Part shown: one piece after another, positions 1 through 64,000 of the stretch
Numbering within the stretch: position 1 is the first letter of the stretch
Layout of the letters: the number at the start of each line of letters is the position of its first letter
DNA from: Candidatus Spongiisociaceae bacterium
Lineage (GTDB): Bacteria > Actinomycetota > Acidimicrobiia > Spongiisociales > Spongiisociaceae
Length of the DNA: 64,000 nt
Assembly: GCA_965219685.1 (NCBI GenBank)
Contig: CBDCOH010000002.1
Coordinates: 1,184,001-1,248,000 of the forward strand
Direction: 5' to 3'
Program-made: the position numbers and the translations under genes
Notes under the pieces: model-generated
Seen by the model: only the letters and a program-made list of their open reading frames with translations
The model's database searches: none
Told to the model about the DNA's origin: nothing

Positions 1-417
1 AGCGGCCTGGACCCGCTGGGTGTGGAGGACATGGCCCGTATCTTGCGACAAAGTGCCCGGTCCGGCGTGGCGGTCCTGTTCTCGAGCCATCAACTGGACT
101 TGGTGGAGGACCTGTGCGACGACGTGGCGATCATCAACCGGGGACGGGTGGTGCTGGCCGGTGATGTCAGATGGCTCAAGGATCGGGCCAGGTACCGGCG
201 CCTGGAACTGGACACGGACAGTCCGGCAGGATTCCTTGAGCGCATTCCCGGCGCGGAACTCGTACAGTCCCGGGGCAGCCGGCACACCGTCCTCGTACCC
301 GCGGAGGCCGACGTTCACGAGCTCTTCGGCATGGTGCCGGAGAAGGTACGGATGAGGGAGTTCTCCTACCGGCCCCCGACCCTGTCCGACCTTTTCAAAG
401 AGGCTGTGGCCGGATGA
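1..417 (+). CDS. ABC transporter ATP-binding protein (NatA/DrrA-like), 5'-truncated by the window edge
   Basis: Frame open from base 1 (SGLDP...LFSSHQLDLVEDLCDDVAII: D-loop/H-loop region); stop overlaps the permease start (ATGA). Confidence 0.85.
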   Translation, partial: SGLDPLGVEDMARILRQSARSGVAVLFSSHQLDLVEDLCDDVAIINRGRVVLAGDVRWLKDRARYRRLELDTDSPAGFLERIPGAELVQSRGSRHTVLVPAEADVHELFGMVPEKVRMREFSYRPPTLSDLFKEAVAG

Positions 418-1619
418 ACGGTATGCGTGCGATCGGTCTGGTAACCGTACGCGAGCTACGCGAGCGGGGCCTCAGCAAATCGTACCTGGTCAGCTGGTTG
501 ATTCTGGCCGTTCTGATCGGGGCCGGTTTCGCCGTGCCCCTGCTGTTCGACGGCGGCGCCGACGAAGGGCCCACCTACCGGCTCGGCCTGGTCGGCCAGG
601 ATGGGACGAGGACCGTCGAAGCGGCGCGCTCGGTGCTCACGGACTCGGGCCGGGCGGGGGTCATCAAGGCCTCGTCCTTCGACAATCGTGAGGATGCGAA
701 CAGGGCTCTGGCCGAGGAGCAGGTCGATGCGCTGCTGGTCGAGGACCGCGAGCTGGTTGTGGGGGAGTCGGCCGGCACCCAGTTGGAGAGGCTGGTGCAG
801 CAGGGCGCGCTCCGTGCCCGGCTCGAGGAGATGGCGGCGTCGGGCGAGGCCACGGAGCGGGTGGTCGAACTCCTCTCCGGGCAGGTGATCGAGGTCACCC
901 GCGCTATCCCGGAGTCCGACGAGAACTCGGAGGCCCGGCAGTTCCTGATCGGTCAGGCAGCTCTCGTGCTTCTCTTCATGGCCATCATGATGACCGGATC
1001 CTGGGTCCTGCTGGGCGTGACCGAGGAAAAGACCAGCAGGGTGGTCGAGGTCCTGCTGGCCGCGGTCCGACCCTGGCACCTGCTCTCAGGCAAGATCGTG
1101 GGGGTGGGAATCCTCGGACTCCTGCAGTTCGGCGTCGTCGCCGGCGGGCTGGTGCTGGGAATCCGCCTCGTCTTCGGCCCTGACCTGATCCAGGAGGTGG
1201 ATGCCGCATTGCTGGCCACTCTGCTCCTATGGTTCGTCCTGGGGTACGCGGTCTACGCGGTCGCGTACGCGGCGGTTGGCGCTGTGACCTCCCGACCCGA
1301 AGATGCGCAGAACGCCGCCTTCCCGATGACGATGGTTGCCCTCGTCGGCTACCTGGTCGGGATCCTCTACGTGGGCAACCACCCAGACGCCCCCCTCTCA
1401 GTGGTGCTATCCCTCATACCCATGACAGCTCCCTTCGTGATACCGGTCCGGGCGGTTTCCGACTCGGTTGCCGCCTGGGAACAGCTCCTGGCTGCGGCAT
1501 TGACGGTCGGGTTCGGCTGGTGGCTCATCAGGGCCGCGGGCCGGGTCTACGCCGGGGGCGTGTTCAAGTACCAGCGCCGCGTCAAGCTACGGGAGGCATT
1601 CCGCTCGGCGGAGTTCTGA
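414..1619 (+). CDS. ABC-2 type transporter permease (NatB-like)
   Basis: 401 aa; N-terminal TM, soluble domain, EEKTSRVVEVLL motif, multiple C-terminal TM helices. Confidence 0.85.
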   Translation: MNGMRAIGLVTVRELRERGLSKSYLVSWLILAVLIGAGFAVPLLFDGGADEGPTYRLGLVGQDGTRTVEAARSVLTDSGRAGVIKASSFDNREDANRALAEEQVDALLVEDRELVVGESAGTQLERLVQQGALRARLEEMAASGEATERVVELLSGQVIEVTRAIPESDENSEARQFLIGQAALVLLFMAIMMTGSWVLLGVTEEKTSRVVEVLLAAVRPWHLLSGKIVGVGILGLLQFGVVAGGLVLGIRLVFGPDLIQEVDAALLATLLLWFVLGYAVYAVAYAAVGAVTSRPEDAQNAAFPMTMVALVGYLVGILYVGNHPDAPLSVVLSLIPMTAPFVIPVRAVSDSVAAWEQLLAAALTVGFGWWLIRAAGRVYAGGVFKYQRRVKLREAFRSAEF

Positions 1620-1624
1620 GGGTT

Positions 1625-1742
1625 GTGGCTGGTGGCTGGTGGCTGGTGGCTGGTGCATCGTGGTAACGTTTATCGTTTGTCACCATTCACCATTCACCAT
1701 TCACCATTCACCATTCACCATCCGCTAGCCACCAACCACCAA
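1625..1742. repeat. Heptamer tandem repeats (TGGCTGG)x4 and (TCACCAT)x6, roughly inverted relative to each other
   Basis: Read directly between the convergent permease and leuS stops. Confidence 0.9.
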
Positions 1743-4463
1743 GTTGAGCAGTTTGGGCCGTCGGTCGACCACCCGCCGGACCCGGGCTCCGGCGATGTGA
1801 CGATCGACGTTGGGAGCGGCGAGAGCCATCTCGAGCGCGTCCGATGCGGAAACCTCGACCGGCACCTCCAGGCGGGCGCGCACCTTACCGTTGACTTGGA
1901 CGACCATCGTGACGGTATCCTCGGCGGCTGCCTGCTCGTCGGCTACGGGCCAGGACTGGAGGTGGACGCTCTCCGCATTTCCCAACTCCCGCCAGACCTC
2001 TTCCGAGACGTGCGGGGCGATCGGAGCCAGGAGCAGCGTCAGGATCGAAAGAGCCTCCTGCCAGGCCCCCTGGTCGACGTTGCGATCCGCGAGGGCGGAA
2101 TGCATCGCGTTGCGCAGTTTCATCAACTCGGCCACCGCGGTGTTCCAACGGAGCCGGTCGAGGTCGTTGCCGACTTTCGTGATCGCCTGGTGGGCTGCTC
2201 GCCTCAAGGAAGCGGTGGCGCCGGTGTCGACCGTGTCCGCACTGTACGCCGCCCGGCCGAGCCGCCAGACATCGGCGATGAACCGCTCGGCTCCCCGGAT
2301 GCCGCGGCTATCCCAGGGACCCCCCTTCTCCCACTCGAAGGCGAACATGAGGTAGGTACGGACCGTGTCGGCGCCGAACTCGTCGACCAAGTCGTCGGGG
2401 TTCACGACGTTGCCTCTCGACTTCGACATGCGCTGGACATCGAGCCGGTGGCGGAGCTGCGAAACGGTGTTGGCGCCGGGAATGGCCGGGATCCGGACTT
2501 CCGCATTGAGAAGGACCTGCACCGTCACCGTTTCCTCCGAATCGGGCAACTGTACGACCATCATCCGCTCGGTACGGCTCACTATCTCCCCTGCGACGCC
2601 ATCGGCGGACTGCGGGCGCGCCGCCGTATCCGCAACCACGGTCACCGAAGTGGCTGCCACCCGGTCGCCGTCCCTGTGACCCTCCACCACCACGAGATCG
2701 CCGGCTCGTTCCTCACCCAGGACCTGGCCCTGGTTGCGCAGCATCACCATCGGCTCGTCGAACAGCCCCTCCGGATTCCGTCCATGGGACCGCATGCACA
2801 TCGCGGTCGAGTCGTAAAGGCCCATGTCGCGCATGGCCTTGGTGAAGAACCTCGTGTAGAGCAGGTGCATCACCGCATGCTCGGCGCCTCCCGTGTAGAC
2901 GTCGACGGGAAGCCAGTAGGCGGCCTCCTCGGGGTCGAAAGGACCCTGATCGAAGTCGGGACTGAGGTAACGGAGCTGATACCACGAGGAGCACATGAAG
3001 GTGTCCATCGTGTCCGTCTCCCTGGTGGCGGGCCGACCGCCGGTGTCCACCGTGTTCAGGAAGTCCCCGTGGTAGGTCAGCGGGCTCCTGCCGGTCGGCA
3101 CGAACTCGACGTCCTCGGGTAGCTCCACCGGAAGCGACCCGTCCGGCACCAGCTCCATGGCTCCGTCGTGGCGGTAGACCACCGGTATGGGGCTTCCCCA
3201 GTAGCGCTGCCGGCTTATCAGCCAGTCCCGTAGGCGGTACTGGATCGCCCGCCGACCGTGACCGTTCGCCTCCAGCCACTCGATCATGGCTTCCTTGGCC
3301 TCGGCCATGAACAGGCCGTCGAGGAAGCCGGAGTTGATGGAGGGACCGTCACCTTCATACGCCTTGCCCTCGAACCCCTCGGGCGGCTGAACCGTGCGGA
3401 CGATCGGCAGCCCGTAGCGTTCCGCGAACTCCCAGTCGCGCTCATCCTCGGCGGGGACGGCCATGATCGCACCGGTGCCGTAGCTCATCAGCACGTAGTC
3501 GGCGATCCAGACCGGGATGTCTTGGCCGGTGACCGGATTGAGGGCAGATCCACCCGTGAAGACCCCGTTCTTCTCCCTGGTCAGGTCGGTGCGCTGTATT
3601 TCGGAGCGCTGCCCCGCGTAGTCCCGGTAGTGGGCTACCGCACCGCTCTGTTCGGGAGTGGTCAGCACGTCCACCAGCGGATGCTCGGGTGCCAGCACCA
3701 TGAAGGTGGCCCCGTGGAGGGTGTCGGGACGGGTGGTGAAGACCTCGATGGGGTCCGCTCCGTCCACCGGGAAGCGCACCCGGGCGCCGACGGACCGGCC
3801 GATCCAGTTGGTCTGCATCGCCTTGACCGGCTCGGGCCAGTCGAGGCCTTCGAACTCGAGCAACTCCTCCGCGTAGTCGGTGATCCGGAAGAACCACTGC
3901 TCCATCATGCGCTGCACGACGGGCTGCCCGGTACGCTCGTCCTTCCCGTCGATCACCTGCTCGTTGGCGAGAACGGTTTGGAGGGTGGGCGACCAGTTCA
4001 CCAGCGCCTCGCCCCGGTAGGCCAAGCCGGCTTCGTACAGGCGGGAGAAGAACCACTCGGTCCAGCGGTAGTACTCGGGAGTGCAGGAGACCGCCTCCCG
4101 GCTCCAGTCGATCATCGTCCCCATCGACCGCAGCTGGCGCCGCATCCTCTCGATGTTCGAGTACGTCCACGTCCACGGATGGATGTTGGCCTGCACCGCG
4201 GCGTTCTCGGCCGGGAGCCCGAACGCGTCGAACCCCATCGGGAACAGCACGTTGTAGCCCTTCATGCGCATGTATCGCGCTCGCGCATCGGAGGGGGTCA
4301 TGGCGTACCAGTGACCGATGTGCAGGTCGCCGCTCGGATACGGAAGCATGGTTAGGGCGTAGTGCTTCGGCCGGCTCCAGTCGACCCTTGACCGGTAGAT
4401 CCCGGCCTCGTCCCATTCCCTCTGCCAGCGAGCCTCAACCTCGCGATGGTCGTATCTGTTCAC
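1725..4463 (-). CDS. leuS: Leucine--tRNA ligase
   Basis: 912 aa; MLPYPSGDLHIGH (HIGH), editing domain FTTRPDTL/GTGAIMAVP, RDWLISRQRYWG, RMSKS, VQVNGKVR. Confidence 0.98.
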   Translation of the reverse strand: MNRYDHREVEARWQREWDEAGIYRSRVDWSRPKHYALTMLPYPSGDLHIGHWYAMTPSDARARYMRMKGYNVLFPMGFDAFGLPAENAAVQANIHPWTWTYSNIERMRRQLRSMGTMIDWSREAVSCTPEYYRWTEWFFSRLYEAGLAYRGEALVNWSPTLQTVLANEQVIDGKDERTGQPVVQRMMEQWFFRITDYAEELLEFEGLDWPEPVKAMQTNWIGRSVGARVRFPVDGADPIEVFTTRPDTLHGATFMVLAPEHPLVDVLTTPEQSGAVAHYRDYAGQRSEIQRTDLTREKNGVFTGGSALNPVTGQDIPVWIADYVLMSYGTGAIMAVPAEDERDWEFAERYGLPIVRTVQPPEGFEGKAYEGDGPSINSGFLDGLFMAEAKEAMIEWLEANGHGRRAIQYRLRDWLISRQRYWGSPIPVVYRHDGAMELVPDGSLPVELPEDVEFVPTGRSPLTYHGDFLNTVDTGGRPATRETDTMDTFMCSSWYQLRYLSPDFDQGPFDPEEAAYWLPVDVYTGGAEHAVMHLLYTRFFTKAMRDMGLYDSTAMCMRSHGRNPEGLFDEPMVMLRNQGQVLGEERAGDLVVVEGHRDGDRVAATSVTVVADTAARPQSADGVAGEIVSRTERMMVVQLPDSEETVTVQVLLNAEVRIPAIPGANTVSQLRHRLDVQRMSKSRGNVVNPDDLVDEFGADTVRTYLMFAFEWEKGGPWDSRGIRGAERFIADVWRLGRAAYSADTVDTGATASLRRAAHQAITKVGNDLDRLRWNTAVAELMKLRNAMHSALADRNVDQGAWQEALSILTLLLAPIAPHVSEEVWRELGNAESVHLQSWPVADEQAAAEDTVTMVVQVNGKVRARLEVPVEVSASDALEMALAAPNVDRHIAGARVRRVVDRRPKLLNLVVGG

Positions 4464-4585
4464 GGCGGTGATCCTATCGCAGTGCCGGACCCTTGTGATC
4501 GCCGTCCGCGCGATCGGTCATCTCGCGGACCCGGCGACCTGCAGGTACTGTTCCGGTCTGACGGAGTCAAGCGGAGGAACGACAG

Positions 4586-5347
4586 TTGCGGCCCATGGTG
4601 GCGGTCACCACATCGATGAGGGCCCTGGACACCTATCTGGGCCGTGGCGTCGAAATCCACACGTTGCTCGGGACCTACGCGGATGCACTCGACCGGGCAG
4701 GGGCCGCCCAGTTGATGGTGGGTCGTATGCATCCTGGGGACGCACAACGTGTGCTGGAAGGGGTGGCCGGCCTGGTAGTCACGGGCGGACGGGACCTCGA
4801 CCCGGACCTTTACGGGCAGGAGAAGACCGCCAGTGTGGGAATCTACGGGCCCGACGACAGCCGCGACATCGCTCTGCTCTTGGAGGCGCACCGGAGAAGT
4901 ATGCCCGTACTGGCGATTTGTCGGGGCCTGCAGGCGGTGAACGTCGCTCTCGGTGGCGAACTCCACCAGCACATGCTCTCGGATTCGGACCCCGAACACC
5001 CGACCCCTGCCCGTGAGCCCGCCGAACGCAACGCCCATCGGCATTCGGTCCGCCTTCTTCCGGGCAGCCGGCTGGCGTCGATCTACGGCACGACCGACCG
5101 GCAGGTCAACTCGCTCCATCACCAGGCCATCTCCCGGGTCGCTCCCGGGTTGGCGGTGGTGGGGCGAACCCCGGGTGGGGCCATAGAGGCGGTCGAGAGC
5201 ACCGACCCGGCCTGGCCGTTGCTGGCCGTGCAGTGGCATCCGGAGATGCTCGAGCCCGAGGAAGAGGCCGGGTTGTTCGAGGCGTTCGTCGGGGATGCCA
5301 GGGCCTACGCTCTGGACCCGGCGCCGCGGTCGCGCGCGACGGCGTGA
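4586..5347 (+). CDS. Gamma-glutamyl-gamma-aminobutyrate hydrolase family protein (peptidase C26, class I glutamine amidotransferase-like)
   Basis: TGGRDLDP, LAICRGLQ, VNSLHHQ, VQWHPE motifs; start uncertain. Confidence 0.9.
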   Translation: MRPMVAVTTSMRALDTYLGRGVEIHTLLGTYADALDRAGAAQLMVGRMHPGDAQRVLEGVAGLVVTGGRDLDPDLYGQEKTASVGIYGPDDSRDIALLLEAHRRSMPVLAICRGLQAVNVALGGELHQHMLSDSDPEHPTPAREPAERNAHRHSVRLLPGSRLASIYGTTDRQVNSLHHQAISRVAPGLAVVGRTPGGAIEAVESTDPAWPLLAVQWHPEMLEPEEEAGLFEAFVGDARAYALDPAPRSRATA

Positions 5348-5501
5348 GTCACGGCGGAAGGAGACACCATGAACCGGACTCCGTTGATCGGTACGTCGAC
5401 ATCCGAGGTCTGCACCTCCCATCGGGGACTGCCGGATTCAGCCGGACACAGGCAAAGCGACAGGTTGAACTCCGGACTCGGGTGCAGAGCGGAACCGAGG
5501 G

Positions 5502-5574
5502 TGGAGCTGACGGGATTTGAACCCGTGACCTCTTGCATGCCATGCAAGCGCTCTGCCAACTGAGCTACAGCCCC
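5502..5574 (-). tRNA. tRNA-Ala(GGC)
   Basis: GGGGCTGTAGCTCAGTTGGCAGAGCG-CTTGC ATGGCAT GCAAG-...GGTTCAAATCCC...AGCTCCA cloverleaf. Confidence 0.97.
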
Positions 5575-5679
5575 GCGCGTGCCCACCGGATTCCTACGGA
5601 ACGAAAGTGAGCAAGCCCAGTCTACCAACCTTGCAGCCGTTGAAGCACAAGCAGGCGGCGTCAGGTGGTTCGCGGGTCC

Positions 5680-6102
5680 TCAGCCGGTCGATGCCGACCC
5701 GTCGACATCCAGGGTAGGGGCCCAGGGAACGCGGGGAGCGTCACCCCAGAGCCGCTCGAGAGAGTAGAGATCCCGCGCCGCCGGCTGGAAGATGTGCACC
5801 GCTAGGTCGCCGTAGTCGAGTAGCACCCACTCCGCGGTGTCCATGCCCTCTAGCCGGAGAGGTGTCCGCCCGTACCGTTCGAGCTCCCCATCCACCTCCT
5901 CTGCGAGGGTCCGCACCTGCCGCTTGGAGGTGCCGGACGCGATGACGAAGGTGTCAACGATTCCGAGGAGATCACCCATGTCGAGAATCACGATGTCGCG
6001 TCCCTGCTTGCCGTCCATCGCATCCGCGGCAACCGATGCCAACTTCTCCGGATGGAGGTCGATCGTGGCTGTGTCCGCTGGTTGCCGGTCTGTGATGCTC
6101 AC
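5680..6102 (-). CDS. rsfS: Ribosome silencing factor RsfS
   Basis: DTFVIASGTSKRQVRTLAEEV, WVLLDYGDLAVHIF, YSLERLWGD; next to nadD. Confidence 0.95.
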   Translation of the reverse strand: MSITDRQPADTATIDLHPEKLASVAADAMDGKQGRDIVILDMGDLLGIVDTFVIASGTSKRQVRTLAEEVDGELERYGRTPLRLEGMDTAEWVLLDYGDLAVHIFQPAARDLYSLERLWGDAPRVPWAPTLDVDGSASTG

Positions 6103-6158
6103 CCGTTCCTGGTCGACATCTGTGTGGCTGACACTTCCAGCATAGTGACGTGAGCTTC

Positions 6159-6758
6159 CTACCGGCGGTCAATCCGATTCGATGCCCTCGATGGCACGTA
6201 CAGGCGGTGGGTGACGATGTAGTTGCGCACCGGCTCCCGGACCAGGAACCGCAGGCTGTGGCCGATGGCGGCCCGTCTCCGGAGTTCGGTGCCCGAGATG
6301 GCCAGGGCCGGAACGTCCAGCCAGTGGAGCGACTCTCCCACCGCCTCCTGCACCGTAGCCCTGGCGGTTCCCGTTCGGGGAGCGACCGCGATGCGGGCCC
6401 GTTCCAGCACCTCCTCGGACCGGTGCCATGACCGGATGCGGGCCGCGGCATCCGCTCCCAGGATCAAGGTTGGTTTCACCCCCTCCAGATCCATGAGGGT
6501 GTCGATCGTGTACGAGGACCCGGGCCGCGCGATCTCACTGTTGTCAGCCTTCATATAGGGGATGTCCGAGGTAGCGGCGAGTGTCATCCCCCATCGGTGT
6601 CTCGCGGCCGTTACCGGCGTTCCCGCCTTCTGCCAGGGGATTCCGGCGGGTAGGAACCTTACGTGGTCGAGATCGAGCTGTCTGAACGCGGCTTCGGCCA
6701 CCACCATGTGGGCGACATGGGGTGGATCGAACGTTCCTCCGAGCAAGCCGACCCGCAT
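6159..6758 (-). CDS. nadD: Nicotinate-nucleotide adenylyltransferase
   Basis: GGTFDPPHVAH, SYTIDTL, ILGAD, ISGTELR. Confidence 0.95.
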   Translation of the reverse strand: MRVGLLGGTFDPPHVAHMVVAEAAFRQLDLDHVRFLPAGIPWQKAGTPVTAARHRWGMTLAATSDIPYMKADNSEIARPGSSYTIDTLMDLEGVKPTLILGADAAARIRSWHRSEEVLERARIAVAPRTGTARATVQEAVGESLHWLDVPALAISGTELRRRAAIGHSLRFLVREPVRNYIVTHRLYVPSRASNRIDRR

Positions 6759-6944
6759 GCGCAGAGGCTACCGGTCGAAGCCCCGGTCCCGTTCGTGGCT
6801 GTCTTCGTCCTGCCCGGCATCGGGGTCACCGAAGTCTCCATTGCGTGGATCCAGGGAGGTGCCATCGGTGCCGGAAGACGCCCGACACCCCAGGGAGCGG
6901 GAAGACAGACCCCGAGAACGCGAAAAACACTCATACTTGTAGGG

Positions 6945-7125
6945 TCCTCCTCGGCTGGGGGCCGGGTCTGACCCACGCGAAAACTGGCGTTTGGTGCCTT
7001 TCCCACGATCTGTCGACCTGGCCCTAGCCGGGAGCCCTGAACCGGGGAGCGGGGTGACCTTATAGGAGCTTCGACTTCTCCACCTTGAGTGTTCTGTCCG
7101 CCGCTCTGCCCGGCTCAGGGGGACT
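6945..7125 (+). ncRNA. Putative IS110 bridge RNA (target-binding loop plus donor-binding loop)
   Basis: Guides ACGCGAAAA (6975-6983), CCACGAT (7003-7009), ATAGGAGC (7062-7069) and TGAGTGTT (7086-7093) match target and donor halves and lie in loops closed by stems (GGTCTGAC/GTCGACC; CCCTGA-CCGGG-GAGCGG/CCGCTC-CCCGG-TCAGGG); RNA boundaries approximate. Confidence 0.8.
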
Positions 7126-7158
7126 TGGAATTGTAGGCAGCTAGCGGGAGGTGGGCAC

Positions 7159-8394
7159 ATGGAAGAGCAAGATCGAGCCGATGGCATGGTTGTGGTCGGT
7201 GGGGTGGATACGCATCGGGATACCCATGTTGGGGCGGTGGTCGATGCCGCGGGTCGGCTGTTGGGATCGGCCCAGTTCCGGGCTGATGCCACTGGCTATG
7301 GGCAACTGGTTGCCTGGATGGAGTCGTGGGGTCGGGTCAGCCGGGTCGGGGTGGAAGGGACTGGCAGCTACGGTGCCGGCCTCGCCCGTCACCTCGGCGG
7401 GGCCGACATAGAGGTGGTGGAGGTGAACCGTCCCAACCGGCAGCTACGCCGCCGGCGGGGCAAGGACGACCACACCGACGCCGAAGCAGCAGCTCGGGCA
7501 GCTCTGAATGGTGAAGCAACCGCGGTGCCCAAGTCCGGCGACGGGCCGGTCGAGTGGATACGGATGCTGTCAGTAACCCGCCGCTCCGCCGTCAAGGCCC
7601 GCACCCAGGCCGCCAACCAACTCCATGCCTTGGTGGTTGGTGCCCCAGAGCCGATAAAGGACCAGCTAAAGGGCATGAAACTCAGAGCCCGCGTCCGGGT
7701 GTGCGCCCGGTTCCGACCCAGCGGAGAGTCCTCTGTCAGCTACGCTAAGCAGGCTCTCCGCCGCCTGGCCCGCCGCTACCAGGTCCTCGACACCGAGATC
7801 GCAGAGCTCGATGTCGAGATCCGCCGTCTCTGCGCCAAGGCCAACCCGGCCCTGTTGGCCGCCAACGGTGTCGGCCCCGACACAGCCGCCAAGCTGCTGG
7901 TCGCAGCCGGCGACAATCCCGAGCGTATGAAATCGGAACGATCCTTCGCTGCGCTGTGCGGTGTCAGCCCTGTGCAGGCGTCGTCTGGGCGAAGGGTTCG
8001 GCATCGTCTCAGCCGGGGCGGCAACCGCCAAGCAAACAGCGCCCTGTGGCGGATCGCTACCAACCGGATGCGTACCGACGCCGCCACCAAAGCCTACGCG
8101 GCACGACGCAAGGCCGAGGGGAAGAAGAGAAAGGAGATCATCCGCTGCCTCAAGCGGCACATCGCCCGAGAAACCTACCGTCTCCTCACCAACCCGCCAC
8201 CAACCCCGAACTGCGCCCGGCTACGCAGCCGACGTCAACAACGCGGAATCACCGTCACCGAGGCCGCCCGAACTCTCGGAACCTACCCCAGCCGCATCTC
8301 AGCACTCGAGCTCGGCCGAGACCACAACCACCAACTCGCTACCCGATACCAGAGGTGGCTCCGAACTCCCGAACCGGCCCCGTCCCCGACTTGA
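7159..8394 (+). CDS. IS110-family DEDD recombinase/transposase with an additional C-terminal HTH
   Basis: GGVDTH, GVEGTGSYG, KDDHTDA, GVSPVQASSG (catalytic Ser), RGGNRQANSAL; RBS GGGAGG upstream. Confidence 0.95.
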   Translation: MEEQDRADGMVVVGGVDTHRDTHVGAVVDAAGRLLGSAQFRADATGYGQLVAWMESWGRVSRVGVEGTGSYGAGLARHLGGADIEVVEVNRPNRQLRRRRGKDDHTDAEAAARAALNGEATAVPKSGDGPVEWIRMLSVTRRSAVKARTQAANQLHALVVGAPEPIKDQLKGMKLRARVRVCARFRPSGESSVSYAKQALRRLARRYQVLDTEIAELDVEIRRLCAKANPALLAANGVGPDTAAKLLVAAGDNPERMKSERSFAALCGVSPVQASSGRRVRHRLSRGGNRQANSALWRIATNRMRTDAATKAYAARRKAEGKKRKEIIRCLKRHIARETYRLLTNPPPTPNCARLRSRRQQRGITVTEAARTLGTYPSRISALELGRDHNHQLATRYQRWLRTPEPAPSPT

Positions 8395-8696
8395 CAAACA
8401 TAGGAGCATCGTGGAGATCGGCTTCCACACAGGGCCCGCCCCCACCGCCACCTCCTCGAATCCCGGACGCGTCCTGCCGCCTCCCCCCTACGGGTCGCTC
8501 CGGGTGCATGATCCCTGCCCGGTCCGTTCGGTACCGCCTTCGGACCGTTGGTGTCTACGGCTACTTACCAGTATGCGACGGCGCTGTGACACGGGCCCAT
8601 CGAGAAGCTTGAAACCTCGGAGGGTTGCGAGCGCGGAGGGTGTGCCGTTCTCGGACGGAGATGCTGGCCGCGAGGAACTGAACACCCGCCAACCCT

Positions 8697-9215
8697 CTAA
8701 GGGTCGACCGGCACCAGGCGTAGACCCATCGACGGGCTCCGGGGCTGGCAGCCCAGGACGGTCTCCGGATCGACGTAGATCCCCCCGATTCGTACCGAGA
8801 AATGCAGATCGTCGTGGATTGGTCCCGGACTCAGGAGTCCCAGCCGGGTTCCGCGCTCAACGCGTTGGCCTCTTGTCACCGTGGGCCCGCCCAGATACGA
8901 GTAGCTCGTCACGAGCTGTCCACCGTGATCGACGCTGACCACCAGGTTGCCGGCGACCTCGCCCGCGAAGGCAACGCGGCCCCTGGCAGCCGCTCCGGCG
9001 TATCCGTCCGAGTCGCCGGAATAGTCGATCCCCCAGTGGCCCTCGTATCCGGGTCCGGGGTCGAACCGGTGGGTGGTCACGCCATCGCTGGGTGGATCGA
9101 GACCGACGCAGGATAGGTTCCCTCCTCCGGTTGTCGGCAGCGCAGCCGGGAACTGACCTACCGACATCGGTAGCGCGATGAGGATGCCCAGGATCGTCGG
9201 GCAGAGTGAAGCCAT
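8697..9215 (-). CDS. M23 family metallopeptidase, secreted
   Basis: Signal peptide, HWGID, LHFSVRIGGIYVDP; the usual YxH His appears as YSYL; RBS AAGGAG. Confidence 0.8.
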   Translation of the reverse strand: MASLCPTILGILIALPMSVGQFPAALPTTGGGNLSCVGLDPPSDGVTTHRFDPGPGYEGHWGIDYSGDSDGYAGAAARGRVAFAGEVAGNLVVSVDHGGQLVTSYSYLGGPTVTRGQRVERGTRLGLLSPGPIHDDLHFSVRIGGIYVDPETVLGCQPRSPSMGLRLVPVDP

Positions 9216-9470
9216 GAAAACACTCCTTGCCTCCCGTCGCCTTGCCGAACAGAGTCAGCGCCGCCACGGCATCGCCCGATCTACCGGCGCTCGGGCCCAG
9301 CCGTCTACCCCGGAAGGTAACCCGCAGGGTCGACCTTGCCAAGGGGTCTGTGGGGACCGGTCTCACGGCGGTCGCCGCTGCTGTCGATCGCCGCATGCCT
9401 GAACCAACTCACCGCCTGAACTAACCTGGAAACCCGGGCCATTCTTTCGCGTTAGACGAGGTCGCTCAGG

Positions 9471-10802
9471 ATGCGAATCATCATCGTTGGTGCCGGTGCG
9501 ATCGGCGGTTACATCGCCGAGCGCCTGTCACTGGAAGGCCAGGACGTCGTGGTCGTCGAGATCAATCCCAAGCGCGCCGCGGAGATCCGGAACCGCCTGG
9601 ACGCCCTGGTGATAACCGGCAACGGCGCCAGCGCATCCATTCTGGCCGAAGCAGGCGCCGATGAAGCCGACCTGCTGCTGGCCGTCTCGACCAGCGACGG
9701 CGCCAACATCATCGCCTGTCACACGGCCACGAAGATGGGTGTTCCGCGCACGGTGGCACGGGTCCAGGATCCAGGGTTGAAGGACGGCTTGGAGGGCCTG
9801 GACGTTGACTTCGTGATCGATCCGGTCGAGTCGGCCGCCAGGGAGATAGCGGCTCTGGTAAGCGAGTCGGGGGTGTCCGAGTTGATCGAGTTCGGAGGAG
9901 GGAAGCTCGCCCTCGTGGGCGGTACCGCGACCGCGCTCTCCCCGCTACTCGGCATCCCCCTCAGGAGGATACGCGGCCGCTTCACCGAGTTCCGCTGGCT
10001 GGCGATCGCCGTCGTGCGCAACGGCATCACGATCGTGGCTCACGGTGACACGACGATACGCGAGGGCGACCATCTCCTGCTCATGGTGCGGAGCCACAAC
10101 GTGGAGCGGGCCAAGACCCTCATCGGGATCCGCGGTCCCAAGATACGCCGGGCACTGATCATCGGAACCACCCGGGTGGCGCGTCTGACAGCCGACCATC
10201 TCGTTGAGACCGGCCTACCGATCGTGGTCGTCGACCCTGACATGAGTCGTTGCCGCGCTGTAGCTGAGCGCCATCCGTCGGCCTTGGTGATCGCCGGTGA
10301 CCCGACCGACCCGGAGGTGTACGACGATCTGGGGATCGATCAGGGCGACGCGGTGGTGGCCCTCACCGGTATCGACTCGATCAACCTCATCGGATCGCTG
10401 GTCGCGAAGGCGCTGGGCGCCTCCACGACGATCACGCGCGTCACGCGCATGAGCTACGTGGGACTCCTGGCCGGTATAGGAGTGGACACCACGGTGTCGA
10501 CCAGGCTGGCCGCCGCTGCGCAGATCCTTCGCTTCGTCCGCCGGGGCACCGTCCACTCGGTCGCCACCTTCTCCGACACCGATGCGGAGGTGATAGAACT
10601 CGAAGTAGATCCTGCTTCGGAGGCGGTGGGACACACCCTGCTCGAACTGCCGTTGCCGTCCGGCGCGGTGATCGGGGGAATCCTGAGAGGGGACAGTTCC
10701 TTCGTCCCATCGGGTGTCACCTCCATCAGGGCCCACGATCACCTGATCATCTTCACCATCCCGACCGCGATGGCAAGAGTCGAAACCCTGTTCACTACGT
10801 GA
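9471..10802 (+). CDS. trkA: Trk system potassium transporter NAD-binding subunit
   Basis: MRIIIVGAGAIG, two RCK N/C pairs, 443 aa. Confidence 0.93.
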   Translation: MRIIIVGAGAIGGYIAERLSLEGQDVVVVEINPKRAAEIRNRLDALVITGNGASASILAEAGADEADLLLAVSTSDGANIIACHTATKMGVPRTVARVQDPGLKDGLEGLDVDFVIDPVESAAREIAALVSESGVSELIEFGGGKLALVGGTATALSPLLGIPLRRIRGRFTEFRWLAIAVVRNGITIVAHGDTTIREGDHLLLMVRSHNVERAKTLIGIRGPKIRRALIIGTTRVARLTADHLVETGLPIVVVDPDMSRCRAVAERHPSALVIAGDPTDPEVYDDLGIDQGDAVVALTGIDSINLIGSLVAKALGASTTITRVTRMSYVGLLAGIGVDTTVSTRLAAAAQILRFVRRGTVHSVATFSDTDAEVIELEVDPASEAVGHTLLELPLPSGAVIGGILRGDSSFVPSGVTSIRAHDHLIIFTIPTAMARVETLFTT

Positions 10803-10836
10803 GACGGTCCGGGAGCCTGAGCAGGGGTATCCGCCG

Positions 10837-12342
10837 GTGAGCGACCGCGACCTTCCGACCGAGTCGCGGTTCTTCCTGCGACGGCCGGGTCCCACCTTCC
10901 GCCGGCTCTTCTACGTGATCGGAGCCGTGGTGGTGGCGGCCGGGACCGCCATGTTTCCGGCAGCGGTCACCGCGCTCATCTACCGGGAACAGGAAGTTGC
11001 CGCCTGGATCACGTTGTCGGGGGTGCTCACGATCCTGGCCGGACTGTTCGGCTGGCGAGTGATGGGTCGTCCCGGGACCCTCACCACCAAGGAGGGGTTC
11101 GCCTCGGTAGGCTTCGCCTGGTTCGCCATGGCATGCTTCGGAATGCTCCCGTACCTGCTGACCGGAACCATCGACAACCTCACCGACGCACTCTTCGAGA
11201 CCGTGTCCGGCTTCACCACCACCGGCGCCACCTTGATCCCCGATCCGGCCGCTATGCCCCGCGGCATTCTCATGTGGAGGTCCACCACCCAGTGGCTGGG
11301 CGGCATGGGCGTGATCGTCCTGTCGCTGGCCGTCCTCCCCGTCCTCGGAACCGGCGGGGTACAGCTGGCTCGGGCCGAGTCGCCCGGGCCCGAACCCGAT
11401 CGGTTGACGCCTCGATTCCGGGAAACCGCCAAGAGGCTGTGGTACATCTACGCCTTGTTGACGCTGGTGGAGATCCTGCTCCTATGGGCGGGGGACATGA
11501 CGCTCTTCCAGGCCATCAACCACTCCTTCACCAACATGGCCACCGGCGGGTTCAGCACCGAAGCCACCTCCATCGACGGTTTCAGCCCGTACGTGCAGTG
11601 GGTGGTGATCGCTTTCATGTTGATTTCCGGAACCTCATTCGCGCTGCACTTCCGAGCCCTGAGGTATCCCGGCCGGTACCTCAAGAACACCGAGTTCAGG
11701 TTGTTCACCGGGATCGTGGCGGTCGCCACCCTGGTCATGATCCTGAGCCTGTGGGGGCAGGCGCCTGCAGCCGACGTCATACGCGACTCGGTCTTCACAT
11801 CTATGTCCCTGGTCACCGGCACCGGATACGCGACCGCCGACTTCGGCGCCTGGATACCGGCTCTCCAGCTGTTCGTGGTCGGCCTGATGTTCCTGGGCGG
11901 TATGGCGGGATCGACCACCGGCGGCATCAAGATCTACCGCATGGGTGTGCTGGTCAGGGCGGCCGCGGCCGACCTGAGGCGCCTCATCCACCCTCGCGGG
12001 ATCTTCTTGATCAGGTTCGGCTCGAAGCGGGTGCACGAGCACATCGTGCAGAGTGTCCAGTCGTACTTCCTCTTCTTCATGTTCCTCTTCATGACCGGTA
12101 CCTTCCTGCTGGGCTTCCTGGGCGCCATATTCGGGCCCGAACTCAGCCTCGTGGAAGCCGCATCGGCCACCGCCAGCGCGCTCAGCAACTTCGGCCCGGC
12201 GCTCGGTGAGTTGGGGCCGACCGGCAACTATTCCGCCCTGACGTGGCCCGGCAAGTGGCTGCTGGCGTTTCTCATGATCGCGGGCCGGCTCGAGATCTTC
12301 CCCGTCCTCCTATTGTTCACCCGATCCCTCTGGAGGAAATAG
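10837..12342 (+). CDS. trkH: Trk system potassium uptake membrane protein
   Basis: FETVSGFTTTGAT, QWLGGMG, GGMAGSTTGGIK, GRLEIF. Confidence 0.95.
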   Translation: MSDRDLPTESRFFLRRPGPTFRRLFYVIGAVVVAAGTAMFPAAVTALIYREQEVAAWITLSGVLTILAGLFGWRVMGRPGTLTTKEGFASVGFAWFAMACFGMLPYLLTGTIDNLTDALFETVSGFTTTGATLIPDPAAMPRGILMWRSTTQWLGGMGVIVLSLAVLPVLGTGGVQLARAESPGPEPDRLTPRFRETAKRLWYIYALLTLVEILLLWAGDMTLFQAINHSFTNMATGGFSTEATSIDGFSPYVQWVVIAFMLISGTSFALHFRALRYPGRYLKNTEFRLFTGIVAVATLVMILSLWGQAPAADVIRDSVFTSMSLVTGTGYATADFGAWIPALQLFVVGLMFLGGMAGSTTGGIKIYRMGVLVRAAAADLRRLIHPRGIFLIRFGSKRVHEHIVQSVQSYFLFFMFLFMTGTFLLGFLGAIFGPELSLVEAASATASALSNFGPALGELGPTGNYSALTWPGKWLLAFLMIAGRLEIFPVLLLFTRSLWRK

Positions 12343-12398
12343 TTGTTAGTTGTTAGTTGTTAGTTGATTATGACTAGCGACTAGCGACTAGCACTACC
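12340..12398. repeat. Heptamer repeats (TAGTTGT)x~4 and (GACTAGC)x3 at the convergent trkH/proB stops
   Basis: Read directly; first unit begins with the trkH TAG stop. Confidence 0.85.
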
Positions 12399-13495
12399 AG
12401 GTGGTCTCGGTGAATGACTTCGCCTACTGAGCCGATCTCTGTGGAACGCTTTCCCATCCGGAGCCGCAGCTCGGACGAGCCGGCGCTGACCAACCCTTTG
12501 CCTACCAGGGAGCCGGCCGGATCGTAAACCTCGACGGCCGCTCCCGCCGCGAAGTCACCCTCCACGCCGACTACTCCCACCGAGAGCAACGAGCTGCCGC
12601 GTCTCACCAAGGCTCGCACGGCGCCGTCGTCGATCCGGAGCCGGCCCTCGGGCTGCTGGCCGAAGGCAAGCCACAGCTTGCGCGCCGGCAGTCTGGCGGT
12701 TCCCGGCAGCACGTAGGTCCCCGTCTCCTCCCCGTCGATGATGCTCCGGACCACGCCCGGTCGGGCCGACCGGGCGATGACGGTGGGGATCCCGGACCAG
12801 GCCGCCATGCGGGCGGCTTCTATCTTGGTCCCCACCCCTCCCGATCCGATCGGCCCGGCGGATCCCGGAGCCAGCCGGTCCAGCAACGGATCGCTGTGCC
12901 GGATGACCGAGATCGGTTCGCCCTCGCCGGAGCGGGGATCCGCCGAGTAGAGGCCGTCCGTGTCGGTGAGAATCACCAGCATCCCGGCTCCTACCAGGTG
13001 CGAGACGATGGCCGCCAAGCGGTCGTTGTCCCCCATCTTCAACTCTTCGACGGCCACGGTGTCGTTCTCGTTGACGATCGGCACGATGGAGTTGTCGAGC
13101 ATCCTCTGGAGCGCCCCTCGGGCGTGGAGGTACTGGGAACGCATCGACAGGATGTCCAGGGTTATCAGTACCTGGCCGACCGTGAGTCCCAACTCGCCGA
13201 AGGAGCGGTTGTAGCGGGCCATGAGCAGGGTCTGGCCGACCGCGGCGGCGACCTGCAGGCCGGTGGTGTCGCGGGGCCGGCGTCCCAGTACGGCCGAGCC
13301 TGCCGCTACCGCACCGGACGAGACCAGGACGGTCGGGAACCCGGCATCCCACAGCGTTCCGACCTGCTCGGTCACCCTGACGATGGCGTCGCGGTCGATC
13401 CCGCCTCCCGGCAGGGTGAGGCTGGAAGAGCCTACCTTGAGCACGATCGGCGTCCTGCCGGGGGGCTTGGCGCGGCCGTGCAGGATGTCAGCCAT
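12374..13495 (-). CDS. proB: Glutamate 5-kinase with PUA domain
   Basis: VLKVGSSSLT, VSSGAVAAG, PIVNENDTV, GDNDRLAA; start chosen at MADIL, overlapping the obg stop. Confidence 0.95.
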   Translation of the reverse strand: MADILHGRAKPPGRTPIVLKVGSSSLTLPGGGIDRDAIVRVTEQVGTLWDAGFPTVLVSSGAVAAGSAVLGRRPRDTTGLQVAAAVGQTLLMARYNRSFGELGLTVGQVLITLDILSMRSQYLHARGALQRMLDNSIVPIVNENDTVAVEELKMGDNDRLAAIVSHLVGAGMLVILTDTDGLYSADPRSGEGEPISVIRHSDPLLDRLAPGSAGPIGSGGVGTKIEAARMAAWSGIPTVIARSARPGVVRSIIDGEETGTYVLPGTARLPARKLWLAFGQQPEGRLRIDDGAVRALVRRGSSLLSVGVVGVEGDFAAGAAVEVYDPAGSLVGKGLVSAGSSELRLRMGKRSTEIGSVGEVIHRDHLVVLVASR

Positions 13496-14747
13496 CCTCG
13501 GACTCCCAGAACTCGAATAGGTGAGCGCCGATCCGGACCTCGTCCCCCTCCCGAGCCCCTGCCCGGCGCAGTGCGCCATCCACGCCCAGGCGCGCGAGGC
13601 GCCGGGCGGCCAGGCCGGCGGCCTCCGGTAGCGTGAGATCGTTCAAGGCCACCGCTCGCTCTGCATCGCGCCCCTCCACGACCCACGTACTGTCGACCCG
13701 CTTGACTGAGAAGGTCGGGCCGAGTGGTCGGTGCAGGATGAAGCCCTCGCCGCCCTCCATGTCCCGGTCGGCGAGTTCTACGGTGTCGGCGATACGGTGG
13801 AGCAACTCGTTTATGCCCGTTCCCGAAACGGAACTCACCACCATCGCGTCGGGAACCGTCCGGCGCAGGGCGTCCTGGACCGAGTCCTCGACGCCCAGGT
13901 CCGCCTTGGTCAGGGCCACGATCCTGGGCCGGTCGGCCAACTCGGGGTCGTGAGCCCTCAGTTCGCGGCGCAGCACCTCGTACTGGTGTTCCGGAGACAG
14001 TTCCTGGAGTGGGGAGGGATCCACCAGCACCACCAGCACCTTGGCTCTCTCGCAGTGCCGGAGGAACTCGTGACCGAGACCTTTCCCTTCGGCGGCGCCT
14101 TCGATCAGGCCGGGGACGTCGGCCAGAACGAACTCCCGGTCGCCGATCACCACCACCCCGAGATTCGGTTCCAGCGTGGTGAACGGGTAGTCGGCGATCT
14201 TGGGTCGGGCCGCCGATACCCGCGAGATGAGAGTGGACTTCCCGGCGTTCGGAAAGCCGATCAGTGCCGCGTCGGCGACGAGCTTCATCTCGAACGTGAA
14301 TGAACTCCGCTGCCCGTACTCCCCCTGCTCGCAGAAGGTCGGCGCCCGGTTGCGAGGGCTGACGAGCGCGGCGTTACCCCTGCCACCACGGCCACCCTCC
14401 AGCACGACCACCCGTTGTCCATGTTCCACGAGGTCGGCGAGCAGGGTCCCGTGGTCGTCGAAGACCACGGTTCCCGGCGGGACCTTGACGATCAGGTCCT
14501 CGCCCCGCCGGCCGTGCCGCAGGTCGGATGATCCATGGGTTCCGCTCCCGGCCGTACGATGGGGGCGGCGCCGGTAGGTCTGCAAGGTTGCCCTGTGGTT
14601 ATCAGCCGCGACTATCACCCTGCCGCCGCGGCCACCCGAGCCGCCGGCGGGTTTCCCCCGGGGCCGCCGTCCTTCCTTGATGAACGACACCGCTCCGGCC
14701 CCGCCGTTGCCAGAGCGGAGATGTACGCGGACATGGTCTACGAACAC
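13488..14747 (-). CDS. obg: GTPase ObgE/CgtA
   Basis: Gly-rich N domain, GFPNAGKST, ADYPFTTLEPNLG, DVPGLIEGA, C-terminal OCT domain. Confidence 0.97.
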   Translation of the reverse strand: MFVDHVRVHLRSGNGGAGAVSFIKEGRRPRGKPAGGSGGRGGRVIVAADNHRATLQTYRRRPHRTAGSGTHGSSDLRHGRRGEDLIVKVPPGTVVFDDHGTLLADLVEHGQRVVVLEGGRGGRGNAALVSPRNRAPTFCEQGEYGQRSSFTFEMKLVADAALIGFPNAGKSTLISRVSAARPKIADYPFTTLEPNLGVVVIGDREFVLADVPGLIEGAAEGKGLGHEFLRHCERAKVLVVLVDPSPLQELSPEHQYEVLRRELRAHDPELADRPRIVALTKADLGVEDSVQDALRRTVPDAMVVSSVSGTGINELLHRIADTVELADRDMEGGEGFILHRPLGPTFSVKRVDSTWVVEGRDAERAVALNDLTLPEAAGLAARRLARLGVDGALRRAGAREGDEVRIGAHLFEFWESEDG

Positions 14748-14829
14748 GGCGCCAGTCCTTGGTCGACAGGTATCAGCCGGTAGTCTGAAGTGGCAGTGAA
14801 TACTACTGGCGGCTACCGACCAGCAACGA

Positions 14830-15078
14830 CTAGCTGAGGACGCTCACCCGCCGGCGACCGTGCCGCATGTGGTACTTGACCGTTCCCTCCTTGAGGGCGA
14901 AGAGCGTGTCGTCGCCTCCCCGGCCAACGTTGTCTCCGGGATGGATGCGCGTTCCCCGCTGGCGCACGAGGATGGTTCCGGCGTTGATGTACTGGCCGTC
15001 GAAGACCTTCGGACCGAGCCGCTTCGCCTGCGAATCGCGCCCGTTCTTGGTCGAGCCTCCGCCTTTCGTCTTGGACAT
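14830..15078 (-). CDS. rpmA: 50S ribosomal protein L27
   Basis: [37 protein letters not shown]. Confidence 0.98.
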
Positions 15079-15094
15079 CCTGGCCTCCCTAGGG

Positions 15095-15406
15095 CTATGC
15101 CGAACCGATCCGTAGGATCTCGAGCCTCGTGTAACGCTGACGGTGCCCCTTCCGCCGACGGTAACCGGTCTTGTTCTTGTACTTGAAGATGTCGATCTTA
15201 CGGCCCTTCACCTCGCCCAACACGCGGGCGGTGACCGCCAGGCCGCCGAGAGTCGCCTTGTCAGTGACGGCGGTACCGTCGTCACCGACTACGAGCAAGG
15301 GGGTGAACGTCACGTGGCTATCGGCGTCCTTGAGCAGTTCGACATCGAGGACGTCTCCGGCCGAAACCCTCGCCTGCTTGCCGCCGGAGCGGATGATTGC
15401 GTACAT
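15095..15406 (-). CDS. rplU: 50S ribosomal protein L21
   Basis: [11 protein letters not shown]...[20 protein letters not shown]. Confidence 0.97.
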
Positions 15407-15607
15407 GTCAGACCCGAGCCCTTTCGCCGGAGGGAAGTCTAGGAGAGTGACGGGCCGTAATCCAGCAGCCTGCCGATCCGGAGACAACATAACCGAACCG
15501 GGTCGATGGTCCAAAGCAGGACGACCGAGTTCGGCGAGGGTCGAGTTGCTCCCTTCCCTTCCCCATACGTCACGATCCGTGCGGTTACGGCAGCCGGCCC
15601 CTGCAGG

Positions 15608-17152
15608 CTAGCTGCCAACCCTGCTGATCGGGGTTCCCGCCGTGGCGGCCATCTCGTGGAGGACGAGACCCCTCCCGTCACAGGTCGGACAGGAGTCGGA
15701 GAAGGCCTCCACCAGCCCGCTCGACACGTTCTTGCGGGTCATCTCCACCAGACCGAGACTCGAGACGGAATGAACCTGCGTGGTGGTCTTGTCACGGGCC
15801 AGAGCGCTGCGAAGCCGGGTCAGGACCTCCTCGCGGTTCTTCTTGATCTCCATGTCGATGAAGTCGATCACGATGATCCCGCCAATGTCGCGCAGCCTCA
15901 ACTGGCGTGCGATCTCCTCGGCGGCCTCCAGGTTGTTGTGCAGCACCGTGTCCTCGAGGTTCTGCTTGCCGACGAACTTTCCGGTGTTCACATCGACCGC
16001 TGTCAGAGCCTCGGTGCGATCGATCACCAGATGCCCGCCGGAGGGGAGCCAGACCTTGCGATCCATCGCCCGCCGCAGTTGATCGTCGACCTGGAACCGT
16101 GTGAACAAGGTCTGGTCGCGTTCCTCGCTGTAGTGCACCTTCGACACCAGGCTCGGCGCCACCTCTTTCAGGTACTTGAGCAGTGCCTGGTAAGCGTCGT
16201 GGTCGTCGATCAGAAGCCTCCTGAACTCCTGGGTGAAGTGCTCCCGGATGGCCCGGATCAGCAGGCTCGGCTCCTTGTGAACGACCCGCGGCGCCGAACC
16301 GCCCTTCCTGGCCTCTTCGATCTTCCGCCAACGGGTGACGAGCCGCTCGATCTCGGACGCGATCTCCGCCTTGGAGGCCCCTGCCGCGGCGGTGCGGACG
16401 ATGACCCCGAACTTGTCGGGCTTCTGCGTCTCGATGACCTGGCGGAGGCGCACACGTTCCTTCTGCGGCAGCCGCCGCGAGATGCCCATCATGTTGTTGG
16501 ACGGGGACAGGACCAGATGGCGGCCCGGCAGGGTCACCTGGCTGGTCAGGCGGGGACCCTTCCCGCCCATCGCATCCTTGTCGACCTGCACCAGCAGACG
16601 CTGGCCCTGCTTGAGCAGTTGCTCGATCCGAGGGCCGCGTCCATGGGTGCGGCGCCCGGAGTTCAGGTCTCCGGCATAGATGACACCGTTCTTCTCGGTG
16701 CCGATGTCGACGAAGGCTGCTTCGAGGCCGGGGAGCACGCTCCGGACCCTGCCGACATATATGTTGCCCACCAGGGTCTCCTGGTCGGACCGGTGAACGT
16801 AGTGCTCCACCAGCAGCGGACCTTCCAGGACGACCACCTGGGTCTGGTGCGGCAACACCCTGACCAGCATCTGCTTGCGCCCGGCCAGCGGCAGCGGAAC
16901 AACGGTCTTGTGTTCCCGGCGATGCCTGGGAGGACCCTGCTTGTGTCTGCTCCTCTGACGGTCCGGTGACTTCTTCTTCCGGCGGCTGGCGGATCCCCCT
17001 CCCCTTGCCGGAGACTTGGGGGAGGGAAGCTCCCGTACTCTCCGGACCTTGACCGTCCTACCGCCGATCTTCCTGGTAGTCCGTTCTTCGGTGGATTCGT
17101 TGCCGACTCCGCGGCGAAGTACTTCGGCTGTTCTGCGCCGAAATAAAGGCAT
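15608..17152 (-). CDS. rne: Rne/Rng family ribonuclease
   Basis: VGNIYVGRV..VLPGLEAAFVDIG (S1), DVNTGKF, LRDIGGIIVIDFIDM, CPTCDGRG; start MPLFRR after RBS AAGGAG. Confidence 0.93.
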   Translation of the reverse strand: MPLFRRRTAEVLRRGVGNESTEERTTRKIGGRTVKVRRVRELPSPKSPARGGGSASRRKKKSPDRQRSRHKQGPPRHRREHKTVVPLPLAGRKQMLVRVLPHQTQVVVLEGPLLVEHYVHRSDQETLVGNIYVGRVRSVLPGLEAAFVDIGTEKNGVIYAGDLNSGRRTHGRGPRIEQLLKQGQRLLVQVDKDAMGGKGPRLTSQVTLPGRHLVLSPSNNMMGISRRLPQKERVRLRQVIETQKPDKFGVIVRTAAAGASKAEIASEIERLVTRWRKIEEARKGGSAPRVVHKEPSLLIRAIREHFTQEFRRLLIDDHDAYQALLKYLKEVAPSLVSKVHYSEERDQTLFTRFQVDDQLRRAMDRKVWLPSGGHLVIDRTEALTAVDVNTGKFVGKQNLEDTVLHNNLEAAEEIARQLRLRDIGGIIVIDFIDMEIKKNREEVLTRLRSALARDKTTTQVHSVSSLGLVEMTRKNVSSGLVEAFSDSCPTCDGRGLVLHEMAATAGTPISRVGS

Positions 17153-17820
17153 GCGTTCTAACTCCTTGCGTGATTGTGGTGGCCGCGCGGGCAACCCTCG
17201 GAGGTCCGATGGGTGATGGAGCGGCGAGACAAGAGCCTCCAGACCTGCCTTCATGCACTCTGGTTGCATCGGCTGGACCCGGTCGCCCGTCAGCGCGGTT
17301 CTTTCTACTTGTACCCGGTGGTCCGGACTCGCTCCGGACGGGTTTGCTGAGCCTGCACTCCACACCGGTCCCCGCTGCTGCAGCCGGTTCCGCGTGTGTG
17401 AATTCGATTAAGCAGCCCGCGCGGACCCGAACTATCGACGAAACGTCACGCTGGTCGGGGCTGGTCTGGGTGCTCACAGGTCTTCGTGTTCCACAGTTCC
17501 TCGTGATGCCGGGCGTGCGCCGAATCCAGCGATGAATCGGAGTGGGCCTCCAAGCGTGGACAAGGCGGTCATCGCGGGCCAGGCTCATAGCAGACCGCAC
17601 GAGCGGTCCTGAGCAGCCTAGCAGCCCGCTCCGGACTGAGGATCATTCGACTCTACCGGTACGGTCCCCCGCCGGCGGATGACCTGCAACGGTAGTTCCA
17701 AGCCATCCGAAAGAAGTGATTGCTCTTAACTGTTGGTAAACAAAGACATTCGCTAAATCCTTGACCCCAGATAAGTCAGTCTTATCCAATTATCAACTAC
17801 CAACCAATCAATCAATCGGT

Positions 17821-18990
17821 CTAGCGCAGTTGTTGGAACTCCCCCACCGGCGTCCGGGAGCGCCACACGGAGTTCACGATGCCCAGGCCGCCCGCCATGG
17901 CGATCATCGCCGAACCACCGGCGCTCAGGAATGGCAGTGGCAGACCGGTCACCGGTACCAGCCCGATCGTCATACCGATGTTGACGAAGATGTGGAAGGA
18001 GAGCAGGGAGGCCATTCCCACGGCGATGAGGACGCCGAACCGGCTGGGTGCTCCGGCGGCCACCATCAGGACCCGCCACACCAGGATCGAGTAGACGATG
18101 AGCACCGCCGAGCCACCGATGAACCCGAACTGCTCCCCGACGGCTGTGAAGATGAAGTCGGTGGTCTGCGACGGGATGAAGCTAAGCCTGGTCTGGGTCC
18201 CCTGGAAAAGGCCTCGACCGAACAACTGGCCCGACCCGATGGCGATCTGGGACTGGTACAGGTTCCAGTTGACGCCCTGGAGGTCGTAGGTCTGGTCGAA
18301 GTAGCCGGCGAGTCGCTGCATCTGGTAAGTGCGCAACACCTCCAGCTGGAACACGGCTACGATACCGGCCGCACCGGCGATCAGCAGCACCACAATCTGC
18401 CTGATGCCGGTTCCGGCCACGAACAGCATCCCGACGGTGATGAAACCGATGACCAGCATCGTTCCCAGGTCGGGCTGCCGGAAGATCAGGAATCCGGGAA
18501 TGGCGGTCAGCAGCAGCGCCACCCCCAGGCGTCTCCATTTGAGCCTGCGCTCCGACTCGGCGGCCAGGAACGCGGCCAGGACGACGACCAGGGCAACCTT
18601 GGCGAACTCGGAGGGCTGGAACTGGAAGGGTCCTATCGGGATCCACCGGGAGGCGCCCTGGTGCGGAGGGAAGAACAGGACCGCTACCAGCAGGAAGACC
18701 GTCGACACGTAGATCGGGATCAGCAGGCGCCGGTAGTGGCGGTAGTCGAACAGCGATCCGGCGATGAACGCGGCTAGGGCCAGACCTGCGAACACGAACT
18801 GCCGCCGCATGGCTGCTGAGGGATCTCCGATCTCAGCCTCCAGCCGCACGAAGGTAGCCGAGTACACCATAATCCCGCTGAGGGCCATGAGGCCGGCCAT
18901 AAGGATGAACATGACCACGTCGGGCGTGGGTCTGGGGCGGTCCCGGAAGAGTCCGCCCACCCCTTCCAATGTGCGACTTACGACCGCCAT
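17821..18990 (-). CDS. rodA: Rod shape-determining SEDS protein RodA
   Basis: GASRWI, FQPSEFAK, QPDLGT, QSQIAIGSG, TDFIF, PVTGLPLPFLSAGGS. Confidence 0.95.
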   Translation of the reverse strand: MAVVSRTLEGVGGLFRDRPRPTPDVVMFILMAGLMALSGIMVYSATFVRLEAEIGDPSAAMRRQFVFAGLALAAFIAGSLFDYRHYRRLLIPIYVSTVFLLVAVLFFPPHQGASRWIPIGPFQFQPSEFAKVALVVVLAAFLAAESERRLKWRRLGVALLLTAIPGFLIFRQPDLGTMLVIGFITVGMLFVAGTGIRQIVVLLIAGAAGIVAVFQLEVLRTYQMQRLAGYFDQTYDLQGVNWNLYQSQIAIGSGQLFGRGLFQGTQTRLSFIPSQTTDFIFTAVGEQFGFIGGSAVLIVYSILVWRVLMVAAGAPSRFGVLIAVGMASLLSFHIFVNIGMTIGLVPVTGLPLPFLSAGGSAMIAMAGGLGIVNSVWRSRTPVGEFQQLR

Positions 18991-19035
18991 CGGTCCTGCG
19001 GCCTGACTGTCGAGCGGTTCATCTGCCCGCGCCTC

Positions 19036-20985
19036 CTAACGTTCCGTGTCCTCGCCGGCCTCCAGGGCGGTCACCGGCTCGCCCAGGAGGTACTGGAAGA
19101 TAGCCCGCGCTGCGGGGGCTGCGACCGCCCCGCCTGATCCTCCCTCGTCGACCATTACGACCACCACCCACAGCGGGTCGTCGATGGGCGCCACCCCTAT
19201 GAACCAGGCCGTGGAGTCGTGGAAGGTCCCGTCCTGGTCCGTGAAGGCCTGGGCGGTGCCGGTCTTGCCGCCGATCTGCCCGGCCACGGGTCCCATGTTG
19301 GCGAAGGCTCTCCGGGCCGTCCCGCCGCTGATCACGGAGGCCAGGTCGGTCCGCAGGTTCTCCACCGTGTCCGCATGAATGTCGACCGTGCGCAGCACGC
19401 GGGGCTCCATCGTGCGGATCACCTGGCCGTCTGCGGACTCGAGACGATCGGCTACCCGAGGCTGGTAGACGGTTCCGCCGTTCACAGCCGAGGCATACGC
19501 CACGGCCATCTGTATGGGTGTGGCGAGGATCGGCCCCTGGCCGACCACCAGGTTCATTAGGTCGCCCCCCAGCCAGCCCTCCCGGCGAACGCGCCAGGGC
19601 TGGCTCTCACGCCACTCCTCGAACAGTTGCCGGTCTCCCAGTATTCCTTCGTTCTCGAAGGGAAGGTCCACCTGGGTGGCCCTTCCCAGGCCGAGGCTCC
19701 GCGCCCAGTCCTGGACCATTCCCTCCTGTGGGGTGAGCTTGTAGGCGTCCCATATGGAGATGGCGATCTCCCAGAAGTAGATGTTGCAGGAACGCCGGAT
19801 CGCATCGTGGAGGTCCTGGTATCCGTCCGCTTCGGGGTAGGTCCAGTTGCGCCAGACGAGCTGGGAGCGATCGACGAAGTCGGCTTCGAGTTGGGGCGAA
19901 CACTGGATCGCCTCGTCGGGGGAGGACACTCCCTCGGGGAAGATCCCCTCTTCGAGAGCGGTCACGTACGTGATCGTCTTGAAGGTGGACGCCGGGGGCT
20001 TGAGACCCTGGATGACCAGGTTGTTGAAGGCTTGGCGGCTGGACAGCTCCTCGAATGTCTCGATGTCGATGCCTCCGACGAAGGACTCCGGTTCGAACGT
20101 CGGGTAAGACGCCATGGCGAGGATCGCCCCGGTCTTGACCTCCATCACCAAAGCCGCCGCTCTCTCCGCCGGCCCGGGTATACGCCCCGAGTCGGTGGGT
20201 TCCCGCTCGTCCTTCAGGGTGTTGGAAAGCTCGATGGCCTCGACGAGTATCCCCTCCACCGCCTCCTGGATGGGTATGTCGAGGGTCAGGCGCAGCGTCG
20301 CGCCCTGGAGCGCCTCCACGGGATCGCCAACCACGTCGAGGACGTCGCCCTGGGCGTTGATCCGGTAGGCGACCTTCCCGGGCGTGCCTTGGAGGAAGTC
20401 GTCGTACTCCCTCTCGACGCCCAGCTTCCCGATGGGCGTGTTGGCGTCCATCTGCGGGAGCCTTTCCAGGTCGGCGGCCGAGGGTAGCCCGATGTGGCCG
20501 AGAACGTGTCCCATCAGCTGCCCGCGCAGATACCCGCGGACCGGAAGTGCCTTCACGGTCACGCCGGGCAGGCTGCGACGTTGCTCCATCACCACGTACG
20601 CCGTGTCCGTGTCGACCAGGAACTCGGTCAGCAGAGCCACCTCTCCCGACCGGGCCCGTTCGACCTGGCCCCTCACCTCCACCGGTGACACGTCGAGGAT
20701 GGCCGCCAGTCTCTGGATGACGTCGTTCTCGACCTCGATCGGCAGCTCGGCCCGATCGACCTCCAGGACTAGTTGGGGGCGCGACGTGGCCAGCAGGATC
20801 CCGTTCGTGTCCACGATGTTGCCCCTGGGCGCGGCGATCGATTCGACCCGAACGATGTTCTGGTCGGCCTGGCGGGCCCATTCCGGTCCCACGGCCAGCT
20901 GGACGAACCAGAGCCTGATGAACAGGACCGTGAAACCTGCAGTGAACAGAACCGCCAGCAGCCCCACCCTCAGGGTCGGCTTCAT
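19036..20985 (-). CDS. mrdA: Penicillin-binding protein 2
   Basis: N-terminal TM, APRGNIVD, STFK, SCN, KTGT motifs; start at MKPTL assumed (ORF extends to 21027). Confidence 0.93.
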   Translation of the reverse strand: MKPTLRVGLLAVLFTAGFTVLFIRLWFVQLAVGPEWARQADQNIVRVESIAAPRGNIVDTNGILLATSRPQLVLEVDRAELPIEVENDVIQRLAAILDVSPVEVRGQVERARSGEVALLTEFLVDTDTAYVVMEQRRSLPGVTVKALPVRGYLRGQLMGHVLGHIGLPSAADLERLPQMDANTPIGKLGVEREYDDFLQGTPGKVAYRINAQGDVLDVVGDPVEALQGATLRLTLDIPIQEAVEGILVEAIELSNTLKDEREPTDSGRIPGPAERAAALVMEVKTGAILAMASYPTFEPESFVGGIDIETFEELSSRQAFNNLVIQGLKPPASTFKTITYVTALEEGIFPEGVSSPDEAIQCSPQLEADFVDRSQLVWRNWTYPEADGYQDLHDAIRRSCNIYFWEIAISIWDAYKLTPQEGMVQDWARSLGLGRATQVDLPFENEGILGDRQLFEEWRESQPWRVRREGWLGGDLMNLVVGQGPILATPIQMAVAYASAVNGGTVYQPRVADRLESADGQVIRTMEPRVLRTVDIHADTVENLRTDLASVISGGTARRAFANMGPVAGQIGGKTGTAQAFTDQDGTFHDSTAWFIGVAPIDDPLWVVVVMVDEGGSGGAVAAPAARAIFQYLLGEPVTALEAGEDTER

Positions 20986-21046
20986 CGGGTTCTCCGTGCT
21001 CGGCGAGTTCGATGCCGGACGCGGCAACAGCGGGGCCTTGGTCGTC

Positions 21047-21568
21047 TCATATCGGCGTTCCGGGCCGGGAGTACCTGGGCGCCAGGCGGGTTCCGTACAG
21101 CCAGGTGGTCATCGGGAGCACCGCGAGAGCCAGGACCGTGTTGTATGCCGGCACCAGCACCAAGGTCCTGACGATTCCCGGCGACGCCAGCGTGCCCTCG
21201 CCGAAGAGCGTACCGATCAGGGCCACGGTGGCGATCCCGATAAAGGTGATCCCGCCGACTGCCGAGACGGCGAAGTAGAGCCCGTAGTTGAAGCGGTCGC
21301 CCACCCTCACGGTTGCATAGGCTGCCAGCGTGTAGGCCAGGGCATGGAGTCCGAGTGGCGCGGTTCCGAACAGGTCGAGCATCAGGCCTCCGATGAAACC
21401 CAGCAGGACGGCCGCCTCCGGCTTCGACCAGTGCCCGCAGGCGATCACCATCAGCAGCAAGACGTCGGGACTCGCGCCGAACGGGCGCACCGCGCGGAAT
21501 ATGGTGGTCTGCACCAGCACGGCCACGAGCACGAGGGTCAGCGAGACGACCAGGCGCCATACGGTCAC
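21047..21568 (-). CDS. mreD: Rod shape-determining protein MreD
   Basis: Hydrophobic 173 aa, PDVLL, GFIGGLMLD; position in mre operon. Confidence 0.9.
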   Translation of the reverse strand: MTVWRLVVSLTLVLVAVLVQTTIFRAVRPFGASPDVLLLMVIACGHWSKPEAAVLLGFIGGLMLDLFGTAPLGLHALAYTLAAYATVRVGDRFNYGLYFAVSAVGGITFIGIATVALIGTLFGEGTLASPGIVRTLVLVPAYNTVLALAVLPMTTWLYGTRLAPRYSRPGTPI

Positions 21569-22572
21569 TGGCCGCCCTCCTCCTCGAGGCCGGTGGAGGG
21601 ATCCACCGGGACCGGGTCTTCCGTGTTGGCAGGAATCTCGGTCTCGCTCTCCAGCTGGTCCGGAGCGGGAGGCCAGGGGATCACCACCACGTACTCGACA
21701 TCCTCGATGTCGCCGATCGGGTCCACGTCGACGCTGAGGACGCCGGACCGGGGTGAAGCCGAGTCGGCAACCAGCCCCACGTCGAGACCCTTCGGATAGG
21801 AGACGGATTCGCCGTACGGGCCGAAGGTTGTGAGAAGCTCACCCTTGCGGACCGGGTACCGCGCATTGAGGATTGTCAGGGACAGGGCATCGGTGCCCTC
21901 GCCCTCCACTATCCCTCTCCGTCCGTTGGCCAGCCGGACCGTCACTCCTGGCGCTTTGCGCGATGTGATCGGGATCACCGTCGCGGTCTGCTCGCTCGCC
22001 TCGGAGACGACGCCTATCAGAGCACCCTTGCCGTCCAGTACCGGCTGGCCGGGGTGGACGCCGTCGTCGGTTCCCCGATCGATGAGCATGGTCGGGTCCA
22101 GCGTGCCTCCCCGACCGGTGACCTCAGCGTTCACCGCCAACTCGTGCAGGTTGTCCTCGAGACGCAGGCCGAGCAGCACGTTGAGCTGATCGACCTGGTC
22201 CTCGAGGTGTCCGACGCGAACCACCTCGCGCTCCAGTTCCCCGATACGGGTCCTGAGCCGTTCGTTCTCGTCGCGCAGGCCTGCAAGATTGGCGACCCCG
22301 TCGGTGAAGTCCACCAGCGGCGTCACCACCGCATTGGCCCCCGCCTGGACGGGAGCAACGATGTATTGCGCCGCGTTGCGCAGGGTGGTGCCGATCCCGC
22401 GGTTGGAGGACCGGATGTCGTACGTCATCAGTATCAGGGACACGATCAGCAGCCCGATCGCAACGTATGCCGATCGGTCGGTCTCGATCCGAGATGACCT
22501 TGGTCTGGCGATCGGGTGCCTGGAGGCGGCCGCGCCCATGCCCCGGCGTGCGGATCCGAACCGCGATCTCAC
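21565..22572 (-). CDS. mreC: Rod shape-determining protein MreC
   Basis: TM, coiled coil LRDENERLR, IDRGTDDGV, YPKGLDVG; true start may be ~22539. Confidence 0.9.
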   Translation of the reverse strand: MRSRFGSARRGMGAAASRHPIARPRSSRIETDRSAYVAIGLLIVSLILMTYDIRSSNRGIGTTLRNAAQYIVAPVQAGANAVVTPLVDFTDGVANLAGLRDENERLRTRIGELEREVVRVGHLEDQVDQLNVLLGLRLEDNLHELAVNAEVTGRGGTLDPTMLIDRGTDDGVHPGQPVLDGKGALIGVVSEASEQTATVIPITSRKAPGVTVRLANGRRGIVEGEGTDALSLTILNARYPVRKGELLTTFGPYGESVSYPKGLDVGLVADSASPRSGVLSVDVDPIGDIEDVEYVVVIPWPPAPDQLESETEIPANTEDPVPVDPSTGLEEEGGQ

Positions 22573-22665
22573 GGGTGCGGGCTGTGGATGTGCGGGGTCG
22601 ACCTGCGGCGGGGGGAGGTCCTGTGGATTCCGGGTAGCCGACGATGGCTACGGTCCGGCATCCCG

Positions 22666-23697
22666 TCAGGGACGACCCGACGAGTCGAGAACCGTGTGCA
22701 GCACGTCGTACTCCTCGAGACACTTCCCAGACCCGATCACGACGGACTGGAGCGGGCGTTCGGCGGTGCTCACCATCATCCCCGTCTCGAAGGCTATGCG
22801 GTGTGTCAGGGCCTTCAGCAGAGCGCCGCCCCCTGTGAGGACGATTCCGATGTCCATAAGATCCGCCGCCAACTCGGGGGGCGTGTTGTCGAGGGTCACC
22901 CGTACGGCATCGACTATCGCCGACACCGGCTCCTCGATCGCCGTGCGCACCTCGGAAGCACTGATGAGAATCGTCTTCGGCAGCCCGGACATGAGGTCCC
23001 GGCCACGTACCTCGGCGCTCGGCTCGTCCTGGAAGGGGTATGCCGAGCCGATGGTCATCTTGATCTGCTCGGCGGTCCGCAAGCCCAGCAGGAGGTTGTG
23101 TTCCTTCTTCACCCACTCGACGATCCGCTCGTCCATCTCGTCGCCGCCCACCCGGATGCTCTTCGACACGACGATGCCACCTAGCGCGATCACCGCGACC
23201 TCTGTGGTGCCTCCCCCGATATCGACCACCATCGACCCGATCGGTTCGTTGACGGGCAGCGCGCAGCCGATGGCAGCCGCCATCGGTTCGTCGACTGTGA
23301 AGGCCCTGCGCGCCCCGGCGTGATAGGCGGCCTCCTCGACCGCTCGCCGCTCGACTCCGGTGATACCCGAGGGTACGCAGATGACGATCCTCGGCTTCGC
23401 CCAGCGGCGCCTGTGTACCCGCTGGATGAAGTACCGCAGCATCCGCTCGGTGATGTCGAAGTCGGCGATCACCCCGTCGCGGAGAGGCCGGATCGCCTTC
23501 ACGTAGGAGGGGGTGCGGCCGATCATGCGCTTTGCATCCATCCCCACCGCCAAGGCCTCGTTGGTGTGGGTGTTGATCGCCACCACCGACGGCTCGTTCA
23601 GGACGACACCCCGGTTCCGTACGTACACGAGGGTGTTGGCGGTCCCGAGATCCACGGCCATGTCCTGGCCCGCGATAGTGAAGAAATTATCGGGCAT
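22666..23697 (-). CDS. mreB: Rod shape-determining protein MreB
   Basis: DLGTANT, EPSVVA, RPLRDGVIADF, VDIGGGTTE, LTGGGALL. Confidence 0.98.
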   Translation of the reverse strand: MPDNFFTIAGQDMAVDLGTANTLVYVRNRGVVLNEPSVVAINTHTNEALAVGMDAKRMIGRTPSYVKAIRPLRDGVIADFDITERMLRYFIQRVHRRRWAKPRIVICVPSGITGVERRAVEEAAYHAGARRAFTVDEPMAAAIGCALPVNEPIGSMVVDIGGGTTEVAVIALGGIVVSKSIRVGGDEMDERIVEWVKKEHNLLLGLRTAEQIKMTIGSAYPFQDEPSAEVRGRDLMSGLPKTILISASEVRTAIEEPVSAIVDAVRVTLDNTPPELAADLMDIGIVLTGGGALLKALTHRIAFETGMMVSTAERPLQSVVIGSGKCLEEYDVLHTVLDSSGRP

Positions 23698-23790
23698 ATC
23701 TAGACCCCGGGTAAGCGGTGCACGTTGATTCTAGCCGGTCCGCCGGCCTGACCCATCCGGGGAGAGACACTTATCCGCGGCGCTCACCGG

Positions 23791-24195
23791 CTAACCGAAC
23801 CATATCGCGAGTTCCCGCTCCGCGCTATCGGGGCTGTCCGACCCGTGCACGATGTTCTCCTGCACGTCGAGTCCGAAGTCGCCCCTGATCGTTCCGGGCG
23901 GTGCGTGGACCGGATCGGTGCTCCCGATCATGGTACGGGCGACCGTCACGGCCGACTCTCCCGACCACTGCATGGCGACCACCGGTCCGGAGGTGATGAA
24001 GTCGATGAGGCCAGTGTAGAACGACCTCTGCCGGTGCTCGGCGTAGTGGCGCTCAGCGATCTCCCCTCCGGGGACGGACAGCTCCATACGCTCGAGCGAC
24101 AGTCCCTTGGCCTCGAATCGTGCGATCACCTCCCCTACGAGACGGCGCCGGACGCCGTCCGGCTTGACCATTATGAAAGTGCTCTGGTGGGGCAT
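23791..24195 (-). CDS. ndk: Nucleoside-diphosphate kinase
   Basis: TFIMVKPDGV, PGTIRGDF, NIVHGSDS; RBS GGGAGG. Confidence 0.97.
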   Translation of the reverse strand: MPHQSTFIMVKPDGVRRRLVGEVIARFEAKGLSLERMELSVPGGEIAERHYAEHRQRSFYTGLIDFITSGPVVAMQWSGESAVTVARTMIGSTDPVHAPPGTIRGDFGLDVQENIVHGSDSPDSAERELAIWFG

Positions 24196-24517
24196 CCTCG
24201 GGCGTTCCTCCCTTTTCGGTCGGTGAGCGGTGCCGGTCGGCGAGCGTCTCCCCGGGGCGTTCACGCGAGCAACAGAAACCTGGGGTGCATTCTAGGAGGA
24301 CGCCGAAGGACTATCTATCGGGGGTCGCTGCTCGGTGAACCACCTGGTGTCAGCGCTGCCAGTTGCCCGCGAACCCCTCTCGCACGGGCTTTCAGCCGCT
24401 GGGGTGCCCCAAGTCCCTGGCCCGCTGTGCAACCGCAGCGCGGTAGACCATCGACCGGACACCCGACCGCTCGCAGCGCCGCGGGTACCGAGCGCTTCGT
24501 AACGAGGGGGTTGTCCG

Positions 24518-24708
24518 TGTCACGGTCACGCTGCATACTGGTGAGTAGCCGTAAACACCACCGGTCCGTTCACGGTACCGATCGGACCGGGGCGGGGATC
24601 ATCTTGTTGGGTGCCGGGGATGGCCGGGACGCGTGCGGAGACTTCGGAGGTGGCGGTCGGGGGCGGGCCCGCCGGAGGGGTCCGGTCGGGGGTTTTTCGC
24701 GTTCTCGG
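24518..24708 (+). repeat. Dispersed ~190-bp element, copy 2 (candidate sRNA unit: promoter, hairpins, terminator); weaker similarity extends ~24455-24778
   Basis: TGTCA(24518)-N11-CATACT(24534), hairpin CCGGTCCG/CGGACCGG, GGAGGTGGCGGTCGGGGG, hairpin plus TTTTT. Confidence 0.9.
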
Positions 24709-24891
24709 TTGCGCCGGGTTGCCTGGTGGGATGGCCGGTACGTCCCGGAAACCTGCAACGAGTCCAGGAACCAGGACACCCAGGAGGTGCCGGCGGAACC
24801 GTACGTGACTTACTCGTTCGCCGGGCGAACATTGTTGACCCGGCGTCCGGCACGAGGCAGCCGGCGGGATCCGCCCCTACGCCGCTCCCTC

Positions 24892-26214
24892 CTACCGTAC
24901 GAGACACGACCGGGCTTCACCGGCCACGTACAGCGAGCCGGCGACCAGGATGGCCTCGTCCTCCGCGGTCCAATCCCGCGCTATGTCCAAGGCCTGGGCC
25001 ACATCGGCGGCGGACGAGACCGGCACCCCGGGCAGCACGCGGTCGATGACGCTCACGAGCTCGTCGGGCCGGGTCGCCCGCTCGTGGTCGACGGCCGTGG
25101 CGATCACCTTGGCGGCGAGACCGGCGAAGGGGACCAGCATGGCGGTGATGTCCTTGTCGCGGAAGGCTCCGATCACCAGGGTCCATGCCACCGGGGGCAG
25201 TTCCTCGAGCAGCGTCCGGACAAGCGCCTGGCAGGACTCGGGGTTGTGCGCCCCGTCGATCACGACCAGAGGCGAGCGGGCCACCACTTCGATTCGGGCG
25301 GGCACGCGCACCGCGGCCAGACCCTCCTGGACAGCGTCCGGAGCGAGGGGTTGGCCCAGGAGTTGTTCGACCGCAGCCACTGCGATCGCCGCGTTGTCCA
25401 CCTGATGCCGCCCGTGCAGGGGCATGTAGAGATCCTCGTAATAGCCGTGCACACCGTCGAGGTCGAATGCCCAACCGCCGACCGACATGCGGAGGTCCTC
25501 GATACGGAAGTCACGTCCCAGCGAATACCGGGGCACACCCGTCGCTGCGGTCTTCCGGTCCGCGACCGCGGCCACCTTCCCGTCGAGATGCCCGGTCACG
25601 AGGACACTCCCCGGCTTGACAATCTCGAGTTTCTCACGCGCGATCTCCGCACGCGTGTTCCCCAGGTACTCGGCGTGATCGATCGAGACCCCGGTGAGCA
25701 CGGCCACGGCGGCGTCCAGGACGTTGGTGGCGTCGAGCCGGCCTCCCATGCCCACCTCCACAACTGCGGCATCGACCGCCTCGTTGGCGAAGTAGGCGAA
25801 GGCGGCCGCGGTGGTGAGCTCGAAATAGGTGGCGCGCTCCCCTCTCTCCCGCTCCAGGATGTCCACGAACGGTGCGACGTCGGCCACGGCCTGGGCGAAC
25901 TCTCCGGGGTTGGCGATCTCACCCCCGACGGTGAGGCGTTCCTCTATCCGTTGCAGGTGCGGCGAGGTGTAGGTCCCGGTCCTGAGGCCCAGGCGGTCCA
26001 CGATGGACGCAGCGGCGCGGGTGGTGGTCGTCTTGCCGTTTGTGCCGGCGACGTGGATGGCCGGATACCCCAGGTGGGGTGAACCCATGATCGCCACGAG
26101 ATGTCTTATGCGCTCCAGCCCAGGCTTCCATCCGAGCTCGATATGGCGATCCAGGAAGGCGACCGCCTCGTCGTAGTTCAAGCGACCATCACGGGAGGAC
26201 ATCGTAGTGGTCAA
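24892..26214 (-). CDS. folC: Folylpolyglutamate synthase/dihydrofolate synthase
   Basis: IHVAGTNGKTT, TSPHL, VEVGMGGRLDATNV, DGAHNP, GSLYVAGE; start approximate. Confidence 0.96.
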   Translation of the reverse strand: MTTTMSSRDGRLNYDEAVAFLDRHIELGWKPGLERIRHLVAIMGSPHLGYPAIHVAGTNGKTTTTRAAASIVDRLGLRTGTYTSPHLQRIEERLTVGGEIANPGEFAQAVADVAPFVDILERERGERATYFELTTAAAFAYFANEAVDAAVVEVGMGGRLDATNVLDAAVAVLTGVSIDHAEYLGNTRAEIAREKLEIVKPGSVLVTGHLDGKVAAVADRKTAATGVPRYSLGRDFRIEDLRMSVGGWAFDLDGVHGYYEDLYMPLHGRHQVDNAAIAVAAVEQLLGQPLAPDAVQEGLAAVRVPARIEVVARSPLVVIDGAHNPESCQALVRTLLEELPPVAWTLVIGAFRDKDITAMLVPFAGLAAKVIATAVDHERATRPDELVSVIDRVLPGVPVSSAADVAQALDIARDWTAEDEAILVAGSLYVAGEARSCLVR

Positions 26215-26494
26215 TTAGGTGCTAGGTGTTGGGTGTCAGGTGTTAGTAGCGGCTTGGCCGTGTGCCGTGTTGGTTCGGTGCGCTCTGCAGGTGTGGGTTG
26301 CCTGACTGCCCCGCCTTGGGTGCCGCTGGTCATGTGGCAGGCGGTCCGTCATCCTTGGTCGGGCATCCTTGGTGCTTTCAAGGGCACTCGATAACGACAG
26401 AGGCCCGTAATGACGACGGGCTCGCGTGGTCAGGTCCGCCCTTCACGATCCACCACTCACCATCCACCAATCACCAATCCCCATCCACCAACTA
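26208..26494. repeat. Degenerate heptamer tracts: G-rich (TAGGTGY-like) at 26208-26245 and C-rich (CACCAAT-like) at 26441-26494, flanking ~200 bp of unique DNA
   Basis: Read directly in the valS-folC gap; the C-rich tract starts at the valS stop. Confidence 0.7.
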
Positions 26495-29128
26495 CTCCGG
26501 CAACGAGTCCAACTGCTCGGCGAGCGCTTCCAGGGAATCGCGGGCCTCGGCGGCCTTCGCCTCTTCCTTGGCGACGATCTCGGCGGGGGCTCGCTCCCTG
26601 AAGGAGGGGTTCGAGAGCTTCCGCTCGGCCCTCTGCAGGGCCGACTCGACCTTCTCAACGCGGCCGGTGAGGCGGATCCGTTCCGCTTCGACGTCCACCA
26701 GGCCGGCCACGGGTATGTAGGCGTGTACGGCCCCGGCAACCACCCTCATGTGACCCCCGCCGCGGGGAGGTTCTCCGAGCGTGGGGGTGCTCGACGCGAG
26801 GGCCATCAGCTGGGGTTCCCACCAGTCCTCCCAGACACCGCCCTGGTCGTGAATGACGGGGGTGAGGTCACGGCGGGCGCCGAGACCGTGGGAGGCACGG
26901 AAGCGGCGGAGCCCCGAGACCAGTTCCTGAAGGTTGTCCATCCCCGGCGGCGCCGCGTAATGCGGGACCGCGGGCCAGGATGAGGTGATCAGAAGGGTGT
27001 CCCCCACCAGGTGGCTGTGGAGTTCCTCCGTGAGGAACGGAATCGCCGGATGGAAGAGCTTGAGCAGGTCGCGGAGCACCACGCCCAGTGTCCGGCGAGC
27101 GGCCCGAGCGTCGGATCCGCTATCTCCGAGCGTCGGCTTGGACATCTCGAGATACCAGTCGAACACCTCGGACCAGACGAACGAGTACAGCTTCGAGTAC
27201 GCGTCGGACAGGCGGTGGCGATTGAGGAGGGCATCGGTCTCGGCCGCGACCTCGCCGAGCCGGGCGAGGACCCACCGATCGACGGGTCCGGGCGCCTGCG
27301 GATAGCCGCCGGTCGCGGGGACACTCCCGCGCTCGATGTGGATGAGGGCAAACTTGACGGCGTTCCAGAGCTTGTTGCCGAAACGCCGCGCGGCGTCCAC
27401 CCATCTGACGTCGAAGGGGACGTCATGGCCGGGAGAAGCCGACTGCAGAAGGCTGAGACGCAAGGCGTCGGCGCCGTAGGAGTCGATCATCTCCATGGGG
27501 TCGACGATATTGTTGAGCGACTTCGACATCTTGCGACCGTCTGACGCCCGAACCAGTCCATGGATCACGATCTCCCGGAAGGGCACGTCGCCCACGAACT
27601 CGAGGCCCATCTTCAGCATGCGGGCCACCCAGAAGAAGATGATGTCGTAGCCCGTCACGAGCACGTCGGTCGGGTAGAAGCGGGCGAGGTCCGGGGAGTC
27701 GCCGGGCCACCCGAGCGTCGAGAAGGGCCATAGAGCGGAACTGAACCAGGTGTCGAGCACGTCCTCGTCGGCGCGTAAGTCCTCCGAACCGCACTCGGTG
27801 CAGCCCTGGGGCCGCTCCCTGGCCACCATCACGGCGCCGTCGAGGTCGCAGTACCAGGCGGGAATCCGATGACCCCACCAGAGTTGGCGGCTGATGCACC
27901 AGTCCTGCAGGTTCTCCATCCAGTGGAAGTAGTTCTTCTCCCAGCGCTTGGGGACGAAACGGCACTCGTCGCTGCGGACCGCATCCACAGCCGGACCGAT
28001 CAACTCGCCCACCCTGACGAACCACTGGCGCGACAGGAGGGGTTCGACGACGGCCCCGCTCCGCGAGCAGTGCCCGACCGTGTGGAGGTGCTTGTCGATC
28101 CGCTCCAGGTAGCCGCCCTGCCGGAGCGCTTCGACGACCTTCTCCCTGGCTTCGAACCGGTCCAGGCCGGCGAACCGCCCGGCGGCTTCGGTCATGCTGC
28201 CGGCGGGGCCGATCACCTCGACCGGCGGGAGTCCGGCTCTCATGGCGATCTCGAAGTCGAGCGGGTCGTGGGCGGGGGTTACCTTGACGGCTCCTGTACC
28301 GAAGGTCGGATCCACGGCCTCATCCGCCACGATCGGGATGTGGCGATCCATGAGAGGCAGCCGAACGCTCCGACCGACGAGGTGCCGGTAGCGCTCGTCG
28401 TGGGGGTGGACCGCCACCCCCGTGTCCCCCAGCATCGTCTCGGCACGGGTGGTGGCCACCGTTATGCCGTCGCGGGCGTCGGGGTCGGGGCTCGAGAAGG
28501 GATAGGTGATGTGAACCATCTGGCCTTCCACCTCCTCGTACTCGACCTCGATGTCGGAAATGGCTGTCATGAGTCCGGGCGACCAGTTGATGATCCGGTG
28601 GCCCCGGTAGATGAGGCCCTTCTCGTATAGAGCCACGAACACCTCGCGGACCGCGGCCGACAGGCCCTCGTCGAGGGTGAACCGTTCCCTGGTCCAATCG
28701 CATGAGTCTCCGAGGGCCCGCATCTGCTGGGTGATCGCGCCGCCGGAGCGGCGTTTCCACTGCCAGACCTGTTCGACGAACCCGGCCCGTCCCAGTTGGT
28801 GCCGGGTGAGCCCCTCGTCGGCCAGTTCGCGCTCCACGACCATCTGGGTGGCTATCCCGGCGTGGTCGGTCCCGGGCAGCCACAGCGCCGCGTATCCCTG
28901 CATGCGCTTGCGCCGGATGATTGCGTCCTGGATGGAGTGGTCGAGCGCATGTCCGATGTGCAACACCCCGGTCACGTTGGGAGGTGGGATCACGATGGCG
29001 AACGGCTCGCCGTCCGGGTTGACGTCCGGTTTGAAGGCGCCGGACCTCTCCCAGACCGGGTACCAGCGTGCCTCGACGAGCGCCGGGTCGTAACTTCCTG
29101 CGAGTGGACCGGTGGGGGCGGTCTCCAT
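26492..29128 (-). CDS. valS: Valine--tRNA ligase
   Basis: PPPNVTGVLHIGHA, PGTDHAGIATQ, WCISRQLWWGHRIP, KMSKS, C-terminal coiled coil. Confidence 0.98.
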   Translation of the reverse strand: METAPTGPLAGSYDPALVEARWYPVWERSGAFKPDVNPDGEPFAIVIPPPNVTGVLHIGHALDHSIQDAIIRRKRMQGYAALWLPGTDHAGIATQMVVERELADEGLTRHQLGRAGFVEQVWQWKRRSGGAITQQMRALGDSCDWTRERFTLDEGLSAAVREVFVALYEKGLIYRGHRIINWSPGLMTAISDIEVEYEEVEGQMVHITYPFSSPDPDARDGITVATTRAETMLGDTGVAVHPHDERYRHLVGRSVRLPLMDRHIPIVADEAVDPTFGTGAVKVTPAHDPLDFEIAMRAGLPPVEVIGPAGSMTEAAGRFAGLDRFEAREKVVEALRQGGYLERIDKHLHTVGHCSRSGAVVEPLLSRQWFVRVGELIGPAVDAVRSDECRFVPKRWEKNYFHWMENLQDWCISRQLWWGHRIPAWYCDLDGAVMVARERPQGCTECGSEDLRADEDVLDTWFSSALWPFSTLGWPGDSPDLARFYPTDVLVTGYDIIFFWVARMLKMGLEFVGDVPFREIVIHGLVRASDGRKMSKSLNNIVDPMEMIDSYGADALRLSLLQSASPGHDVPFDVRWVDAARRFGNKLWNAVKFALIHIERGSVPATGGYPQAPGPVDRWVLARLGEVAAETDALLNRHRLSDAYSKLYSFVWSEVFDWYLEMSKPTLGDSGSDARAARRTLGVVLRDLLKLFHPAIPFLTEELHSHLVGDTLLITSSWPAVPHYAAPPGMDNLQELVSGLRRFRASHGLGARRDLTPVIHDQGGVWEDWWEPQLMALASSTPTLGEPPRGGGHMRVVAGAVHAYIPVAGLVDVEAERIRLTGRVEKVESALQRAERKLSNPSFRERAPAEIVAKEEAKAAEARDSLEALAEQLDSLPE

Positions 29129-29169
29129 TTCGGCTCGTGCCAGATCCGGTTCAGGGCGAGAACCGGCCG

Positions 29170-30438
29170 CTAGGCGCTCCTCTCACGACGTTTCTCCACC
29201 TCTCGCAGTGGGAGCAGGTTCGGATTGACCTTCTCCTCCACGACTCGCCGGTCGACGACCACCCGCACGACTTCGGGGCGGGACGGGAGTTCGTACATGG
29301 TGTCGAGCAGGACTTCCTCCAGGATGGCTCTCAGCCCCCGCGCTCCGGTGCCGCGGAGCATCGCCTGGTCGGCGATCGCCTCGATCGCGTCGGGCTCGAA
29401 CACCAACTCGACCTCGTCGAGTTCGAGGATCCTCGCGTACTGCTTGACGAGCGCGTTGCGAGGTTCCTGCAGTATGCGGATCAGGGCTTCGCGATCCAGC
29501 GAGTCGACCGTGGCCACCATCGGGAGCCGGCCGATGAACTCCGGAATGAGCCCGTACTTGATCAGGTCGTCCGGCAGGACCTCCGCCAGCAGATCGTCCT
29601 TGGGGCGTTCGGTTCGTGCTCGGATATCGGCGCCGAATCCGACGATACGGTTGCCCACGCGGCGCCCGATCACCTTCTCGAGGCCCGCGAACGCTCCCCC
29701 ACAGATGAACAGCACGTCGGTCGTGTCGATCTGGATGAACTCCTGGTGAGGGTGCTTTCGACCTCCCTGCGGGGGCACCGAGGCAACGGTCCCCTCAAGG
29801 ATCTTGAGCAAGGCCTGCTGGACTCCCTCACCGGACACGTCACGGGTGATGGAAGGGTTCTCGGCCTTGCGGGCGATCTTGTCTATCTCATCTATGTAGA
29901 CGATGCCCTGCTCGGCGCGCTTGACGTCGTAGTCGGCCGCCTGGATGAGCTTCAGCAGGATGTTCTCCACGTCCTCGCCGACGTATCCCGCTTCCGTGAG
30001 GGCGGTGGCGTCGGCGATCGCGAACGGAACGTTGAGCATGCGGGCCAGTGTCTGCGCGAGGAGCGTCTTACCGCAGCCGGTGGGGCCGATCAGCAGGATG
30101 TTCGACTTGGAGAGTTCCACGTCGTCCTTGCGCGGGGAGGCGGCCCGGACCCGCTTGTAGTGGTTGTAGACCGCCACCGCCAGGGCCTTCTTGGCCCGGT
30201 CCTGGCCGATCACGTAGTCGTCGAGGAAGTCGAACACATCGGCCGGCTTCGGCAGTTCCTTGACCCGCTCGGTGTGGGTGCCGGCGAACTCGTCGTCGAG
30301 GATCTCGGTGCACAGGAGGACGCACTCGTCGCATATGTAGACGCCGGGGCCGGCGATGAGCTTCTTGACCTGCTTCTGGGAGTGGCCGCAGAAGCTGCAC
30401 TTGAGGAGTTCGCTCCCCTCGCCGTACTTGATGGCCAC
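29170..30438 (-). CDS. clpX: ATP-dependent Clp protease ATP-binding subunit ClpX
   Basis: CSFC/ICDEC zinc finger, [35 protein letters not shown]. Confidence 0.98.
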
Positions 30439-30441
30439 GGC

Positions 30442-31104
30442 CTATATCCCCCCCGGCACCGCGGCCAATTCCCTGCGGCTGAGGACATCGTCGACGATCC
30501 CGTACTCGACCGCTTCATCGGCCAGCATCCAGAAGTCGCGGTCGGTGTCGCTCGCCACCTTCTCGTACCCCTGGCCGGTGTGGCGGGCGAGGATCTGGTT
30601 GAGTTGCTCGCGCATCTGGACGATGAGCCGAGCCTGGATCTCGATATCGGCGGCCTGGCCTCTGGCGCCGCCGTGAGGCTGGTGGAGCATGATGCGGGCA
30701 TGGGGCAGGGCGAAGCGTTTCCCCTTGGTGCCGCCGGCCAGGATCACGGCGGCTGCCGATGCCGCCATCCCCATGCACACCGTGCTGACGTCGGGCTTGA
30801 TGTACTGGATGGTGTCGTAGATGGCGAAGAGGCTGGTGATCTCGCCGCCCGGTGAGTTGATGTAGAGGTTCACGTCACGGTCGGGATCCTCGGACTCCAG
30901 ATGGAGGAGTTGGGCCATCACCAGATTCGCCACCGCGTCGTCGATGGCGGTCCCCAGGAAGATGATCCGGTCCTTGAGGAGGCGGGAGTAGATGTCGAAG
31001 GCCCTCTCGCCCCTGCTGGTCGACTCCACGACCGTCGGGACGAGATAGTTGCTGGGAGGGAGACCGCCGGCGGTGGTCGACTCGGGTGATGGTATGGCGG
31101 TCAC
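30442..31104 (-). CDS. clpP: ATP-dependent Clp protease proteolytic subunit
   Basis: [32 protein letters not shown]. Confidence 0.98.
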
Positions 31105-32489
31105 TGGTCTCCTTGCTCGGTCTCGGCTTCCACGACATCGGTCCCGTCAGGGTCCTCGTACCGGAGGTCCACCACGTTCCCGTCGCGGTCGGTTGCTACG
31201 GCGCCGCGCATCAACGTTGCCAGCGCCTTAGAGCGGAGGATATCACCCATCAGGTTCATTTCCTGCACACTCCCTGCCAGCCGCTCGGCGAGTTCGTCGG
31301 CGGTCTCCCCGAGTTCGGACCCAGCCCGCTCGTACGCCTCGCGAAGTTCTGTGTCCTCGACCTCGAGACCGGCGTCCGCAGCTATGGAGTCGAGCAGTAC
31401 CTGACTGCGGATCCGGCCGGTGGCCTGCTCCCGGAGCCGGTCGGCGAGGGTCTCACGATCCTCCTGGGCGGCTTCGAGGTACTCGTCGACGGACATCCCC
31501 CCGTCCTGCAGCCTGGAGTGAAACCGCTCGTACATCCGGGCGGCCGTGGCGTCCCTGACCGCGCCCGGGATGTCAACTTCGATCTCATCCATGAGTTCGG
31601 CCATCACGATGTTCTCGAACCTGGTGCGCAGCACGTTGAGCCGGGTGTCCTCGAGACGCTGGGCGATGTCGTCGCTCAACTCCTCGACGGTGTCGAACTC
31701 TGTGAAGTCGGATGCCCACTCGTCGTCGAGGTCGGGAAGTCGCTTCTCCTTGACCTCCTTGACCAGTACGCGGGCTTCGATCTCCGTGCCGGCTGCAAGT
31801 CCTCCGGCCTCGAAACGCAACCTGGTGTCGAACTGGACGATGTCGCCCGCGGAGGCGCCCACCAGCCGGTCACCGAGGTCCTCGAGGAGGACATCGGACC
31901 CGACCTCGTATAGGAAGTCGGAGACGGACACGGCTTCGAGCGGACGGCCGCCGTAGGAGGAGTGCAGGTCGATGGCCACGTAGTCGCCGCCCGACGCGGC
32001 CCTCTCCACGGTCTCGAGTTCGGCGAACTGGTCGCGGTACTGGTCGAGATGGGCTTGTACGGCGGCCTCGCCGGCCGGCGGGCCCTCATCGTCCAGTTCG
32101 AATTCGCGAGCCCGGTAGGCGGGGGGGCTGTCGAGCATCGGCCAGAGGCTGACCCGCACGTCCACTTCCACGCCTCGGCCCACATCCCGCACCGCGTCCA
32201 CCGAGGGGGTGACCGCCGGCGCCAGGCCCGTGTCCATCAGCGTCGAGGGCAACTGGTCCTCGAGCAAGTCCTCGATGGCGTCGCTCCGGATCCGGTCCTT
32301 CCCGACCACGTTCTCGACCATCCTCCTGGGGGCTCGCCCACGGCGGAACCCGTTGATGTGGACATGCCGGGAGATTCGCCGCGCGGCTCGGGTCTCGGCC
32401 CGATCCAGGGGGGTTCCTTCGAATCTGATGGTGAGTTTACGCTCGAACGGGCTCAGGTCGGTGACGGTGACGGACACAGGACTCCTCAA
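31101..32489 (-). CDS. tig: Trigger factor
   Basis: GFRRGRAP ribosome-binding loop, FKBP-like domain, LPDLDDEW; tig-clpP-clpX order. Confidence 0.93.
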
Positions 32490-32533
32490 TCATGGCGGCC
32501 AAGGGACCGGGGCGCCGTCCGACGCGGCACCGG

Positions 32534-32609
32534 GGTGACCGAGGGGACTCGAACCCCCGACCTCCTGGACCACAACCAGGCGCTCTAACCAAGCTGAGCT
32601 ACGGTCACC
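32534..32609 (-). tRNA. tRNA-His(GTG)
   Basis: G-1 GGTGACCG...CCTGG TTGTGGT CCAGG...GGTTCGAGTCC...CGGTCACC. Confidence 0.97.
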
Positions 32610-32665
32610 ATGCTGTGCGGATCGGCCTGCCCGGGCTCGATGAGCGTTAAACGGCCATCGAGGCG

Positions 32666-32738
32666 CGCCCCCGGAAGGATTCGAACCTCCGACCAAGAGC
32701 TTAGAAGGCTCCTGCTCTGTCCTCTGAGCTACGGGGGC
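32666..32738 (-). tRNA. tRNA-Arg(TCT)
   Basis: GCCCCCGTAGCTCAG...GGAGC CTTCTAA GCTCT...GGTTCGAATCC. Confidence 0.96.
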
Positions 32739-32787
32739 TCAACGCCGACCTCTGTGGTCTCGGCGGTGGGACAGGGCGTCCCCGCGG

Positions 32788-32858
<71 letters not shown>

Positions 32859-33056
32859 CGGTCCGTCCCATATTACATCGGCCCCGGACCTGTCAGAACC
32901 CTCGTGCGTCGCGCGGTCGTCCCATGCGTGCGGGCGTCACCTGCCGCGGCGCCGGGCGAGCCGTAGCCGGGATCGGTCGACCTCCGGATGCGGGGGAAAT
33001 CACCGGTTTCGGGACTCGCTCGGTATACGCTGCAGTTCGTAGACCTAGGGGGCCGG

Positions 33057-33130
33057 TCGGGCTGGTCGGATTCGAACCGACGACCTCCTGCTCCCAAAGC
33101 AGGCGCGCTGCCAAGCTGCGCCACAGCCCG
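33057..33130 (-). tRNA. tRNA-Pro(TGG)
   Basis: CGGGCTGTGGCGCAGCTTGG...CCTGC TTTGGGA GCAGG...GGTTCGAATCC. Confidence 0.97.
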
Positions 33131-33249
33131 TAGGGCGCATTCTAGGAGGGTGCTGAAATGATTCCGGCAGGGTTTGCTTGCTGTCGAGCACCTGGTGCGC
33201 ATGGTGCTGCCTGGCGGGGAACCGCTCTGTACGGGTTTATTGGCCGGTG

Positions 33250-34887
33250 ATGAGGATGATTGCCCGACGACCCTTCCTACCGGTCGCGGTGGGTCTGCTG
33301 GTCTTGCTGTCCTGCTCCAGCGCCGCGGTCTCGGATGAGGATGCCACCACTGCGACAACCGCCCTGCCCGCCACCGAGGCGTCAACGACTACCGCCACCG
33401 AGGCGCCCACGACTATCGCCACCGAGCCTCCTACGACCGGCGCCGAGGCATCCACGACCAGCCTAGAGGTATCCCTGACGACCACCACCATTCCCACCAC
33501 CACCACGACCACGACGCCACCCCGCGACTGCGCGCCTTCGGTGCCGCCCGACCTCCGCGTGCCGGCGGGCGATCCGGTAGCGGGCGCGGTCGCGCTGTCG
33601 AGAGCGATCTATGAGTGCGCCGCCCAGGTCGGGCTGGCCCCGGTATCGGACGTGCAGGCGGCGGCAACCCTGGCAGCCGCAGGTCTCGACGGTCCGTTGC
33701 TCCTGGTGGGCGACTGGTTCATGGGTTTCCTGATGACCGAACTGCGGCGCTTGGCGCCTGACACCGTGCTCGTGGCCGGTCTCGACGAGGACATCGGGCA
33801 GGCCCTTTTCGAATACGACGTGCGGTTCCTGGAGGTCAACCCGGACGCGGTTCTCATCGGTCCTGCCCCGGAGTCGGAGGAGGTCTGGCTGCTCGATCCG
33901 GACACGGCTGTGGGTCCGGTGGCGATCCTGGCCGCCAACCTCGGAGTCGGTCTGATTGTCGCCGAGCCAGACTTCCGCGCCCTCCCCGCAGAGACCCGGC
34001 AGTTGATCGCCGGGGCCGGGGAGTTGCGCCTGATGTCGCACTTCGACCCGGAGACGGCCTGGCAGTTGGATGTGGTCCGGCGCGGCGACGAGATACCGGG
34101 CGGCGGGCTGCTGATGTTCGGCGAGGATTTCTCGAGGCGCCTGATCGCCATCTACGGGCACCCCGTGACATCGGCGCTGGGGGTCCTGGGAGAACAGGGT
34201 CCCGAAGAGGGGGTGGAGAGGCTCGCTGAGATAGCCTCCGGCTACGAGGCGGACGGCGCCCTGATCCTCCCCACCTTCGAGATCATCGCCACGGTTGCGT
34301 CCGCAGGGGCCGGGAGGGACGGCGACTACTCGGGCGAGACCGACCAGGACGTGATTCGCCCCTGGATAGAGACTGCGGCGGCCAACGGTGTCTACGTAGT
34401 GCTGGACCTTCAGCCCGGCCGAACCCACTTCCTCACCCAGGCCAAGTACTACGAGGAGTTCCTGCGCCTGCCCCATGTGGGCCTGGCCCTCGACCCCGAG
34501 TGGCGGCTCAGGCCCAACGAGGTCCACCTGCGCCAGATAGGAACCGTAGACGCCGAGGAGATCAACGAGGTGGTGGCGTGGCTGGCCGGAATCGTGCGGG
34601 AGGAGAACCTGCCGCAGAAGCTGCTGATTGTCCACCAGTTCCGGTTCTCCATGATCACCAACCGGGAGTTGATCGAGACACCCCCGGAGTTGGCAGTGGT
34701 GATACAGATGGACGGCCAGGGCAGTCTGGGGGCCAAGTACAACACGTGGAACGTGCTTACGAAGGGCACCGAGGAGCGTGGCTTCCGCTGGGGTTGGAAG
34801 AACTTCTACGACGAGGACTCCCCCACGGCGACGCCCGAGCAGGTCCTTGAACTCACCCCCGTGCCAGTCTTCGTCTCGTTCCAGTAA
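33250..34887 (+). CDS. Putative lipoprotein: Thr-rich linker, central domain, conserved actinobacterial C-terminal domain of unknown function
   Basis: Lipobox LLSC after hydrophobic stretch; T/A/P/E-rich linker; IAIYGHP, LDLQPGR, LALDPEW, MDGQG, GWKNFYDED motifs. Confidence 0.75.
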   Translation: MRMIARRPFLPVAVGLLVLLSCSSAAVSDEDATTATTALPATEASTTTATEAPTTIATEPPTTGAEASTTSLEVSLTTTTIPTTTTTTTPPRDCAPSVPPDLRVPAGDPVAGAVALSRAIYECAAQVGLAPVSDVQAAATLAAAGLDGPLLLVGDWFMGFLMTELRRLAPDTVLVAGLDEDIGQALFEYDVRFLEVNPDAVLIGPAPESEEVWLLDPDTAVGPVAILAANLGVGLIVAEPDFRALPAETRQLIAGAGELRLMSHFDPETAWQLDVVRRGDEIPGGGLLMFGEDFSRRLIAIYGHPVTSALGVLGEQGPEEGVERLAEIASGYEADGALILPTFEIIATVASAGAGRDGDYSGETDQDVIRPWIETAAANGVYVVLDLQPGRTHFLTQAKYYEEFLRLPHVGLALDPEWRLRPNEVHLRQIGTVDAEEINEVVAWLAGIVREENLPQKLLIVHQFRFSMITNRELIETPPELAVVIQMDGQGSLGAKYNTWNVLTKGTEERGFRWGWKNFYDEDSPTATPEQVLELTPVPVFVSFQ

Positions 34888-34931
34888 GACCGCCCGGTCG
34901 GTGGTGAGTGGCCGAAAAGGCCCAGGCCCTG

Positions 34932-35013
34932 TGCGGGTGGAGGGACTCGAACCCCCACGGGCTGTGCCCACCAGGACCTAAACCTGGCGCGTCTACCATT
35001 CCGCCACACCCGC
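34932..35013 (-). tRNA. tRNA-Leu(TAG)
   Basis: GCGGGTGTGGCGGAATGGTAGACGCG-CCAGG TTTAGGT CCTGG-long variable arm-GGTTCGAGTCC. Confidence 0.97.
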
Positions 35014-35081
35014 ATGTCAGTTCAGTTGCCAGGCTGACCTTTGGCATTCTATCGACGCGTATCGGGGCCGGTGGCCGGCTG

Positions 35082-37322
35082 TCAGGCTTGCTCGTCGGGT
35101 CCGGTCGCCGAGTACCGGGACACGATGTCGGGTATGGCGACCACGACCATGGGAATCGTTACATGTTTGAGGACGTGGGACATGTTGTACCCGAAGAAGG
35201 GCCGTCTGCTGAGCGGGCGGTTGGTGGCGCCCATCACCAGTAGATCCCAGCCTCCGGTGTTGGCCGCCCTCACCAGGTCCCCCGCGGGTTGTGAGGCCGG
35301 CTTGACGTCGGCGTTCACCCTCGCCCCGAGGCGCTCCCCGAAGGCCACCGATTCCTCCACCAACTCAAGGCCCGCCCTCTGATTCGGGGTGCCGGTCAAC
35401 ATGTCCACGTGGAAGCGTCCTTCGGCCGACTCGGCGACCAGGTGCAGGGCGAGCACCGACCCGTCGCTGTGAGCGGCCAGGGAATAGGCGACCTCCTCGG
35501 CGGCGCGGGAGGCCCGGTTCGACTCCACAGACAGCAGCACGCTGTTCACATCGAGGGAGGCGGCGCCGGTGACCAAGCCATGTTCGTCGGGAGTCGGGTA
35601 GCGGAAGATTAGGGTCGGCAATTCCAGTCTGGCCAGCACCCGGTCGATCACCGATGAGAAGACCTCGCTCTCGTCAGCAGGCTCCGTGGCTCCCAGAACC
35701 ACCAGGTCGTAACCGAGCGCGGCCTCCTGGATGATCGCTTCTGCGGGGTCCGACCGTCGGCGATTGATCAACCGGTGCCGTTCCGACCCGAGCGTCCGGA
35801 CCACTTCGTCGGGACCCGCGTCCTCCTGGATGCCCATCCCGGTCATCCGTCTCCGCCAGTCGCCGCGCGCGGCGACCACTGCCAGCACCGTGACCTCGGC
35901 GTCCGGGAACAGGTTCTTGACCTGGTTGGCCGCGTACACGCTGTTGGCCCCTCCCCGGGTGGGGAGGAGGATCCGCCTCGATCCCAGTATCTGTGCCTGG
36001 GATCGGATGGCCTCCGACTCGAGCCGCGAGCGCTCCTCCTCCGCCGCTTCCATCCCCCGCACCGCCGCCTTCAGCATGATCGGAGCGACGAGCGAGGTGA
36101 CGATCGCAGCCAGGACTATGACGGTGTACCCGGTGTCGCTCAGGACCCCGAGGCTCAGGCCCACCAAGGCGACCACGATTCCCATCGCGCCCAGCGCCGA
36201 CAGGCCCGACCCCAGGGCCAGGCTCTCGCGGAAACCGAGACCGGAGCGACGGGCGGCCACCAGGGTTCCGAACACCTTGGCGGCCACCGCCAGCACGATG
36301 AGCACCACCGTCCAGATCACGGCGCTGGGACTGGCAAGTAGCGAGATGTCCACCCGAAGGCCGCTGAAGGCGAAGAAGATGGGGGCGAAGAACGAGTCGG
36401 TCACCGTTTCGAGGACATGCCGCACGGCACCGAGTTGATACCGCAGGGTCGCGAGGATGATCCCCACGATGAAGGCTCCGAGGATGGCCTCGAGACCCAG
36501 GACGTGGGTCACGGCGCCGCCTACCAGAGCGGCCACCAGGCTGACCGTGAGGCCTGCCCGCACGTTCCTTCCCTGCCGCAGCGCGAGGCGCATCGCCTGG
36601 TTGAGTATCCAGCGCCCCAGGGTGGCTGCCAACGCCACGAACAGGACCAGGCCTCCGAGGGATGTGAGCAGGTCCGAGGGACTGAAGCCCTCTCGGGCCA
36701 TCCCGGCCAGCCCGGCGAGGATCAACCACCCCGCCGAGTCCATAGTCATGCTCACGGCCAGGGTCACCTGGCCGAAGTTGCGCCGCAACAATCCGAGGTC
36801 GAGCAGTATCTTGGCGACGACCGGAAGGGCTGCCACCGACAGGGCCAGCGCCATGAATGCGGCGTACAGACCCCTACTCGCATCCCCGATGAACGAAGAA
36901 GGTGTCAGAAGGGCGACCAGCCCCACGACCAAGAACGGCGCCAGGAACGCTCCGGCGGAGACGTTGACGGCGGCCCGCCGGAGGCGCATGATGATCCCGA
37001 GGTCGGTCTCGTAGCCGATCACCACCAGCACCATGATCACGGCCAGCCATGCCAGGCCGTACACCGCTGAGCCGACCGTCCCGTCGGAGAAGAGCCACTC
37101 GAAGGTGTCCGGATACAACTGGCCCAACACGCTGGGGCCGATCAGCACCCCGGCGATGATCTGGCCGACCACCGCGGGCTGGCGCAGCTTGTTGGCGATA
37201 CCGCCGACGAGGCGGGCGGCGCCCACCAGCAGCGCCAACTGGACGAGAAAGACCAGCAACTGGTGCTCGTCGAGAAGAGAGAATCCCCCCGGCTCAGTCG
37301 CCGCAAGAACAGGAACCACCAT
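35082..37322 (-). CDS. Cation:proton antiporter (CPA2) fused to two universal-stress-protein domains
   Basis: QPAVVGQIIAGVLIGPSVLG, ~12 TM helices, then ILLPTRGG..YDLVVLGA and DLLVMGA USP-like domains; start approximate. Confidence 0.88.
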   Translation of the reverse strand: MVVPVLAATEPGGFSLLDEHQLLVFLVQLALLVGAARLVGGIANKLRQPAVVGQIIAGVLIGPSVLGQLYPDTFEWLFSDGTVGSAVYGLAWLAVIMVLVVIGYETDLGIIMRLRRAAVNVSAGAFLAPFLVVGLVALLTPSSFIGDASRGLYAAFMALALSVAALPVVAKILLDLGLLRRNFGQVTLAVSMTMDSAGWLILAGLAGMAREGFSPSDLLTSLGGLVLFVALAATLGRWILNQAMRLALRQGRNVRAGLTVSLVAALVGGAVTHVLGLEAILGAFIVGIILATLRYQLGAVRHVLETVTDSFFAPIFFAFSGLRVDISLLASPSAVIWTVVLIVLAVAAKVFGTLVAARRSGLGFRESLALGSGLSALGAMGIVVALVGLSLGVLSDTGYTVIVLAAIVTSLVAPIMLKAAVRGMEAAEEERSRLESEAIRSQAQILGSRRILLPTRGGANSVYAANQVKNLFPDAEVTVLAVVAARGDWRRRMTGMGIQEDAGPDEVVRTLGSERHRLINRRRSDPAEAIIQEAALGYDLVVLGATEPADESEVFSSVIDRVLARLELPTLIFRYPTPDEHGLVTGAASLDVNSVLLSVESNRASRAAEEVAYSLAAHSDGSVLALHLVAESAEGRFHVDMLTGTPNQRAGLELVEESVAFGERLGARVNADVKPASQPAGDLVRAANTGGWDLLVMGATNRPLSRRPFFGYNMSHVLKHVTIPMVVVAIPDIVSRYSATGPDEQA

Positions 37323-37363
37323 CCGGCCAACAATACAGCGTCCGTCCCGAACCATCGCGCATC

Positions 37364-37398
37364 ATTGGTGATTGGTGATTGGTGATTGGTGATTGGTT
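37364..37398. repeat. (ATTGGTG)x5 heptamer tandem repeat
   Basis: Read directly; last unit is ATTGGTT. Confidence 0.92.
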
Positions 37399-37473
37399 GT
37401 CCGTTGACCGTGAGGCGGTAGATGTCCGCTGACCGCCTAAGTCATGGCACAGGTGCGGTGGCTTGTTCCGGGA

Positions 37474-39708
37474 TCAAGCTTCCCCTGCGTTCGGTGCGCT
37501 GATCCGCGAGGGCCACCAATTCCAACGGCCTATCAGGGACACCAACGACGGGACTATCAGGGTCCGGGTGACGAACGTGTCCATCAGCACTCCGATCGCG
37601 ACCCCGAACCCGAGCTGCAGGAGGTCCTGCAGGGGCAGGGTCATCAGCGCGGAGAAGGTGCCGGCGAGGATGAGTCCTGCCGAGGTGATGACCGGTCCGG
37701 TGCGCGCCAATGCATAGTGGGTCGCCTCCCGGAGCGGAGTTCTCCTCGCCTCCTCCCGGATACGCGACATCAGGTAGATGTTGTAGTCGACGCTCAACGC
37801 GTTGAGGAACACGAAGAGGAAGAACGGGACCGACGGACCGATCCCGGCGTGGCCCGCGAGTACGACGAACGCCACCACCACGAGGCCGAGAGTGGCGAAG
37901 TAGGTGAACGCGATCGTGGCCATCAGGTATAGGGGTGCGATAAGGGAACGCAGCAGCAATGCGAGGACCACGCCGATGGCCAGCAGGATCAGCGGGAGCA
38001 CCACTCGTGAGTCCCGACCGCCCGCCGTCCTCGTGTCGTATCCCTCCGCCGTGTCCCCTCCTATCAGCACGCTCCCCGCGGGCAGACCCAGCTCCGTGGC
38101 TTCCTGGCGGGCGAGGGCGCGCAACTCGGGCACCAGATCGAGGGCTTCTCCGGCGAGAGGTTCGCCTTCGAGGACTATGTCGATACGGCCCGCACCCCCA
38201 TCGGCTGAGACGAACCGCTGCACCAATGCCGGCGGCAGCAGGGAGGCGTCGGGTCCCCCGGCTCCGACGGGCCTGCTCGGACCGGAGGCGTCGGCGACGG
38301 CGGCGTGGCCGGCGAGTGCGAGTGTGAGGGCATCGAACACCTCGACCGAGTCAGGATCGAGAGCGTCGGCGCCCGGAGGCAACGAAACGTAGAGTTGCAT
38401 GGGAGAAAGCTCGCCGGCAGGGAAACCGCCTCGCAGCAACTCGAAGCTGCGGACGGACTCCGCATTGCCCGGCAGGCTCTCGAGTTGGTCGTAGTTCTCA
38501 CGGTATGGCAGCAGCCCTGCGACCAGCACCGCGAGGGCCGCCCCTGTAACGGCGAGAGTCACGCCCGGCCTCCTCAGCACGACCGCGCCGACCCTGCCGT
38601 AGACGCTGCGCCGCCAGTCAGCCTGCGGCGCCGACCCGGTATCAAGCCGGGGCTGCCAGGGCCAGAAGGCGCGCCTGCCGAAGATGGTCAGCACCGCCGG
38701 GACGAGCGTCACGGCGGCCAGCATCATCAGTGCCACGGACAGAGCGATGACGGGCCCGAGAGCCTGGTAGGACCGCAGCGTCGCGAGGCCCAGCGCAGCG
38801 CAGGCGACCAGGATCGTCGCCCCCGCCGACGCCACGGCGCCACCGACCCCGCGCATGGTGACTCTCATCGCCTCGTGGCGGTCGGCGTGGCGGGTCAACT
38901 CCTCGCGGAAACGCGCCGAGACGAACAACACGTAGTCGGTTCCGGTGCCGAACAGAACCACTGTCATGATGCCGGTCGTCTGTCCGGAGATCGGTATCCC
39001 GTAACGCAGCGCGTACCAGGCCGCTATGGCTCCGGCCATCTGGAAGACCAGTCCCACGCCCAGCAACGGGATAGCGGCCATGATCGGGGAGCGGTAGATG
39101 ATGATAAGGAGCACCAGCACCAGCAGGACCGTCACCAGGAGGAGCAGGGTGTCGATCTGTGCGAACACGCCCACCAGGTCGACGATGAGTCCGCCGGGTC
39201 CGCCCGCGGCTATCTCGACGCCCCGGAGACCGAACGACGCCGATCGGTCCCTGATGGACTCGACCGTGTCGCGAAAGGCCGGGTCGGCCGGCTCGCCGCC
39301 GACTTCCACGAACACGTACATGGTGGTGCCGTCAGGAGACACCAGCCCGGTGCGCTGCCCGGTCGCAGCGTCGGGACTGAGGACCTGCCCCACGTTCCCG
39401 GGAGCCGAGGGGCCGGTCAGCCAGGCCGCCAACTCGGCCGCAGCCCCGTAGGCGTCAGGCCCGAGCCCCTCGGGCTGCCGGAACACCACCAACATCGGAG
39501 TCCCAGTCGCCGGGAACCGCTCCTGGGCGAAGCGGAACGCCCGGGTGGCCTCGGCGTCCCTGGGCAGGAACAGCGCCTGCTCGTTCTCGTTGGCATCCGC
39601 CAGCATGGGCAACTGCGAGATCAACGAGCCCGCAGCGATCAGCCACACCACGAGGGTCACCCACTTGCCGCGGCGACTCGATACGAAGTCGGTGAGGGGG
39701 GCGAGCAC
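37474..39708 (-). CDS. MMPL/RND family transporter
   Basis: GTGTDYVLFVSARFREEL, LSVDYNIYLMSRIREE, TGPVITSAGLILAGTF. Confidence 0.93.
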   Translation of the reverse strand: MLAPLTDFVSSRRGKWVTLVVWLIAAGSLISQLPMLADANENEQALFLPRDAEATRAFRFAQERFPATGTPMLVVFRQPEGLGPDAYGAAAELAAWLTGPSAPGNVGQVLSPDAATGQRTGLVSPDGTTMYVFVEVGGEPADPAFRDTVESIRDRSASFGLRGVEIAAGGPGGLIVDLVGVFAQIDTLLLLVTVLLVLVLLIIIYRSPIMAAIPLLGVGLVFQMAGAIAAWYALRYGIPISGQTTGIMTVVLFGTGTDYVLFVSARFREELTRHADRHEAMRVTMRGVGGAVASAGATILVACAALGLATLRSYQALGPVIALSVALMMLAAVTLVPAVLTIFGRRAFWPWQPRLDTGSAPQADWRRSVYGRVGAVVLRRPGVTLAVTGAALAVLVAGLLPYRENYDQLESLPGNAESVRSFELLRGGFPAGELSPMQLYVSLPPGADALDPDSVEVFDALTLALAGHAAVADASGPSRPVGAGGPDASLLPPALVQRFVSADGGAGRIDIVLEGEPLAGEALDLVPELRALARQEATELGLPAGSVLIGGDTAEGYDTRTAGGRDSRVVLPLILLAIGVVLALLLRSLIAPLYLMATIAFTYFATLGLVVVAFVVLAGHAGIGPSVPFFLFVFLNALSVDYNIYLMSRIREEARRTPLREATHYALARTGPVITSAGLILAGTFSALMTLPLQDLLQLGFGVAIGVLMDTFVTRTLIVPSLVSLIGRWNWWPSRISAPNAGEA

Positions 39709-39978
39709 TACCCGAAGACCCTAGCCAGTTCCGGCGGTAGTGCTGCAGAGCGCGGTGCCCCGCGAAGAACCAGGTGGATCGCCGACGACTCGGGCTCGGG
39801 CCGCGAAACTCCTTGGTACGCCGCATCCGGCGAGCGCCGGCAGCGCCGAGTTATATGCCCCCGAACCTCTGGCCGTCTCCTCCAAGTGAATGGCCACTCC
39901 CACCGACTACCGCTCCCAGTCTTTGAAAGTACTTGAGAGACTCGGCCCGCCGCCGACGGCGGTTACCCGCCGACGGTC

Positions 39979-40146
39979 TCACCAGCCCCGGCGATTCCGT
40001 TTGAGAGGGTATCGGAGTGGGGAGTGCAGGCGGCAGTGGTCGGTCGGGTTGTAGATGGACAGGCGGGCCGAGCAGTTCTCGGTGGCACAGCGCCGGCCGG
40101 GCGGATATGTGGGTGGTGGGCGCCCTTGGGGGCGGACTCTGCTCAT
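39979..40146 (-). CDS. Small Cys/His-rich hypothetical protein (55 aa, possible zinc binding)
   Basis: GRRCATENCSARLSIYNPTDHCRLH (C-x4-C...C-x2-H); TACCCT -10-like element 9 nt upstream. Confidence 0.6.
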   Translation of the reverse strand: MSRVRPQGRPPPTYPPGRRCATENCSARLSIYNPTDHCRLHSPLRYPLKRNRRGW

Positions 40147-40581
40147 AGGGGGCTCAGGGTACCCGTTTGTCCAGGTGGGTGGGTGGGTGTGATCGAAGGC
40201 ATGCATTCGATGTTACATGGTTGGTTGGAGATGTCTCGATCGGAGATCCCGCGGGGCGTGTCCGGCAGTCGACTGATTCCGTCGGCGGTGTCACGTTGCG
40301 GCGACTTGCTCAAGAAGGTCACGTCGCTTGCAATCTCGGGCGCCGACTCGGTGATTCCGCTTGTGGCATCACGATCGGCGTGGACTAGCCCGTCAGGTTT
40401 CCGCGGCTCCCGCCTGGATTCGTGAGTTGTCGGCTGAGCCAGTCTCTGGACGCCGGACAGACGTAACTGGTGGTCGCGGCGAGGAGTGTTACTGACGTTT
40501 CGTGACCAGGCGTTCACGGTAGCGGTGGAGGTGGGTCCGGCGACTCAGCAGATCCGATAGGCGACCAGTTGGACGCCCGAT

Positions 40582-41150
40582 CTAGCTAAACCACGGCCAG
40601 CGGCGTTCTCGTAGTAACTGGAAGTGCCCGATAGGCCGCCCGGTGTGTTGGGTCACTGCGGTCAGGGCGGCGATCCGAACGTCACGATGCGGATCGTCCG
40701 AGAGTGCCGTCAATAGGTGGTGCGGCACGTTCGGTGCATGGCGACTGTCCTACGGACATACGAATACTCGTCGCCGGCCAGGGTCGTCAGCACGGCTACG
40801 GGGGTGTTTTGGTTTCTGGCGACTCGTACACGAACTTGCCAACTGTTGTCGCCGGCCAGGGTCGTCAGCACGGCTACGGGTATCTTCCGGCTTCTGGCGA
40901 CTCGTAGACGAACTGCCTGATTGTTGTCGCCGGCCAGAGTTGTCATTGCGGCTACGGGAGTGTTCTGATTCCCCGCTGCCGCCAGGCGGACCGCCCGGTT
41001 GTCGTCGCCGGCCAGAGCAGTCAACGCGCCTGACGGTGTGTTCGGGTTGCACGCGACTGCCTTCCGAACAGACAGGCGGTTGTGGGCGGCAAGCCGTTCG
41101 AGGACATCCGGCGAGGTACCGGAGTTCCGGGCTAGACGGACATCGTTCAT
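40582..41150 (-). pseudogene. Leucine-rich-repeat-variant (LRV/HEAT-like) protein with 26-aa repeats, frameshifted near 40733
   Basis: 78-bp DNA repeats encoding LAGDxxxxVRxxVAxNxNTPVAVLTT; adding one base restores MHPNVPHHLLTALSDDPHRDVRIAAL, continuing to TAG at 40582. Confidence 0.7.
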
Positions 41151-41244
41151 CGTCTATCCCCATCCAAATAAGGGGCGTCTAGCCCGGAGCGCGCCCGGAC
41201 GGCCTTGATGGCGTGTCGAACGGAGCAACGTTCCGGATGGCTGT

Positions 41245-41298
41245 TGAGCTGCCCGGGGTTTCCCGGAGTCTCAGGTGATACCCCGGTTTTCCGGAGTC
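41245..41298 (+). mobile_element. Orphan IS3-type terminal inverted repeat relic (two degenerate copies)
   Basis: TGAGCTGCCCGGGGTTTCCCGGAGTCTC matches the IS3 left end at 51606 at 21/28 positions; second partial copy at 41276. Confidence 0.6.
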
Positions 41299-41380
41299 GG
41301 CAAGGTCGGGGAGATCCCACGATTCTGTATGGTAGTTTTGGCCCCGTATGGTTTCCCACGTTGCCAATCGTTGGTGAGCC

Positions 41381-42265
41381 ATGGCTGGTCTTGTGCAACT
41401 TGTTCTCGACGCTCTCAGCCTAGGGAGTGTCTACGCGCTCTTCGCGCTAGGGGTCGGGTTGCTATTCGGTGTGATGAGCCTCATCAACTTCGCCCATGGC
41501 GAACTCGTAATGGCGGGTGGCTACGTGCTGGTGTTCATCACCGTCCCGAACACGGCCATACGTATCGGCGCGGCAGTTTTCGTCGTGGTGCTGCTGGCGC
41601 TCGCCACCGAGCGGGTTGCCTTCCGTCGTGTGCGGGGCGCCGCGATCGAGACGCTACTCGTGACGTCCTTCGCAGTGAGCTTCTTCCTGCAGAGCCTGGC
41701 AGTCGTAACGGTGGGGGCCCTTCCGCGCAGCGTCGGTATTCTCGAAGGCTTACGGGGTCGCATAGTTATCGGCGACATAGCTGTCCGCCGATTGGACCTG
41801 GTCTCCATCGGAGTGACGGCGGTGCTGTTGCTGTCGCTGGTTCTGTTTCTCAGCCGGACAGTGTTCGGACTCCAGATGCGGGCCGCGGCTGAGGACTTCT
41901 TCGTGGCGCGCATCCTGGGCATAAACGCAAACCGGGTGATCGCCGGGGCCTTCGCTATCAGCGGTGTTCTTGCCGGAGTAGGGGCGATTCTCTTCTCGGC
42001 TCAGACCGGTCTTGTCCATCCTGCAATCGGGCTGACGCCGGTGCTGGCAGCCTTCATAGCGGTGATCATCGGAGGGCTGGGCAGCCTGCCCGGGTCGGTC
42101 CTCGGGGCGTACCTGCTCGGGGCGACCTCGGTAGCTCTTCAGGCAGGACTTCCGCTGGGACTCAGGTCTTTCAGAGATGCCCTGGTGTTCCTCGTCGTCG
42201 TGATCATCCTGGTAGCCAAGCCGGACGGCATAATGGGTGCCCGACTCCAGAACCGTACCGTCTAG
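41381..42265 (+). CDS. Branched-chain amino acid ABC transporter permease (LivH-like)
   Basis: LGSVYALFALG, INFAHGE, AVIIGGLGSLPG. Confidence 0.92.
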   Translation: MAGLVQLVLDALSLGSVYALFALGVGLLFGVMSLINFAHGELVMAGGYVLVFITVPNTAIRIGAAVFVVVLLALATERVAFRRVRGAAIETLLVTSFAVSFFLQSLAVVTVGALPRSVGILEGLRGRIVIGDIAVRRLDLVSIGVTAVLLLSLVLFLSRTVFGLQMRAAAEDFFVARILGINANRVIAGAFAISGVLAGVGAILFSAQTGLVHPAIGLTPVLAAFIAVIIGGLGSLPGSVLGAYLLGATSVALQAGLPLGLRSFRDALVFLVVVIILVAKPDGIMGARLQNRTV

Positions 42266-42268
42266 CCG

Positions 42269-44182
42269 ATGAGGCGCACGGCGCTGGTCGCGCGAGCACA
42301 TTTTGCGCCCCTGGTCCTCAGTGCAGGGGCGGTCCTGCTGGCAGGGTACGGAGCCATCGCATCCAATGCAGTGCGCACTTCGGTGCTGAGCGCTCTGATC
42401 AGCGCGATTCTCGTCGTGGGCATGTATATCTTCATCGGTAACTCCGGAGTCTTCTCCTTCGGGCATATAGGGTTCATGGCCATCGGGGCTTATGCGACCG
42501 CCATCCTCGTGATCCCCGAGTCCACGAAGTCGGCACTCTTTCCGTCCCTTCCGGGGATAACGCTTCCCGCCCACGTAGCAGTCGCGGTAGGAGCGCTTCT
42601 CGCTGCGCTGGTAGCCGTCCTCATCGGCACCCCCCTGATGCAACTGTCCGGAATCGTGGCCTCGCTGGGTACCTTCGCCTTCCTGAACATCACATTCAAC
42701 GTCGCATCCAACTGGGAGTCCGTAACCGGCGGATCCACGGGACTGGCCGGAGTACCGCGGGCTGCAACCTTGCCCGGCACAGCGGCTTGGGCGATCCTGG
42801 CGATCGTCAGCGCGTGGCTCTTCCAGCAGACCCGTCTCTGCCTGCGTCTGCGCGGATCGCGCGACGACGAGGACGCAGCCCGCGCCCTCGGGATTGGCAT
42901 CTCCTGGGAACGGCTCGTCTCCTTCGTGCTGAGTGCAGCCGTCACGGGGGTGGCCGGGGGACTGTTCGCCCTGGCATTCGGCACCTTCAACCCGTCTGCT
43001 TTCTTCGTGGCCGCCACCTTCCTGGCCATTGCCATGCTGGTAGTCGGGGGACGGCTCAGCCTCACCGGTGCCTTCACGGGGGCCGTTCTCTTGTCCCTGC
43101 TCAGCCTCCTGCTCCGGCAGGTGGAGGACGGCATAGCACTCGGCATCATCCGGGTCCCACCCGTCCGCGGCCTTCAACAGGTAGGGGTTGCGGTGGTACT
43201 GGTCGTCGTGCTCCTCATCCGGCCCCGCGGTATAACGAACGGTGCGGAACTGACCTGGAGCACCGTTGTCCGGATGCGTGGGTGGATCAAGGCGAGACTC
43301 AGGATCGGATCGAGCGCCGAGCCGGCACGCGGCGACGTTCGCGTGGCTGCACGGCCGGCCCCGGAGTCGGTTGGCGACCGGGTCCGTCCCCACGGATCCT
43401 CGCGCCCGTCGTCCACCGGTTCGACAGCCGCGACAACTGGCGGCGCCGGTCCCCTGCTGGCGGTCTCTCAACTGTCGGGTGGTTACGGGGAACTCAAGGC
43501 AATCCGGGGAATCGAACTCTCGGTGGACAATGGTGAGGTGGTTGCCCTGCTCGGACCCAACGGCGCCGGTAAGACCACGATACTCAGGGCGATCCTGGGC
43601 TTCCTGCAGGTCACCGGAGGTGACATACTCCTCGACGGGCGGAGTATCCTCGGCATGGCTCCGGACCGCGTCGCCCGATCCGGCATCGGCCTCGTTCCGG
43701 AGGGACGGCGGATACTCGGTAGCCTCACCGTTGCCGAGAACCTTCGCCTCGGAGCGGCGGCCCGACGATCGAGGGAGGGCATCGAGGCTGACCTCAAGTC
43801 GATCCTTGACCGCTTCCCGGTTCTGAGGCGTTACTACCGGGGAAGCGCCGGCACCCTATCCGGTGGCGAGCAGCAGCAACTAGCGGTAGCCCGCGCACTG
43901 ATGGCGCGTCCCCGCCTACTTCTCCTTGATGAACCCTCGTTGGGGCTGGCACCGGTCCTCACAGCGACGGTCTTCGGCATCCTCGGTGACCTCAAGAGGG
44001 AGGGGGTGACCATGCTCATAGTCGAGCAGAACGCCGAGTTGGCGTTGGAACTCGCTGATAGAGGGTACGTGCTCCAGACCGGGAGGATCGTCGGGCACGG
44101 ATCCAGTGACCGCTTGCGAGCTGATAGGGATCTAGCCGATGCCTACCTGGGAGGCCTTCCCGGACCGGGCGATGGCTCGTGA
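42269..44182 (+). CDS. Fused LivM-like permease and LivF-like ATP-binding protein
   Basis: SFGHIGFMAIGAY, TGGSTGL; then GPNGAGKTT, LSGGEQQ, LLDEPSLGLAP, VEQNA. Confidence 0.9.
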   Translation: MRRTALVARAHFAPLVLSAGAVLLAGYGAIASNAVRTSVLSALISAILVVGMYIFIGNSGVFSFGHIGFMAIGAYATAILVIPESTKSALFPSLPGITLPAHVAVAVGALLAALVAVLIGTPLMQLSGIVASLGTFAFLNITFNVASNWESVTGGSTGLAGVPRAATLPGTAAWAILAIVSAWLFQQTRLCLRLRGSRDDEDAARALGIGISWERLVSFVLSAAVTGVAGGLFALAFGTFNPSAFFVAATFLAIAMLVVGGRLSLTGAFTGAVLLSLLSLLLRQVEDGIALGIIRVPPVRGLQQVGVAVVLVVVLLIRPRGITNGAELTWSTVVRMRGWIKARLRIGSSAEPARGDVRVAARPAPESVGDRVRPHGSSRPSSTGSTAATTGGAGPLLAVSQLSGGYGELKAIRGIELSVDNGEVVALLGPNGAGKTTILRAILGFLQVTGGDILLDGRSILGMAPDRVARSGIGLVPEGRRILGSLTVAENLRLGAAARRSREGIEADLKSILDRFPVLRRYYRGSAGTLSGGEQQQLAVARALMARPRLLLLDEPSLGLAPVLTATVFGILGDLKREGVTMLIVEQNAELALELADRGYVLQTGRIVGHGSSDRLRADRDLADAYLGGLPGPGDGS

Positions 44183-44934
44183 ACGCAGGATCGGTCCTCA
44201 GTGAAGAGACGCTCGACGCGAGTCTGGTCTCCCGGGGGGTCTCGGTCAGGTTCGAAGGCCTCCAAGCACTCGACCGCGTGGACCTGGACGTCGGGCGGGG
44301 CCACATCCTGGGCCTTATCGGACCAAACGGAGCTGGCAAGACGACCCTGGTCAACGTCATGAGCGGGTTCCAGGCGTCCGATGCCGGTACGGTCACGCTG
44401 GAGGGCAAGGACCTGACGGGTCGCTCCCCACACCACATCGCTCGTGCCGGTCTCGTCCGGACGTTCCAAGGCATGCGGGTGTTCGGCGAGCTTACAGCTT
44501 CCGAGAACATCCAGCTCGGGGCATTGGCCCGCAACCGGATGAGCCGGCGCGAGGCCCGCAATGCGGCTGGGGAGTTGCTCGAATCACTCGGGCTCGGCGA
44601 CAAGGCAGACAGGCGCGCGTCGACCCTTCCGTTGGGGGACGAGCGGAGGATCGGATTCCTCAGGGCTCTGGCAGCCAAGCCCGAATACCTGCTCCTCGAT
44701 GAACCGGCGGCAGGTCTCAACGACGCGGAAAGCTCGGATCTGGCAAGCCTCATCGACGAGGCCCGGCGCCGTTGGAATATCGGTATCGTCCTGATAGAGC
44801 ACGACATGCAAGTGGTCATGCAGGTCTGCGACACCGTACAGGTGCTCGACCACGGCAGGACCTTGGCGATTGGAAGCCCCGACGAGGTTCGTACCGATCG
44901 CGACGTCATCGCCGCCTACCTGGGTGGACAGTGA
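44179..44934 (+). CDS. ABC transporter ATP-binding protein (LivG-like)
   Basis: GLIGPNGAGKTT, RTFQ, LLDEPAAGL, IEHDM, VIAAYLG. Confidence 0.92.
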   Translation: MNAGSVLSEETLDASLVSRGVSVRFEGLQALDRVDLDVGRGHILGLIGPNGAGKTTLVNVMSGFQASDAGTVTLEGKDLTGRSPHHIARAGLVRTFQGMRVFGELTASENIQLGALARNRMSRREARNAAGELLESLGLGDKADRRASTLPLGDERRIGFLRALAAKPEYLLLDEPAAGLNDAESSDLASLIDEARRRWNIGIVLIEHDMQVVMQVCDTVQVLDHGRTLAIGSPDEVRTDRDVIAAYLGGQ

Positions 44935-45035
44935 CGGCAGTGGCGACCGTCGTCACCTCCGACCGCCCGATCGAGCGGAGACAGGATCTGCCTGCCGGCC
45001 AATGCTAGGAAGGGCTTTGATGAGGGGAGAACGCA

Positions 45036-46100
45036 ATGAGAAACCTTGGTGTCCTGGAATCGCTTGATGAGGTTCCCGCCTCCCGTCCCGAGCGCTACAC
45101 GTGTGACCTCGTCGTCGCAGAGACGGTGGCCGGACCGCTCACGGTTCCTGTATGGGTCGTGAGGGGCAAGAGTCCGGGACCCACCTTGGCGATGACCGCA
45201 GGAGTGCACGCAGGCGAGTTCACCGGACAGATCGCGGTTCCCAAACTCGCATCCACGATCGACGTCGAGAAGCTCAGCGGAGACTTCATCGGTGTGGTGT
45301 GCGCCAATCCGAGAGCGCTCGAGTTGAGAATGTCCTTCTACCTTCCCATCGACGGTGTGAACATCAACCAGTCGTTCCCCGGAGATCCCTTCGGTTCGAT
45401 CGGATCCCAGGTCGCAGCGAGGATCGGAAGCGAGATTATCGAGCGCAGTTCGACGTACATGGATCTCCACAGTGGGGATCATTACGAAGAGATACCGCTC
45501 CACGTGGTCGTGCCCGAGCTCGGGAACCCGGAGACGGACGCGTGCAGCCGCCGCCTCGCCTCTCTTTTCGATATCGAGTTCCGGAACATCATGGGTGCAG
45601 GCATCGACGAACTGTCCGGAACGAGCGACGACGGAAGCAACGTGTGGACCGGTCTGAACGTAGCTCGTAACAACATCGGATACGCGGCCCTCAACGGCAT
45701 ACCGGCTGTCCAGCTGGAAGTGGGAGGTGCCGGCCGGTTGGATCCGGAACTGGTGGATCTGGAGTTACGGGGCTTCTTCAACGTCATGAGGCACATGGGC
45801 ATGTACCCGGGGGAACCCGTGGTCAACGACCGGCAGACCGACGTCTACGGAATGTACGTCGTGACGGCGGACTCGGCCGGATACTTCGTGCGGGATGTGG
45901 AGCCCGGCCAACGGGTGATTCACGGGACTCCGCTCGGAACCTTCCTCGACAGGTTCGGCTTGCCGAGGACCGTGGTGAGGAGCCCGCTGGCCGGATGGGT
46001 ACTCATGATCTTCTCCACCCCGACCCGTAACGGAGGCGAGTGCGTCTGCATCGTAGGGATGGATCGAGACCCGAGAAAGGAGAACGCCGATCATGTCTGA
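45036..46100 (+). CDS. Succinylglutamate desuccinylase/aspartoacylase family (M14-like) deacylase
   Basis: GVHAGE, NINQSFPG, DLHSG, LEVGG, C-terminal barrel-sandwich domain; RBS GGGGAG. Confidence 0.85.
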   Translation: MRNLGVLESLDEVPASRPERYTCDLVVAETVAGPLTVPVWVVRGKSPGPTLAMTAGVHAGEFTGQIAVPKLASTIDVEKLSGDFIGVVCANPRALELRMSFYLPIDGVNINQSFPGDPFGSIGSQVAARIGSEIIERSSTYMDLHSGDHYEEIPLHVVVPELGNPETDACSRRLASLFDIEFRNIMGAGIDELSGTSDDGSNVWTGLNVARNNIGYAALNGIPAVQLEVGGAGRLDPELVDLELRGFFNVMRHMGMYPGEPVVNDRQTDVYGMYVVTADSAGYFVRDVEPGQRVIHGTPLGTFLDRFGLPRTVVRSPLAGWVLMIFSTPTRNGGECVCIVGMDRDPRKENADHV

Positions 46101-46824
46101 CCACTGCGTCCTGGAGGAGATCCTCCACCGGGGAGTGCTGCGGGTGGCCGCCCGTTGGGACCTCACGTTCGAGCAGTTCATCAACCCTGAGACTGGAGAA
46201 CCCGACGGTGTGGTGGGTCGGGTAGGGCGGCTCATGGCCGACGAGTTGGGGGTACAGGTCGAGTTCGTCGTGCTGGAGTGGGACGACCAACTCGATGCCC
46301 TGGTTGACGGCCGGGTACACCTGCTGATGAAGCACACCAACCTGCCCAGCCGGGCCCTATCCGTGATGTTCAGCGACGGCGTGCTCCTGGAGTATGAAGG
46401 TGTCGTGCTCGTGCGCAGGGAGTCGGCCGGAGGGGGCATGGCCTGGCTGCGGGCCGCGCGCCGGCTGGCTGCGGTCGCGGGCGCCCTGCAGGAAGACATC
46501 ATCAGGCAGCGGTTCCCGAAAGCTCGCTATGTACCGGTGCCGGACAACGACGAGGGAGCAAATCGGGTCATCGATGGGTCAGCCGACGGGCTGTTGGTGG
46601 ATGCAGGCCTCCGCGTACCTGAGGCATGCGAATACCTGACCGAACCGAACGGGGACCTGGTTGTGCTATCCCGGGACGCTTCGCACCCTGCGGTCGCGAA
46701 CAACCAGTTCCGGTTCCTACGCTGGGTCGACAATTTCATGGACTATCACAAGCGCCTCGGGACCCTTGACGAGATGATCTCCGCAGCCAAGGCCGCTCAT
46801 GCGCGGTCGGGTCTCTCCGGGTAG
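46093..46824 (+). CDS. Substrate-binding family 3 domain protein without an evident signal peptide
   Basis: RGVLRVA, ADELGVQVEFVVLEWDDQLDALVDGRVHL. Confidence 0.78.
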   Translation: MSDHCVLEEILHRGVLRVAARWDLTFEQFINPETGEPDGVVGRVGRLMADELGVQVEFVVLEWDDQLDALVDGRVHLLMKHTNLPSRALSVMFSDGVLLEYEGVVLVRRESAGGGMAWLRAARRLAAVAGALQEDIIRQRFPKARYVPVPDNDEGANRVIDGSADGLLVDAGLRVPEACEYLTEPNGDLVVLSRDASHPAVANNQFRFLRWVDNFMDYHKRLGTLDEMISAAKAAHARSGLSG

Positions 46825-46971
46825 GGCACGGAGCCGTCCAACTCCGTGGAGCGACGACACGGCAGGACACAGCGTTCCTGGGTGTGCGTCGCCCCCGCGT
46901 GTACGCCTCTCCCGGGGAGTGCCGGCGGCTCTAAGAGCGCGCCGGGCTCACCCCGGATGGTTATGCGTTCT

Positions 46972-48216
46972 CTATCCGAACAGTGGTGGTTGAACCTTGG
47001 CGGAGCGAATCGACACGATCCGGTGCGCCCCTGCATCGAGTTCGAGGATCCGCAACTCGCGGTCTTTGTCGATGTGCAGGTCGGATGAGAACGTGACGTT
47101 CAGGCCGCCGACGTTCCTGCCGTCGAACTGCTCAAGTATCTCCGTAACGGCTTCACCATCGGTTGTACCCGCTTCTTCTATCGCTTCGGCGAGCGCGTAC
47201 ACCGCCGCGTACGCACCGATCGCGCTGACAGCTTGGGGCTGTCCGTGCCGATCGAGATACTTGCGGAGAAACTCCCCGACTTCGGGGCTCGGGTCGTCCC
47301 CCCAGAAGGAGACCGGCGACGTGTAGTAGAAAGCGGTGAGGTCCGGCATCGAGTCCTTGTACCAGAAGTCCCCGTCGAATCCGTTGTTGCTTACGATTGG
47401 GGCATCCACGCCTCCGTCACGTAGTTGCTTGGTGGCTACCGCACCTCCAGGCGGGAAGGAGCAGAGGGCGATGATCTCCGGTGGTTCGGAAAGAGCGTTG
47501 ATCCTCGTGACCTGGCTCGCGATCGAAGCGTCGTTGTTGTTGAACTGATCCTGGCCGGCAATGGTCCCGCCCTGTTCTATCCAGCGGGTTTCGAAGGCTC
47601 GGCAGTAGTCCTTGTTGTAATCGGCGATGTCGTCGAGCAGCAGGTAGGCCGTCCTGAATCCCTGATCTTCGAAGGCCCATTCGGCTGCGACCGCGCCGTC
47701 GGTAGTAGCGGCTATCCCCATGGTGAATGCCAGGGGTCCGATGCCCTCGATCCCGAACAGTGGTGAACCCGCCGAGGATGAAAAGACGACCAGCCCGGCA
47801 TCCTGAGCAGCGCGGGCGGCTCCTCCACCCATGTTGTAATCGGGGGACACGATCATCACGTGGGCGCCTTGGTCGATAACCTCCTGGCCCGCCACCGTGC
47901 CCTGATCGATATCGGACTTGGTGTCAGCGGTGACAATCTCCAGACTTCTACCCATCACGCCGCCGGCCTCGTTGATCTCGTCCACGGCGATCTGGGCACC
48001 GTTGAGCGCCGGTAGGTCGAACGCCGCCATGAAGTCGGTCAGGCCGATTGCCATTCCTATTACGATCGGTCCATCGTCATCGGCGGCCTCTTCAGCACAG
48101 GCCCCCGTAACCAGCACGAGGAGGAGAGCAACTATCCCGACCAGCCGGAATGGTGCTCGGGGGCCCAAGGCGGACCTTCCTGTCTTTCGAAGTCCTGTCG
48201 GAAGTATCCTGGCCAT
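46972..48216 (-). CDS. Branched-chain amino acid ABC substrate-binding lipoprotein (LivK-like)
   Basis: TGAC lipobox, AVDEINEAGGVMGRSLEIVTADTKSD; start MARIL after RBS GGGAGG. Confidence 0.88.
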   Translation of the reverse strand: MARILPTGLRKTGRSALGPRAPFRLVGIVALLLVLVTGACAEEAADDDGPIVIGMAIGLTDFMAAFDLPALNGAQIAVDEINEAGGVMGRSLEIVTADTKSDIDQGTVAGQEVIDQGAHVMIVSPDYNMGGGAARAAQDAGLVVFSSSAGSPLFGIEGIGPLAFTMGIAATTDGAVAAEWAFEDQGFRTAYLLLDDIADYNKDYCRAFETRWIEQGGTIAGQDQFNNNDASIASQVTRINALSEPPEIIALCSFPPGGAVATKQLRDGGVDAPIVSNNGFDGDFWYKDSMPDLTAFYYTSPVSFWGDDPSPEVGEFLRKYLDRHGQPQAVSAIGAYAAVYALAEAIEEAGTTDGEAVTEILEQFDGRNVGGLNVTFSSDLHIDKDRELRILELDAGAHRIVSIRSAKVQPPLFG

Positions 48217-48772
48217 TTTTCCTCCCAGTACGTAGGCGGAGAATAGGCCGACTATACGGCAGACCCCCGAAACCGTCAACCGTTTTGTTCCCAGAGTTAT
48301 GGGCACATCACACAACAAATAGATGGTTTGTAACGGGCAGAGCAAGAGAGTGTCCTGTATCACTTGTCTCCAGGCCTGGAGGATTGATCAGGAGCTTCCA
48401 CGGTTGGCTCAGCACGCGGTATCGCCGGAGGTTACCAAAGTCCCGGCGGTTGGTGTACACGTGGGAGAGGCACCATTTGGATCGACTGGCTAGATCCCGA
48501 AATACGATGTTGACGGGTTGATTGAGAACGGTCCCGCGACTAAGACTTCAGATTAGAGAGACCAAGCCTTCCGGAACGAACAAGGCCTACCAACAGTAGG
48601 TCAAGGCCAGCCGGAAACCCAGCCGCCCGTGGAGTTTCGATGGGCCGCCTCGGTCGTTTGCCAAGAGGTCACTATCGGCTAACTACAGCGAGCAGCTTGG
48701 GGTCCGAGGCGACGGAGAGCTGTGTATTTGGGTTCCGGGCGCGGGGAGGTCAGCAAGATGACGGCGTGGGTT

Positions 48773-48880
48773 GAGAGCGGGTCGGGCAAGACCACCACCG
48801 TCCGATGCATCGTGCGGGTCTTTGGGGACATGGATCACTGCTCGCAGTGGATGACCTGCACTTCGATGTGACAGTCGGGG
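48773..48880 (+). pseudogene. Fragments of an oligopeptide-type ABC ATPase
   Basis: ESGSGKTTTVRCIVR (Walker A) and, in another frame, LLAVDDLHF; no intact ORF. Confidence 0.4.
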
Positions 48881-49118
48881 TCCGAGACGGATCAGGCGCC
48901 GCATACAGATTGGTTTCTTCTCGTCTCCCCAAGCGTCGGCCGCCTTCGCTCCGACTCCGCGGTTGCGGCGATGGAACGCACAGCCCGGCCCAGTGGTTCT
49001 GCCGGGCTTGGACATCTGCGATCAAGTGGAAGCAGCGCAGCGGAAGGAACGACCCCGCTGGAACCCTGCTAGTCCATACCCGTCGATCGGAGTCTGCGTA
49101 CCTAGCGCACCCAGGGGG

Positions 49119-49352
49119 CTACCCGCTATGTAGTCCTTGGTGGAGCACCTCGCCTAACAGTCCATCCAGGCTGGCAGCTATGTCCGCCAGGTGGCGGGCG
49201 ATGTGCTGTAGCTGCGCCACGGTGTTGGCTGCATGGGCTATCTGGTGGGTTCCTTGCGATATCTCTTCGGGTGGCAGTTTGAGGGTCACTGTGTAGATCG
49301 GATCGTCGCAGAGGGTGCAGGGCTCTTCGTCGGCGGTGGGTTGGGTGCTCAT
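49119..49352 (-). CDS. Small hypothetical protein (77 aa; CxxC plus amphipathic helix)
   Basis: TACACT -10 element 7 nt before ATG, consistent with a leaderless transcript. Confidence 0.5.
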   Translation of the reverse strand: MSTQPTADEEPCTLCDDPIYTVTLKLPPEEISQGTHQIAHAANTVAQLQHIARHLADIAASLDGLLGEVLHQGLHSG

Positions 49353-49758
49353 GCCCCGCAGTGTAGCGACTCGGCTAGTGTGGGGGTTGGCGGTGCCCTA
49401 ACCCCCGGACTGCCGTTTGGGGGGCGGAGTATGAGGGTAGGTTCCGGCTAGGGGCCGGGTAGCCTGCCCTCTGCGGGCGGCGAGTTCGCTACTTGTCGCC
49501 CGTCCGTCCTTAAAGGGTAATTCTACTGTGATCGAGGGCCGGGGGCGCTTTCGGACATGCCTGTAGTTTCGGGGGTCTCTGTTTTCTTGTTTGTTTGTCG
49601 AGTCCTGTCCTACAATTGGGGCTGCCAATCAACACCAAGCCGTTTTGTGCCTTTGGTCGAACCTGTTCGGGGTCGGGACCGCATGGTCCCGTTCCGGTTT
49701 GGCCGTTGGTGTTGATTGGCAAGACATCCTGACTCCGACCGGAAAGGGACCGCCAATC

Positions 49759-50376
49759 ATGCGTCGTGCCACTCTCATTGTCTCTGTAATCGCTGCCATG
49801 CTTGTGTCGGCTGTTGCCGGAGCCGCAGTCACAGCAAGATTCTCTGACGTGCCAGAAGATCATTGGGCGGTCGACTCCATCGAATGGGCTGCCGATGCGG
49901 GAATTATGCGGGAGAGGGGTGAGGGCATGTTCGAGCCGAACAGGGCAGTGACTCGTGCTCATCTGGCACAGATTCTCGCACGTTACGACCGTTTCCACAA
50001 CAGTTCGGGCCTCAGCATCGACGAAAGCGACCTGTTGTGGGACATTGTTGGGCCGGGAGACCTTAACGAAGATGGCGACACCGACGACAAATGGGAAGCG
50101 ACAACTCTCGAGTTTGACCGTGCCTATTCGTTCTACGATCTGACAGTCATGGTCAGAGACCTCTGCCGGACGATGGGTGATACCCCGGCGAGGGCTACTC
50201 TCGCAGAGACAGTGCAGGTCATTCCTGACTGGTTGGAGAGTTTTGACTGGAAGGGTGCGGTTACTGACGTTGATAGGTGGCGGGTCGTGTTCTACGGTCA
50301 TTGGGCGCTATGCCCGGAGTACGATGCGATCTACGATGCGTGGGCGGATGCTGACTGGCCCGGAATCGACTCCTGA
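49759..50376 (+). CDS. S-layer homology (SLH) domain protein, secreted
   Basis: Signal peptide, FSDVPEDHWAVDSIEWAADAGIM...FEPNRAVTRAHLA; RBS GAAAGGGA. Confidence 0.85.
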   Translation: MRRATLIVSVIAAMLVSAVAGAAVTARFSDVPEDHWAVDSIEWAADAGIMRERGEGMFEPNRAVTRAHLAQILARYDRFHNSSGLSIDESDLLWDIVGPGDLNEDGDTDDKWEATTLEFDRAYSFYDLTVMVRDLCRTMGDTPARATLAETVQVIPDWLESFDWKGAVTDVDRWRVVFYGHWALCPEYDAIYDAWADADWPGIDS

Positions 50377-50688
50377 TGGCAAGCGAAGAGCGGAACACTT
50401 ATCATGTGCAACTTCGGAACCCGGTCAAGACCGGCATGAAGGTGGCGGTCGGCTTCCTGATTGTGCAGGTGGGCGTGCTGGCGGCGTTGATGCTGCTGTA
50501 TGCGATTGCGGTAGCGGCGAACCCCGGACTGTTGCTGTGAGCTATCCGCCGGGGGCCGACTCGTACCCAGGACCGGCCCGTCGGGCATTCCATGCTGGGG
50601 AACCGGCATGGAAGATCAAGCTCGATGGGTTAGCGGAGGAAGCCGCCCGTAGGCGGCTTCCTGTGCTTGATCCGATTGTGCTGCCCGA

Positions 50689-50913
50689 TCAGGCGTTGCG
50701 GGTGTTGCGCCGGGAGGTCCGCCGCCTTAGCTGACGCCTGCCGGTCGGCTTCTGCTCCCGCCAAGCCTTCTCGCCCTTGCCCTTTGCCTTGGGCGGCGTG
50801 CCGAGCATCGCCTTCAACATGTCGTCGAACTCCGGCTTGCCCTTCATCTTCTCCCTCGGCTTCGTTCTCGCATTGCCATGCGGTATCGCAAGGCGATGTC
50901 CTCTGGTGGTCAT
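50689..50913 (-). CDS. Small basic protein coupled to the IS1595 transposase
   Basis: ATGA overlap with the transposase stop; EFDDMLKAMLGTPPK. Confidence 0.5.
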   Translation of the reverse strand: MTTRGHRLAIPHGNARTKPREKMKGKPEFDDMLKAMLGTPPKAKGKGEKAWREQKPTGRRQLRRRTSRRNTRNA

Positions 50914-51657
50914 GCCACTAGCCATTCCCATTGTAGTCTCACGCCCACCGAACCGGCGAGCACCTTGTCCAGCTTCCCCCCGTTGCCCAACTCTCGCATG
51001 TTGAATCTGCATTCCAACTCGGCCAGGTATCGCCACAGATGCTTCGCACTCATGTAGTGGTAGACGCCCATGTAGGACCGTTTCAGGATGCCCCACACTG
51101 ACTCAATGCCGTTCGTGTGGACGATCCCCCGCACATATTCGCCCTTGCCGTGTTCAACCCAAAACTGGCGCAACCCCATCTTCCTGTAGGACGGCTCGCC
51201 GTCGGTGAACAGGGGAGACGGGAACGCCACTTTCTGCTGGACGGCTTGGTTGAGGCTGTCGAAGGTTGTGTCGTTCACGTCGAGGAAGGCAACCTGGCCG
51301 GTCTTGCGATGCCGGAAACCGATCACGACCTGCTTGTTGGCCCGCCAGCCGCCGCCTACCTCTTCCCGCAGTTTCTTGCGCCGGTCGGCGTGCATCCTGC
51401 CCAGCTTCCCGCCCACAAAGGTCTCATCGACTTCCACCGGGTAGCCGTCGTCAAATGTTGTGTCATTCATGGCTGCTGCTACCTGTCGGAGACGGTGAAG
51501 CATGTACCATGCTGTCTTGTGGCTGACGCCGATCTGCGATTGGAGACGCTGGGCTGCAACCCCTTTGGGGTTGTCCATCCACATCCAGATGGCTATGAAC
51601 CACTTTGAACCGCCCCGGTTACCCCGGAGACTCGATTAGTTGGGAGATAATGGAGTC

Positions 51658-52898
<1,241 letters not shown>

Positions 52899-53198
52899 AA
52901 CACTCTCCGGCAAACCCGGGGCGGTTCACTTCCGTAGCGGTAGACGTGATTCCTCGAACACTGTCCCTTTGCGAACGGAGAATTGTCTGCGGCAGTCTCC
53001 GCATTTGTAGATGGGCCGTGTGCGGATGCGGTAGATGCGTTTGCTGTCGCAGTCCGTCCAGGCACATTCCAGGCCATCCGGCCATCGCAACTGCTCTAGA
53101 TGCGCTCTGCATGATTCCTCGTCGGGGAAGGCTTCGAGTAGGTCGTAGAGGCTGTCGTATTGCACCGTTTGGCTCCGTGGGCGGGGGATGGGCCTAAC

Positions 53199-53227
53199 AG
53201 TTTACTATGATTGGTTAGCGTTGTCAA
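53199..53227 (-). promoter_or_regulatory. Sigma70-type promoter upstream of the IS1595 transposase
   Basis: TTGACA-N17-TAAACT on the minus strand. Confidence 0.7.
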
Positions 53228-53314
53228 GCGTTTCGGCTCCCCCGTAGGGGGAAGCCGCCCGATAAACTCATCCCCAACCCCCACCAAGGGGGAACCATCG
53301 AAGGAAGGAGAACA

Positions 53315-53515
53315 ATGATTGTCAACCGAGAGGCGTGTAGGGGTTGGGACTGCGCCCCCCAACCCCATCCGCACGCCGTCCATAGCCTGACCGTCTGCAA
53401 ATGCGGGACGCTCTGGCAAGTCGTTACCGAACTCATGGTCAGAGCAGACGGGAGTGTTTCCCGTGGACGCTTCTGGACTCGCCTCACACCCGGCAGGGTT
53501 CTGGTAACTGCCTGA
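53315..53515 (+). CDS. Small Cys-containing hypothetical protein (66 aa)
   Basis: Strong RBS AAGGAAGGAG; C-x4-C and CxC motifs. Confidence 0.45.
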   Translation: MIVNREACRGWDCAPQPHPHAVHSLTVCKCGTLWQVVTELMVRADGSVSRGRFWTRLTPGRVLVTA

Positions 53516-53939
53516 CAGTATCCTCGCTAGGAGCAGAGCCGCTATGCCCCTGTGGTGGCTCACGCTCCCTCTCACCATTCCCACAACGCCACCGCCCAAA
53601 ACAGACACCCCAACACCAACAACACCACATAGAAAGTCACCCGATTCGCCCCTTCCCTTCCAACTAGACTCAACATGGGCTGCGAACCGCCCGCACAGCC
53701 GGGAACCATGCGCCCTGACAAAGCGCACCCAACCGAACGGACGGCCCGCACACGGCCTGTCTCCCTCGTCCCTGGCGGCAGGGAGACCAGCCCTCAAATC
53801 TTCCTCACTTTCCTGAATTGTGGGAGGGGAATCGAAGCAAAAATCCAACCCTCCGGCGGCTGGGTGCGACAAAGTTGAGCTTCCCCGTCGATCTGGGCCT
53901 TCAGGACGAAACAACTGCCTGTGCAGCAAGGCGAAACCA

Positions 53940-54015
<76 letters not shown>

Positions 54016-54067
54016 GTAGCCATTGTAATCCGGACCGCGGTGAACCCTCGAACCGGGATGGGATCGG

Positions 54068-54658
54068 CTAGCGGCTCCGTAGGGCTTCGGCGAGAGCTGT
54101 GATCGCTCGGGCGCGGTGGCTGATACGGTTTTTCTCCTCTTCCCCCATCTCGGCGAGGGTTCTGCACCCGACCGCGAAGACGGGGTCGTAGCCGAAGCCG
54201 CCGGAACCGCGGGGTGAGGTTGTGATCTCGCCGTCCAGGACGCCCTCAGCCAGGACTTCGCGCCCGTCCTCGAGGATGGCGACCACTACGGTCCGGAACC
54301 GGGCTGTCCGGTCTTCCAGGCCTTCCAGGGCTGTTAGCAGGGCGGCTACGTTGGAGCGGTAGGTGGCGTCGGGTCCCGAGAACCGGGCTGTGTGGACTCC
54401 GGGGGCGCCGTCCAAAGCATGGACCTCCAAGCCGGTGTCGTCTGCGATGGCCGTCAGACTGGTTGCGGCGGCGACCGCACGTGCTTTCAGGAGGGCGTTG
54501 CCCGCGAGGGTTGGAGCGTCCTCGACCACGTCCGGCCAGTCGAGGCCCCTGACGACCTCTTCTATCACTTCCCCGCCCACCAGTAGAGTTTCCATCTCCC
54601 TGATCTTGTCGGCGTTCTTGGATGCCACGACCGCGCGGCTGATCGCCGGTCGGGTCAT
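54068..54658 (-). CDS. rdgB: Non-canonical purine NTP pyrophosphatase (RdgB/HAM1)
   Basis: ADDTGLEV, GAPGVHTARF, GFGYDPVF, KNRISHR. Confidence 0.96.
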   Translation of the reverse strand: MTRPAISRAVVASKNADKIREMETLLVGGEVIEEVVRGLDWPDVVEDAPTLAGNALLKARAVAAATSLTAIADDTGLEVHALDGAPGVHTARFSGPDATYRSNVAALLTALEGLEDRTARFRTVVVAILEDGREVLAEGVLDGEITTSPRGSGGFGYDPVFAVGCRTLAEMGEEEKNRISHRARAITALAEALRSR

Positions 54659-55365
54659 CCGGCTACCAACTCGTCCTGGAGAGCGCCGATATGGTCGATG
54701 CCGAGAGCGGCCAGGTCGAGTAGCCCGTCCAGTTCCTCACGGCTGAAGGGGAGTCCTTCGGCTGTCCCCTGCACCTCGACCAGAAGGCCCCGTCCGGTCA
54801 TCACCACGTTCAGGTCGACCGATGCGGCCACGTCGTCCTGGTAGTCGAGGTCGAGGAGGGACAAACCGTCGACGATTCCCACCGATATGGCGGTCACGCG
54901 ATCGAGGATCGGGTCGGTGTCGATCATGCCCTCCGCTCGCGCCCACTGAACCGCGTCGTGGAGGGCAATCCAGGCCGCGTTGACCGCGGCTGTGCGGGTG
55001 CCTCCGTCGGCCTGCACCACGTCGCAGTCGACGTTGACCATCACCTCTCCCATCGCCTTCAGGTTGACCACGGAACGGAGCGACCGCCCAATGAGGCGGG
55101 AGATCTCCTTCTGCCTGCCGGCCGTGTACCGGTCACGCCTGACCCGGCGGTCCGACGAGCCCGGCATCATGGCGTACTCGGCCGTGACCCAACCCGACCC
55201 GCTCTGATGCATCCATCTTGGCACCCGATCCCCGATGGACGCGGTGGCGAGCACCCACGTCCTTCCCATCTCGATCAGGACCGATCCGGGGGTCATCTCG
55301 GTGTAGCCCTGGGTGATCCTGATTGGACGCAACTGGTCGGCCGCTCTGGTTCGACCTGAAGTCAT
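54655..55365 (-). CDS. rph: Ribonuclease PH
   Basis: GWVTAEYAMMP, EISRLIGRSLR, QADGGTRTA, EVQGTAEG. Confidence 0.97.
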   Translation of the reverse strand: MTSGRTRAADQLRPIRITQGYTEMTPGSVLIEMGRTWVLATASIGDRVPRWMHQSGSGWVTAEYAMMPGSSDRRVRRDRYTAGRQKEISRLIGRSLRSVVNLKAMGEVMVNVDCDVVQADGGTRTAAVNAAWIALHDAVQWARAEGMIDTDPILDRVTAISVGIVDGLSLLDLDYQDDVAASVDLNVVMTGRGLLVEVQGTAEGLPFSREELDGLLDLAALGIDHIGALQDELVAG

Positions 55366-55386
55366 GGTTCTCCTATCCGGTCTCGG

Positions 55387-56130
55387 TCATACCCGCATCC
55401 GGGCGCCGGGCACCGCGAGGGAGACCCGGCCCCGGAAGGTCGACTCGGCTTCCATGAGCGACTTCTCCGGGTCCAGATAGGGCACGATGTGGGTGAGTGC
55501 GAGTCGCCCGACCCCGGCTCGGCTGGCCATGGCCCCTGCCTCCAGCCCGGTCATGTGGTGCGGGGTCGAGGCGTTGTCACGAGGCTCGGACAGGGAAGCC
55601 TCGGCCAGGAGGAGGTCCGAGCCAGCCGCGTGCTGTTCGAGCGCCGCGCACGGCCCGGTGTCGGCGGTGTAGGTCAGGGACCGCCCGTTGGCCTCGATCC
55701 GCGGGGCGAGAGTGGGCGGCGGATGGTTGGTCCGCGTGACCGAGATCTGCATCGATCCGAGCGTGAACCTATCGCCGTCCGACAGCGTCAAGAACTCGAA
55801 TGTGGACCGCCAGGCCGCCGAGCCCCCGACGATGTCGCCGAGCGTGGCCGCGAGGTCCCTAGGGCACAGCACAGGTACGGGCGGGACCCGGCGTTCCCCG
55901 TAGGCGAGTGCGTGGAACAACGCGAGGATGTCGGTGCAGTGATCCGGGTGGCGGTGCGACAGGAAGACGCCGCTGAGATCCCGCGGGTCCATCTCCCCGC
56001 ACAGGGCCAGGTAGGTTCCGGGACCGGCGTCCATCCACAGGGTTGTCTCAGCCTCGGTGATCAGATATCCGGATGCGGGACGCCCCGCGGTCGGATAGGT
56101 CCCGTTGGACCCGAGGACGGTCAACTGCAT
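55387..56130 (-). CDS. MBL-fold metallo-hydrolase (RNase Z/AtaC-like)
   Basis: MQLTVLGS, SHRHPDHC, YTADTG, LTHI; adjacent to rph. Confidence 0.9.
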   Translation of the reverse strand: MQLTVLGSNGTYPTAGRPASGYLITEAETTLWMDAGPGTYLALCGEMDPRDLSGVFLSHRHPDHCTDILALFHALAYGERRVPPVPVLCPRDLAATLGDIVGGSAAWRSTFEFLTLSDGDRFTLGSMQISVTRTNHPPPTLAPRIEANGRSLTYTADTGPCAALEQHAAGSDLLLAEASLSEPRDNASTPHHMTGLEAGAMASRAGVGRLALTHIVPYLDPEKSLMEAESTFRGRVSLAVPGARMRV

Positions 56131-57236
56131 GCTCCCAGGGTAGCGACGCTGCCTTCCCCGGTCTCGCGTCCCCGGCGTCTTGGGCCGGTCCCGGAGGGGG
56201 AGGCCGCGAGTGTCTCGACCAGCCCGTTGGCGTCGATGGCGACCGTTCCGGCTGCCACCATCCGTCCGAGTTCGGCCATGGCGGCGAGCGGATCTGTGTC
56301 CAGCGTCGACAGGAACTCGGCGACCGGGAGACCGGATCCTGTGACGTCCGGGGCATGGCGGTCGTCGGCCGGCTGGTCGGCGGGCTCGCCGATCGCCAAC
56401 CGCAGGCACTCCATGAGGTCCTCGGCGTCCAGGACGGGAAGGGCTCCGTCTCGGATGAGCAGGTTACAGCCGAGGGAACTGTTCCTGCCGACGTCGCCGG
56501 GAGTGGCGAAGATGTCGCGACCCTGCTCGAGCGCGATGCGGGCGGTTACCAGCGCCCCGCCCTTGGCTCCGGCCTCCACGACCACCACTACTTGGGCGAT
56601 GCCTGAGATTATCCGGTTGCGGGGCGGGAAGCGCCACCCCAGCGGTAGCGCCCCCGGAGGTGACTCACTCCAGACCGTTCCGGCGTGATCGAGGAGCGAC
56701 CTGCCCAGGTCCCGGTGGTTCCGCGGGTACCACACGTCGACTCCCGAACCGAGCACCGCGACACCCGGGCTCGGCCCGTTCAACGATCCCCGGTGGGCTG
56801 CTCCGTCGATGCCTTTGGCCAGCCCGCTGACCACCGACCAGCCGGCCCGCGATACGGCCCTGCCGTAGCTCTCAGCCAGGCGCCTGCCGTAGGTCGTGCA
56901 CGCCCGCGTGCCGACGATGGCTACGGCGGTCCCGCTGAAGTCCCGCCCGCGTTGGAATAAGAACAGAGGGGAGTCGGGCAGTTCGCGCAGGCGTTGCGGG
57001 AACCTCGGGTCGTCCTGCGCCAGGAAGTCGATGCCTGTGTCCCGCAGTTCCTCCCGCCGCTGCTCCGCAGGTACACGGGCGGCTTGCCGGGCGGCGGTCG
57101 GGACGGTGAGATCCCCGCGCTCGATCCGCGCCACGACCCGGCGGGGGGAACCGGCCTTGGATACCAGCTCGCGAAGCCGGTCCGGGTGCATCCCTACGTG
57201 GGCCAGCCGTATCAATGCGTCCTGAGCGGATTTCAT
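56121..57236 (-). CDS. dprA: DNA-processing protein DprA
   Basis: VAIVGTR, VSGLAKGIDGAAH, FPPRNRIISG, GCNLLIRDGA. Confidence 0.95.
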   Translation of the reverse strand: MKSAQDALIRLAHVGMHPDRLRELVSKAGSPRRVVARIERGDLTVPTAARQAARVPAEQRREELRDTGIDFLAQDDPRFPQRLRELPDSPLFLFQRGRDFSGTAVAIVGTRACTTYGRRLAESYGRAVSRAGWSVVSGLAKGIDGAAHRGSLNGPSPGVAVLGSGVDVWYPRNHRDLGRSLLDHAGTVWSESPPGALPLGWRFPPRNRIISGIAQVVVVVEAGAKGGALVTARIALEQGRDIFATPGDVGRNSSLGCNLLIRDGALPVLDAEDLMECLRLAIGEPADQPADDRHAPDVTGSGLPVAEFLSTLDTDPLAAMAELGRMVAAGTVAIDANGLVETLAASPSGTGPRRRGRETGEGSVATLGACS

Positions 57237-58705
57237 GGCGAGCCCCTGAGGACCAGGGCCTGGGAGGCGTGTTCCTCCTTCACCGGTGCGGACCCGTCGA
57301 GATCGGCGATCGTACGTGCCAGCCGCCGCACCCGGTCGAATCCACGGCCGGTCAGGGCGCCATGCCGCAGGGCTCCTTCGATGAGCCGCTCGGCCCCGGT
57401 CGCTATCTCCAGGGCATCGAGGTGACGTCGACTCAGGTCACGGTTGCGCCGTCCCCGGGCCTGCTGGGCGCTCACCGCCATCGCGACACGCGCCGCGACC
57501 TGGTGGCTCGGTTCCTCCGGCGGGCCGATCATGGCGTCGGGGTCCACGGGATTCACCTGGACCCGGATGTCGAACCGGTCTAGCAGCGGTCCCGACAGGC
57601 GGCGCCGGTAGCGTTGCACCATCCGGTCGGTGCAGACGCAGCCCTGGCGGAAGTTGCCGTTGAAACCGCACGGGCACGGGTTGGTGGCGGCCACTAGCTG
57701 TACCGCGGCAGGGAAGGTGACCGAAGCCCCTTTCCGAGCGATGGTCACCCTGCCCTCCTCGAGAGGCTGGCGCAGGGCGTCCAGCAGGTGCGGACGGAAC
57801 TCGCCCAGCTCGTCGAGAAACAGGACCCCCCTGTGAGCCATGCTGATCTCCCCCGGTACCGGGATCCCGGAGCCTCCACCTATAACCGCGGCGGTGGTCG
57901 CGGTGTGGTGGGGTGAGCGGATCGGCGGCATTGAGAGGCAGGTGCGTGCACGGCCGGCCGCCGACCAAACCTGCGCTACTTCCAGCGCGGAGTTGTGGTC
58001 CAGGTCGGGTAGCACACCGGGCAGGCACCTGGCGAGCATCGTCTTGCCGGCGCCCGGAGGCCCGGACAGGAGCATGTGATGCCCGCCTGCCGCCGCCACT
58101 TCGAGCGCCCGCTTGGCGAGAGGCTGGCCGCGGACCTCGGCGAGGTCCTCCAAGTCGGTCCTGACGCGGACCGGAGGCGGCGGGGGTGGTGAGTCGACCT
58201 CTCCCAGAGCGGCTGACACCGCGCCGGCGAGGGTTCCCACCATCTGCACGTCGGCCGACTCGACCACGCTCGCCTCGGTAGCCGCATCGGCCGGGAGCAG
58301 GCAGCGTTTCCCCATCCTGGCGGCCACCACAGCCGCGCCGAGACCACCCCGCGCCGTGCGGATGCTGCCGTCCAGCGCCAGTTCCCCCATCGCCACCACG
58401 TTGCACGCCCCGGATGGAATCTCACCGGCCGCGGCGAGCAGGGCCAGGGCTATGGGGAGGTCGTACGCACTTCCCGACTTGGGCAGGTAGGCGGGCGCCA
58501 GGTTGACGGTCACCGACCGGGCCGGAAACCGGTATCCGGAAACCGACATGGCGGCCAGCACCCGGTCCTTCGCCTCGCGGACCGCGGTATCGGGTAGGCC
58601 GACCACGTTGAGCCGACCCTTCTCTCCTCCTCCTACGTGAGCCTCCACACTGACGGCGCGCGCCTCCACACCGACCAGTGCTACGGAGTTGGTTGAAGCA
58701 AACAT
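57233..58705 (-). CDS. comM: YifB/ComM Mg-chelatase-like AAA+ ATPase
   Basis: VGLPDTAVREAKDRV, GPPGAGKTMLA, LFLDELGEF, NPCPCG, LSGPLLDRFD; start MFAST. Confidence 0.94.
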   Translation of the reverse strand: MFASTNSVALVGVEARAVSVEAHVGGGEKGRLNVVGLPDTAVREAKDRVLAAMSVSGYRFPARSVTVNLAPAYLPKSGSAYDLPIALALLAAAGEIPSGACNVVAMGELALDGSIRTARGGLGAAVVAARMGKRCLLPADAATEASVVESADVQMVGTLAGAVSAALGEVDSPPPPPPVRVRTDLEDLAEVRGQPLAKRALEVAAAGGHHMLLSGPPGAGKTMLARCLPGVLPDLDHNSALEVAQVWSAAGRARTCLSMPPIRSPHHTATTAAVIGGGSGIPVPGEISMAHRGVLFLDELGEFRPHLLDALRQPLEEGRVTIARKGASVTFPAAVQLVAATNPCPCGFNGNFRQGCVCTDRMVQRYRRRLSGPLLDRFDIRVQVNPVDPDAMIGPPEEPSHQVAARVAMAVSAQQARGRRNRDLSRRHLDALEIATGAERLIEGALRHGALTGRGFDRVRRLARTIADLDGSAPVKEEHASQALVLRGSP

Positions 58706-58712
58706 GGCTTCG

Positions 58713-58734
58713 AAGGTAAGGGGGGTGTGTGACA
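58713..58734 (-). promoter_or_regulatory. RecA-NDp/PafBC-like promoter, leaderless, for comM-dprA
   Basis: TGTCA-cac-acccccct-TACCTT, then 7 nt to ATG. Confidence 0.7.
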
Positions 58735-58783
58735 GAACTCCGAGGGAGCCTGCGATGTCCCCGGCCGCGATACCATCGGGCCG

Positions 58784-58897
58784 ATGGGATTCAATCCGTT
58801 CCGCAAGCACGAGCGAAGCACCGCCGATCTCGTGATGGTGGTGGGCACGGTGCTCGTGACGGCGGCCCTGGTGATATGGGCGTTCATGGGCGGGTGA
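58784..58897 (+). CDS. 37-aa single-TM small protein (not in the ORF track)
   Basis: MGFNPFRKHERSTADLVMVVGTVLVTAALVIWAFMGG; TACCAT 7 nt upstream; stop overlaps the next GTG. Confidence 0.7.
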   Translation: MGFNPFRKHERSTADLVMVVGTVLVTAALVIWAFMGG

Positions 58898-59106
58898 CCG
58901 TCCGCCACGTCCAGCCCGCGTCGGCCACCAAGCCCTACCGCTGTCCGGGATGCGAGGGAGTGATCGCCAAGGGGAGATTCCACCTGGTTGTGGTCCCGGA
59001 TGACGAACCTGATCTGCGGCGCCACTGGCACCACGGCTGCTGGTACAAGGAGCGGCGCCGAGATTCCGGGCGTAGGTCCCGACACGAGGGGAGCGAATCC
59101 TCATAG
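58894..59106 (+). CDS. Conserved small actinobacterial Cys/His protein
   Basis: KPYRCPGC...HLVVVP...RRHWHHGCW; GTGA overlap with the upstream sORF. Confidence 0.75.
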   Translation: MTVRHVQPASATKPYRCPGCEGVIAKGRFHLVVVPDDEPDLRRHWHHGCWYKERRRDSGRRSRHEGSESS

Positions 59107-59176
59107 CGTCCTGATTCCTCGATTCCCTCCAGACGCCCGGACGTACAGCTCGTCCAACCCGCCAGCTCCGCGATTA

Positions 59177-59376
59177 CCGAGAACGCGAAAAACCCCCGAC
59201 CGGACCCCTCCGGTGGGCCCACCCCCGACCGCCACCTCCGAAGTCTTCGAACGCGTCTAGCCATCTTCCCGTGGGAAGTCGGCTCCGACACATGATCCCC
59301 GCCCCGGTCCGTTCGGCACCGTAAACGGACCGGTGGTGCTTACGGCTGATAACCAGTATGCAACGGGGCTGTGACA
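59177..59376 (-). repeat. Dispersed ~190-bp element, copy 3; weaker similarity extends ~59108-59440
   Basis: Near-identical blocks to copy 2; TGTCA-N11-CATACT at 59376-59355. Confidence 0.9.
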
Positions 59377-59492
59377 TGGACAACCCCTTCGTTGAGAGCG
59401 TCCAGGTCACGCCGGATCCGGGAGCGGTTCGGAATGCCGATCCTTGGACTTGCAGCGATGCGGCACCGCAGCGAACAAACGACCCCGGGACG

Positions 59493-59840
59493 TTAGGCGA
59501 CCCTCCGATGCCATTCGATCGTCGCCCCGTCGCGACCGAACACGACCGTGACCAGATCAACCCGCCATATCCCTAGAGAGCGGGCCGAGCGCAGCACCCG
59601 GTCCGCCTTGCGGTCGGTGAAGTTCCAGCGGGGGTGATGGTTCGCCGACGCCATGCCGGACTTGACCTCGACCGCGAAACGGCCGCCGGCGTCAGTGGCC
59701 ACGAGATCGATCTCGCCCCGACCGGCCGCCACGTTTCGGTCTTCGATCCTGGCCCCCTGCCGCACAAGGAAGGTGGCGGCGACCCACTCCCCCAGCGAGC
59801 CCAGGAACCCGCGGTGCCTGCTGATCGGCGTCTGGCGCAT
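59493..59840 (-). CDS. yraN: YraN family PD-(D/E)XK nuclease
   Basis: LGSLGEWVAATFL, RN, GEIDLVA, VEVK, RVDLV; RBS GGAGGAG. Confidence 0.88.
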   Translation of the reverse strand: MRQTPISRHRGFLGSLGEWVAATFLVRQGARIEDRNVAAGRGEIDLVATDAGGRFAVEVKSGMASANHHPRWNFTDRKADRVLRSARSLGIWRVDLVTVVFGRDGATIEWHRRVA

Positions 59841-59883
59841 CTCGGTGCTCCTCCGAGGATTAGGTGGATCTCGTTGGATCTCC

Positions 59884-59905
59884 AAGCTAGGCGCGGGCTG
59901 TGACA
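59884..59905 (-). promoter_or_regulatory. RecA-NDp/PafBC-like promoter for yraN
   Basis: TGTCA-cag-cccgcgcc-TAGCTT. Confidence 0.68.
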
Positions 59906-60035
59906 TTTCTTGGGGTGTTGGCTGTAAGGCGTTCCGTGTTAGGTGGGTTGACGGTGCGGAACCGTCCTCCGTCCCTTTCGAGATAGGTCGCCCCCGGAAA
60001 ACCATGTGACCCAACGCCAACCACCCGGTCACCAA

Positions 60036-60258
60036 CTAACAACTAACCCCAATTCTTCATGGATCGGAGTTGTAGGGAACGATGGAGCGGGAGCTTTGGA
60101 ATCCTGACCTGGGATTACGGCTATCGGATAGCCTTGCCCCGGCGGCCGCGCGAGCCTAACCCGCCGGGTGAAGGGTGGCCCCTCCGGAATCATGAGGTTG
60201 AACTGGGCTGATGTACGTCGGTGTGCCGGGAACATGAAGAATCAGGGCTAACAACTAA
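60036..60258. other. ~190-bp segment bounded by 10-bp inverted repeats and flanked by CTAACAACTAA direct repeats
   Basis: ATTCTTCATG 60052-60061 / CATGAAGAAT 60233-60242; direct repeats at 60036-60046 and 60248-60258. Confidence 0.6.
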
Positions 60259-60262
60259 TCAG

Positions 60263-60961
60263 CTACAGCGTGTCCCAGCGTGGGACCGGCCATATTCGGA
60301 CGAACGCCCTCCCGATGACATCGTCCATCGGGACCGGGCCGAAGCGGCGGCTGTCCTGGCTGTTGTCGCGGTTGTCCCCCATTACCCACACGTGGTCGTT
60401 CGGCACGTACCGGGGAGCCAGGTCGTTCATGTAGTACCCCGGTTCCAGGTACGGCTCGTCGATCGGCGCGCCGTTCACCCACACCTGGTTGTTGCGGATC
60501 TCCAACCGGTCCCCACCCACCGCGATCACCCGCTTGATGAGGTCCTCGACGCGGGCGGTGCGCACGCCCACCGCCTCGAAGACGTTCCTCGCCATCGTCT
60601 CCCAGAGGGTCTCCGGGCGTTCCTCGGTGACGAGGGGGGAATCGAACACGATCAGGTCGCCGTGCTCAGGACCATGAAACCGGTAGGCCAGTTTGCTGAC
60701 CAGGACCCGGTCGTCGATCTCGAGGGTGGGGAGCATCGACGGCGAGGGGATGAAGAAGGCCTGCATCAGGAACGTCTTGATGAGGATCGCCAGAGCGAGG
60801 GCGATGACGATAACGCCGGGCAATTCACGGAAGAAACGGGACCAAGCGCTACGGTCGTACCGCTCTCCCCCACCGGGGCGCGACCTGCCGGGCATCTCTT
60901 CGGCATCCGGCTGGAAGCGGTCGGCCGGGTCGGTCACGGAGATGAGGCCAGCGCTCGGCAT
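60263..60961 (-). CDS. lepB: Signal peptidase I
   Basis: FFIPSPSMLPTL, DLIKRVIA, VMGDNRDNSQDSRRFG; start uncertain. Confidence 0.96.
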   Translation of the reverse strand: MPSAGLISVTDPADRFQPDAEEMPGRSRPGGGERYDRSAWSRFFRELPGVIVIALALAILIKTFLMQAFFIPSPSMLPTLEIDDRVLVSKLAYRFHGPEHGDLIVFDSPLVTEERPETLWETMARNVFEAVGVRTARVEDLIKRVIAVGGDRLEIRNNQVWVNGAPIDEPYLEPGYYMNDLAPRYVPNDHVWVMGDNRDNSQDSRRFGPVPMDDVIGRAFVRIWPVPRWDTL

Positions 60962-60984
60962 CGAGCGGCCGCACTGGCGGCCGG

Positions 60985-61326
60985 CTAGCGCCGTTCCTTG
61001 ATGCGGGCGGCCTTGCCCACCCTGCCCCGCAGGTAGTACAGCTTGGCGCTGCGCACGCGACCGCGCCGGACAACCTCGATACGCTGGATGATGGGCGCAT
61101 GGACCGGGAAGACCCTTTCGACGCCGATTCCGAAGCTGATCTTGCGCACCGTGAACGTTTCGGACAGCCCTCCGCCGTCCCGGGCGAGCACCACACCTTC
61201 GAATATCTGGACACGCTCGCGACCGCCTTCCACCACCCGGACGTGGACCTTCACCGTGTCACCCGGACGGAAATCGGGAATGTCTTCCCGGAGGTGGGCG
61301 CGCTCAACATATTGGAGGTCGTTCAT
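60985..61326 (-). CDS. rplS: 50S ribosomal protein L19
   Basis: [34 protein letters not shown]; RBS GAGGAG. Confidence 0.98.
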
Positions 61327-61722
61327 CGAGGTCTCCTCACGATCGCGATCCTGGTCGCCCGCGACCCGGTTGGTTCGAAGGCTCGTGGGGACCGCCACGG
61401 GACGTGGCCCGCAACAAACGTGCAGTGTACCGCGTGAGCAGTGGTCTTACTAATGCCCGGGCGGATCCTGCCCCAGATGATTGGTTCCTGGTCGGCAAGT
61501 CTATAGTTCCTAGTTGGTGATTGGTGGGTAACTTCAAGTTGGATCATTTACCATCTTTCATAGCACTGTTAGGGTCTCGCGTTTGAAGCCGCGGGTGTTT
61601 CTCACGAACGGCAGCCCTGGGGTCCGAGTCCGAGAACGGATACACACGAGTTACAGATGTGTTGTGTTACATTGTGTAGCGAGCCGTAGAGTTCGGTCGC
61701 TTCTGATCAGATCCCCTTGGAA

Positions 61723-62388
61723 CTACTCGTCCAGGAGGTCGGGACGCCGGGATCTGGTTCGCTCGATCCGCTGCTCGGCGCGCCACGCCGCGATCCGTCC
61801 GTGGTCGCCCGACAGGAGAACGGGCGGCACCGGGCGGTCGCGGAATACGGCGGGGCGGGTGTACTGCGGCTCCTCCAGGAGCCCGTCTCGGAACGACTCG
61901 ATCTCGATCGAGGCCGGGTTGCCGAGCACGCCGGGAAGCAGGCGAGCGACCCCTTCGATCACCGACACGGCAGCCGCCTCGCCGCCCGCCAGCACGTAGT
62001 CGCCCAGGGACACCTCCTCGTCGATCGACGCCTCGGCGAACCGCTCGTCGACGCCCTCGTAGCGCCCGCAGACCAGCGTCAGCGACTCGAGTGTCGCCCA
62101 GCGGTCGAGTGTCGCCTGGTCGAGGCGGTGTCCCGCCGGTGTGAGCAGGACGCGGTGGGAGTTCTCCCGGCCCTCGATGGCGTCGGTGAGCGGGCCGGCC
62201 ATGAGCACCATCCCGGCGCCGCCCCCGAACGGGGCGTCGTCGACTTGGCGGTGGTTGCCGACTCCGTACTCCCGGAGCGCTACCAACTCGACATCGATCG
62301 CTCCTGCCTCCACGGCCCTCGCAACCGTCCCCACCGCGAGCGGACCTTCGAAGTAGGCGGGGAACAGGGTGATGACCGCTATGTGCAT
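61723..62388 (-). CDS. trmD: tRNA (guanine-N1)-methyltransferase
   Basis: VDDAPFGGGAGMV, CGRYEGVDER, SLGDYVLAGGE, PQYTRP. Confidence 0.98.
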   Translation of the reverse strand: MHIAVITLFPAYFEGPLAVGTVARAVEAGAIDVELVALREYGVGNHRQVDDAPFGGGAGMVLMAGPLTDAIEGRENSHRVLLTPAGHRLDQATLDRWATLESLTLVCGRYEGVDERFAEASIDEEVSLGDYVLAGGEAAAVSVIEGVARLLPGVLGNPASIEIESFRDGLLEEPQYTRPAVFRDRPVPPVLLSGDHGRIAAWRAEQRIERTRSRRPDLLDE

Positions 62389-62472
62389 GGGTGATCCATG
62401 CCGGGCGCCCGTGGCGGCTCTCCTATCCGGGCCGGCCGGTGGCGCCGGTAGCGGCTGTGATGGGCACCGCCG

Positions 62473-64000
62473 CTACCGGACCACGGGGAGCGGCGTCTCA
62501 TCGATGAGCTCGTACAGGGTGGAACGCCGCCTGGGAACACGTCCCGATCCCGATATGAGCTCCTCGAACTCCTCCGCGTCGACCTCCTGGCCGTGCGAGG
62601 CGCCGGCAGCTCGCGAGATGGTCTCATTCATGAGGGTCCCGCCGAAATCGTTGCAACCGGCCTCCAGCAGCCGGGCGGCGCCGTCGAGGCCCAGCTTGAC
62701 CCACGAGGCCTGGATGTTGGGGACGAGGCCGTCCAGAGCCAGCCGGGCGACCGCGTGGACGAGTACCACCTCGTCCCAGGTCGGGCCCGGCCGGGCCCGG
62801 CCTCTCAGGTAGATCGGTGCTCCCATGTGGACGAACGGGAGTGGCACGAGTTCGGTGAACCCACCGGTCCGGCGCTGGATCTCGCGTATCACCTCCAGGT
62901 GGTTGGCCCAGGAGAGGGGGTCGTCGATGTGCCCGAACATGATGGTGGAGGTCGACCTCAGCCCGAGTTCGTGGGCGATGAGCATCACCTCGGCCCACTG
63001 GGCGGTGCGGATCTTGTCGGGGCACAGATGCTTGCGGACGCGGTCGTCGAGGATCTCGGCGGCGGTTCCGGGCAGCGTACCCAGCCCGGCCTCTTTGAGC
63101 ATCTCGAGGAACGCCCTCACCGTCATCCCCAGCGTCTCGGCGCCCTGCCAGACCTCCAACGGGGTGAAGCCATGCACGTGTATCCCCGGGACAGCTTCCT
63201 TGATGGACGAGAGGACGTCCACGTAGAACTGTCCCGTGAACTGCGGATGGATGCCCCCTTGGAGGCAGACCTCGGTGGCCCCCCTCCCGGCGGCTTCGGT
63301 GGTGCGCCGGACGACCTCGTCGATGCTCATCAGGTAGGGGTCTCCTCGCAGGTTCAGGCTGCGCGGGCCCTTGGAGAAGGCACAGAAACCGCACCGGAAG
63401 TAGCAGACGTTGGTGTAGTTGATGTTGCGGTTGACCACGTACGTGACGGTGTCGCCGACCCGTGCCCGCCGGAGCGCATCGGCGGTCGCCGCTATGGCGT
63501 CGACGTCGCCCCCGCGAGCCGCCATCAGGGTGGCGGTCTCCTCCACCGAGGGAGGCGACCCTTCCAGGGATGCCTCGAGGATGCCCCGCACCGCTCGGGT
63601 GGCGCCGCCGATATCCGGCCCTGCGGCCGTGGTCCACATCGCGTCCGGCCAGGCGGCCGAGAAGCGCCGAGGGTTCAGGGGCGGTTCGATCGGCATCCCG
63701 GGCGCCCACTCGTAGCGGGGCCGGGCGTACCCGCCGCCGTCGATGAGGTTCAGGTAGACCTTGAACAGGTCCTTCGCGAGCGACTCCCGCGCCTCGTTCA
63801 CCGGGATGCGGGGAGGCACGGCCACCCGCTCGCCGAGACGCCCGCCCACGACCTCGCGCAGCTCGCCGATGCCCTCCGAGTCCCAATCGCGGAGCAGCAG
63901 ATCGGTGGCGCCCGCCCCTACGGCCGCCAGGGCATCGCCGACCGAGTCGACGAACACCGACACCCGGGCGCCTATGGACGGCAGGGCGCAGATCTCGGCT
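62473..64000 (-). CDS. cofH: FO synthase CofH domain (probably the C-terminal part of a bifunctional FbiC); 5' part outside the window
   Basis: VTYVVNRNINYTNVCYFRCGFCAFSK radical-SAM motif, PGTAAEIL, NIQASWVKLG, GGTLMNETISRAAG. Confidence 0.92.
   Translation of the reverse strand, partial: AEICALPSIGARVSVFVDSVGDALAAVGAGATDLLLRDWDSEGIGELREVVGGRLGERVAVPPRIPVNEARESLAKDLFKVYLNLIDGGGYARPRYEWAPGMPIEPPLNPRRFSAAWPDAMWTTAAGPDIGGATRAVRGILEASLEGSPPSVEETATLMAARGGDVDAIAATADALRRARVGDTVTYVVNRNINYTNVCYFRCGFCAFSKGPRSLNLRGDPYLMSIDEVVRRTTEAAGRGATEVCLQGGIHPQFTGQFYVDVLSSIKEAVPGIHVHGFTPLEVWQGAETLGMTVRAFLEMLKEAGLGTLPGTAAEILDDRVRKHLCPDKIRTAQWAEVMLIAHELGLRSTSTIMFGHIDDPLSWANHLEVIREIQRRTGGFTELVPLPFVHMGAPIYLRGRARPGPTWDEVVLVHAVARLALDGLVPNIQASWVKLGLDGAARLLEAGCNDFGGTLMNETISRAAGASHGQEVDAEEFEELISGSGRVPRRRSTLYELIDETPLPVVR

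Follow-up and report, generated by a model that had tools for sequence, protein, structure and literature searches.

IS110-family elements such as IS621, IS622 (ISCro4) and ISPpu10 carry a DEDD/RuvC-like recombinase with a Tnp domain, and in IS621 and its relatives a long left end (LE) specifies an RNA whose target loop, with a left and a right target guide (LTG and RTG), is followed by a donor loop with a left and a right donor guide (LDG and RDG). Left guides read as the top strand and right guides as its complement, the two nucleotides that follow each right guide on its 3' side occupy the handshake-guide position, the promoter is split between the right end (RE, −35) and the left end (−10), and a repeated sequence serves as target. 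Layout and guides are laid out in the text of PMC11208158 and PMC11208160, and the handshake-guide rule comes from IS621 (text of PMC11208158). The element described here shares the domains, the order and sense of the guides and the repeated target, and has putative handshake guides and promoter halves in the corresponding places. It departs from IS621 in its core: IS621 has a shared CT dinucleotide covered by all four guides, and the published text gives CT for IS621, IS622 and ISPpu10 alike, whereas the present element has a single C, set in A-C-G at the target and T-C-A at the donor. Its LTG likewise comprises 9+1 nt as against 7+2 in IS621, and its handshake guides abut the single core base.

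The seekRNA of ISEc21 offers a second comparison. As here, the noncoding region lies upstream of the gene (ISEc21 requires it to form circles and to transpose), the bottom-strand match comes first and the top-strand match second, and there is no multi-base duplication (text of PMC11187229). ISEc21 also targets the inside of another IS, namely conserved codons of IS3-family transposases (same text), whereas the present element targets the terminal region of ISL3-family elements and a host repeat rather than a coding motif; the likeness drawn here is one of description. By contrast, IS4321 and IS5075, of the IS1111 group, have their RNA downstream of the gene and subterminal inverted repeats, and the layout here is that of the IS110 group. 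Since bridge RNAs are known and have been predicted for 85.7% of IS110 elements (text of PMC11208160), finding one at this locus was to be expected.

The recombinase and its relatives

The element lies in a window of 64,000 nt, the whole stretch of DNA that was analysed. Its recombinase matches PF01548 (E 4.8e-23; 82.1 bits against a cut-off of 29; residues 15–159) and the Tnp domain PF02371 (E 1.2e-20), both well above their cut-offs, which upholds the IS110-family assignment of the initial annotation. Matches to HTH_3/HTH_31 (~5e-5) fall in the C-terminus. The motifs GVDTH, VEGTG and DDHTD, at residues 15, 65 and 103, presumably contain catalytic residues. In an alignment with ISCro4 the window protein has SSG opposite ESG; the conserved serine, Ser276, is probably the nucleophile. 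The best solved relatives, the ISCro4 and IS621 transposases, are distant: E is ~1e-10 over the Tnp part, and the window protein has 411 aa with its C-terminal helix-turn-helix, as against 328 and 341 aa in the solved chains. Closer relatives abound, with five more full-length copies of the element in the same genome (94, 91 and ~70% identity) and, among the proteins listed, at least 120 clusters of ~409 aa that are at least 69% identical and end in a helix-turn-helix.

Limits of the element and the shared nucleotide

The limits of the element can be read from an empty allele. A contig of an almost identical strain (~99.5%; X5, record 9, 4287 nt) carries no copy of the IS here and runs from 6927 directly into 8410, matching 6500–6927 with 2 differences and 8410–8800 with 1 difference and 1 gap. 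The join skips 1482 nt and leaves one ambiguous letter ('both = 1'); the element is therefore 6928–8409, with C as the shared nucleotide (6928 = 8410; Table 1). The empty site at the window locus reads ...GCGAAAAA-C-GTGGAG..., and the X5 allele reads ACGCGAAAAA-C-GTGGAG. This leaves a noncoding LE of 230 nt (6929–7158), a noncoding RE of 15 nt (8395–8409) and one shared base: a long left end and a short right end without terminal inverted repeats or multi-base target duplication, as in the IS110 group. The window holds an intact, probably recently inserted IS110-family element.

Table 1. Features of the insertion sequence, its predicted RNA and its insertion site, in window coordinates
Feature	Position	Strand	Remarks
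Left target (LT) CGCGAAAAA	6919..6927	+	Last 9 host nt before the putative crossover; within one dispersed-repeat copy
IS110-family insertion sequence	6928..8409	+	1482 bp including one core copy (equivalently 6929–8410); ends CA..AT
Shared core nucleotide C (single), left copy	6928	+	X5 joint
−10 half CATACT	6932..6937	+	Putative promoter formed at circle junction
Target-binding module (predicted)	6958..7025	+	Base stem with compensatory changes; internal loop holding LTG and RTG; short apical stem
LTG ACGCGAAAA-C	6975..6984	+	9 nt of LT sense plus C for the core
RTG	7002..7007	+	CCCAC pairs RT GTGGG (here GTGGA, 4/5); G7007 pairs core C
Putative target-loop handshake guide AU	7008..7009	+	Complementary to the element's last two nt, AT (8408–8409)
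Donor-binding module (predicted)	7049..7104	+	Base stem and loop with LDG and RDG
LDG ATAGGAGC, U, U, C	7062..7072	+	One mismatch to right end ATAGGAGC-A-T-C
RDG	7086..7091	+	UGAGU pairs ACTCA (6929–6933); G7091 pairs core C
Putative donor-loop handshake guide UU	7092..7093	+	Complementary to the last two target nt, AA (6926–6927)
Recombinase gene, 411 aa	7159..8394	+	DEDD/RuvC-like domain, Tnp domain, extra C-terminal helix-turn-helix (~residues 353–388)
−35 half TTGACA	8391..8396	+	Putative junction promoter; overlaps stop codon
Right end / left donor ATAGGAGCAT	8400..8409	+	Strings in place; X5 join; element table
Right core copy C (8410) and right target (RT) GTGGA (8411–8415)	8410..8415	+	X5 join; element table
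Rest of interrupted host repeat	8410..8486	+	Hairpin GTGGA..TCCAC, then GGGCCCGCCCCC-ACCGCCACCTCC... ACGCGTCC

Other loci give the same join. The left junction is LT-C-ACTCAT in all close relatives, and when the targets of copies B and C are rebuilt with a single C they align gap-free with the unoccupied sites at C2:3147714, 3147628 and 105057. The rebuilt target of L043, CCTCGTAA-C-ATGACC, is the common paralogous empty site in 4 of the 11 listed places (L062, L064, L066 and L068). These unoccupied paralogous sites confirm the junction given here for copies B and C and for L043. At L067, a paralogue in G041, the site carries 3 extra nt; L042, L048 and L056 have CC at the left junction, where the register is ambiguous. 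For copies D and F, no empty sites were found in five same-genus genomes, where only the far part of the copy D flank was matched, including a stretch taken as a tRNA gene, and the copy F flank matched nothing.

The initial annotation had set the ends at 6927 and 8407 around a single-A core, with ACGCGAAAATCGTGG as the empty site, a circle joined as ATAGGAGC-A-ACACTCA (...GGAGCAACACTC...) through the predicted junction ATAGGAGCAACACTCATACT, and all four matches of 7–9 nt as cognate guide pairings. In that exact form the model is now very improbable. To its credit, matches at the integrated copy are longest in the A-core register, the N17 promoter spacing holds at an A-core junction too, and the orthologous site in G007 reads ACGCGAAAATCGTAGG, as predicted. 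Against it, the X5 allele reads AAAAA-C-GTGG in flanks of ~99.5% identity, the LTGs of B, C, L039 and L043 fall out of register with their flanks, and the L043 target rebuilt in this way matches 0 of the 11 listed paralogous sites. Nor does the genome hold any site of the pattern CGCGAAA(A)(A)TCGTGG (3–5 A), whereas the 13-mer CGCGAAAACGTGG occurs in four unoccupied exact copies there, in addition to the occupied copies B and C. The G007 site differs from the true empty allele in substitutions but not in length, and substitutions would explain its agreement with the prediction, the G007 flank being 87% identical. What stands, then, is a core of one shared nucleotide, C (6928/8410) instead of A (6926/8408), within limits shifted by 2 nt; the predicted empty site gives way to that of X5.

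With the single C taken from the X5 allele, the circle junction would read ...ATAGGAGCAT-C-ACTCATACT, its left-end part beginning -C-ACTCAT, in place of the one first predicted. None was found in the four contig sets searched, in which rare circle junctions cannot show. Four parses were dropped after the X5 empty allele: an A core with circle GGAGC-A-ACACTC or GGAGC-A-CACTC, a CA core with right end ...ATAGGAG, for which the promoter spacer would be 14, and a CA core with right end ...GGAGCAT, which fails at the window copy. Separately, further left junctions of the LT-C-ACTCAT type are seen at the solo left-end remnants L012, L015 and L019 and at loose ends in X1 and X7.

Guide segments and fold of the predicted RNA

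The eight strings on which the initial annotation had built its guides all lie where it placed them: ACGCGAAAA at 6975–6983 and 6918–6926, CCACGAT (7003–7009) against ATCGTGG (8408–8414), ATAGGAGC at 7062–7069 and 8400–8407, and TGAGTGTT (7086–7093) against AACACTCA (6926–6933). Its placement of LTG, RTG, LDG and RDG in the left end, in the IS621 order, likewise agrees with our reading. The target loop runs ACGCGAAAA-C, in LT sense and including the core, then CCCAC-G, which complements RT and the core, and then AU; the donor loop runs AUAGGAGC-U-U-C, in right-end sense and again including the core, then UGAGU-G, which complements the left end and the core, and then UU. The LDG, ATAGGAGCTTC, is to be compared with the donor ATAGGAGCATC. 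There are, in sum, two internal loops, target and donor, with left guides in top-strand sense and right guides complementary, as in a bridge RNA. The string ACGCGAAAA itself has 4 occurrences in the window, where 100 shuffles predict 0.20 and none of them reached 4.

That these segments sit in two stem and internal-loop modules, as had been suggested, is borne out by a comparative fold of 13 left ends. It has 33 predicted pairs, 7 of them with compensatory changes and spread over both base stems; the donor base-stem pairs 179/246 and 181/244 are each changed on both sides in 6 of the 13 sequences. Folded as a single sequence, 6927–7158 gives z = −1.05, with 30 of 200 shuffles at least as stable. 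Rfam returned 0 matches at E <= 1 for 6500–8900 and nothing at the element when the whole window was searched at the gathering threshold, and no Rfam or other model links this RNA with IS621-type RNAs.

Covariation with the flanks carries the argument further, and the check across homologues proposed at the outset came out in favour of the target guides. Across 7 specificities, cognate guide/flank pairs score a mean of 11/14 against 4.05/14 for non-cognate pairs (n = 42, maximum 9), and in a permutation of guides against flanks 1 arrangement in 5040 reaches the observed sum. The set comprises 7 representatives, one per specificity, chosen by the analyst, and includes L042 and L048, partly mis-extracted by the script and low in score. 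The RTG covaries with the right flank in every specificity. In copies B and C, LTG and LT agree at 8/9 positions and at the core; at the window copy only 4/9 agree in register and a 9/9 match takes a 1-nt slip, so that a 1-nt bulge or slip must be assumed there. At L087 the left flank matches the element's own LTG at only 4/9. In a table of 25 elements the right core is C in all 20 that were correctly read and in 5/5 Cryobacterium-type loci read; the junctions of L042, L056 (right), L054, L055 and L057 (right) were read by eye.

Might the complementarities be functionless, with the recombinase itself picking sites, for instance through its extra helix-turn-helix, and the left end a mere leader? 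The C-terminal helix-turn-helix is present across the clade and the single-sequence fold carries little thermodynamic signal, yet relatives with 70–90% identical recombinases sit at unrelated sites, each following its own loop sequence, and across relatives the loop segments change on a constant scaffold. An RNA requirement has, moreover, been proven experimentally for IS621 and ISEc21 (text of PMC11208160 and PMC11187229). We give this alternative almost no credence. Taken together, the element limits, the empty allele, the covariation of guides with flanks and within stems, and the protein family make it very probable that the left end of this IS110-family element encodes a two-loop bridge RNA working by the known mechanism.

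The dinucleotides 3' of each right guide, AU and UU, had first been counted with the cognate matches, as 'AT' at the RTG and 'AA' at the RDG. By analogy with IS621, we infer that they are handshake guides that would pair only with recombinant junctions. In 18 of the 20 elements whose right end was read correctly, the target-loop dinucleotide and the element end are AT/AT; in L054 the loop has GT and, by eye, so does the right end. Of 11 specificities (analyst's grouping), 7 show full agreement between the donor-loop dinucleotide and the final 2 nt of LT and the other 4 agree at one of the two positions, a comparison with few independent changes (AA, GA and AC groups). Matches at integrated junctions would be longer because handshake pairs form with the non-cognate partner after exchange. 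Guides read by eye therefore call for care: an integrated junction is a product of recombination, and the handshake pairs that it would add to a match lead to misread limits.

Proposed mechanism, core and target choice

By analogy with IS621, the DEDD/RuvC-like and Tnp recombinase would excise the element as a circle, whose RE–LE junction, ...TTGACA-N17-CATACT..., would serve as promoter for the bridge RNA. The two promoter halves lie on the two ends as annotated, TTGACA at 8391–8396 and CATACT at 6932–6937, and N17 also holds with the corrected junction; in circle junctions sliced in this way from 13 elements (TTGACA-like / CATA[CA]T), the spacer is 17 in 10, 18 in two, and one was mislocated by the script. 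Bound by the recombinase, the RNA would then pair with the donor junction and with the target, on both strands of each, strand exchange would take place beside one shared nucleotide, C, and AU and UU would pair only after exchange, with the last two nucleotides of the other partner. The window copy entered a similar site within a dispersed host repeat, where LT has one extra A and RT one mismatch.

Where exactly the strands are cut bears on how the core is to be described. Under a geometry like that of IS621, the cuts would be staggered by 2 nt, only the second core position (C, corresponding to T9 of IS621) would be shared, the first would differ (donor T, target A), and the heteroduplex would always be resolved toward the top strand. 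In IS621 the second core base is near-invariant and the first less conserved, with top strands cut 3' of the core (text of PMC11208158). At the Cryobacterium-type loci L050, L091 and L092 (T left, C right), the base at the left junction is that of the target and the base at the right junction that of the donor, as a cut 3' of the C-position base would give. However, all 13 of 13 close elements show the top-strand version at both junctions, whereas a heteroduplex resolved at random would leave a mixture of the two versions; the overlap of LTG and RTG is a single nucleotide, as against 2 in IS621; and sequence by itself cannot place the bottom-strand cut. We consider such a geometry unlikely, though with more in its favour than either alternative above.

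The series across the genome and its relatives points to a one-base, non-CT core. We found no description of a one-nucleotide core in the literature searched, which was searched as text; figures, extended data and supplementary tables could hold non-CT cores or this clade. It is a possibility we hold tentatively, at somewhat less than even chances, that the element belongs to a large uncharacterised clade of IS110 recombinases whose bridge RNAs use a one-nucleotide core with handshake guides abutting the core base; were that so, programmable bridge recombination might be less constrained in sequence than it is with IS621 and IS622. Within this ~409-aa clade, core base identity between donor and target may even be dispensable: relatives with U at the LTG core position have T or C at the left junction and C at the right, as expected if G-U wobble with the guides suffices. 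More broadly, the elements form a natural reprogramming series, with at least 7 specificities on an invariant scaffold and with occupied, empty and near-cognate sites, from which guide, core and handshake positions are readable without experiment.

What the guides specify is best seen away from the window. ISL3-family ISs carry the perfect 14-nt guide target, CGCGAAAA-C-GTGGG, in their terminal region, the cases being the four unoccupied exact copies of the 13-mer and the occupied copies B and C, whereas the window copy occupies a near-cognate site (5 A in LT against 4 A in the guide; RT 4/5). The earlier description of the element as programmed against the dispersed repeat accordingly holds for where the window copy sits and not for the perfect target. 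The repeat has ~103 matches by a loose pattern, and its copies 2 and 3, said to match the left guide only, do so, both reading ACGCGAAAAAC-CCCCG. The ORFs L077:1197-2069 and L077:779-1516, adjoining sites 3147628 and 3147714, have no Pfam match, and copies C, D and F have no ISL3 or IS3 ORF within 1.6 kb. As a series, the elements aim at ends or conserved codons of other ISs, an IS-against-IS targeting that is known for ISEc21 and IS4321. The codon cases are distant relatives of the recombinase (44–52% identity; for example L050, L055 and L095), which sit in sequences that, read by eye, look like conserved codons of IS3-family transposases.

Crossover point and limits of the element

The initial annotation had placed the crossover of this IS110-family element on a shared A. 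On that model the left guide no longer lines up with the flanks of copies B and C, elsewhere in the same genome, or of the relatives at loci L039 and L043, and at L043 the model fits no paralogous empty site. Public contigs were therefore aligned to 6500-8800. One contig of 4287 nt from run X5, which belongs to a study other than that of the likely source run, X1, covers 6500-6927 with 2 differences and 8410-8800 with 1 difference and 1 gap, omits 1482 nt (ends CA..AT), and leaves one letter that fits either side of the joint. This joint shows how the unoccupied allele reads in a nearly identical strain, ...GAGAACGCGAAAAA-C-GTGGAGATCGG..., fixes the element at 6928-8409, and identifies C (6928 = 8410) as the only shared base. 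The A and the limits first drawn are thus replaced, while the proposal of a single base common to donor and target holds. The empty site predicted earlier is an exact match to the orthologue in the same-genus genome G007 (ACGCGAAAATCGTAGG; flanks 85-87% identical to those of the window), but is not the empty allele of the nearly identical strain; the G007 site is equal in length to the X5 allele and differs from it by substitutions. None of the present claims depends on G028 or G039, two genomes flagged as unpublished.

The same rule, left target flank-C-ACTCAT... and ...ATAGGAGCAT-C-right target flank, also holds at other copies and relatives. Rebuilt by it, the target of copy B (...GAGGCTTCGCGAAAAC/GTGGGGTAGGGCTGCTGTTGTCGGTG...) aligns without gaps to unoccupied C2:3147714 and 3147628, and that of copy C to unoccupied C2:105057. 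The rebuilt target of L043, CCTCGTAA-C-ATGACC, is the common form of the paralogous site in its genome, being found at 4 of the 11 places listed (L062, L064, L066, L068); L067, also among the 11, carries 3 extra nt.

With C as core, the circle junction would read ...ATAGGAGCAT-C-ACTCATACT, which differs from the junction first predicted and retains the TTGACA-N17-CATACT spacing. Circle junctions assembled by slicing have a spacer of 17 in 10/13 elements and of 18 in L048 and L056, a count in which the script mislocated L042. The contigs aligned to 6500-8800 showed no circle junction.

Guides, proposed handshakes and RNA structure

In the layout described for IS621, each left guide has the sequence of the top strand and extends as far as the core, each right guide is complementary and begins at the core, and top-strand cleavage falls 3' of the core; the dinucleotide that follows each right guide on its 3' side is a handshake guide, which pairs with positions 6-7 of the partner DNA once the top strands have been exchanged and not before (PMC11208158). 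Read by this layout with C as core, the window guides would fall as tabulated below. Every string named in the initial annotation was found in place on re-reading, and under the present layout its right-hand matches of 7 and 8 nt combine guide pairs with handshake pairs, both being visible at an integrated copy because its junctions are recombination products. The two target guides overlap by one base, compared with two described for IS621 (PMC11208160). The window contains the 9-mer of the left guide 4 times, where 0.20 occurrences would be expected, and 0/100 shuffles reached that number.

Features of the element and its surroundings (window positions)
Feature	Position	Strand	Sequence	Partner or remark
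Left target guide	6975-6984		ACGCGAAAA-C	predicted to pair with left target flank and core
Right target guide	7002-7007		CCCAC-G	predicted to pair with right target flank and core
Target-loop handshake	7008-7009		AU	final dinucleotide of the element itself, AT (8408-8409)
Left donor guide	7062-7072		AUAGGAGC-U-U-C	right end ATAGGAGC-A-T-C, one mismatch
Right donor guide	7086-7091		UGAGU-G	ACTCA and core
Donor-loop handshake	7092-7093		UU	final dinucleotide of the left target, AA (6926-6927)
Left guide string	6975-6983		ACGCGAAAA	identical to left flank, 6918-6926
Second string	7003-7009		CCACGAT	ATCGTGG at 8408-8414
Third string	7062-7069		ATAGGAGC	also at 8400-8407
Fourth string	7086-7093		TGAGTGTT	AACACTCA at 6926-6933
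Putative promoter halves	8391-8396; 6932-6937		TTGACA; CATACT	
Recombinase ORF	7159-8394	+		411 aa; PF01548 E 4.8e-23, PF02371 E 1.2e-20
Repeat copy	24620-24710	-		repeat is genome-wide on contig C2
Repeat copy	59165-59262	+		
Repeat copy, interrupted	6912-6927 + 8410-8486			
IS3-family element	51640-52929			orfA HTH_Tnp_1, orfB rve, ALIL frameshift pseudoknot RF01497, 104 bits

An alignment of 13 left ends separates an invariant scaffold (CTGAC, GCCTT, GATCTGTCG, GTGAC, ATAGGAG, CTGTCC) from variable guide segments, and their consensus fold has two modules, with compensatory changes at 7/33 pairs, in the base stems of both. Folded as a single sequence, the region is no more stable than its shuffles (z = -1.05), and an Rfam search at the element returned no family match. 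In run X7, a contig from a diverged relative has 24 other nt in place of the 101 between the left target and left donor guides (window 6974-7076), perhaps a deleted form of the bridge RNA region that lacks the right target guide.

Guide-target covariation across homologues, the check proposed at the outset, bore out the reading of the target guides. For one hand-picked representative per specificity (B, F, L043, L041, L044, L042 and L048; guides scaffold-defined, two of the seven partly mis-extracted), guides match their cognate flanks at a mean of 11/14 positions against 4.05/14 for non-cognate flanks (n=42, maximum 9), and the observed sum is reached by the identity permutation only, 1/5040. 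The right core is C in 20/20 elements read correctly, from a table of 25, and in 5/5 Cryobacterium-type loci read. The target-loop handshake AT meets donor AT in 18/20 elements, the exceptions being L098 (GT, wobble possible) and L097 (CT); L054 has GT in the RNA and, by eye, GT at its right end. The donor-loop handshake agrees with the last two bases of the left target exactly in 7/11 specificities and at one of two positions in 4/11, where the specificities are our own row grouping and few independent changes (AA, GA and AC groups) lie behind the match. Against this stands the window copy itself, whose left target matches 4/9 in register and 9/9 with a one-base slip. The guide match at the left flank of L087 is 4/9, and CC at the left junction of L042, L048 and L056 makes their register ambiguous.

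Targets of the guides

A perfect target, CGCGAAAA-C-GTGGG, is present unoccupied in the genome, where the 13-mer CGCGAAAACGTGG occurs 4 times. Unoccupied perfect sites lie 30-45 nt downstream of an ISL3-family transposase gene (PF01610 match of L076:1544-2011, E 4e-29), and copy B lies 43 nt from the end of such a gene. From this adjacency we infer that the guides are cognate to the terminal region of ISL3-family ISs, and not to the dispersed repeat first taken as the intended target. Judged by its sequence, the window site within that repeat is near-cognate, having one A more than the guide and a right flank of GTGGA where the guide specifies GTGGG. The genome holds 103 matches to the repeat by a loose pattern and 46 copies by a stricter one; it starts GAGAACGCGAAAA(A)C, most commonly as 5 A then C (21/103). 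Its second and third window copies do match the left guide only, as had been noted, running on ...AAAAAC-CCCCG at 24694 (-) and 59183 (+). The repeat spans about 90 nt, with a variable C-rich hairpin after its start, then GGGCCCNCCCCC-ACCGCCACCTCC, and finishes near ACGCGT. Read from the other strand it resembles an intrinsic terminator (hairpin-G-TTTTT), and it matches no Rfam family.

The target of the subgroup formed by copies D-F rebuilds to GAGTCTCCGGGGAAA-C-CGGGGCGGTTCA, which resembles an IS3-family terminal repeat. One IS3-type end lies in the window at about 52900-52929, beside the two open reading frames and pseudoknot of the tabulated element, whose right end, ...CTCTCCGGCAAACCCGGGGCGGTTCA, recurs at 12 or more places in the genome and resembles the target of this subgroup. 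Copy E sits at the end of an IS3-family element; copies C, D and F had no ISL3 or IS3 open reading frame within 1.6 kb.

More distant relatives, 44-52% identical, comprise the Cryobacterium-type loci (L050, L051, L052, L091, L092, L105) and L054, L055, L057, L095 and L098. Their sites, read by eye, fall in transposase genes of the IS3 family, at codons of conserved catalytic motifs, as with ISEc21, an IS110-family element with an upstream seekRNA that, in the text available, targets conserved codons inside such genes without duplication (PMC11187229). The left target guide of these relatives has U at the core position; in the Cryobacterium type the left junction is T (L050, L091, L092) or C (L051, L052, L105), with C at the right junction in the five of six loci read; identity of the core base in donor and target may therefore be unnecessary.

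Relation to known systems and copies in the genome

Of IS110 elements, 85.7% are predicted to have a bridge RNA (PMC11208160), and the window element falls in this known type; its original reading, an IS110 bridge RNA with one shared base, holds in general. The accessible descriptions of IS621, IS622 and ISPpu10 give a CT core in all three; the window element probably has a one-base non-CT core, of which the article text searched yielded no description. It also has a clade-wide extra helix-turn-helix domain. This domain appears as weak matches at recombinase residues 353-388 (HTH_3/HTH_31, E about 5e-5; window 8210-8325). The best solved relatives, the IS621 and ISCro4 transposases (E about 1e-10), have chains of 328 and 341 aa that do not extend over this C-terminal domain. 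A list of the 120 closest protein clusters, of about 409 aa and 69-90% identity, contains many with the same precomputed Pfam matches, so the extra domain is a feature of the clade.

The genome holds five further full-length copies, B (94% identical), C (91%) and D, E and F (about 70%), and a cluster of partial copies at C2:3.02-3.13 Mb. The window copy, B and C have one pair of target-loop sequences in common; D, E and F have a different pair, and the flanks differ to match. In the cluster (L002-L011, L013-L017, L019), complete copies, partial copies and solo ends of both subgroups lie densely packed and nested with ends of ISL3 and IS3 type. L019, for instance, retains 21 nt of left end at a perfect left target-C site, where an IS3-type end truncates it. 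At L042:2440-2520 and in L039 downstream of 2442 lie second copies, tandem or nearby, of the last ~34 nt of the right end with adjoining target, possibly products of aberrant or half-site recombination. Copy D (L034/L036, L007:1020-1104) adjoins a genus-conserved stretch, presumably a tRNA gene; the flank farther out is not conserved, which suggests an island.

Follow-up and report, generated by a model that had tools for sequence, protein, structure and literature searches.

A multicopy intergenic unit in Candidatus Spongiisociaceae: an IS630-type MITE with a predicted structured RNA gene behind a PafBC-type promoter

What kind of element is a short intergenic sequence that recurs within one genome, opens with a promoter motif of the DNA-damage type and closes with a terminator-like hairpin? 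The question is raised by a locus in a 64,000-nt stretch of a Candidatus Spongiisociaceae genome (hereafter the window), which lies within a 4.39-Mb contig of 65% G+C; the genome is called G000 here. A sequence-only reading of the window had pointed out three diverged copies of a ~190-nt unit and offered two explanations: an independent RNA gene, induced by damage, that had multiplied across the genome, or a non-autonomous leader or guide segment belonging to a mobile element, for instance one of the DUF222/HNH type. Both turned out to be half right, as the supposed RNA gene shows covariation and conservation between orthologues, and a mobile element is indeed involved, but of the IS630 type. 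The explanation we consider probable unites the two: the unit would be the cargo of an IS630-family MITE, consisting of a structured RNA gene with a PafBC-type promoter. Here, we will set out the evidence for this explanation and weigh its alternatives where the relevant evidence appears.

The three copies (A, B and C) are present where they had been placed, each with TGTCA-N11-CATACT and its own spacer, and all three contain the CGGTCCG...CGGACCG hairpin, GGGATCA, GACGCG and GGAGGTGGCGGT; copies A and B are closed by TTTTTCGCGTTCTCGG. The ~190-nt unit described earlier is a real repeat, but only the core of a unit of ~330–460 bp, and among the closest copies similarity extends ~100 nt past it on either side. 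Aligned to better-kept copies of G000 and of a sister genome (G001), the whole MITE-like unit of copy A spans ~24404–24779 of the window on the forward strand (~376 bp), with eroded ends that read GTGCCCCAAG on the left and CAGGACAC on the right. Copy B, the core of which is found at 59177–59376, covers ~59106–59494 on the reverse strand (~389 bp), and its ends are eroded as well. Copy C, also on the reverse strand, is divided into a 5′ part reaching from the promoter to GGGCCC... (8415–8591; 93.7 bits with the model R1 introduced below) and a 3′ remnant, TTTTTCGCGTTCTCG, at 6912–6926. These parts are separated by a 1.49-kb IS110-family insertion on the forward strand (6927–8414; transposase ORF at 7159–8394), an assignment made earlier and now backed by Pfam matches to DEDD_Tnp_IS110 (4.8e-23) and Transposase_20 (1.2e-20). 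The orthologue of copy C in another sister genome, G007, is uninterrupted. The three IS110 copies with at least 90% identity each adjoin CGCGAAA(A).

The copies in the window are members of a family of ~47 in G000 and not a chance resemblance. BLASTN returned ~30 further copies in this genome, iterated nhmmer returned 51 matches, 47 of them near full length, and the covariance model returned 45. The copies are intergenic, as had been proposed, with 46 of the 47 overlapping no gene call, where the calls stem from a crude codon-usage caller, whose 3,711 calls take up 86% of the contig. The copies of G000 have no recurrent ORF family as a neighbour, and the 376-bp unit found no match in plasmid and phage collections. 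Unitigs from four DNA runs of one study break in the repeat at 24680–24709, with no joints. The repeat breaks short-read assemblies of uncultured Acidimicrobiia, and gene callers draw spurious long ORFs over it.

The surroundings of the copies bear on two simple readings. One of them is a cis-acting leader, attenuator or riboswitch for the gene that follows. The gene downstream is co-oriented for 16 of the 47 copies, and one copy sits before secY in a ribosomal-protein operon. However, this gene is convergent for 31 of the 47, which argues that the copies are not leaders; the downstream genes are also mutually unrelated and Rfam offers no match, and we attach very little credence to such a role. 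Still less credible is a unit that encodes a small protein. Stop-free frames are common, with up to 28 of the 38 copies tested open in one anchored frame, and a 745-aa ORF formally runs across copy A. Yet no anchored frame is stop-free in every copy, in agreement with the earlier finding of no common ORF, indels between copies are not multiples of three, and the helices described below carry compensatory changes. Long spurious ORFs are to be expected at 65% G+C.

The family has a narrow taxonomic range. BLAST detected the unit in 14 of 31 relatives, and R1 detected the family in 22 of 29 genomes from one taxonomic family of Acidimicrobiia. Per genus, the counts were 7/7, 3/3 and 11/12, and 0/6 for four other genera, two genomes of which are 72–78% complete. 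Across the order, 11 of 121 genomes contained it, every one in that single taxonomic family, and none of the 107 genomes in eleven sister families did. Loci from a motif scan gave a similar distribution: among the matches listed, 34 of the 72 loci searched had an R1 match, and these 34 are titled Acidimicrobiia, Candidatus Spongiisocius or Spongiisociaceae, Acidimicrobiaceae or 'bacterium'. Among the same listed loci, those with Streptomyces, Polyangiaceae, Bacteroidales, Myxococcota and Xenobia titles did not match. The earlier statement that the unit belongs to no named RNA family held up, since an Rfam scan of the window at the gathering thresholds gave no match at any of the three copies, and an E-value scan of copy A gave sub-threshold matches of E = 0.89 at best. 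Our search of the literature on PafBC/RecA-NDp, IS630 MITEs and the host taxon found the element undescribed; supplementary regulon lists, which may name related promoters, lay outside this search.

How such a unit could have multiplied is indicated by its ends. IS630 elements insert at CTAG and duplicate the TA. Complete units of the family, 330–460 bp long, are bounded by CTAG/TGTCCYG at one end and CRGGACA/CTAG at the other. In the sister genome G001, an alignment of eight copies gives a 333-bp unit with sharp boundaries and 91–96% pairwise identity (28 pairs), starting with CTAG/TGTCCCG and ending with CAGGACA/CTAG, which forms a terminal inverted repeat; the flanks of these aligned copies follow the pattern C-TA/unit/TA-G. 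The same ends occur on a second G001 subfamily and on the best-kept copies of G000, such as a 332-bp copy at C2:2324508-2324839. At least 18 of the G001 matches lie within ~330 nt of a contig start, and copy matches among the relatives reach at least 96 in one genome. The family is younger in G001 than in G000.

The matching autonomous element, a 1,174-bp IS630-family insertion sequence, is intact in another sister genome, G002. This genome has 12 near-full-length matches to an IS630-family transposase, each of at least 254 bits, with DDE_3 and HTH domains according to Pfam. In five of five copies examined, TAGTGTCCTG stands at both ends of the element, 1,174 bp apart. TAGTGTCCYG and CRGGACACTA thus delimit both the complete units of G000 and G001 and the 1,174-bp IS630 of G002, the two having only their terminal 22–27 bp in common. 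This makes the unit a type II MITE in the sense used in the available part of PMC10969869. It displays other traits of MITEs too: a length of 330–460 bp, no transposase, 47 copies in G000 and no recurrent ORF alongside. Judged by its ends, size and copy number, the unit is a non-autonomous element, an IS630-type MITE. The earlier suggestion of a non-autonomous mobile element therefore stands, while the DUF222/HNH type proposed for it does not.

Two other candidate partners were rejected. DUF222-HNH and HNH genes are not adjacent to the copies and have no ends in common with them, the promoter type being the one thing they share. A 1,052-bp element with the same ends as the unit (C2:4318586-4319637) holds a broken IS30 transposase; the true IS30 ends, as defined from copies in G002, lie inside this element, showing that an IS30 has inserted into a unit.

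In several respects, the unit resembles known bacterial IS630 (Tc1/mariner-type) MITEs: its short terminal inverted repeats agree exactly with the repeats of an autonomous IS630-family element, its flanks read CTAG/TA, it has no transposase and it is present in tens of intergenic copies. It differs in its interior, which is a conserved, oriented (predicted) transcription unit instead of a deleted transposase gene, and which outlasts the transposon ends. In G000, no IS630 transposase exceeded the cut-off. Here, the right end repeat is recognizable in 9 of 47 copies, the left in 5 and both in 4, against a chance rate of 2.5% per window searched, and ~35 of the 47 copies are without recognizable IS630 ends. 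We infer that these ~35 copies spread by the IS630 route as well.

A different history would be that of an old host sRNA family, multiplied by duplication or recombination, of which one member later came to lie between IS630 ends, leaving only ~10–15 'A-type' copies as MITEs. The ~35 end-less copies fit such a history, as do divergent 'B-type' copies that are syntenic across species whose genes are ~75% identical, and another set of ends, for example TCGCGAAAAC and GTTTTCGCGA, would favour a second vehicle. Nevertheless, the same ends recur on several subfamilies of both G001 and G000, and one B-type copy has the appearance of a transposed unit. It lies between rplO and secY (identified with Pfam) in G000, G007 and G002 as a discrete insertion of ~300 bp, while the rplO–secY spacer measures only 21–39 nt in three other species (G001, G004 and G005). 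This indicates that B-type units were mobile too, and we regard the old host family as improbable. How an essential operon tolerates an inserted (predicted) promoter and terminator is a question that the rplO–secY copy poses in its own right.

Presence and absence at other loci tell the same story of mobility, with copies gained and lost between species. Copy A has an orthologue in G007 and none in G001, where the spacer is 232 nt long. At the locus of copy B, G007 has no copy and instead has 217 nt of unrelated sequence ending at the same CTAG, and some units of G007 are missing from G000. For units with intact ends we found no clean empty site, the sites found being diverged, occupied by other DNA or belonging to copies with eroded ends; the duplication of TA is therefore read from the flanks alone.

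If the ends explain how the unit moves, the interior suggests what is being moved. The first conserved part is the promoter, which in copy A lies at 24511–24539 on the forward strand and comprises a -35-like TTGTCC (24511–24516), a -26 element TGTCAC (24518–24523) and a -10 element CATACT (24534–24539). According to the available part of PMC8635444, the PafBC consensus is tGTCgg(N10)tA(N3)T, the -26 element being recognized by its GTC triplet, and a -35 element is absent in mycobacteria. The arrangement TGTCAC-N10-CATACT keeps this published register (PMC8635444), in line with the earlier call of a PafBC-type promoter, the activity of which is predicted. Among 42 copies, TGTCAC is exact in 38, the -10 element retains A2 and T6 in 39, and a TTG, often extended to TTGACC, precedes the -10 at a distance of 17 nt in 32. 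Scored strictly against the consensus, 7 of the 42 promoters reach 9 of 12 matches, and a generic scanner called no promoter in copy A. With actinobacterial PafBC/RecA-NDp promoters, the family shares the bipartite layout and the register tGTC..(N10).A(N3)T, going by the available parts of PMC8635444 and PMC6789036. Compared with mycobacterial PafBC promoters, it differs in having AC in place of gg, a -35-like TTGAC and a G-run upstream, and it differs from PafBC/RecA-NDp promoters in general in that a (predicted) non-coding RNA lies downstream.

The regulator itself appears to be encoded by the host: the expected pafBC genes were found in G000 as two adjacent WYL genes next to pafA (684 bits). 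A weight matrix spanning positions -26 to -10 located 45 further sites in G000 outside the copies, the best of which precede dnaB, rmuC, four leaderless DUF222-HNH genes, five leaderless HNH genes and several defence-like genes. The five leaderless HNH genes also bear a GAAC-N4-GTTC box. Of 20 ORFs examined at these outside sites, 8 could be assigned to no family in Pfam; one of the sites falls within recA. Given the promoter, the RNA would be induced by PafBC after DNA damage.

The co-occurrence of this promoter with HNH genes raises the possibility that the RNA of the unit guides, or serves as a scaffold for, a nuclease induced along with it (of the DUF222-HNH or the 452-aa HNH family), the variable P3 segment giving specificity. 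Such an RNA would be expected to combine a conserved scaffold with a variable segment, as is seen here, and GGGGTTGAC-N4-TGTCACA also precedes the four leaderless DUF222-HNH genes. Against this, the copies adjoin no recurrent ORF, the variable segment forms a closed hairpin and not a single strand, and the HNH loci have the promoter alone in common with the unit, nhmmer giving no matches there. A guide function is accordingly a very improbable one in our estimation.

Downstream of the promoter, the RNA of copy A is predicted to be ~150 nt long (24546–24697, forward strand), starting ~7 nt after the -10 element and ending within the U-run at 24693–24697; R1 matches 24547–24711 with 149 bits. 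The first element, the 5′ strand of helix P1 (AGCCGT ... CACC, 24547–24559), would pair with GGTG-GCGGT at 24649–24657, thereby closing the structure. Within it follows the P2 hairpin at 24561–24590 (CCGGTCCG and CGGACCGG), the loop of which contains the palindromic hexamer GGTACC (24574–24579). Positions 24595–24633 hold a GGGATCA junction (24595–24601), the variable P3 hairpin and a conserved GACGCG (24628–24633). The remainder (24659–24701) contains the G-rich GGGGGCGGGCCC, a terminator-like hairpin, the U-run and an invariant CGCG.

Whether these helices are real was judged by covariation. The model R1 was built from 26 G000 copies with a hand-drawn structure. For the 26 closest copies, a shuffle control gave no separation, as 98 of 500 shuffles equalled the observed pairing. 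Larger sets did separate, bearing in mind that the alignments of 43 and 66 copies were fitted to R1 and their counts lean towards the structure: among 43 copies of G000, 80.4% of cells were paired against 74.9% after shuffling, with 27 pairs changed on both sides against 16.8, values that 0 of 500 shuffles reached, and controls in which the structure was slid along the alignment gave at most 48.7% paired. In 66 copies from other genomes, equally fitted to R1, 81.4% of cells were paired against 74.0%, 34 pairs had two-sided changes against 20.9, and the covariation score was 0.235 against 0.130; again 0 of 500 shuffles reached the observed values, and slid controls stayed at or below 47.9% paired and 0.080 in covariation.

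At the level of single helices, P1 and P2 covary. In P1, 95–98% of cells are paired in the 43- and 66-copy sets, with compensatory GC, AU and UA at one pair in the 66-copy set, and in P2 all 8 pairs have changed on both sides of the helix, with 95% of cells paired in the latter set. The base of P3 covaries as well, with G·U, A-U and G-C all represented. RNAalifold recovers P2 unaided, and only P2, from the model-fitted alignment; from MAFFT and anchor-based alignments it drew 8–13 scattered pairs. In minimum free energy (MFE), single copies do not stand out from shuffled sequences (z = 0.14 and -1.39), and the MFE folds disagree among themselves. The earlier claim of a structure kept while its sequence changes thus holds on larger sets, and the variation between GGCGGGCCCGCC and GGTGGGCCCACC cited for it is real, but the second example is an artefact: the 3′ arm of the copy C hairpin (GTGGA/TCCAC) is, in our reading, made up of IS110 end sequence in four of its five bases. 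The pairing between GACGCG and CGCGUU that had also been proposed is drawn by RNAalifold; it shows no compensatory change and would require a transcript extending beyond the U-run. Taken as a whole, the cargo behaves like an RNA gene of ~150–165 nt that is conserved and structured.

The P2 loop has a peculiarity of its own. In most copies, the loop hexamer is GGUACC or GACGUC, and of 109 hexamers inspected, 84 are perfect palindromes, 15 are palindromic when G·U is allowed (GGCGUC, GGUGCC) and one is, by eye, of an A·C type. Positions 3 and 4 of such a hexamer are unable to pair inside one loop, which suggests pairing between two RNA molecules made from this strand. The RNA may therefore form dimers by way of the P2 loop. 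A comparable arrangement is known from the retroviral DIS, a kissing-loop hairpin for the initiation of dimerization. Like such hairpins, P2 presents a 6-nt self-complementary loop sequence, variants of which remain self-complementary; it differs from them in its biological context, and its dimerization is a prediction.

At the 3′ end, GCCC...GGGS closes, by eye, a hairpin directly abutting U4–5 in all copies. The outer stem of this hairpin is paired in 65–73% of cells and its interior is variable, whereas all 41 aligned copies have an unchanged TTTCGCG. A simple scanner with a stricter rule called no terminator in copy A. The RNA is predicted to terminate at the U-run. The invariance of CGCG beyond this run suggests either that it is constrained as DNA or that transcription extends past it. 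The inverse of CGCG is conserved upstream of some copies.

A structured interior could still be of use to the element itself and not to its host. If the unit were a purely selfish MITE, its helices and motifs would serve transposition, form structures in DNA or single-stranded DNA, or be relics of master copies, and the transcript would have no role in the host. Several observations are in keeping with this: the ends match those of IS630 and the target resembles CTAG/TA, the copies number at least 96 and break the G001 assembly, the conserved CGCG past the U-run and its inverse upstream resemble a DNA feature, G·T pairs can form in single-stranded DNA too, and the MFE z-scores are not significant. 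However, every copy has the promoter and the hairpin with U-run in one fixed orientation, and 38 of 42 copies have an unaltered TGTCAC in G000, a genome without an IS630 transposase above the cut-off. Furthermore, in orthologous copies it is the scaffold that persists and the transposon ends and arms that decay, contrary to what would be expected if transposition were being selected for.

This last point follows from comparisons between species. For ten pairs of orthologues between G000 and G007, the RNA is 88.0% identical, compared with 74.8% and 73.3% for the two 260-nt flanks, which partly include coding ends. Over a larger distance, a B-type copy is kept in G005, the genes of which are ~71–77% identical to those of G000. 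Here, identity is 84% from P1 through P2 to GGGAUCA, 85% from the base of P3 to GGGCCC and 100% for TTTTCGCGACC, while it falls to 40–52% in the flanks, 38% in distal P3 and 35% in the interior of the terminator. Retention of the scaffold alongside decay of the flanks, the distal stems and the ends of the transposon is the mosaic expected if the inserted RNA is under selection, and we consider a purely selfish element unlikely, if still deserving of serious attention. Gene conversion among copies is a process that could mimic conservation.

Returning to the reading we prefer, a MITE with an RNA gene as its cargo, the following order of events can be envisaged. An IS630 transposase supplied in trans would insert the unit at CTAG, duplicating TA; with G000 now lacking an IS630 transposase, its copies would be fixed in place. 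The promoter of each inserted unit would consist of the -35-like TTGAC, the PafBC-type -26 element (TGTCAC) and the -10 element (CATACT). On DNA damage, PafBC would induce an RNA that is closed by P1, bears the P2 hairpin and a P4/P3 arm, and continues into the G-rich stretch, the terminal hairpin and the U-run, where transcription would stop. Two such RNAs may then pair through their P2 loops.

A regulated, structured RNA gene spread by a MITE, as proposed here, would be a new version of a known phenomenon. In Coxiella burnetii, the sRNAs Cbsr3, Cbsr13 and Cbsr16 arise from copies of QMITE1/2 (PMC10969869, PMC5896051). The two cases have in common that small RNAs come from MITE copies, with the RNA predicted here and experimentally detected in Coxiella according to the available parts of these sources; in the present family, the RNA module comes with a conserved promoter of its own, with helices that covary and with conservation between orthologues. 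In Pseudomonas putida, the Ssr9 sRNA gene travels with ISPpu9, an IS110-family element, and has extra copies elsewhere in the genome (PMC12288879). This, too, is an sRNA gene carried by a mobile element with additional copies at other sites, as is predicted for the family described here, but as far as the available part of that source describes it, it involves another IS family and mechanism, few copies and an sRNA located beside the transposase gene.

What the RNA might do for its host is a more speculative matter. One possibility, which we put forward tentatively and hold to be less likely than not to be the full account, is that it has become a domesticated arm of the PafBC response. The MITE would then have wired 40–100 loci per genome to this regulator, DNA damage would release a burst of RNA that self-associates in a DIS-like manner, and the RNA would titrate or scaffold a factor for repair, recombination or transposition. 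If so, the PafBC regulon would gain its first RNA member, and no multicopy sRNA family known from a bacterium would be larger.

The covariance model now allows the family to be annotated in other genomes. To our knowledge, the PafBC damage response has so far been known by protein-coding targets only, and a non-coding component would join it should the RNA be expressed and induced in the predicted way. In that case, a transposon would have served as the vehicle that spread a complete, regulated RNA gene, which was then kept by the host.

Besides the MITE with its candidate small-RNA gene, this genome carries other mobile or repeated sequences. On C2, the 4.39-Mb contig that carries the window, the IS110-family element has three copies with an identity of 90% or more: one at window positions 6927-8414, where it splits MITE copy C, and two elsewhere (C2:3057215-3058696 and C2:3093132-3094615). 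All three are immediately adjoined by CGCGAAA(A), which is the reverse complement of TTTTCGCG, a sequence that is invariant in the MITE. The motif may therefore be the target of the IS110-family element. A further element with the same IS630-type ends as the MITE (C2:4318586-4319637) encloses a broken IS30-family transposase, which contains frameshifts and stops and is cut after its N-terminal part. Related genome G002 has around 18 intact copies of this IS30, many of them in one shared target sequence. The window itself also contains an ALIL pseudoknot (Rfam RF01497; 51936-52052, 104 bits), marking an IS3-type frameshift site, and seven tRNA genes.

A second small palindromic repeat of ~100 bp, GGAGGGTGCTGA...TCAGCACCCTCC, has CTAG on its flanks and in related genome G001 is often abutted by the MITE (loci L106-L119); a 12-mer of this repeat occurs 93 times in the source genome (both strands, at most one mismatch). 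The 330-bp stretch at window positions 59933-60262 is missing from the corresponding locus of G007. Judging by its partial copies, three more in the source genome and several in G005, G006 and G007, it is a member of another repeat family.

One MITE copy lies co-oriented in the rplO-secY spacer of the ribosomal-protein operon (C2:3528310-3528650; locus L286:1461-1800), with its hairpin and U-run intact. This copy is common to the source genome, G007 and G002, and is missing from G001, G004 and G005; its U-run is degraded in G002.

The sole exact match to the classical TGTCRGTG-N8-TANNNT pattern in the source genome (C2:2092119, minus strand) is located 120 nt upstream of a MITE copy and divergent from it. 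Upstream of the copies at C2:3675409 and C2:3908318, insertions of 60-100 nt sit precisely in the gap that separates the -35-like hexamer from TGTCAC; they contain CGGACAA-like short repeats, and the GGGGGTTGTCCGT segment is duplicated there. Sequence resembling these insertions fills the G007 site corresponding to copy B of the window.

Four leaderless DUF222-HNH genes of 427-429 aa (C2:1962869-1964152, 2101494-2102777, 2862473-2863753 and 2540525-2541811) have a promoter nearly identical to that of the MITE cargo, GGGGTTGAC-N4-TGTCACA...TACAAC. In five other leaderless HNH genes, encoding 451-454 aa (C2:4118711-4120066, 468643-469998, 1412534-1413895, 510917-512269 and 1750660-1752015), a PafBC-type motif is followed by a GAAC-N4-GTTC box, a putative LexA-like site, overlapping the start codon. 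This arrangement suggests that these five HNH genes may be under dual PafBC and LexA-like control.
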